From Candidatus Thorarchaeota archaeon (GTDB lineage Archaea; Asgardarchaeota; Thorarchaeia; Thorarchaeales; Thorarchaeaceae), in contig JBHLQM010000045.1 of the NCBI GenBank assembly GCA_048884785.1, positions 1 to 29,758 on the forward strand: DNA of 29,758 nt, written 5' to 3'. Below the pieces are notes generated by a model that had not been told where the DNA came from, did not search any database, and saw only the letters and a list, made by a program, of their open reading frames with translations. The position numbers and the translations under genes are program-made. Positions within the stretch are counted from its first letter, which is position 1; each line of letters starts with the position of its first letter. Of this stretch, positions 1 to 29,758 are shown one piece after another.

Positions 1-807
1 ATGACATCGTCACATGAATATGATGAAGGGGTTCTGAAAGCTGTTTCAAACCACACTAGACGGAGCATTCTTCGTAAAATAGCTGAAAGGGGAAAAGCTA
101 GCTATTCAGAGATAATGCAGATACTTGGCTTTGATCCGTTGGTCGATAGCGGCACATTCAATTACCATCTCAAGGAAATCGCAGAGGTAGGGCTTATTGA
201 GAGAGCTGAAAACGAGTACAGAATCACGGAGCTTGGCAAGAAGGTCATAATTCTTATGGACCAGATTAAACAGGATCCCAATGTGGATAGACATGGCGTG
301 CTATCAGCTGCCATTTCAATGACTCCCAGAGAGGAAGTGACTCTGCTAAAGAATCAGTTTGCACTAATGTCAGGAGTATTGCTTATCTTTGTGAGTTTCA
401 TTACTATGGTATTCTCAGTTGGTACACGTTCTCTCGTCTTCATCCCTGCATTCATAGCTTTCACGTTTGCTCTTGTTTTGCTAGTCGAATCCGGCGGCAA
501 TTTGAAACGCATAGCCCAAAGTTACAAGCTCGGTTTGTCTGTTCTACTTCTACTTTCTGAGGACTGGTTTCTTATTCGATCTTCCAATAGAGGCAATTTC
601 ATGGCGTTTTCGTTCTTTGGAATCATTTGTGAATTCACTACAATACTATACTTCTTCTTGGTTGCCAATGGCGAGATTCTATGGCTCTCTGGATTGGGGG
701 TTGCTCTACTTGCTGTTTCTATTTTCACTGCACCTTTTGCATTCATCCTAGCAGATTCCGCCATTAAGAAGGCTGAGGAGATGGAGATGATTGCCAATGG
801 TGGATAA
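1..807 (+). CDS. Membrane-tethered ArsR-like winged-HTH transcriptional regulator (N-terminal wHTH + about 4-5 TM helices)
   Basis: N-terminus LKAVSNHTRRSILRKI...SYSEIM...SGTFNYHLKEI...GLIE...YRITELG is a typical ArsR/HTH_20-type wHTH; the C-terminal half has several hydrophobic segments. Confidence 0.8.
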   Translation: MTSSHEYDEGVLKAVSNHTRRSILRKIAERGKASYSEIMQILGFDPLVDSGTFNYHLKEIAEVGLIERAENEYRITELGKKVIILMDQIKQDPNVDRHGVLSAAISMTPREEVTLLKNQFALMSGVLLIFVSFITMVFSVGTRSLVFIPAFIAFTFALVLLVESGGNLKRIAQSYKLGLSVLLLLSEDWFLIRSSNRGNFMAFSFFGIICEFTTILYFFLVANGEILWLSGLGVALLAVSIFTAPFAFILADSAIKKAEEMEMIANGG

Positions 808-997
808 TCAGGAAAAAGATGACGTACTTGATGGAATCCTGCTCGTTCTCTCTAAACCGATGACTAGGTGGATTCTTCAAATCCTCTTGGGAGTAGACCC
901 TATCAGAAATAGAGGCAGGTCCGCTGACTAAAACACCAGATTCCCCGGAGCGGTTTCTTATTATGCCCGTATTCCAGTGGTATGTAGGTACAGTACG

Positions 998-1981
998 ATG
1001 GAAATCCCAACATTCAAAGATGTACTTGCTGCACAACTTCGTATTCGCCCTTACCTAAAACCTACTCCTCTGATGACTTACCCTTCAATCAATGAACTGG
1101 TAGGCACTGAAGTGTTCATAAAACATGAGAATTGCCAACCCGTAGGAGCCTTCAAGGTCCGCGGGGGCATTAATTTAGTATCTCAACTCAGGGATGATGA
1201 GAAGAAGAGAGGAGTAATAACAGCATCAACCGGAAACCATGGGCAATCAATTGCCTATGCGGCGAGGATCTTTAAGGTAGATGCAACAGTTGTGATGCCC
1301 GAAAAATCTAATCCTGGTAAGGTTGCAGCCATGAAGGCTTTAGGCGCCAAAATCGTGTTCCATGGTGAGACCTTTGATGATGCAAGAATACATTGTGAGA
1401 AATTAGCGAAAGAGCATGGTATTCGCTATATTCATTCAGGTGATGAACCTCATCTAATTGCAGGGGTCGGAACTGGCCCTCTTGAAATGCTTCAGGAGGA
1501 GCCCGATATTGAAACCATCATTGTGCCCGTTGGCGGGGGAAGCGGTGCGGCTGGAGCCTGCATTGTTGCCAATTCCATTAATCCCGCTATCAAGGTCATT
1601 GGTGTTCAGTCTGAGGCCGCTCCTGCTGCTCATGATTCTTGGAAGCTGAGGAAACTTGTTGAACGACCCAATCGGACTTCTGTCGAAGGGCTATCTACAG
1701 GGAGCGGGTTTGATCTTCCGCAGAGAGTGCTAAGAGAGAGATTGAATGATTTCATACTGTTAAGTGAAGAGGAGATAATGAGGGCGGTTGTATGGATGAT
1801 AGAACGTGCCCATACTCTCGCAGAAGGAGCAGGAGCTGCACCTCTAGCTGCAGCCTATCGTATTCGAGATCGTTTGAAAAATAAGAAAGTCGGGCTCATC
1901 TGTTCTGGCGGTAATGAGTCGTTGGCAAAACTTCGGAAAGCCCTAGACTATGTTTCAGACCAAGAACGACAGCATTTCTAA
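998..1981 (+). CDS. PLP-dependent threonine/serine dehydratase (fold-type II, no ACT domain)
   Basis: GAFKVRG (PLP lysine), ASTGNHG, PVGGGSG phosphate loop and CSGGN. ATG 998 chosen over GTG 977 because the family-like sequence starts at MEIPT. Confidence 0.9.
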   Translation: MEIPTFKDVLAAQLRIRPYLKPTPLMTYPSINELVGTEVFIKHENCQPVGAFKVRGGINLVSQLRDDEKKRGVITASTGNHGQSIAYAARIFKVDATVVMPEKSNPGKVAAMKALGAKIVFHGETFDDARIHCEKLAKEHGIRYIHSGDEPHLIAGVGTGPLEMLQEEPDIETIIVPVGGGSGAAGACIVANSINPAIKVIGVQSEAAPAAHDSWKLRKLVERPNRTSVEGLSTGSGFDLPQRVLRERLNDFILLSEEEIMRAVVWMIERAHTLAEGAGAAPLAAAYRIRDRLKNKKVGLICSGGNESLAKLRKALDYVSDQERQHF

Positions 1982-2084
1982 TGCCAATTACCGGTATTTT
2001 TAGAGTGGAGGAGATTTCCAGCTGTTTTAACTAGTAGTATGTCGAAAGTATAGATAATCTAATTTCCAAGAGTTGTGGATTCTG

Positions 2085-2786
2085 ATGCGTGTACTGGGAG
2101 CCTTAATAGTGGGCATTATGCTCCTTAGTCTTTCTTGCAGTGTGGACCACGGGCAAGCTTTTGCAATCTCTCAATCAATGCAGCCAAATGCCTTATGGAT
2201 TGAGACATCAAAGTTGGCGATCTCAAGCTCGGATTCCATATTCAATGCGACTATTTGGATAAATGTGACTGAATCGACTTATGCATGGCAGACTAAAATT
2301 CACTTCAACACAACTTTTCTCAATATATCAGGAGCGGGTTATACCTATGGAAATAGAAGCGTATTCTTCTCCGAGTATACGCCTATATCTATCTCTCCGA
2401 TAATCAACTATGACGAGGGCTACATTATATTTGGAGAGAGTTTGCTTGAAAATGAACAGCGAGCACCTGGCCATGGAAGTCTGGCTTGGGTTGAATTCGA
2501 GCTGACTGATGTAGTATTTCAGACCAATTTCACACAAAACATCTCAATGCAATATGGAATTGATACATTTGTTCTGAATCCGCTTCTTGAAACGATTTCC
2601 TTCGATACAGTGCAAGGTGCAACGATCTCGCTACAATACTTTGTACCAACCACTACAACCACTCCTACTCCTCCCACCACAACTCCTATTCCAACAGAGA
2701 TGCTGATTATCGTAGTTGGCGTTTCGTTGGTGTTAGTTATTGGTATTATTGTATTAAGAAGAAGGAGGTTGAGAGTTAATGAATAA
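2085..2786 (+). CDS. Membrane-anchored cohesin-domain surface protein
   Basis: Signal peptide ending in AFA. Beta-sandwich with the archaeal cohesin pattern FNATIWIN..YAWQTKIHFN..FLNI...INYDEGYI.FGESLL....GHGSLAWVEF. Thr/Pro linker, C-terminal TM and RRRR tail; 7 N-x-S/T sequons. Alternative TTG start at 2073. Confidence 0.75.
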   Translation: MRVLGALIVGIMLLSLSCSVDHGQAFAISQSMQPNALWIETSKLAISSSDSIFNATIWINVTESTYAWQTKIHFNTTFLNISGAGYTYGNRSVFFSEYTPISISPIINYDEGYIIFGESLLENEQRAPGHGSLAWVEFELTDVVFQTNFTQNISMQYGIDTFVLNPLLETISFDTVQGATISLQYFVPTTTTTPTPPTTTPIPTEMLIIVVGVSLVLVIGIIVLRRRRLRVNE

Positions 2787-5529
2787 AGTCAGGGTCCAAT
2801 CTCTGCTCATTATGATGCTACTTATGGTAACAGCCATTCCATCAGCTTCTCTCCTTGCAATTCCGGAAGGCAATCAGAAACCAAGCGCATCAAGTGCGTC
2901 ACTCGATGGCATGGCCAAGGATCTTCTTATCATCCATGACCCAACGAAGTACGCCTTTTTTGGGTGGTACCGACCCACAGATTTCAGTACCACCATATTG
3001 GATCTTTTGAATAGAACTATTCTTTGGGCTTCAAGCCAATCTTTGCCCAATGAAACACGCATTGTCTTCTATGGTGATTCAAACAACACATATGCCGTGT
3101 TTGTACATGATTGGTTAGTAGGTGGGGGCTATCTTACTGAGAATATCTTGAACCAAACCTCTGCGAATATTGAGGAGTTCTCTCCCAGTTACTACGATGA
3201 TATTGATTTAGTCATCTATTGGAATACATTTGCCTATGATCCAACTAACGTAATCGACGCAGGCGTTCCCTTCATCACTGTTTCTGCACTACAGACTGAT
3301 GAAATGGGGATAGGTAGCGGTGTTGTAACTGATAGCTCTCTCAATGAAACATTCTACATTGTGAATAATGGGTACTATCCAACAGAGTCCTATCCTCTTG
3401 GATCTGTATTTTTTGATGATTCATATCGTTATGAAACAACTGAGGCATCTCCCATCGGAAGGGTTCTGGTCAAGGCACAGGTTCCTACTGAAATCACAAA
3501 AATTGAGATGTCTACTATAGAGAATGTGACCATCAACGGGGATGGTAGTGCAGACATAAATTTCACAATTACCATTCCTGAATCTCCGCTAGCTGAAGCT
3601 CTTCGTGAAGCCTTCTTCTCAGATACATCTTCTCTGCAAGAGAATGTGCAATATGATGTTCCCCAAAACAAGACAATCTCTTACACATCTGCTCCCGAAC
3701 AGGCAATCAAAGATGTGACCTTACTGGGAGATGTGACTGGTGATGGTCAGGTTGACATGTCCGACTTGGAGCTGATTTCTGACCATGTAGACAACGCAAT
3801 CGGTGATTCAGGTTTCAACTCTTCTCTGGATCTCAATTGGGATGGCAGGATTGACATGAAGGATGTTGCCATTGCAGCTCGGAATCATGGAAAGACTATC
3901 AGCAACACTGGAAGTTTGAATGTCGGTGGCTATTATAATGGGGAGCTAGTCAACTGCACCGATGTTTTCTATACAGGTCCTGAGGAGTCATTGCCAATTA
4001 ACATGTCTGCAGTGGGGTATGTATGGTATTGCCTTCTACCTGGAGAATACAAAATAAATGGTACTTACAACAGTCTCAAGAGGAGTACAAATATTACTGT
4101 CGTGGCTGGGAAAGTGGCATATGCACAGCTGGATTTTGGAGGAATTGCTCCTCCGGCAGCCCAGTCTGAGGTTGAGCCTGTCAGAGAAGGATATCATCAA
4201 GGCATTGTTATGGAGCAATTGATACTACTAGGCTTTGATATGAACATAACCGATTCTAAAATTGTCGCCTATAGTACCTCCAATATCACAACTATCACAT
4301 TGACGGCATCCTCATCCCATCTTTCTGATCTCATTAGTTCTCCGAATTGGCAGATTCGAGTAGGACCTACAACAGACAATTTGACATCAATAGCGGCAGA
4401 ATTCATCTTCACCAAGATACAGTATATGATGCTACTACTGCAATCAATCCCTGGCGACCAGATTTACAAGACATCATGGCAAATAGGATTTGACTTGCCC
4501 GCTGGAAGTACTCTTCTAGATGAAGGAGTACTTGATGCACTAGAGTGGACAATTGACTTTGGTGAAGGAACCTTCATGCAAGCCAACGTAAGTGTGAGCT
4601 TAGGAAGAGTAATTATCAATGAAACAATGGTTGTGACTGAACATAATATTACTGCAACTGAAGCATACCTGATAGCAGCCCTTGGCAACTACCGGAAGTT
4701 CGCAATTAACTACACCTATTCCGGAACACCTCCTGCAGCAGCGAAAACCACTCCCAAACTGAGTAGCGATTGGTCAAAGAAATGGACATACACAATCACT
4801 CCCGGTGTTTACGAGAAGACAATCAGTTTTGGTCCATTGGGAATCACAATCAAAGCTAGTCCGAAACTTGAGACTGAATGGTACATGGGTTGGGAGCGGA
4901 AATGGACTTGGTCGGGCTACAAGCTTGACTGGTTTGAGAGCTGGATGAAGATTACTCCATCGATAAGAGTTGAAGCCACCGCAACAGCCACTATTCAGTA
5001 TAGTAAGACTTGGTCCTATACCTTTTGGACATGGTCGACCCGATTTACATTCTGGATTGGTGCAGTTGTAGTCTGGGCCAACCTGAAGCTTCAGATTACA
5101 GGTAGCATCACACTGGATGCGTATGGTCAGATTTCAATCTCAACTTGGGCGGAAGCCTATGCATGGTATAAGGCAGGAGTCCGATGGGACGATGGCTGGA
5201 GTACTATTTGGGACCATGGTTCAGGGGCGAAAAGGGGGGATCCTGTCATATCAGGATCAGCAGGTCTAACAGTGACACCTGCTGCCGCCTGCCGTCTGTC
5301 TTTCCTGCTTTATGACGTGGGAGGTCCCTTTGTAGAAGCCAAACCCTATGCACCAATTTCGATTGTCTACTATACTAGTCAACCAAATACATGGTCAATT
5401 AGTCTAAAACTAAAGATCTCGGTTGGAGTTACTCTCGCTGGTTGGCTGAAGAAGCTACTCAATCTGAATGAATACTCAAAAACAGTTGCTGATTTCCTCC
5501 TGAAGTCGTGGTCAGGCACTTGGCCCTGA
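2779..5529 (+). CDS. Secreted multidomain protein with an internal dockerin domain and a Trp-rich beta C-terminal domain
   Basis: N-terminal signal peptide. Duplicated Ca-binding loop-helix GDVTGDGQVDMSDL...DLNWDGRIDMKDVAIAARNHG (nt 3727-3891), followed by an Ig/PEGA-like segment (PGEYKING...NITVVAGK). No C-terminal TM. Overlaps the upstream gene by 8 nt (ATGAATAA). Confidence 0.8.
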   Translation: MNKVRVQSLLIMMLLMVTAIPSASLLAIPEGNQKPSASSASLDGMAKDLLIIHDPTKYAFFGWYRPTDFSTTILDLLNRTILWASSQSLPNETRIVFYGDSNNTYAVFVHDWLVGGGYLTENILNQTSANIEEFSPSYYDDIDLVIYWNTFAYDPTNVIDAGVPFITVSALQTDEMGIGSGVVTDSSLNETFYIVNNGYYPTESYPLGSVFFDDSYRYETTEASPIGRVLVKAQVPTEITKIEMSTIENVTINGDGSADINFTITIPESPLAEALREAFFSDTSSLQENVQYDVPQNKTISYTSAPEQAIKDVTLLGDVTGDGQVDMSDLELISDHVDNAIGDSGFNSSLDLNWDGRIDMKDVAIAARNHGKTISNTGSLNVGGYYNGELVNCTDVFYTGPEESLPINMSAVGYVWYCLLPGEYKINGTYNSLKRSTNITVVAGKVAYAQLDFGGIAPPAAQSEVEPVREGYHQGIVMEQLILLGFDMNITDSKIVAYSTSNITTITLTASSSHLSDLISSPNWQIRVGPTTDNLTSIAAEFIFTKIQYMMLLLQSIPGDQIYKTSWQIGFDLPAGSTLLDEGVLDALEWTIDFGEGTFMQANVSVSLGRVIINETMVVTEHNITATEAYLIAALGNYRKFAINYTYSGTPPAAAKTTPKLSSDWSKKWTYTITPGVYEKTISFGPLGITIKASPKLETEWYMGWERKWTWSGYKLDWFESWMKITPSIRVEATATATIQYSKTWSYTFWTWSTRFTFWIGAVVVWANLKLQITGSITLDAYGQISISTWAEAYAWYKAGVRWDDGWSTIWDHGSGAKRGDPVISGSAGLTVTPAAACRLSFLLYDVGGPFVEAKPYAPISIVYYTSQPNTWSISLKLKISVGVTLAGWLKKLLNLNEYSKTVADFLLKSWSGTWP

Positions 5530-5624
5530 TGAATACTGAAATCGATGGAAGACAGCGTTAGAATAAGAATCAAAAACCCCATCAATCCAATAATGCACAT
5601 CGCTAATTACGAGTGTAGAAAACA

Positions 5625-6422
5625 TTGGAGAAAAATCTTGGCTACCGTAAAGAGGCAGTACCAAAGTCACGTAAGCTTATCATCGAGAGCTGTGAATATG
5701 CGCTGAAAAAACATCGAATGATAGGCCTTTTCGAGGCAGATGTAACTGATGCGCGCTTTGGACTTCATAGGCATGAGGAAAAAACGGGTGAGGCGTTATC
5801 CTTTACAGGTTGGATTGCTGCATGCGTAGGGAAGGCAGTAGGAGAACACAAGCAAGTGCATGCCATTAAGAAGGGAAAGCACTTTGTGATATTCGATGAT
5901 GTGAACATCGCCATTCTCATTGAGACTGAAATTGAGGGAAAGGCATTTCCTATTACTTACATCTTGGAAGCCGCAAACAAAAAGACAGTCAGTGAGATTA
6001 ACCTCGAGATTCGTGAAGCCCAGAAAAAGAGGGAAGATGATTATACAAAAGGTAAAGAGAACAGAGGTCTTAGTATCCTTTTGTCCAGTCCCAAATTCCT
6101 GCGGGACCTTCTCTTCTGGCGAAAGGCACGGAAGGATCCGCTGTTCATCAAGGAGAAAATGGGGACAGTCACCGTAACATCGATTGGTATGTTTGCTAGG
6201 TCTGGTGGTTGGGCAATTCCTCTAGGCATGCATGCGCTGAGCATTGCGGTTGGGGGGATTTCTGAAAGGCCTGGATTCGTTAAAGACCGAGTAGAGAGGA
6301 GAGAATACCTTCCCTTAACTGTCACCCTTGACCACGATGTCGTTGATGGGGCACCAGCAACTCGGTTCGTGTCCAGACTTGTTGAGCTTCTGGAAGAAGG
6401 CTATGGACTTCCATCTATATGA
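5625..6422 (+). CDS. Stand-alone 2-oxoacid dehydrogenase E2-type acyltransferase catalytic domain protein
   Basis: GTVTVTSIGMF and LTVTLDHDVVDGAPATRF (the DHxxxDG catalytic motif); no lipoyl or peripheral subunit-binding domain; TTG start. Confidence 0.85.
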   Translation: MEKNLGYRKEAVPKSRKLIIESCEYALKKHRMIGLFEADVTDARFGLHRHEEKTGEALSFTGWIAACVGKAVGEHKQVHAIKKGKHFVIFDDVNIAILIETEIEGKAFPITYILEAANKKTVSEINLEIREAQKKREDDYTKGKENRGLSILLSSPKFLRDLLFWRKARKDPLFIKEKMGTVTVTSIGMFARSGGWAIPLGMHALSIAVGGISERPGFVKDRVERREYLPLTVTLDHDVVDGAPATRFVSRLVELLEEGYGLPSI

Positions 6423-7498
6423 TTTAGCAAAACAGAACCGCGAGTTTCTTGCACTGATTTAATCACTTCGAGAGCCTTGAGAGTGATCCACTTGCTGGGC
6501 TTGTTCTTTTGCTCAAGATTAGTCTGCATCCTCCCTACTGGTGAACTCTCGAGTACCCATGTCCCTCTGTGCTGTTTCTTTATCAAGACCTCTAATGCTT
6601 GGTCTATCCGTCTATCATCTCCATACCCGGATTTGCAGATGACGGATAGGCCTCGCAGAATATCGTAGAAGAACTGTGGGAATCCCATCGTCAGCCATGA
6701 TTCATTGATGACTCTGAAATCATGATGATCTGACCTGAACAGATGATGCATTAACAGAAACTCGATACCTGATTCCATGGACTTGGTCATACCTGCTGTA
6801 CGATTTTGTGAGGGAATTTCAGAAAACGCATCGAGTGGGGTGATTGTCCCCATGAAGCAGCCATGCTTATCCTTAGCATGTGCATTCCAATAGGGGCAAA
6901 GCCATCCACCATCCTCGTTCTGAACACGCATAAGCCAATCCAATGCTCTCTTTACGCGTTTGTCAGCTGAATAGCCCAGTCTTATGAGAGCCAAGCACAT
7001 GTTTCCAGTGAGACATGTGAGCTGGGAATCATGAACTTGCTTCTGAATCCAATCTTTGGCGGGAGGCATCTCGCGTCCCTTTTTCTTCATTCTTTCCTTT
7101 CTATGGTGGTATTCTCTCAGAGCACCCTCCTCCCCATACTCTGTAAAACCGCCTTCGGGATGCTGGAATTTGAAGACATGCTCTACAGCTTTCTTCACAT
7201 TGGGATTGGATTTATCCAGACCCAGCATTCCTAGAATCATGACTTGCCAGTAAGAGGATTTGTACTTTGGGAGGTAGGGCTCTGCTGAAGACTCCCAGAA
7301 TCCCTCTGGATTCTGTTTTGATAATATTCTGATTATCCTCGAATCCGAGTTTATCGATTTCTTGGCTTCAACAACATCGGAGTCCTTTTGGGAATATCCA
7401 AGAAGACTGAGTAGCGTATAGTATCGCACTGGCGAATTATTTCTCTCCAACAGCCAAGGAATGGCGCTTGCATTCGAGATGCCTGTCCAATCACTCAT
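6401..7498 (-). CDS. Prenyltransferase/squalene-cyclase-like (alpha/alpha toroid) repeat protein
   Basis: QW-type repeats QNPEGFW, QHPEGGF, QNEDGGW and QHRGTW, plus KPSKWIT at the C-terminus. ATG 7498 preferred. Overlaps the convergent E2-like gene by 22 nt. Confidence 0.75.
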   Translation of the reverse strand: MSDWTGISNASAIPWLLERNNSPVRYYTLLSLLGYSQKDSDVVEAKKSINSDSRIIRILSKQNPEGFWESSAEPYLPKYKSSYWQVMILGMLGLDKSNPNVKKAVEHVFKFQHPEGGFTEYGEEGALREYHHRKERMKKKGREMPPAKDWIQKQVHDSQLTCLTGNMCLALIRLGYSADKRVKRALDWLMRVQNEDGGWLCPYWNAHAKDKHGCFMGTITPLDAFSEIPSQNRTAGMTKSMESGIEFLLMHHLFRSDHHDFRVINESWLTMGFPQFFYDILRGLSVICKSGYGDDRRIDQALEVLIKKQHRGTWVLESSPVGRMQTNLEQKNKPSKWITLKALEVIKSVQETRGSVLLNHIDGSP

Positions 7499-7585
7499 AT
7501 ACGATGACCATAATGATATCGTCAGCTGCGCTATTAAGCAGTTCCCGACGTTCAATACTGGCATATTAAAAAGAACAATTCCGGT

Positions 7586-8668
7586 TTACCAAAACCGAAT
7601 TCCAAGATTGTATCCGCACTTGCTACAGCTGCCTGTTTCGTCTGTCGCAACATTCCTCGAGCTATGTCTGGCACGCTCAAAACAAAGAACGCCGCAGTTT
7701 GGACAGACTGTGTCTTCAAACCCTCGCATACCAACATTTCCGATATAACAGAACTCAAGTCCTTTGCTCCTCGCTAGATCCTTTGCTTTTGTCAGTTTAT
7801 CAAGAGGTGTCGCTGGTTTGTCATATTCGTAGGCAGGGTAGTATCTATTCACATGCCACGGAGTCTTTGGTCCTGTGGCTTCAAGTATCCATTCTGCCAG
7901 GGTTTCCAGACACTCCAAATCATCACTGAGTCCCGGAACAACTAGTGTTGTGAGTTCAACATGAACCCCGCGCTCAACCATGTGAGTAATGTTATGCAAG
8001 ACAGGCTCAAGCGAGATTCCACATATCTTCCTGACTTTGGGTTCACAGCCTTTTAGATCAACATTTGCGGCATCGAGGCCGGCATCAATCATAAGGTCAA
8101 GTGCCTCGGTTGTCATGTAGCCATTCGTTACAATTGTGTTATACAATCCTGCTGCCCTCGCCAACCTGAACACATCGAGATTCCACTCAAGCATTAGGGT
8201 AGCAGCCTCACTAAAGGAGATTGAAGTTCCTTCGCTCCCTCTCTTCTGTGCCCTCCTAGCAAACTCCTCGGGGCTCATGTAGCGTGCTAGTTCAGGAGTA
8301 GGTTTCTTTTTGGAGATATCAAAATTCTGACAAAAAGGGCAGGACGCATTGCAGCCCCAACTTCCTACTGTGAGCGCCATTGTGCCTGGAGCAAAGTGAA
8401 AGAGTGGCTTCTTCTCAATAGGATTATTGCTGATTGAGGAAACATTTCCATAAACTAATGTCTTTACAGACCCTCCTATGTTCATCCTTGTGCCGCACAC
8501 TCCGAGCTTCTGTTCATGAATGAGGCATTTGTGGGAACATGTAAGACATCGGGCTGTATTGCCCTCCCTTTTCTGAAGTGCACCTTCACGAACCACCCTC
8601 TTATCGAATTGGTCAACCTTTGCTTTCCTCAAAACTGTCTTTTCCTCGATTGTCGCTATTATGGTCAA
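7586..8668 (-). CDS. amrS: AmmeMemoRadiSam system radical SAM enzyme
   Basis: N-terminal CxxCxHxC..GxCGTR, PIEKKPLFHF signature, radical SAM CNASCPFC, YIGNV and C-terminal CPNCG/CSKCG. Confidence 0.9.
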   Translation of the reverse strand: MTIIATIEEKTVLRKAKVDQFDKRVVREGALQKREGNTARCLTCSHKCLIHEQKLGVCGTRMNIGGSVKTLVYGNVSSISNNPIEKKPLFHFAPGTMALTVGSWGCNASCPFCQNFDISKKKPTPELARYMSPEEFARRAQKRGSEGTSISFSEAATLMLEWNLDVFRLARAAGLYNTIVTNGYMTTEALDLMIDAGLDAANVDLKGCEPKVRKICGISLEPVLHNITHMVERGVHVELTTLVVPGLSDDLECLETLAEWILEATGPKTPWHVNRYYPAYEYDKPATPLDKLTKAKDLARSKGLEFCYIGNVGMRGFEDTVCPNCGVLCFERARHSSRNVATDETGSCSKCGYNLGIRFW

Positions 8669-8674
8669 TATGCA

Positions 8675-8731
8675 AAAGGGAATCCCTTTCTTTTGAATTC
8701 TGAGTTAAGAAAAGATTAGTAAAATCCCTTT
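8675..8731. promoter_or_regulatory. Candidate operator between the divergent amrS and wHTH genes
   Basis: Perfect palindrome AAAGGGA-a-TCCCTTT (8675-8689), plus a repeat of AATCCCTTT at 8723-8731, 42 bp away. Confidence 0.4.
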
Positions 8732-8780
8732 GACTGAGCATATTATATTCTGATAATGCTACTAGGAACCTGTGGTAAAA

Positions 8781-9260
8781 ATGGCAGATACGAATGACAA
8801 ACGCAGGGATTTGGAAGAGGAAGTATTCAAGACACTGAGCCACCAGGTAAGACGGGATATTCTCAGGGTCATTGGCGAATCAAAAGGGGCAAAGTTCACA
8901 GAAATCAAGAATGCGACCGGGATTACTGAGAGTGCATCTCTCTCCTACCATCTAAGTGCATTGTCACCCCTGCTGAGTCATGAACAAGACCTCTACAAAC
9001 TGTCAGGTCTTGGGCGGGACACCTATTCTCTGATGAACAAGCTAGCATTACACTCTACTTCTGCAGAGATGCTTGGCGTTGTAGGTAGAAAACTAGGTGC
9101 GACTATCACTGCGAATAGTCTAATGTGGACATCAGCAATTCTGTACTTGTATGTCGCTGAAGGACCAATGGAATTCCTAACGCTGCTCGTCTTTGTTTCC
9201 CTGTTTTCTGTCAGCAACCTCATACTCTACTCCATTGTTCAGTATACTCAGGGCAGGTAG
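8781..9260 (+). CDS. Membrane-tethered ArsR-like winged-HTH regulator (2 TM)
   Basis: VFKTLSHQVRRDILRVI...FTEIK..GITESASLSYHLSAL..L......YKLSGLG, followed by two C-terminal hydrophobic helices. Confidence 0.8.
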   Translation: MADTNDKRRDLEEEVFKTLSHQVRRDILRVIGESKGAKFTEIKNATGITESASLSYHLSALSPLLSHEQDLYKLSGLGRDTYSLMNKLALHSTSAEMLGVVGRKLGATITANSLMWTSAILYLYVAEGPMEFLTLLVFVSLFSVSNLILYSIVQYTQGR

Positions 9261-9427
9261 CTAAGCATAATGCATGCCATCCCTATCTTGGCAAGTCATC
9301 ATCTACTGAACCAGCATGCCAAAAATTGCGTTGATTGAAACAATATGTGACCCTAATTTGTGACTTTAGATTAAATACAGACTGAATCCTAGCAACGGGC
9401 ATCGGGATATGCGAGATTGTGATACAA

Positions 9428-11500
9428 ATGGCGCATGAATCGAACATCAAGAAGCGAAGACCAACTGTCAGAGATATGATCACACGCTCCTTCTATTATA
9501 GACCAAGCATTTCTCCTGATGGTAAAAAGGTCGCGTATACCAAAATCAACCTTGATTTAAGTAAGAATGGTTTGTTTGGCAAGTTCTACATCTACGATGT
9601 GGACACCAAGAAGACTCACCATGTTTTTGCTGATGGATCAGAAATTCGTTGGATAGATGATAACACATTTGCTGTAAACAGACATGCAGCATCTGGAAAT
9701 CCCAGGTGGTCTGACATTTGTCTTGTTAATGGCATGGTGGGTGAAGGAATCAGGATTTTTGAGCATAGCTCCAGAATTAGTGATTATTCACCTTATGGGG
9801 ATGGTTTCATTGTCTTATGTTCCAAAAACATGGAGAGATCTCATATCGGGGATTTTGTTCATGTTGAGAACGAACTGCCCCAGAATGCGTTGTACTATGT
9901 GAGTACACAGCGGGTTATAGACCGAAAAGAACAGGACCGATTGCATTTTCAAAAGGAGAACTACACTAGTCCACTCTGTCAGTTTGAGATTACTAGTAGA
10001 CTTGCTCCTCAGATTCAAATCAATTCCTTTATTGTTTCTCCGAAGACAAACTCAGTTTACCTCAATTGTCAGCGTGGTGCTGACTTGTACTATGAATATG
10101 AGACTGTCTGCTTCAAAATGGAATTGGATCCTGAATCAGTTTTCATTCAGGCAGAACGGACCTCCCTTGAAGAATCTCTCTCTGAGCTGTCATTCCAGGA
10201 GCTAGCTCTGCCCAAGGGCTTCATGATAAAAGCTGTATCACCTGATGGTAGCATGCTTCTCCTTGGTGGACCTGTACCCGGTGCCTATGTTCAACCAAGC
10301 GACGATCTTTGGCTCATTTCTGAAGCAGACGCATGCAGACCGAAGAATGAGGATAATCCCCTTGAGAATCTGAAACTGATCTCAGAAAAACTCGATCGAA
10401 GACCTGAAGATATTCACTGGACAGCCAAGGGCATCTTTGTGACTCACTGGGAAGAGAGCACCATAGTAATAACAAGGCTCTCTGAATCAGGAGATATCGA
10501 AACATATGACTTGGGAAAGGTCTCGCCTAGAGGAGAATTCAGCATTAATGATAATGGTGAGTTTGCATTTGGTGGCTTTTCGCCAATAGCTATGTCTGAA
10601 GTTTATTATGGAACACTTGGAGATGAGAAACCGACTATTGAGCGAATCACTAGGAACACTGAGGATTTTGCACATCTTGATTTTGGTACTGTCGAGTCAA
10701 TAAGATGGACTAGCAAAGACGGAACTGAGATTCAAGGTGTTCTTCGAAAACCATCAGACTTCGATCCGACGAAGAAGTACCCTCTTGTTCTCTATCCACA
10801 TGGAGGACCACGAAACTCTTCATATCTATCCCTTATTGATAACGAGTTTGCACATCCTGTAAGTTCTTTGGTTGCGAAGGGTGTGCTTGTATTAGAGCCA
10901 AATTACCGGGGTAGTGTTGGACGAGGTCGAGATTTCATGAACTTGAATCATGGTAATCTCGGGAGTCATGACCTCTGGGATTTGGAATCGGGAATCGACT
11001 ATCTGATTGAACAGGGATTTGTAGATCCGAGTAAGATTGGCAGTATGGGCGGGAGTCAAGGTGGTTATCTAAGTGCGTACATCGCAATGCACACGGATAG
11101 ATGTGCAGCTGTTTCAGTCTTTGCAGGGGTAAGCAGCTGGTATCTATACTATATTGGGTCAGATGCTAGGCATACTGTTCATCTTGATGGTAGTCCCTTC
11201 GAAGCTGAACATAGAGAAGGGTACATCAAGAGCGCTCCGATTGCTGCCATTGAAACAGCGAAGACACCCATGTTGTTGCATCATGGTGAGAAAGATGAAC
11301 GCATAACTGTGGTCAGCGCTCAGGAAATGTATCGGGCATTGAAAGATAAGGGCGTTCATACCGAGCTGTTTGTCCTTCCAGGAAAAGGGCATGGGTTCAT
11401 CCATCCCTGCGAGAACTATGCGATAAGTCTTCATACGTATCGTTGGTTCTGCCATTATCTTCTTGGAGAGGAATTAGACCTCTTCAAGGATGACTTCTAG
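9428..11500 (+). CDS. S9 family peptidase (acylaminoacyl/dipeptidyl aminopeptidase type)
   Basis: ISPDGKKVAY beta-propeller start, HGGP, GGSQGG nucleophile elbow, DERI (Asp) and GHGF (His). Confidence 0.92.
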   Translation: MAHESNIKKRRPTVRDMITRSFYYRPSISPDGKKVAYTKINLDLSKNGLFGKFYIYDVDTKKTHHVFADGSEIRWIDDNTFAVNRHAASGNPRWSDICLVNGMVGEGIRIFEHSSRISDYSPYGDGFIVLCSKNMERSHIGDFVHVENELPQNALYYVSTQRVIDRKEQDRLHFQKENYTSPLCQFEITSRLAPQIQINSFIVSPKTNSVYLNCQRGADLYYEYETVCFKMELDPESVFIQAERTSLEESLSELSFQELALPKGFMIKAVSPDGSMLLLGGPVPGAYVQPSDDLWLISEADACRPKNEDNPLENLKLISEKLDRRPEDIHWTAKGIFVTHWEESTIVITRLSESGDIETYDLGKVSPRGEFSINDNGEFAFGGFSPIAMSEVYYGTLGDEKPTIERITRNTEDFAHLDFGTVESIRWTSKDGTEIQGVLRKPSDFDPTKKYPLVLYPHGGPRNSSYLSLIDNEFAHPVSSLVAKGVLVLEPNYRGSVGRGRDFMNLNHGNLGSHDLWDLESGIDYLIEQGFVDPSKIGSMGGSQGGYLSAYIAMHTDRCAAVSVFAGVSSWYLYYIGSDARHTVHLDGSPFEAEHREGYIKSAPIAAIETAKTPMLLHHGEKDERITVVSAQEMYRALKDKGVHTELFVLPGKGHGFIHPCENYAISLHTYRWFCHYLLGEELDLFKDDF

Positions 11501-11634
11501 TGTGCATCTTGAAAAACATCTTGGCAGTTCCTGTCGATTGGATAGATGAAGTCTGAGATGCGATAGAGAACAGCATCTCCCAGTTAGTAGATTAATATAC
11601 AGGATTGAGATGTTTTCAGTATAGGTGTGAGAAA

Positions 11635-12477
11635 GTGGGAAAACTTGACAATAGGGTTGCTATAGTCACTGGTGGTGCAAGTGGAATCGGCAAAGCAACG
11701 GCAGAGCTATTCGTAAAGGAAGGAGCAAAGGTAATGATTGCCGACATTCAGGCTGAGGAGGGTCAGAAACTTGCTGAGGCACTTGGCGATAATGTTTCCT
11801 TCGTATTCGCAGATGTTAGCGTCGAAGATGATGTAAAGAACATGGTCGAGTCTGCCGTGGAGCTTTATGGTCGTTTGGACTGTATAGTCAATAATGCAGG
11901 TATGGGTGGGATTCAAGGAGAGATCGAGTCCATACCCGTTGAAGGCTTTGATAAGACGATGGCAATCTTGCTTCGTGGCGTATTCCTAGGGATGAAGCAT
12001 GCAGTACCTGTGATGAAACGCCAGGGTTCTGGAAACATAGTCAACATCTCAAGCATCGCTGGACTCAGAGGAATTTCGCAAAATCACCCGTACAGTGCTG
12101 CAAAAGCTGCCGTAATTCAACTGACACGAACTGCTGCAATGGAGCTGGCATATTTCAAGATACGTGTGAACTGTATCTGTCCTGGTGTGATTTTGACTGC
12201 AATATTTGGAAAATCAAAAGAGATGTCAAATGAGGCCATAGAAGAGAAATACGAGAACTTGAAACATCTATTTGATAGAGCTCAACCAATCAAACGTGCA
12301 GGCCTTCCTGAAGATATTGCCAATGCGGTTCTCTGGTTGGCAAGTGATGATTCAAGCTTTGTCACTGGGCATGCATTAGTGGTGGATGGAGGTCAGAGCG
12401 CGGGTCAGCCTTGGTCAGGTCAGATGAAATGGACGGCCGCAATCGAATCTGCTCTTGGTTTGGGACCATCAGACTAG
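11635..12477 (+). CDS. Classical SDR oxidoreductase
   Basis: TGGASGIG, NNAG, YSAAK, IRVNCICPG and VDGG motifs. GTG 11635 is preceded by an AGGTG SD-like sequence. Confidence 0.93.
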   Translation: MGKLDNRVAIVTGGASGIGKATAELFVKEGAKVMIADIQAEEGQKLAEALGDNVSFVFADVSVEDDVKNMVESAVELYGRLDCIVNNAGMGGIQGEIESIPVEGFDKTMAILLRGVFLGMKHAVPVMKRQGSGNIVNISSIAGLRGISQNHPYSAAKAAVIQLTRTAAMELAYFKIRVNCICPGVILTAIFGKSKEMSNEAIEEKYENLKHLFDRAQPIKRAGLPEDIANAVLWLASDDSSFVTGHALVVDGGQSAGQPWSGQMKWTAAIESALGLGPSD

Positions 12478-12557
12478 CCCGTGCATGCAGTATGCAAATC
12501 GCTTGCCGATGCAAAAGACTAATCTCAGAGTTACTCTATAATTCATGTTCAGGTTGA

Positions 12558-14114
12558 ATGGGCAAGGAAACGCGGGTTGTGGTTTCGGTGGAGTATATCC
12601 GAAAGATTCGGGAGGAATTCTGGGACAAGAATATGTTTCAGTCTTGGGACATCGTAGATAAGAGGTTGACTAAGGCATTTACTGGTGATGCCAACTATCC
12701 AACGCTCTATCATCCCTGTACCATGAAGCAGAATCTATTGCGAGAGTTGATACCCTCTTCTCTTAGCATCGAAGAAGTTCTTGAGATGGTAAACCTCAGG
12801 CAAAAAGAGATTGCACGAAGGCTAAATATATCTAAACTTCCAAGTGATAGGCCCTCTGGCTGGTTGGGACAAACTGCATTATTCGAGGTTCTAAGGGACA
12901 AGGGATTTGATTTCAAGAGCTATGTTCAAGATTGGCCAACTCAATGGTTTAAATCACAAAGCTACGGCTACATGCTTCTCATGATTCTGGGCTATTTGAC
13001 ATACATTAGGAGTTTCTTTGGTGTTCAGCCGCTCGATCTTGTGAAGGAGATTATTGAACCAATCACGGACTATCAGTTCGCAATGTCTTGGGATGAGAGC
13101 TGGGTGCAAAGGGTTCTACACAATGTCATATCAGTAACCCCTAACTACCTTCCCAATAAGCACATACACAAGGTTATCGATGAGTTGATGACGGTTCAAG
13201 ATGGATGGGGCGCAACAGTAAGTAGAGTGATGGAATGGACCGGTCTCTCGCGTGAGGAAGCAACACACATACGCAATGTAATTCGAACAGGATGGTGTGA
13301 GCATCGCTGGCGGATAGTATCCAAGAATACCGGTACAGTCAAGGTTCTGACCAAAAGCAAGTCAAAATGGAAGGAAATCCCCTCCTTCTTCACGGTCTGC
13401 ACTTCACTAAAAGATGATGAGGATTACTTCATATCAACCACTGACGTGTCTAGGAATGATGCCGAAGGACGATATTACGAGTGGGAAGGGTTTAACACAA
13501 ATGTCAAGCTCTTTGACCTTAAGGATCAAGTGTGGAAACTGAATCCGTCATCATACGCTGCCCAAACAGTCAATGACATCTACGCCCTGATTCAGAATGG
13601 GGAGCATACCATCCCTAACAACGATATCCCTCCGACCAATCGTGACTTCTTCTTCATTGCACTACTTCTCGCGATGAACACGTCTAATCATATTAAGAAA
13701 AGAGAAGAAACCATGGATTGGCTCACCACCGGGTACGGGGTTCCAAAAAAGGAGGCTGAGCATGGTTATAGAAATGTCATGCGGAAAAACCTTCTTCGGA
13801 ATCAACATACACACTATGCCATCATGGGTCCAGAGAGAGAAATGCTTACCATTCTCTTCGATGGAAAGAACAAGAATGTAATACCCTTCCTTGGTGAGGT
13901 CCTTCCCAACCTTCCCCTATTCTGGCTAAAGACGGATTTGGACATGAGCTGCGGTCATCTTTTCGAACATCACCCTACCTACCTCTCAGGGGAGATTCGA
14001 CATCTGATTGATTCATCAATGAAGGAACACGATGTAGACGGTGAGACATTCATTACCAAGTCATGGGCCTTTGGTTTTCCTGGTAGTATTCTTCGATTGG
14101 TTGCTGATGAATGA
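12558..14114 (+). CDS. Hypothetical protein, paralog A; putative tandem wHTH/Lrp-AsnC-like regulator
   Basis: 518-aa ORF collinear with 14719-16251. Two HTH-like segments (ATVSRVMEWTGLSREEATHIRNVIR; PTNRDFFFIALL...LTTGYGVPKKEAEHGYRNVMRKNLL), each followed by a beta/alpha segment. The function is inferred. Confidence 0.6.
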   Translation: MGKETRVVVSVEYIRKIREEFWDKNMFQSWDIVDKRLTKAFTGDANYPTLYHPCTMKQNLLRELIPSSLSIEEVLEMVNLRQKEIARRLNISKLPSDRPSGWLGQTALFEVLRDKGFDFKSYVQDWPTQWFKSQSYGYMLLMILGYLTYIRSFFGVQPLDLVKEIIEPITDYQFAMSWDESWVQRVLHNVISVTPNYLPNKHIHKVIDELMTVQDGWGATVSRVMEWTGLSREEATHIRNVIRTGWCEHRWRIVSKNTGTVKVLTKSKSKWKEIPSFFTVCTSLKDDEDYFISTTDVSRNDAEGRYYEWEGFNTNVKLFDLKDQVWKLNPSSYAAQTVNDIYALIQNGEHTIPNNDIPPTNRDFFFIALLLAMNTSNHIKKREETMDWLTTGYGVPKKEAEHGYRNVMRKNLLRNQHTHYAIMGPEREMLTILFDGKNKNVIPFLGEVLPNLPLFWLKTDLDMSCGHLFEHHPTYLSGEIRHLIDSSMKEHDVDGETFITKSWAFGFPGSILRLVADE

Positions 14115-14248
14115 AACACGGCAAATGGTATTGGAGTACCCCGTCAGGAAGAATTATGCAAACATGTACCTGAGGAACAGATTTCTCTTAGGCTTTGGAG
14201 GCTGTTCGGGACAAATGAGCTCCGCAAAGAGTCCTAACTCATCCGTCA

Positions 14249-14344
14249 TTTATATACTGCTTGGTAATTGGGGATACTATAATCCTTCTTTTATAAAATT
14301 GAGATATAATAGGGGAATAAAATTCGATAATAATACAGTTATTT
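14249..14344 (+). promoter_or_regulatory. TATA-box promoter + conserved leader element, copy 1
   Basis: TTTATATA (14249-56), 21 nt, TATAATCCTTCTTTTATAAAA, ATATAATAG, ATAA, AGTTATTT. Aligns without gaps to 17646-17741. Confidence 0.65.
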
Positions 14345-14400
14345 CTAAAGTGGTTCTATTATTACATCGAAATTTTGACTCGAAGAAGGTGATATGAAAT

Positions 14401-14607
14401 ATGGAGGTTGCTGTTGTTTCTAAGGTCCGGTCTGCTTTTGAAGAAGTCAAGACTACAATAAAGCGGCTCATTGTTCCTGAGATCAAGTATGATGAAGCTG
14501 CGCGAGCGTATCGCTGTGCAATTGCATCTGAAAAAGCTCTGAGAGATCTAGAGGACATAAAGTCTGCCAGAAGAGGGGATTCCTATCGTCAAGGGTTCCT
14601 TCGCTAA
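14401..14607 (+). CDS. Small hypothetical protein (68 aa, charged, probably helical)
   Basis: GAAGGTGA SD 8 nt before the ATG; lies downstream of a strong TATA box and fills the gap between the paralogs. Confidence 0.65.
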   Translation: MEVAVVSKVRSAFEEVKTTIKRLIVPEIKYDEAARAYRCAIASEKALRDLEDIKSARRGDSYRQGFLR

Positions 14608-14613
14608 AATCCT

Positions 14614-14697
14614 GTTGGTTCAAACTCGAAGGTTGGTAAGGTGGTTTCTCGGTCCGCCTGTAACTTGGAATGAAGAACAGCCTTCGAGTTTGCCAGT
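14614..14697 (+). other. Long stem-loop / multi-branch RNA structure (3' UTR or intercistronic element)
   Basis: CAAACTCGAAGG (14621-32) is the exact reverse complement of CCTTCGAGTTTG (14681-92), extendable on both sides with G-U pairs; inner hairpin AGGTGG/CCGCCT. Confidence 0.6.
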
Positions 14698-14718
14698 CTT
14701 TCTCACATTCTCATAAAG

Positions 14719-16251
14719 ATGAGGAAGGTGGTTACGTTCCAATTGGACTATATTCAGCCCATCAAGAAGGAATTTCAGGACAAGACTCTGTTCCAGACTT
14801 GGGAGATGGTACACAAGCGAGCCTATGATATCAAAGCCACCCTCTTACATCCTTGTAGCATGAAGCATGAACACCTACGAAAACTGATTCCCAAGAGCTT
14901 TCCACTAAGGGAAGTATTGGAGTTGCTGCCTCTGCAACAGAAACAAATCGCCAGACGTCTTAATATCCCAATGCTACCTTCCGACAGATCGTCTGGTCTA
15001 TTAGGGCAGAGCGCATTATTCGAGATTCTGAGGAATAGGGGGTATGATTTCAGGAGCTATCTTGACAATTTCATTCAACAACGATATGAGGCGCAGCTAG
15101 AAGGTCATGTTCTTCTCTTTACACTTGGTTATTTGTACTATATCAGGAGGTACTTTGGATATCCTCCGATTGATTTGGTGAAGTATCTTATCGAGTCAAT
15201 CTCCAACTTCCAACTTGTTATGGTCTGGGATGAGAACTGGTACGCAAGGATAATGAATAACGTAGCAAGTGTAACTCCCAACAACCTGCCGAAGAAGCAC
15301 ATAAATCAGGTCATCAGAAAGCTGGTAAGATTGCAGGATGGATGGGGGGCAACAGTCACTCGCGTCATGGAATGGACTGGGCTTCCGCGGGCTGATGCAA
15401 CACACATCTTGGACCTCATTAGGGCTGGAAGGGTAGAGCATCGATATCGAATAGTTTCCAAGAACACAGGGACTGTGAAGGTTCTAGCAAAGAGTAGAGC
15501 TAGATGGAAGTCAATTCCCTCCTTTTTCTCATATTGCTCATCTCTAAACGATGGGGAAGATTACTTCATCTCCGTGACTGATATCTTCAAGAATGAGGCG
15601 GATGGTAAGTACTTCGATATCGAAGCGATGAATACCAATATTGAGCTCTATGATATGCAAAATCAGGTGTGGACTCTTACTCCTCCAACTCAGGAATCAC
15701 GAAGTACTAATGACATCTATAGGATATTTCAGAATGGAGATCACACCATTCCCGATAATCTAATTCCACCTACGAATCGTGACATGTTTTTCATAGCGCT
15801 TCTCACAGCCATGAACACATCCCATCATTCCAAGAAGAATCAGGAAATAATGACATGCCTTACCAGAGGATACGAGATCACGAAAGAGGAAGCTGAGAAT
15901 GGGATTAGGAATGTGCTAAGGAAGAATCTACTAAGGAATCAATACACGCACTTTGCTATCATGGACATTGATAGGGAGTTCTACACGGTCATCTTCGATG
16001 ATAGGAGTAAGAGGACGATTCCATTTCTTGGCGCGATTCTTCCACAGCTACCTTTCTTTTGGATTCAGACCAATGGTGATATGGAGTATGGCCATATCTT
16101 CGAATATCATCCGTCATACCTTTCTTGTGATGTTCGATATATGGTTGAATCTGCTTTGCAGGAACATGATGTGAATGGTGAGCTCTTCGTAGTCAGGTCC
16201 TGGGGATTTGGCCATCCAGGAAGTATTCTGCAGCTCGTTGATGATGAATAG
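14719..16251 (+). CDS. Hypothetical protein, paralog B; putative tandem wHTH/Lrp-AsnC-like regulator
   Basis: Shares blocks with paralog A: HPCxMK, QKxIARRLNI, QDGWGATVxRVMEWTGL, RIVSKNTGTVKVL, IPPTNRD, RKNLLRNQxTH and SWxFGxPGSILxLVxDE. Confidence 0.6.
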   Translation: MRKVVTFQLDYIQPIKKEFQDKTLFQTWEMVHKRAYDIKATLLHPCSMKHEHLRKLIPKSFPLREVLELLPLQQKQIARRLNIPMLPSDRSSGLLGQSALFEILRNRGYDFRSYLDNFIQQRYEAQLEGHVLLFTLGYLYYIRRYFGYPPIDLVKYLIESISNFQLVMVWDENWYARIMNNVASVTPNNLPKKHINQVIRKLVRLQDGWGATVTRVMEWTGLPRADATHILDLIRAGRVEHRYRIVSKNTGTVKVLAKSRARWKSIPSFFSYCSSLNDGEDYFISVTDIFKNEADGKYFDIEAMNTNIELYDMQNQVWTLTPPTQESRSTNDIYRIFQNGDHTIPDNLIPPTNRDMFFIALLTAMNTSHHSKKNQEIMTCLTRGYEITKEEAENGIRNVLRKNLLRNQYTHFAIMDIDREFYTVIFDDRSKRTIPFLGAILPQLPFFWIQTNGDMEYGHIFEYHPSYLSCDVRYMVESALQEHDVNGELFVVRSWGFGHPGSILQLVDDE

Positions 16252-16253
16252 AA

Positions 16254-16631
16254 TCAAAACATTCCATTTTCATTCGGTGAGTCTTCTTCTAGAATATGAA
16301 CAATATCCCACATTTCTATAATCTTCCCTCTATCAATTCGAAAGATGTGGACTGTTGCAAAACCCAAAGCCTCGGGAGTATGCTTGATGTGAGAGTAGGT
16401 AGCTACTAGGTCTCCTTCCTCGATTATCATTTTGATATCCATTGACTTGTGAGGATGTTTCCTAGAATCTAATTCCATCGCCTCTAATAGCACGTTTCGG
16501 GTTCCTTCGAAGTACGGATTATGATGTACGAGTTCTTGACTTACATATTTGTCATATGCTTCTCTTACTTTTCCCGCTATAACGAGCTTGAGAAAGGATG
16601 TTGCGATCTCGTGGATTCCACTCTTTGACAT
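16254..16631 (-). CDS. SnoaL-like / NTF2-fold protein
   Basis: YV....HHNP, IIEEGDLVATYSH, VHIFRIDRGKIIEMWD and NENGMF end. Confidence 0.88.
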   Translation of the reverse strand: MSKSGIHEIATSFLKLVIAGKVREAYDKYVSQELVHHNPYFEGTRNVLLEAMELDSRKHPHKSMDIKMIIEEGDLVATYSHIKHTPEALGFATVHIFRIDRGKIIEMWDIVHILEEDSPNENGMF

Positions 16632-16674
16632 AACTATTGTTTATACAGCTCGAATAAAACAGTTTAGTATCGTC

Positions 16675-17454
16675 CTACGAATCCCATTTTAGGTATGAGT
16701 ACGGTTTGAAAGTATCGGCTTCGGCTTCTGCAAGGACCTTCCCTCTTAACATTGAAGTGTTTGCGACTGTGAATATCGCCCCTACCATCTTGACGACCTC
16801 AATTTCGTGCCAAGGATCATATTTCGATGGTTGGAACTTGATATCAGCAGGTCCAACTCTAACCATCCTTCGAGTATATGCTACAGGACTACTTATCAAA
16901 CGAGGTGGATAATCGAAACCATCACCATCATGTGCTGGAAAGTGCTTGAAGGCAAAGACCGTGTCTTCACCTTCACTGGGTCCGAGCTGCATCTCTACGG
17001 CTTCTTCTGCTGATATGGTCTTCATGATCTTGCTCGCTATCTCAACAACCTTGACTCCTTGCCGTTTTCCCCAGCCACTAGCACCTAGTTTTCCGCGTTT
17101 AAACTCGATCTCCGCCATCTTCTTTGGGTACCCGAACATCTCTCTTCCTAATGCCATAGCCATGTCGTTGTTTACATGCATGGCAAGAATGTATACTCCT
17201 ACTTCTCCCTTATACTTGCATACGAGCATAAGCGCTGTCTCATAATAGCTTATGCCAAAGTTTGTCTTTGGAAATTCGCATACATAGGCCCTTGCTATCG
17301 GCTTATCAAATGGCTCTAGCGGAGGTGGTAGTAACCTTTCTGCAATCTCCTGTTTGGTTTCCCAGACAACCGACAGGGTTTCGACATCATAGAAATTTGC
17401 AGAATCAATTCTATCAAAAAGCCGTTCCTCTTTAGAGGATTTTATGAACCTCAT
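16675..17454 (-). CDS. Acetoacetate decarboxylase-like (ADC superfamily) protein
   Basis: LLPPPLEP, YYETAL and GREMFGYPKK (Schiff-base lysine motif). Confidence 0.88.
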   Translation of the reverse strand: MRFIKSSKEERLFDRIDSANFYDVETLSVVWETKQEIAERLLPPPLEPFDKPIARAYVCEFPKTNFGISYYETALMLVCKYKGEVGVYILAMHVNNDMAMALGREMFGYPKKMAEIEFKRGKLGASGWGKRQGVKVVEIASKIMKTISAEEAVEMQLGPSEGEDTVFAFKHFPAHDGDGFDYPPRLISSPVAYTRRMVRVGPADIKFQPSKYDPWHEIEVVKMVGAIFTVANTSMLRGKVLAEAEADTFKPYSYLKWDS

Positions 17455-17645
17455 CTAGTCTCCTCTTTTTCTGATTTCTTTAGTTACTGTTAAGGCTTTG
17501 CACTATGTTGAAAGCAAGAAATGAAAGATTCGGTATTAGTATGAGTGAAGAACTGGCAAACATATACCACAGACTCCATCAATCTTGAGTAAAACGACAT
17601 TCTGAGAGGATATGGACGCTCTGAATCCTGCCATCTACTCGTTGC

Positions 17646-17741
17646 TTTATATATGTCATATGCAAAACGGCGACCATAACCCTTCTTTCATCAAACAATC
17701 ATCTAATAGCCATTTTAGTTCGAAGGATAACGAAGTTATTT
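17646..17741 (+). promoter_or_regulatory. TATA-box promoter + conserved leader element, copy 2
   Basis: TTTATATA (17646-53), 21 nt, CATAACCCTTCTTTCATCAAA, ATCTAATAG, ATAA, AGTTATTT; same spacing as 14249-14344. Confidence 0.65.
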
Positions 17742-17753
17742 TCCTATTGTGCC

Positions 17754-17776
17754 TACAACATCACCAGTATGTTGTA
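17754..17776. repeat. Perfect 8-bp inverted repeat in the 5' leader
   Basis: TACAACAT-caccagt-ATGTTGTA. Confidence 0.6.
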
Positions 17777-17814
17777 ACAACGTATTGGAAAGAGATAGAA
17801 ACGAGTTGTAAAAA

Positions 17815-18222
17815 ATGGCTGAGAAAAAAATACTCGCGAAGATAGCACTTCTGGCATATGGTGCCGTGTGTCTGCTATTTGGTTTCATGTACGTCTTTTT
17901 TGCTGAAACCCTCATAGCGAATATGGCTCCCCCTGGCTGGGAGATCAATGTATTTCATCCGAAAGTGCTAGGAGCATTCTTGGTTGTCATTGGATTCTTT
18001 GATATTCTAATACTAATCAACAGAGGATGGGAATGGGAACATGTCAAACTGGCCTATACGATCCTGTTTTCCTTTATTGTTCCCATGATAATCGCACAGA
18101 TTCTTGTATTGGCTCTCCTACCATTAACCGATGCCTTTGTAGCTGAGATGGCTTTTGAGATACCCTTAGAGTCTGCACTTCTCATTCTTGGAATCATTGG
18201 ATATCTGAAACAGAAGGCGTAA
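17815..18222 (+). CDS. Hypothetical 4-TM membrane protein
   Basis: 135-aa ORF with four hydrophobic segments and a basic C-terminus. Confidence 0.8.
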   Translation: MAEKKILAKIALLAYGAVCLLFGFMYVFFAETLIANMAPPGWEINVFHPKVLGAFLVVIGFFDILILINRGWEWEHVKLAYTILFSFIVPMIIAQILVLALLPLTDAFVAEMAFEIPLESALLILGIIGYLKQKA

Positions 18223-18293
18223 GACATCGAGGGAGGGGGGGATTCCCTTTTGACACTCTGGAAATCATTGAGTATGGCGCACGCCAGTTTTGC

Positions 18294-19823
18294 CTACCAA
18301 TTGTTGACCAATGGAATTCTAGCATCTGTTGTTAAGTTCAGACCCAGTTCCTTCAAAGCCTTCTCACACTCTCGTCCAATGAGATGAGTAGTATGCATCT
18401 CACATCCCTCTAGTTTAGTTAAGGCATTGATACATTCCGAAGCATTTGGATTGAAGACAGCACTCACAGCAAGAGCATCAAGAACTTCCTTAACATCGAG
18501 ACTGGTATCAATTATTCCCATCTGCTCCTTGAGTTTCATAATACTCTCTATAATGATTGGCGACAGAACATCTATTTCATCTGGAATTCCTGCTAGGTAT
18601 TTCACAGCATTAAGGAGCGCGGCACATTCCGAATTAAGAATCTTTGATCGCTTTCCTGTTAGAATGAGAGAGCCGTTATCATCAGGATATACTTCGATGG
18701 CCGCCCCAGTATGCATTCCCTCCTGAATCACCCCGGGCTTCTTCGAGCTCTCTACTAGCGCCTGATTTGCCAGAGCTGCTACGGTACGGTCTTCCGGTTT
18801 TGCGTGTACGCGGAGCATTATCTTGTTCATGCGGTCTAATGTATCGTGCGTCACATTGCCCTCTATGAAATCACGGTGGTATTGGTAGTACCTTCGTACA
18901 ATCTCATCAATACTAGCCTGCCGGACTACGTTATCATCAATTATTCCTTCGTTCGCCATGTTGACTCCAAGATCCGTTGGACTCTTGATTTCTGCAAGTG
19001 GATCGCCGGGAGGAGCAATTTTCTCAATGATCTTCTTGATTATAGAGAAATTCTCTACATCCCTGTTGTAGTTTGTCACATCAATACCATATGCTTCCTT
19101 ATGATGTAGGTCAACACAGTTGTAATCGCCGATATCTGCAGTAGCCGCTTCATAGGCAATATTCACGGGGTGGTCTACTGGCAAGTTCCATATTGGGAAT
19201 GTCTCGAATTTGGCAAAGTTGCTCATTATTTCCTCTTGTCTATCGTGATAGATTTGGCTCATGGCAAAGCTCATCTTGCCACTTCCAGGCCCTGGGGCTG
19301 TGATAATGATGATCTTCTTTTCAGTCTCAACATAATGGATTTTTCCATATCCATCATCACTCACGACCTTCTCTAAATCTGTTCGATAGTTTGCTATTTC
19401 GGGATTAGTGAACACTCTTATCCCTCTATTCTCAAGACGCTGTTTGAATTTGTCTGCCGTTGGCTGCCTACTGTACCTATTAATCAGGACGGCAGACACA
19501 TCTAGATTCAGCTGCTTCAAGTCACCAATGTCCTTGAGAATCTGATCGTCGTATGTCAGACCAAAGTCCCGTCTTATCTTTCTACGTTCAATATCCTTCG
19601 CACTTATACAGTGGACGATCTCGATATTATTTCCCAATCTCTTTAGCATCTGTGCTTTTGTATCAACAGCAAAACCAGGAAGGACTCTCGATGCATGATG
19701 GTCGTATCTGAGCTTACCTCCAAACTCAAGATAGAGTTTGTCGAATTTATTCACTCGTTCCATGATTCGTTTAATCTGAGCAGAGAGGTACCGTGCTGTG
19801 TCAAAGCCCTTCTTTCTAATCAT
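18294..19823 (-). CDS. DUF1846 (UPF0371) family protein
   Basis: KLYLEFGGKL..DHHASRVLPGF, TAPGPGSGK P-loop, AKFETFPIWNLP, NYNRDVE and SPTDLGVNM. Start at ATG 19823 (MIRKKGFD). Confidence 0.92.
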   Translation of the reverse strand: MIRKKGFDTARYLSAQIKRIMERVNKFDKLYLEFGGKLRYDHHASRVLPGFAVDTKAQMLKRLGNNIEIVHCISAKDIERRKIRRDFGLTYDDQILKDIGDLKQLNLDVSAVLINRYSRQPTADKFKQRLENRGIRVFTNPEIANYRTDLEKVVSDDGYGKIHYVETEKKIIIITAPGPGSGKMSFAMSQIYHDRQEEIMSNFAKFETFPIWNLPVDHPVNIAYEAATADIGDYNCVDLHHKEAYGIDVTNYNRDVENFSIIKKIIEKIAPPGDPLAEIKSPTDLGVNMANEGIIDDNVVRQASIDEIVRRYYQYHRDFIEGNVTHDTLDRMNKIMLRVHAKPEDRTVAALANQALVESSKKPGVIQEGMHTGAAIEVYPDDNGSLILTGKRSKILNSECAALLNAVKYLAGIPDEIDVLSPIIIESIMKLKEQMGIIDTSLDVKEVLDALAVSAVFNPNASECINALTKLEGCEMHTTHLIGRECEKALKELGLNLTTDARIPLVNNW

Positions 19824-19998
19824 AAATATCACGTAGAGAATAGTTAGGTGCCTGGTGAAAACAATATTCGGGGATGTTTTCAACCAGTCTATAAAGGCTT
19901 CGAACGACTTTCACAAAAGATTGGCAATCACCTATCCTGCTGAAATAAATAGGCGATTAGCTACTACTGGGATAATTTGCTTCAAAGAGGATTCCCGG

Positions 19999-21204
19999 AT
20001 GTCGCATGACCTGATTGTAGTTGGTGGCGGTCCCGCTGGTGCTGCTTGTGCAAGAAGAGCCGCTCAAAGGGGACTTGATGTAGTTGTCATAGAAAAGCAG
20101 GCACATCCCCGTAGAAAGGCATGTGGGGGTGGGTTCCGGCCTGGATTGCTTGACCTGCTTGATTTTGATGTCACTCCGGCTCTAGACAGAGTGGCTTGTG
20201 GCTCTCATTTGTTCTCACCCTCGCGAACAAAAATCATATGCACACGCGACATGATAACGGGCTATCTAGTCAGGCGAGAGGTATTTGATAAACTACTCTT
20301 GGATAAGGCAGCGGAAGCCGGAGCTGAGGTGATATCCAATGTGGAGGTTCTTGATATTACAGAGAGTTCAGATGATGTCTTGGCATACCGGAATGATGGC
20401 GTGACAACAAGTGGAAAGTACTTGGTTGGTGCTGATGGTGTCAATAGTCGCATCGCCCGCGTTTCAGGACTCAAGCCAAGATGGGAAGACGACGAGATTG
20501 GCCTGTGTTTTGAGGCAAGCGTCCCAATGGAGGAATCTGATATCCTTCGTATCAATGAGGGTCCCTATGGACAAGATCGGTTATGCATTCAGATCTATTT
20601 TGGAGGTCTAGATCATGGATATGCATGGAACTTCCCGAAGAGGGGCGAGGTGTCACTTGGTATGGGTTGTCTTGTGACTTACGCCGCTGACTTGAAGGAG
20701 GCATGGAAGAACTTCACATCCGAATTCAGTGAGCGCTACTCGGTCAATGTGGATCTATCAGAAACGACCGCCATGAGAGTTCCTCTCAAAGGTCCTATCA
20801 AGAGGACAATAACAGGACGTACCCTACTCACTGGAGATGCCGCCGGGTTTGTATCACCATGCACCGGAGAGGGCATCTACTATGCAATCAGGTCTGGTCA
20901 AATTGCTGCTGATGCTGTGGCGGACACTCTTGAGGGAAAAGCAGACCATATACGGACCTACGAGCAAAGATGGAAGAAGGACATTGGCAATGATCTTGGA
21001 GTAGGCAATTTCTTGGCAAATCTTCTCTTCAAGAAACAGAAAAACATGGAGCATGCAATCCAGATGGGGGTCGGGGATGAGGTTATGAGAAACCACCTCA
21101 CGGACCTTATTGGAGGTCTTAGATCCTATTCTGAACTTCGTACGGCTCTAATGAAGCGTGTGCTCACACGACATCCGACGACTGGATTGAAGATGCTGAC
21201 CTAG
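19999..21204 (+). CDS. Geranylgeranyl reductase-family FAD-dependent oxidoreductase
   Basis: VVGGGPAG, RRKACGGG, REVFD, VGADG, GYAWNFP and GDAAGFVSP..GEGI. ATG 19999. Confidence 0.9.
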   Translation: MSHDLIVVGGGPAGAACARRAAQRGLDVVVIEKQAHPRRKACGGGFRPGLLDLLDFDVTPALDRVACGSHLFSPSRTKIICTRDMITGYLVRREVFDKLLLDKAAEAGAEVISNVEVLDITESSDDVLAYRNDGVTTSGKYLVGADGVNSRIARVSGLKPRWEDDEIGLCFEASVPMEESDILRINEGPYGQDRLCIQIYFGGLDHGYAWNFPKRGEVSLGMGCLVTYAADLKEAWKNFTSEFSERYSVNVDLSETTAMRVPLKGPIKRTITGRTLLTGDAAGFVSPCTGEGIYYAIRSGQIAADAVADTLEGKADHIRTYEQRWKKDIGNDLGVGNFLANLLFKKQKNMEHAIQMGVGDEVMRNHLTDLIGGLRSYSELRTALMKRVLTRHPTTGLKMLT

Positions 21205-21212
21205 AAACCAGA

Positions 21213-21464
21213 TCAAGTCCTAAGCATCTCGTAGAATACTTTCAATGCGAGATCGACAAAATCATCATCACTCCCGAAATAGCCTGGGAAAATAACCTGA
21301 TAGACCATCAGAAGTCCCACAACTCTTTGAATCGCATCCATCCTGTCTTTCACTTTTCCCAATTCCTCTGTTCCAGGCTTTGCTGTTTTCATCATGATGT
21401 CGGACAGAATGCTCATTCCTTGCTGCAGTCCGTCAGTGGTCTGATATCTCTTTACGAGCTCCAG
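21213..21464 (-). pseudogene. Probable C-terminal remnant of a helical protein (or a short protein starting at ATG 21416)
   Basis: Protein-like sequence LELVKRYQ...FVDLALKVFYEMLRT*. The upstream part of the listed ORF is only the antisense of the flavodoxin gene. Confidence 0.4.
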
Positions 21465-21957
21465 AGTTCTTAGAGATGAAGGTTTTGATGTACAAACCGT
21501 CGAAGCGAAGAAAGAGAAGATGCGGGATATCTCAGAATACGATCTAATTATCATTGGGAGCGGGATGAGGATAGCCAAATGGGTGGCTGAGCCCGAGAAA
21601 TTCATCAAGAAGTTCCAGAAGGAACTAAGAATGAAGAGGACTGCCCTATTCGTTTCATCCGGCGCCCAAGCACTTCACAAGCACAAAGAAGATACAAAGG
21701 CGATGGAAGATGCACGAACTGACTATCTTGTGAAGAAAGCTGAGAAGTATTCACTTCAACCCCTTTCTATGGCCATCTTTGGAGGAGTATGGGACTATAA
21801 CAAAATGGGATTTCCGTTTAAGCAGACGATGGAGCCATTTAAGGAAGAACTTCGCGGTGCAGGAATCCCGGAAACAGAATCTGGCGTCTTTGATACTCGT
21901 GATTGGGACGAAATCCGAAACTGGACAACTGAACTCGCACGCAAGGTAAAAGAATGA
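21463..21957 (+). pseudogene. 5'-truncated flavodoxin-domain (HemG/Flavodoxin_5-like) protein
   Basis: Flavodoxin-like sequence RVLRDEGFDVQTVEAK...DISEYDLIIIGSG...ALFVSSG...IFGG...DTRDWDEIRNW. The in-frame TGA at 21442 comes before any beta1/FMN phosphate-binding loop, and there is no start codon at the expected position. Confidence 0.7.
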
Positions 21958-22054
21958 AATCAGAAGAGAGGACGCTCCGCCTTCTCGTGAAGAATAGAGG
22001 CACTGACCAATGTTTTTATTCAAGCAGGCTTCTATCTATTTAGGGCTGCTCAAT

Positions 22055-22525
22055 ATGGAAGAGAAAGCGATTCAAGATGGGTGGCATGAGATAGGGAGCT
22101 ACTGCTGGGGTTGCGGTAGGAATAATGAGCACGGGCTCCGCCTGAAGAGCTTCTGGCGAGGCGATGAAGTTATTGCCACATGGCAACCTCAGGAGTATCA
22201 CATGGCGTTTCCAGGCGTCCTCAATGGGGGTATTATTGCCACACTCATTGACTGTCACTCTTTGAATATGGCCAATGCCGCTGCCTGCAGGGCAGAGGGC
22301 CGAGAGTATGATGCGGACCCTCTCAGTGGATTTGTAACAGGATCTCTCTTTATCAAGCTGCTTAAACCAACACCAGTTGATGTTCCTGTTACATTACGAG
22401 CTCGGATAAAGGAAATGAATGAACGCAAGATTACAATAACATGCAAGCTCTACTCAGATGAAATGGAATGTGCAGAAGGCGAGCTAATTGCCATCAGAGT
22501 TGGTCGCAGCAAGCTCTTGGGATAG
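22055..22525 (+). CDS. PaaI-family hotdog-fold thioesterase
   Basis: CWGCG..N..GL, PGVLNGGIIATLIDCH and LLKPTP. Confidence 0.88.
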   Translation: MEEKAIQDGWHEIGSYCWGCGRNNEHGLRLKSFWRGDEVIATWQPQEYHMAFPGVLNGGIIATLIDCHSLNMANAAACRAEGREYDADPLSGFVTGSLFIKLLKPTPVDVPVTLRARIKEMNERKITITCKLYSDEMECAEGELIAIRVGRSKLLG

Positions 22526-22651
22526 ATTGCTTCACATAAGAGTGATAGATAATTCGCCTAGTTCAGCCACAAAAATGGACAATAATCTCAAGCCAACGTC
22601 AATGTAGAGCTTAAATACAACCATGAATGCCATTGCGCGAAGGTATCAGAT

Positions 22652-23557
22652 TTGTTTGAGTATTCAGTGGAACAAAAGATTCTCTCAATTTCTGGCGTTA
22701 GAATTGGTGGATTGCCCGGCAGGAATGCTACTGTAGTTATTCCATCGATATTTTACTCGAAAGATCCTCTCGTCAAGGATGCAGAAGCTGGTGAAATTAA
22801 CAAAAAGGCTACTGAGGACATCCTAGGCATGCTATCGGATATGAGCGATAAGACTGGACTCCCTACCATTTTGGATGTTGTTGCTTCATCACCAAATGCA
22901 ATGCAGAGTTATCTGCAATATCTGGTGGATGCCTGCACCTTCCCCTTGATGATAGACGGATCGGGTGACAACACTGTTAATTCAGCCGGCGTTCTGAGGG
23001 CCAGCGAGTCTGGCTTTCTAGACAGAGTTATTCTGAATTCCCTCGCGCCTGAAACTAAGAGTGACATCTATGGAGTCATCAAGGAAACAAGACTCCAAAA
23101 TGCACTTCTTCTGACCTTCACAACTCAAGCACTAGCTTCAATCACAAAACGTGTTGAGCATGCAGACAACCTGATTAAATCTGCACAAGAGGCCGGAATA
23201 GCAAACATAATGCTTGACACAGGAGTCATGGACCTTCTTACTTTGGGCATCGCATGCAAAGCACAGATGATTCTGAAGGACAAATACGGATTTCCAGTAG
23301 GCAATGGTGCTCACAATGCGATTAGTACTTGGCGTGGTTTGGTACCCAAATTTGGGAGAGAAGCAAAGAAGGCAGCTTTTGCTAGCTCGAGTTTGATACC
23401 AGTGATTCTTGGAGCTGACTTCGTGTTGATGGGCCCTGCCAAAAACGCTCCCATGGTTTATCCAGCGGTGGCAATGGCTGATACGGTCCTATCTGGTAGT
23501 CTTTTAGAGGACAGAATTAGACCCGAGAAACCACATCCTAGATACATGATAAGCTAA
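22652..23557 (+). CDS. mtrH: Tetrahydromethanopterin S-methyltransferase subunit H-like methyltransferase
   Basis: FEY..EQK...I.GVRIGGLPG..TV...SIFY, LMIDG, ILNS, YGFPVGNGAHNA, GADFVLMGP and HPRY end; TTG start. Confidence 0.88.
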   Translation: MFEYSVEQKILSISGVRIGGLPGRNATVVIPSIFYSKDPLVKDAEAGEINKKATEDILGMLSDMSDKTGLPTILDVVASSPNAMQSYLQYLVDACTFPLMIDGSGDNTVNSAGVLRASESGFLDRVILNSLAPETKSDIYGVIKETRLQNALLLTFTTQALASITKRVEHADNLIKSAQEAGIANIMLDTGVMDLLTLGIACKAQMILKDKYGFPVGNGAHNAISTWRGLVPKFGREAKKAAFASSSLIPVILGADFVLMGPAKNAPMVYPAVAMADTVLSGSLLEDRIRPEKPHPRYMIS

Positions 23558-23580
23558 TCTGAAAGAGTTATTCTTCTCCC

Positions 23581-23775
23581 TTAGAAGACTATCAGTCCTG
23601 CGCTGTACAGAATTAGCATTATCAATCCCGACAAGATAAACGCACAGGCTACTCGAATTGCCCCTTTTGCTGCTCCCTTGTATAGTATCTCTGTCAGAAT
23701 CCATATGCAAATGATGAGGACTGTAATCACAAGTAGTAGAAGGTTGAATGGATTCGAGGGATCTAGTTGAATCAA
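23581..23775 (-). CDS. Small 2-TM membrane protein, copy 1
   Basis: 64 aa, TTG start with an AGAGG SD; 28/64 identical without gaps to 24254-24448. Confidence 0.75.
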   Translation of the reverse strand: MIQLDPSNPFNLLLLVITVLIICIWILTEILYKGAAKGAIRVACAFILSGLIMLILYSAGLIVF

Positions 23776-23920
23776 TGATTTTACCTCTCGGCAAGATTGC
23801 TATGACCGCCGAGATAAAAATGATGTTTGTTATTGAAATTGATTAATTGCGAAACCCAAGAAAACACTGAGGAAGTCCGTGTATCAGAACCCATTAATAT
23901 CTGAAATCTATGGACCACTT

Positions 23921-24124
23921 ATGCCGTCTGTTGATGTTAAAGTTTGGAAAGGTATATCGGATCAGGCTGTGGAGCAAATCATCTCAGGAATAACCAAGGT
24001 ATTCGTTGAGCTAGGCATTCCCGAACGAGCTGTCGAGGTCATTGTCTTCGAGATTCCCAAGACCCACTGGGGGGTTGGTGGAAGACCAGCTTCAAGGGGT
24101 CTGCCAGACGAAAAACCGCCTTAG
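23921..24124 (+). CDS. 4-oxalocrotonate tautomerase-family protein
   Basis: Met-Pro start (catalytic Pro1) and VEVIVFEIPKTHWGVGG. TATA-like ATTAATAT about 20 nt upstream suggests a leaderless mRNA. Confidence 0.9.
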   Translation: MPSVDVKVWKGISDQAVEQIISGITKVFVELGIPERAVEVIVFEIPKTHWGVGGRPASRGLPDEKPP

Positions 24125-24253
24125 GCCGCTTCAAAGGAATTGATTCTAAACACCTGGTTGATTAAAGTCTTGGATTCCTTGAATGAGACGAGTATAGAGG
24201 AGTGATGCCGCCATATTGATTTTGGACTTCGAGCCTCTTCTAGATGCCATCAA

Positions 24254-24448
24254 TCAGAAGACAATCAAACCAAGTGAATAGAAAGTCAACAGGAACAAGC
24301 CACTAAGGATGAGCCCGCTAGCTATGCGTACTATCTCTCTCACTTGCGACTTCAAGCGCAGTTCTGCTACTATCCAGATGAGAATCACAACGACTATGAT
24401 CACAATCAATATTGAACTGGGCGAAAATATCGGGAATATTTGGAGCAA
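24254..24448 (-). CDS. Small 2-TM membrane protein, copy 2
   Basis: 64 aa, TTG start with an AGAGG SD; shares IWI..E...K, ILSGL and YS.GLIVF with copy 1. Confidence 0.75.
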   Translation of the reverse strand: MLQIFPIFSPSSILIVIIVVVILIWIVAELRLKSQVREIVRIASGLILSGLFLLTFYSLGLIVF

Positions 24449-24587
24449 TGAAATTAGCCTCTTCCCTCGCGAAAGATGAATTCAGATATATATCGTCTTG
24501 AATGCAAGGAGATGCCCCATTTTGAACATCAACAAGAAAAAGGAATCAGGGAGCATGGAGCTCCCCAATAATTCGTGTGAATACCAT

Positions 24588-25475
24588 TCATGAGTTGCTG
24601 ACTGATGCCGTCAAGGCTTTTCCATACCTCTTAATGACAACAGCAACAACGATCCAGTATACCATTGCTAGGATAAAGAACCAGAAGGTCTCTGTTGCAG
24701 GAAATGTAACAGCCGGTGTGAGTGCAAGAAGGAATCCAGTAGAGCTTCCATGCATCAACTGTACCATCAAGACACTGTCGTTTGTGCTGTTGTGGACCCA
24801 GACCTGCAGTACTCTCATAGCGGTCATTCCAATTATCCACATGAATATGAAATAAGGAATGAAAAAGATCCCTAGCCATTGACTAGATCCAAGATACCCA
24901 GCCATGAAATGCCAGACGCCATGTATCAATCCAACTTTTATGGCTGCAAATAGTGAACTTGTATTTGCCTTTAATGTTGGATAGAGAAATCCAATCCATC
25001 CAATCTCTTCAAAGAATCCTGTTATTAAACCAATAACAACTCCAAACAGAAACAGTCCTGGGGTATAAACCGGAGAAACCAGGATTGACAGAGATGTGAG
25101 AACGAATAGGATGGCTACTGGAGGTAGCAAAAGCGCAATTGCGTACCATGATACAGCATTTCTCCATCGTCGCATTCTTGAAAAGAGAAGACTGAGTCCG
25201 TTCCGACCACTAACAAGATATGTTAAGGAAATTCCACCTAAACATGGGCCTGCTAGCATTGGAAGCCACATGTACAGAGCATCAATGAGACCTACAGGTT
25301 CACCATTAAAGAACTTGGGACCTGCAATGATAAGACTGCCAAGCCATGGTATTAGATACGCTATTAGTGTGTAATAGACCACTGGGTGTCTTCGAATGTG
25401 ATCAACTATTCTCTTCGAGTAGCTTGATGATTTCTCATCAGGATTTGCCACAATTGCAATTACGTGTTTTTCCAT
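24588..25475 (-). CDS. CPBP (CAAX/Abi) family intramembrane glutamic protease
   Basis: Multi-TM protein with FFEEIGWIG, HGVWH and MHGSST motifs; AGGTGA SD 9 nt before ATG 25475. Confidence 0.85.
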   Translation of the reverse strand: MEKHVIAIVANPDEKSSSYSKRIVDHIRRHPVVYYTLIAYLIPWLGSLIIAGPKFFNGEPVGLIDALYMWLPMLAGPCLGGISLTYLVSGRNGLSLLFSRMRRWRNAVSWYAIALLLPPVAILFVLTSLSILVSPVYTPGLFLFGVVIGLITGFFEEIGWIGFLYPTLKANTSSLFAAIKVGLIHGVWHFMAGYLGSSQWLGIFFIPYFIFMWIIGMTAMRVLQVWVHNSTNDSVLMVQLMHGSSTGFLLALTPAVTFPATETFWFFILAMVYWIVVAVVIKRYGKALTASVSNS

Positions 25476-25485
25476 TTTGTAATTC

Positions 25486-25506
25486 ACCTGAAGCTATACT
25501 TCAGGT
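25486..25506. promoter_or_regulatory. Inverted repeat overlapping the SD of the CPBP gene
   Basis: ACCTGAAG-ctata-CTTCAGGT, perfect 8-bp arms. Confidence 0.5.
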
Positions 25507-25702
25507 AATGATGAGGATAAATTATAGAAGAAACATTGGCAAGTCATGACTGAAAAAACGAGGTGAACAGACCGCAATTGGTTCCTTTTTTGAACCGCTT
25601 GCTTCAGATTTCATCAACTCTCCCATTAATTTCCTCTGCGCGCCACAGTGCTATCGAGGAACCTGTCTAGTTGCTCGAAGTCCAATGCCTATAGATTGAA
25701 AC

Positions 25703-26401
25703 CTAGGGGTATCTGGATATAGGAGATAAGATTGCAAGTTTGAGTTCTAGTTTTCTGGATGTTGTATAGGTTTCTCCTGTATATTCAAAAGCATCATAAT
25801 CCCCGATTACTATGACCCTAAGTGGTTGATTGCTCACTTCCTGAAAGATACCAACAATCCTTTCAAAGGCTCTTTCAGCGTCGAATCTAATCTGGGGCTC
25901 AGATAGTGCAGCAAGAACCCCGGGTGGAGGTTCCTTTCCCTCATTCTTGAAAGCGTATATCGTAATCAGGGATACCAAAACAAGCACAACTACGAAACCA
26001 GCGATCAAAACCGGGAACGCAATTTGTGTTGGCACAATGCCAAGCTGTCTCATTACCTCCAAGAGAAACAGAATTGCCATCCCAAGAAAAGAACCAAAGA
26101 GCGTTATCCTTATGAACCAAATAGTCCGAGCTGGAATCTCTGGACCCATCTTCTCCCTGAAACTTTCAAAGAAGGCTTTCCTCATCCCAGGATCGAACTT
26201 TTCAAGCACAATCATGGTTGACCAAAATGCCATGGTTCCTGAATCAGAGAATTCTGCAGGTTTCCGCTCGCTCTTGATCTTTCCAAAGTCTGCATAACCC
26301 TGCTGAATCATATCTAGAAACTGAATTGCCTGTGAGATCTGAATACTCTTGACTCCTCTAATCTCAAAGCCTGCTTGTTTTTTCTTCTTTGTGCCAGTCA
26401 T
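25703..26401 (-). CDS. Hypothetical membrane protein (2 central TM helices)
   Basis: 232-aa ORF with a hydrophobic hairpin flanked by soluble regions. Confidence 0.75.
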   Translation of the reverse strand: MTGTKKKKQAGFEIRGVKSIQISQAIQFLDMIQQGYADFGKIKSERKPAEFSDSGTMAFWSTMIVLEKFDPGMRKAFFESFREKMGPEIPARTIWFIRITLFGSFLGMAILFLLEVMRQLGIVPTQIAFPVLIAGFVVVLVLVSLITIYAFKNEGKEPPPGVLAALSEPQIRFDAERAFERIVGIFQEVSNQPLRVIVIGDYDAFEYTGETYTTSRKLELKLAILSPISRYP

Positions 26402-26502
26402 GATTGATTCATGTTGAGTTTAACTCGAAAGAACATAACCTCTTGTACAGATTTGCCACCAATGAAATCGCTGATGCGTTAAGTTGACAAGATGAAATCT
26501 AA

Positions 26503-26524
26503 TCTGCATTGCAATGAATGCAGA
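26503..26524 (-). terminator. Possible 3' hairpin after the 26536-27069 gene
   Basis: TCTGCATT-gcaatg-AATGCAGA, 11 nt past the stop codon. Confidence 0.3.
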
Positions 26525-26535
26525 GATTATGCTAG

Positions 26536-27069
26536 CTATCGGGTATGCTTTTTGGACCACCTACTGACAATGGAAACCACATCATCATGCATGGCTGTCA
26601 TCCGGATTGCAACTCCAGTGACCGGGTCGGTGATAGTGAAATTGAAATGTTCATCACCAGGGCTCCTGTGAGATAGCTTCTGCTTTATGAATTGCTCAGG
26701 CGCAAGATTCTCTATATTGGCTCTGGGAATCTGATTGATTATCGATTTACCTCTGACCTCAAGCAAGCGCTGATTAGTAATGAAGTACTCGGTCCTTTTG
26801 ACTTGGATGTACATGTACAATATGTAGAGGGCTACTGCCAATAGGGTGGCTAGGCCGAGGAAATTGGCTATGATGGAAGGTACTGTTCCCATCTCTCTAC
26901 CGATTTCACTGAGTATTGCTATCAGGATTGGAGCTAAGATCAATGGCAGGCATCCTTGTACCACAAAAATCACGATACTGAGTCCTGCCTCCTGGTTCCA
27001 TTCAATGACTTCGCCATGATTCAACCCCTTTAAGGGGGCTGCGGGTTCTTGCCGCGTCGCAGGTGACAT
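26536..27069 (-). CDS. Membrane protein with 2 TM helices and a bacterial PH-like domain
   Basis: L..GEVIEW, two TMs, then TEYFITNQRLLEVRG (bPH-type Y.IT..R motif). Confidence 0.7.
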   Translation of the reverse strand: MSPATRQEPAAPLKGLNHGEVIEWNQEAGLSIVIFVVQGCLPLILAPILIAILSEIGREMGTVPSIIANFLGLATLLAVALYILYMYIQVKRTEYFITNQRLLEVRGKSIINQIPRANIENLAPEQFIKQKLSHRSPGDEHFNFTITDPVTGVAIRMTAMHDDVVSIVSRWSKKHTR

Positions 27070-27261
27070 TCATGACACCGTGGGTTGAATGATTGAAGGG
27101 CGATTTGAACCTATCTCCACAAGTTTCCTCAGTATCAGTCTATTCAAGTCACTCCACACTAGACCTTCGTGTCATCACTGGCATCATTGGCACTGGTCCG
27201 GTTTCCACCACTATCATCACTGTAAATCAGGATAGAATGGAGGCAGTCAGTGCTTTGATTC

Positions 27262-29106
27262 TCATTTTCTTGATTTGAGATTCAAGACTATTACCACAAT
27301 AACAATGACAGCTGCTCCAGCACCCATGATTATGAGATAAAGGCGAAAGTCTGTTGGTGCATTAGGTGTTGCTGGGGTTTCAGATGTTGCAGTTGTAGGA
27401 GGTTCGGTTGCGGTTGTGGTTGGAGATGTAGTTGCAGTACCGTAAGACAGGCGATAAATCTGCCCGGAATGAGTGCACACTAGTTCGTTCCTGCTATTCT
27501 CAAAGAGCCCTATATTGTCAATCCCCACTTTGTTCTGTGCAAAGATATAGGAGCTGCTACCATTAACAGGAAAAGCCTGTAAATCGTCATTACGACACAG
27601 AATAACGGCGTTTAGGATAGTTGAGAATCCAATGGGGGGCGAAACCAGGTATTCTAATTCAACAAAATCACTGAAGAGAACCTGCAGCTCACTTGTGCCA
27701 TCAGGAATCTTATAGAGAGCATTCTCAGATCGTTCTGCAACATAGATATTTCCACTTCTATCTGCAATGCAATCCCCTCTCGTTACATCCTCAATCGTTA
27801 CAATCTTTGTGAAATCATACGGATTATCAATAGGTAGACTCCAGAGATCGAAACTGCTATTCGCGAAATTGGATGTCATCAGTATCATCTGATCGTTTTT
27901 CGAGTCGTAAGCAAGCGAATTTGGAAACCCATCTATTAATCCGGTTCCGACAAACCAAGTTGAGTTGGTGCCGTCAGTATTTATTCTAAGAATTAAGGCC
28001 GAGTCGTTGCCAAGACTGGCATAGATGCGTTCATCGCCGTCCAGCACAAGACTTCCGCAGGCGTAAGGCAAATCGGAGATGAAATCATCAAATGAACCCG
28101 CATCGATACGATAAATGGAGTCTTCCAAGCCCAAGAGGAGTAGTCCGTCCGATGTTTCAATGATTGCTTTGACACTTACCTGAGGCGTCAATCTTTTCGG
28201 TTGTGTAGCATTGGGATTGTACTGAACTGCACAGCCACCGCCACCGAGTACAGCTAGAATAGACTCGAATTTACTGGACCAGCTAATTGGACCTATTCCA
28301 TACCCTGCATTCATGATGTTTTCAAATCCGGAGCCATTGTATTTGTAGAATCCACTATTAGTGCCCTCTGCAACGAGATAGTAGAGGTCCCCAACCGGAC
28401 TAGTAGCAATACTAATGCCCTCTCCGGTGCCCGGAAGTGCTATGCCAGAGGTAAGAGTGGTTGTTGTGTTTGCAGTGAGGTTAAGACATGTTATCCTTCC
28501 AAGATATGTTTCTGAGTAATAGAGTAAATTGAGTGAAGTATCCAATGCAACCTGGGAGCAGCCAAGAATCCCTGATCGTATTGTTGAGATATAAGTCCCA
28601 TTTGCATCGAAATGATATATGCTTGAATCATTTTCTGAGCTTGCAGTATAAATCGAATCATCTGTTGGATTCACGGTCAATGTAGTGAAGCTCACATTCG
28701 ATGGATACTCTTTGATTACCTCAAGTCCACCTTCATTTGAAATGAAGATTGCCCTCTCTCCAATACCAACTATGCGATCTGCATTGGGCTGATATCCAAT
28801 GCAATCTAGAGATATGTTTCCTATCGACATATATGCGGAAACACTGCCATTCAACTGAAGCTCTAGAATCTCATACATTGGCTTATCAAGAATGAGAACC
28901 TCAAATGCATTTGTTTCACAGATTGAGATTGGGCCCAATGGACTTGTCTGATAAACAGTTTCTGATGTCCATCCTTGAGGTAAGTCAGTCATCGCATCAA
29001 GATAATTTTCATTACTTGATATTATAAGATTGAGTCCATGAGGTCCTGCATGCAATGCAGACAAAAACATCAGGGTTAAAGCGAGAATAGACGCACTCTT
29101 GGGCAA
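27262..29106 (-). CDS. Membrane-anchored surface glycoprotein with beta-propeller-type repeats
   Basis: Signal peptide; blade-like repeats (ALDTSLNLLYYSE, ATSPVGDLYY, LDGDERIYAS, ADRSGNIYVAE); Thr/Pro linker, C-terminal TM + KSRK; many sequons; TTG start after a GGAGG SD. Confidence 0.8.
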   Translation of the reverse strand: MPKSASILALTLMFLSALHAGPHGLNLIISSNENYLDAMTDLPQGWTSETVYQTSPLGPISICETNAFEVLILDKPMYEILELQLNGSVSAYMSIGNISLDCIGYQPNADRIVGIGERAIFISNEGGLEVIKEYPSNVSFTTLTVNPTDDSIYTASSENDSSIYHFDANGTYISTIRSGILGCSQVALDTSLNLLYYSETYLGRITCLNLTANTTTTLTSGIALPGTGEGISIATSPVGDLYYLVAEGTNSGFYKYNGSGFENIMNAGYGIGPISWSSKFESILAVLGGGGCAVQYNPNATQPKRLTPQVSVKAIIETSDGLLLLGLEDSIYRIDAGSFDDFISDLPYACGSLVLDGDERIYASLGNDSALILRINTDGTNSTWFVGTGLIDGFPNSLAYDSKNDQMILMTSNFANSSFDLWSLPIDNPYDFTKIVTIEDVTRGDCIADRSGNIYVAERSENALYKIPDGTSELQVLFSDFVELEYLVSPPIGFSTILNAVILCRNDDLQAFPVNGSSSYIFAQNKVGIDNIGLFENSRNELVCTHSGQIYRLSYGTATTSPTTTATEPPTTATSETPATPNAPTDFRLYLIIMGAGAAVIVIVVIVLNLKSRK

Positions 29107-29187
29107 ATGAACAAACCTCCTTTCGCAGCATGAAACTGCAGGTAATTGTCACTTATTATTATTAGCTGGCTCTTTCGTACCTTCATT

Positions 29188-29604
29188 TCAGCCTCCCCAC
29201 CAGTCCGGAACCTCGTGGTCTAACCAGACAGGGTCGGGTGTGATTTCATCCGCTGTGTCTTTCCCCATGCTGTCATGGATTACATGATTGAATGTTTCAC
29301 TCGGGCTCACGGTCATGTCGTTCTCCACTACTACCTGACAGGAGAGGAACACAGCAGGATGGTCGAATTGGCTTCCGCCAGATCGTATCCGTTTCTCAAA
29401 GAGATCTTGCTGTGCCTGAGTCTTCTTTGTTGGTACTCCTTTGTGAATGGTGACTCTGCAGGTAGTGCATTTGGCATTTCCTCCACAGCTATGGACTATG
29501 TCGGTCTGATGATCCATGAGGACTTTGAGTAGCTTTGTCCCTCTTTCCACACTGATTTCCTTCTGGACCTCACCCATGAAATCGACAACTGTTACCTTTG
29601 GCAT
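29188..29604 (-). CDS. 2Fe-2S ferredoxin (adrenodoxin-like cluster motif)
   Basis: HSCGGNAKCTTCRV...LSCQ (C-x5-C-x2-C...C). Confidence 0.9.
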   Translation of the reverse strand: MPKVTVVDFMGEVQKEISVERGTKLLKVLMDHQTDIVHSCGGNAKCTTCRVTIHKGVPTKKTQAQQDLFEKRIRSGGSQFDHPAVFLSCQVVVENDMTVSPSETFNHVIHDSMGKDTADEITPDPVWLDHEVPDWWGG

Positions 29605-29686
29605 AACCGAATTATTGGCGTAGCTCCATTAAAATTCATTCCATGAGCCCCGTGATAATAGCACCGCCAGTTGTGAAACTCGGCTC

Positions 29687-29758
29687 TCACATGTCTTCTT
29701 GCATGAGCTCTAATATGAGCTGTGATAGTTCCTCAGGTTTATCCTCTTGAAGAAAATG
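29687..29758 (-). CDS. C-terminal end of an alpha/beta hydrolase (haloalkane dehalogenase-like), cut by the window edge
   Basis: Minus strand reads HFLQEDKPEELSQLILELMQEDM*; HFLQED is the catalytic-His motif of this family. Confidence 0.65.
   Translation of the reverse strand, partial: HFLQEDKPEELSQLILELMQEDM

Follow-up and report, generated by a model that had tools for sequence, protein, structure and literature searches.

The question raised by this locus is whether two overlapping genes of a Candidatus Thorarchaeota genome form a dedicated pair, in which a membrane-anchored cohesin would hold a secreted dockerin-bearing protein at the cell surface, and what kind of protein would be held there. 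The window, that is, the whole stretch of DNA analysed, comprises 29,758 nucleotides of contig JBHLQM010000045.1. A preliminary description made from the sequence alone had reported two genes with an 8-nt overlap, and both open reading frames were found as described. It had left the host as conditionally an Asgard archaeon, which Candidatus Thorarchaeota is. The gene pair is laid out as follows.

2085..2786, plus strand: gene 1, a type-I membrane-anchored single-cohesin protein of 233 aa (P0001), from ORF, translation and AF2 model
2779..5529, plus strand: gene 2, a secreted dockerin-bearing protein of 916 aa (P0002) without a membrane anchor, from ORF, translation and AF2 model
2779..2786, plus strand: the 8-nt stop/start overlap ATGAATAA, read in the DNA

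The start of gene 1 was placed at the ATG at 2085; a TTG at 2073 is possible, but homologue alignments begin at the ATG. The Arg codons of gene 1, AGAAGAAGGAGG, include GGAGG, which resembles a Shine-Dalgarno motif and lies 10 nt upstream of the gene-2 ATG, and most loci with an 8-nt overlap have AAGGAGG at the same place upstream of the gene-2 start. The overlap was 8 nt (ATGAAT plus the stop) in nine loci and about 20 nt in the Hod/Heimdall-type loci. Gene 2 would be translated off the same mRNA via the overlapping stop and start, and such translational coupling suggests stoichiometric production of the two proteins. Among public sequencing runs, none with RNA from the locus was listed.

All parts previously described for gene 1, namely a signal peptide, a cohesin, a Thr/Pro stalk, a TM segment and RRRR, could be located, and the interval given there for the cohesin (2190-2640) falls within the one delimited here.

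2085..2165, plus strand: signal peptide of gene 1, residues 1-27, with AFA at its end; hydrophobic N-terminus, cleavage site predicted from sequence
2175..2642, plus strand: divergent cohesin module, residues 31-186, from Foldseek, VIA and hhalign, without a Pfam Cohesin match
2643..2699, plus strand: Thr/Pro-rich stalk, residues 187-205, read from sequence
2700..2768, plus strand: TM helix, residues ~206-224, followed by RRRR at 225-228, from hydropathy and a model helix at 204-231

The AF2 model of gene 1 (me115c30ab34d, pLDDT 74) was built from a shallow alignment of eight sequences, and one of five models was confident (pLDDT 74 versus 42-56 for the others). In this model the signal-peptide region is a helix followed by a low-confidence stretch, and the module folds as a flattened beta-sandwich (jelly-roll) of the cohesin type. 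About the top 40 matches listed by Foldseek were all cohesins (best E 2e-8, TM by target up to 0.73). In the VIA-wide comparison, the top 15 were likewise all cohesins, with Z of 14.3-11.9 and rmsd of 2.3-4.0 A over 127-144 residues, and the best non-cohesin stood at Z 11.4. The cohesin carries seven N-x-S/T sequons, of which those at N54 and N60 are conserved family-wide.

The HMM check that the preliminary description had proposed for this domain gave a divided answer. Neither gene 1 nor a set of 12 close relatives had a Pfam Cohesin (PF00963) match, even with E relaxed to <=10, so the protein stays below the Pfam gathering score, whereas the family alignment A3, when compared by hhalign with six archaeal cohesins that Pfam does recognize, gave a probability of 97.1% and E 7.6e-11 over 133 columns, which correspond to residues 36-180 of gene 1. 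The module is thus homologous in sequence to bona fide cohesins. The A3 profile also matched proteins that have Pfam Cohesin in the same stretch, such as P0157, and a match of each kind overlap at G201:C36:1315-1599. Three of the 10 family-profile proteins scanned first were Pfam-positive for Cohesin, some additionally with Dockerin_1, while only 15 of 118 strong members of the family were Pfam-positive. The family profile retrieved at least 758 representative clusters, and some family proteins hold up to seven copies of the module. Single-sequence and profile searches of gene 1 against PDB returned chance matches only, and neither protein of the pair had a match in NCBIfam, PHROGs or PADLOC. 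A lipobox or an archaeosortase signal (PGF/PEF/PIP-CTERM) was also considered for gene 1 and was dropped because the motif is not conserved in the family and NCBIfam gave no match. Taken together, the cohesin-only top structural matches and the profile-profile homology speak against an unrelated Ig or CBM fold and support the view that the module is a cohesin too divergent for the Pfam model.

The other half of the proposed joint was easier to recognize.

3715..3903, plus strand: dockerin of gene 2, residues 313-375, with Ca loops at 318-329 and 351-362, from Pfam, PDB phmmer and structure match

Gene 2 scored 28.5 bits with Pfam Dockerin_1 (PF00404), whose gathering score is 22.9 (E 1.7e-6, residues 316-365), and phmmer against PDB matched the dockerin 2y3n_B with E 3.3e-8. 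The modelled domain superposed on 2y3n_B with Z 10.3 and rmsd 1.8 A over 60 residues. The duplicated EF-hand-like motifs quoted in the preliminary description lie at residues 317-330 and 351-363, inside the domain on which Pfam, phmmer and structure agree, as does its interval of 3721-3891. The dockerin is internal in the protein, not terminal, and has the duplicated F-hand organization, with two 12-residue Ca loops each followed by a helix (327-334 and 360-368 in the AF2 model). The Ca ligands are D318, T320, D322, D326 and D329 in loop 1, and D351, N353, D355, D359 and D362 in loop 2. Positions 1 and 12 of the loops were invariant in 37 of 37 homologues; D or N occupied positions 3 and 5 of both loops and position 9 of loop 2 in 33-37 of the 37, and position 9 of loop 1 was D in 20 and E in 10. 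A Dockerin_1 match at E<=0.1 was obtained for 34 of the 37 cargo homologues. We regard the identities of both domains, cohesin and dockerin, as established by this analysis.

The genome content agrees with a one-to-one pair. A genome-wide count in the Thorarchaeota genome (3.6 Mb, 91% complete) gave exactly one dockerin, no Pfam cohesin and one family cohesin, in line with the dedicated pair supposed earlier, and the single-record MAG assemblies Thor bin27 and Heimdall bin76 likewise have one dockerin and one family cohesin each. Of 19 assessable loci, 18 have a gene-1 homologue that overlaps the beginning of the cargo gene. One homologue, L030 of Bathyarchaeota UBA233, has no adjacent anchor; elsewhere in that genome there are five other cohesins of the gene 1 family and 14 dockerins. 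Among 201 sampled Asgard genomes the pair was patchy, being present in nine. Both genes were found in all seven genomes with an assessable 5′ end, and neither gene in 191. The two genes are therefore strictly linked across Thor- and Hod/Heimdall-type Asgard genomes, and the absence of co-occurrence that would have spoken against the pair was not observed. Synteny in relatives was retained for the anchor-cargo overlap, while the neighbours differed; no flanking gene was conserved around the pair across the compared loci. Against two same-genus genomes (92-93% complete), neither of which has the pair, the flanking genes showed only ~40%-identical, non-syntenic matches. A mobile-element origin was also considered and set aside, since no flanking direct or inverted repeats were found round the pair in the window and the cargo family was absent from IMG/VR viral contigs.

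From the one-to-one gene content and the gene linkage we infer that the two domains would bind each other, and the Ca dependence of the binding and glycosylation are also predicted. After signal-peptide cleavage, the gene 1 product would present a single cohesin, probably N-glycosylated, on a Thr/Pro stalk; a single TM helix at the C-terminus would anchor the protein, with RRRR acting as a cytoplasmic stop-transfer. The gene 2 product, which is rich in glycosylation motifs and lacks its own anchor, would be Sec-secreted and ~100 kDa in size; the two-loop dockerin within it would bind Ca2+ and plug into the gene-1 cohesin. As the cargo is anchorless, this plug would attach it to the outer side of the single Asgard membrane in a non-covalent, one-to-one manner. 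Overlapping genes, a membrane socket and the only dockerin of the genome look like a dedicated one-to-one fastening of a conserved surface protein to the Asgard cell, and we consider this reading, with its predicted binding, probable.

A lack of binding between the two proteins is unlikely; in that case the dockerin would be a structural Ca module or bind another ligand, the cohesin-fold domain of gene 1 would be a generic adhesin or Ig-like module, and the two would be merely co-expressed surface proteins. The gene 1 cohesin is invisible to Pfam, pilin and adhesin beta-sandwiches reach up to Z 11.4 against its model, and the UBA233 homologue has no adjacent anchor, all of which would fit. However, cohesin homology was demonstrated at the profile level, and no further cohesin or dockerin is present in the genome. 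The overlap has been kept over deep divergence while no other neighbour has been kept, and UBA233 has other family cohesins and dockerins elsewhere. Natural fusions in which cargo and family cohesin form a single chain also exist (P0058 and P0065). These observations argue for the dedicated fastening.

What is fastened can be described in part from the AF2 model of gene 2 (mf560be0229ac, pLDDT 72), in which the following modules were delimited besides the dockerin.

2779..2865, plus strand: signal peptide of gene 2, residues ~1-29, the sole hydrophobic segment of the protein
2911..3495, plus strand: N-terminal alpha/beta domain, residues 45-239, from an Atlas structure match to ThuA clusters (TM 0.58)
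3496..3714, plus strand: small beta-sandwich plus helix module before the dockerin, residues 240-312, model pLDDT 83-91
3904..4158, plus strand: transthyretin / CnaB / carboxypeptidase-regulatory-like beta-sandwich, residues 376-460, VIA Z ~9
4159..4743, plus strand: conserved mixed alpha/beta middle domain, residues 461-655, pLDDT mostly 80-93
4744..5526, plus strand: C-terminal Trp-rich, sequon-free all-beta domain with long hairpins, residues 656-916, from model and composition

The only hydrophobic segment is N-terminal and no other TM segment is present, which bears out the earlier description of gene 2 as a signal peptide and dockerin protein without an anchor. Pfam found no glycoside hydrolase, CBM or other CAZyme domain in the ~100-kDa cargo, again as described before; when the domains were searched piece by piece, the sole matches, FeS_assembly_P and DUF2846, fell below the threshold. 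The N-terminal domain, whose pLDDT is low in part, is possibly ThuA / class-I glutamine-amidotransferase-like without the catalytic Cys, a lead taken from the model. For residues 240-312 all Pfam matches (FeS_assembly_P, fn3_5) were sub-threshold, and the VIA matches of residues 376-460 had rmsd of 2.0-2.8 A over 74-80 residues. The middle domain had no Pfam or PDB match and no recognisable relative; a likeness of residues 238-654 to OST subunit 1 was rejected, as only ~135 scattered residues aligned with Z ~7.

The C-terminal domain is the most conserved part of the cargo, and the C-terminal half is the portion retained in all variants. Residues 661-916 contain 22 Trp and no sequon. Family-wide, Trp makes up 7.7% of the domain and sequons number 0.14 per 100 aa, whereas the remaining modules apart from the dockerin have 2-4; this domain and the dockerin (0.30 per 100 aa in the 37 homologues) are the only sequon-poor parts. 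Its strands reach ~25 residues in the AF2 model (pLDDT ~57-81). In the Atlas its structural matches, with TM 0.70-0.83, lay in the C-terminal regions of bacterial and fungal proteins that are uncharacterised; some of these have DUF8402, DUF8403 or DUF7223. Profile searches for shorter proteins with this domain returned same-family fragments only. PDB profile searches with alignments of the N-terminal, middle and C-terminal domains gave nothing credible, and Foldseek of the cargo model against PDB gave no match at E<=1e-3. A single BFVD match passed E<=1e-3, but its probability of 0.14 and rmsd of 37 A make it meaningless. In the sequence and structure searches run, the middle and C-terminal domains had no relative of known function.

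As a best guess, based on weak structural leads, we take the cargo for an accessory protein of the cell surface (envelope). The part that does the work would be its conserved C-terminal half, made up of the unmatched alpha/beta domain and the Trp-rich hairpin domain; through it the protein would associate with itself or make contact with other cells, surfaces or hydrophobic ligands. A poly-Thr/TM/RRRR tail like that of gene 1 also terminates other large or surface ORFs of the same genome. We propose that the cargo would be anchored in trans by an internal dockerin, not in cis by such a tail, because its C-terminal half must stay free.

A special case of this fastening, which we hold to be quite unlikely, is a two-component S-layer-like envelope with a SlaB-like stalk, a SlaA-like canopy and a cohesin-dockerin joint, in which the glycoprotein would use its N- and C-terminal domains to tile the cell. 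In SlaA/SlaB of the Sulfolobales, a works-like parallel only, the stalk holds the outer glycoprotein at the surface, and the small membrane-anchored stalk gene adjoins the gene of the large glycosylated outer protein. Here too a stalk with a TM anchor stands beside a large sequon-rich partner without an enzyme domain, and the two would be translationally coupled; cultured Lokiarchaea have complex surface proteins and no ordered S-layer (PMC9834061). However, the structural link from cargo to SlaA/SlaB is one generic beta-sandwich match (8qox_B), there is no sequence or fold kinship beyond such sandwiches, and the joint here would be a cohesin-dockerin plug. The pair occurs in just nine of the 201 genomes and in neither same-genus genome, and this patchy distribution indicates that it is not a universal envelope component, unlike SlaA/SlaB. 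Thor-type and Hod-type copies share 55-60% identity, which is judged unusually high for an S-layer protein.

Very unlikely is a tethered membrane-active or lipid-binding effector, whose amphipathic Trp-rich hairpins would insert into, or extract lipid from, the membrane of a partner cell, prey cell or vesicle: the long, sequon-free hairpin-meander strands, the retained C-terminal half, the patchy, accessory distribution and weak matches to MACPF pore hairpins and outer-membrane barrels would suit it, but those matches are not meaningful (Z 6.2-7.0, Foldseek probability 0.02-0.16; SusC, FhaC, C5b8 and perforin-2 were not taken as evidence because of rmsd of 6-11 A), no MACPF, aerolysin or other toxin family was found in Pfam or PDB profile searches, similar folds stand at the C-terminus of numerous uncharacterised secreted proteins, among them proteins of actinobacteria and fungi, and the domain is modelled with pLDDT of only ~57-81. 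That the joint serves as a releasable leash for a new kind of membrane- or lipid-interacting beta-hairpin domain that some Asgard archaea would show to neighbouring cells is just as doubtful; if true, it would be a dedicated contact or attack device on the closest prokaryotic relatives of eukaryotes.

The dedicated fastening shares several features with cellulosomal systems. Cellulosomal cohesin structures (4dh2, 3ul4, 2zf9, 2bm3) are among the best matches to the gene 1 model, and the single-cohesin anchors of R. flavefaciens (ScaE, with the XDoc adhesin CttA) and C. thermocellum (OlpA, OlpC, SdbA) also fix one cohesin to the envelope. In ScaE/CttA-type systems, too, one dockerin-bearing secreted protein is held per cohesin, and in X-dockerins a beta-sandwich precedes the dockerin as in gene 2. 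However, gene 1 uses a C-terminal TM helix with RRRR in place of SLH repeats or a sortase signal, and its cohesin escapes the Pfam model. The gene 2 dockerin is internal, with no CAZyme or CBM domain beside it. The host is an Asgard archaeon whose genome has one cohesin and one dockerin, with no scaffoldin network; it thus lacks the multi-cohesin scaffoldin and the several dockerin CAZymes of a cellulosome.

There are also archaeal parallels. The cohesin of Archaeoglobus fulgidus (PDB 2xdh), which serves non-cellulolytic attachment, matched the gene 1 model with Z 13.2, and an adjacent cohesin/dockerin gene pair of that species is attributed to Bayer et al. 1999 as cited in PMC9012536. The dockerin and cohesin proteins of ANME are also archaeal, non-cellulolytic and used for attachment (PMC9012536). 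Genomes of ANME, and those of the Bathyarchaeota searched here, each have numerous dockerins and cohesins (14-15 and 4-5), whereas in Asgard genomes there is one coupled pair, whose cargo is fixed at ~920 aa. A literature search found no paper describing the Asgard cohesin-dockerin pair.

Cultured Asgard archaea (Lokiarchaea) have no ordered S-layer, and their "complex surface proteins" are thought to mediate cell-cell contacts relevant to eukaryogenesis (PMC9834061). The present pair, a self-contained plug-and-socket cassette with a strongly conserved ~920-aa cargo, would be a concrete, testable example of how such a surface protein could be mounted on the membrane. Since the Pfam Cohesin model mostly overlooks the large clade to which gene 1 belongs, cohesin-dockerin surveys of archaea and uncultured bacteria probably undercount. 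One cargo relative, P0059, is fused to an SBP_bac_5 domain, which recalls the dockerin-tagged substrate-binding proteins reported in ANME (PMC9012536).

Our analysis showed that the pair consists of two co-directional ORFs with an overlap of 8 nt, ATGAATAA, in the DNA of the window, as the preliminary description had stated. The following layout was read from the sequence.

2085-2786, co-directional with gene 2: gene 1, ORF of 233 aa (the membrane-anchored protein, or anchor)
2779-5529, co-directional with gene 1: gene 2, ORF of 916 aa (the secreted dockerin protein, or cargo)
Gene 1, N-terminus: hydrophobic, then a beta-rich ectodomain
Gene 1, residues 187-205: Thr/Pro stretch
Gene 1, about residues 206-224: single TM segment
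Gene 1, residues 225-228: RRRR

The stalk, TM segment and RRRR attributed to gene 1 before are all present, and gene 2 indeed lacks a membrane anchor, the sole hydrophobic segment of the whole protein being N-terminal. The four Arg codons of gene 1 (AGA AGA AGG AGG) include a GGAGG situated 10 nt upstream of the start codon (ATG) of gene 2, and most of the related loci with an 8-nt overlap have AAGGAGG at the equivalent site. Its reading as a Shine-Dalgarno motif is kept as only a plausible extra, because AGA/AGG may be the preferred Arg codons of the host.

The dockerin of gene 2 is genuine. Pfam Dockerin_1 matched residues 316-365 with 28.5 bits (cut-off, 22.9), and the best phmmer match in the PDB was the Bacteroides cellulosolvens dockerin 2y3n_B (E 3.3e-8), followed by other dockerins. 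The module in the AF2 model (whole-protein pLDDT 72) matched 2y3n_B with Z 10.3 and an rmsd of 1.8 A over 60 residues at 38% identity, which bears out the duplicated EF-hand-like dockerin proposed for this protein. In each of the two Ca loops, positions 1 and 12 were invariant in 37/37 homologues. Positions 3 and 5 of either loop, and position 9 of loop 2, were D or N in 33-37 of the 37; at position 9 of loop 1, 20 homologues have D and 10 have E.

No match for gene 1 or its close relatives was found in Pfam, NCBIfam or PDB sequence searches. A cohesin-like beta-sandwich had been suggested for it, and predicted fold, profile search and profile-profile comparison agree in pointing to a real but divergent cohesin. 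The AF2 model was built from eight homologues, and only one of the five models was confident (pLDDT 74; mostly 78-91 in the sandwich core, falling to 60-62 at residues 91-100 and 121-130). About the top 40 Foldseek matches listed for this model were all cohesins (best E 2.1e-8, probability 1.0). An independent all-against-representatives structure search was led by 15 cohesins (Z 14.3-11.9), among them the non-cellulosomal cohesin 2xdh of Archaeoglobus fulgidus with Z 13.2, and adhesin/pilin sandwiches ranked after the cohesins (Z <=11.4).

A profile of 12 family members retrieved 758 proteins at E<=1e-3 from 1.84 billion representative proteins, some of them with 4-7 copies of the module. Among the first ten matches scanned, three had Pfam Cohesin and four had a C-terminal Dockerin_1; in the protein P0157, Pfam Cohesin coincides with the exact stretch matched by the family profile. 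For the profile-profile comparison with hhalign, the reference set was six cohesin modules chosen by Pfam's own model from two Bathyarchaeota genomes, and the gene 1 family aligned with them over 133 columns (residues 36-180; probability 97.1%, E 7.6e-11). Pfam Cohesin recognised only 15 of the 118 strong family members, and gene 1 therefore belongs to a large cohesin clade that is mostly missed by the Pfam model.

This clade (P0067-P0215) comprises at least 758 representative clusters. Its scaffoldin-like members with 4-7 copies (P0128, P0067 and P0157) often carry CARDB and a C-terminal dockerin as well. The 34.6-kb IMG/VR viral contig IMGVR_UViG_3300022221_000374 also encodes a cohesin of the gene 1 type, though a distant one (L062:1676-2230; 29% identity, E 1e-9).

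In the genome of the window (3.6 Mb, 158 contigs, 91% complete), gene 2 is the sole Dockerin_1 match and gene 1 the sole family cohesin, with zero Pfam Cohesin matches across the genome; by this genome-wide count the pair is a dedicated one, as had been proposed. The remaining weak matches to the family profile were limited to the poly-Thr/TM/RRRR tail, which also terminates other large ORFs of the genome. Thorarchaeota bin27 (3.16-Mb chromosome record) and Heimdallarchaeota bin76 (1.39 Mb) each have exactly one family cohesin and one dockerin, which adjoin.

Conservation of the linkage was counted in 19 distinct loci that include the 5' end of the gene-2 homologue, and in 18 of them a gene-1 homologue was directly upstream and overlapping. 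Nine loci have the 8-nt overlap, and in loci of the Hod/Heimdall type the two genes overlap by about 20 nt. Outside the pair, none of the gene families was common to more than two of the loci compared, and in the window the neighbouring genes are unrelated and of a housekeeping kind (they encode a PLP-dependent enzyme, a protein with a 2-oxoacid dehydrogenase acyltransferase domain, and prenyltransferase-like, radical SAM and HTH proteins). In one evenly drawn set of 201 Asgard genomes, gene 2 occurred in nine. Gene 1 was present in all seven of these that have the 5' end of gene 2 on a contig; the other two have C-terminal gene-2 fragments only, at contig ends. Synteny of the two genes and their co-occurrence, named earlier as a check on the pair, thus hold in these samples, with one locus as the exception. 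Neither gene was found in 191 of the 201, and another genome, G039, has a different dockerin-cohesin arrangement.

In G039, from a different Asgard lineage (family f15), a dockerin-like stretch lies immediately upstream of a 216-aa gene-1-type cohesin (C126:923-1825; E 7e-48), and this genome has two more dockerin-like matches.

Two natural fusions, P0058 (1239 aa) and P0065 (1032 aa), join a cargo homologue and an inserted gene-1-type cohesin (E 4.5e-14 and 2.7e-6, respectively) in one chain, which gives Rosetta-stone-type support for a functional link between the cohesin clade and the cargo. Their dockerin region was not detected by Pfam at E<=0.01, and these proteins could self-associate or polymerise.

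We consider it likely that the pair mounts an accessory surface protein, one-to-one, on a TM-anchored cohesin stalk. The cohesin would hold the dockerin-bearing cargo through a predicted binding that is non-covalent and Ca-dependent, and the overlapping genes would supply anchor and cargo in matched amounts. The poly-Thr/TM/RRRR tail is present in cis in other large ORFs for surface proteins of this genome, and the anchor in trans suggests a need for a free C-terminus of the cargo or for an exchangeable link. That the two products do not bind each other is unlikely, since the exclusivity of one cohesin and one dockerin in the genomes counted, the conserved gene linkage and the natural cohesin-cargo fusions all weaken this reading.

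The pair is missing from both same-genus genomes (92-93% complete) and is therefore an accessory cassette. This patchy distribution weakens the explanation that the proteins form an S-layer-like lattice, to which we assign a low probability.

The poly-Thr/Pro linker, TM and RRRR/KRRK ending of gene 1 recurs in at least three further ORFs of the genome, with open frames between 295 and 1213 aa long (L039-L041; G000 C32:31751-31900, C4:97520-97636 and C33:21273-21413), and this ending looks like the organism's standard C-terminal surface-protein anchor. A few kb away on each side, the region is flanked by a pair of small paralogues (window 1-807 and 8772-9260), both of which combine an N-terminal HTH_20/DUF7347 domain with a C-terminal part that is hydrophobic.

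The module order of the cargo was obtained from the AF2 model and fold searches.

Residues about 1-29: signal peptide (hydrophobic segment)
Residues 45-239: alpha/beta domain, partly of low confidence; ThuA / class-I amidotransferase-like (Atlas TM 0.58), as a lead only
Residues 240-312: beta-sandwich (AF2 model)
Residues 313-375: dockerin (Pfam, PDB and model)
Residues 376-460: transthyretin / CnaB-like sandwich (Z about 9)
Residues 461-655: alpha/beta domain, well modelled, no match
Residues 656-916: long beta-hairpin domain (AF2 model)

No CAZyme, CBM, protease, viral or defence family was matched by the cargo in family-level sequence searches, in keeping with the earlier remark that it has no recognisable glycoside hydrolase domain. 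Residues 30-660 hold two Cys only, neither invariant across the family, and the C-terminal half is kept in every architectural variant. Family-wide, most modules have 2-4 N-x-S/T sequons per 100 aa, but the dockerin has only 0.30 and the C-terminal domain 0.14; the gene 1 ectodomain has seven (2.3 expected). Judged by sequence, the sequon-bare dockerin and C-terminal domain are natural candidates for interface sites. Trp makes up 7.7% of the C-terminal domain family-wide. In the Atlas, uncharacterised proteins of bacteria and fungi end in predicted folds that resemble this domain (TM 0.70-0.83 by query), and DUF8402, DUF8403 or DUF7223 occurs in some of these proteins. A tethered membrane- or lipid-active cargo domain is very improbable, the structural hints being weak.

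The occurrence of similar folds in both bacterial and fungal proteins argues against an outer-membrane barrel as such and carries no information on function. Another cargo homologue, P0059 (1477 aa), begins with an SBP_bac_5 domain (solute-binding, OppA/NikA-type) and has its dockerin at a different position, and recalls the dockerin-tagged solute-binding proteins reported in ANME archaea.

Non-cellulosomal cohesin-dockerin modules were already known in archaea, according to the citing text of PMC9012536 (Peer et al. 2009, Bayer et al. 1999, Haimovitz et al. 2008), and no paper on an Asgard pair was found in full-text literature searches. The present analysis contributes proof, at profile level, that the family is homologous to cohesins, and shows how large this clade is and how invisible to Pfam. 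It further contributes the exclusivity across whole genomes in single-record MAG assemblies, the co-occurrence of the two genes across the genome sample, the natural cohesin-cargo fusions, the link to Bathyarchaeota and the cargo domain map.

The pair is carried by two GTDB families: that of the window, which contains genomes with loci identical to those in Thorarchaeota-titled records, and a second one, to which records under the names Hodarchaeota or Heimdallarchaeota correspond. The cargo sequences, placed in a quick maximum-likelihood tree with midpoint rooting and SH-aLRT support only, formed three well-supported groups, Bathyarchaeota, Hod/Heimdall and Thor, with the cargo of the window as the deepest branch of the Thor group. 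The Bathyarchaeota genomes UBA233 and bin106 each have 14-15 Dockerin_1 and 4-5 Pfam Cohesin matches, and the UBA233 cargo copy has no adjacent anchor, with five family cohesins elsewhere in the genome. On a simple reading, a broader cohesin-dockerin network of archaea may have been reduced to the hard-wired pair seen in Asgard genomes.

Cargo homologues with no adjoining anchor were found in both Bathyarchaeota genomes (L030, L034 and L037), and the bin106 copy is the C-terminal half only, annotated as partial.
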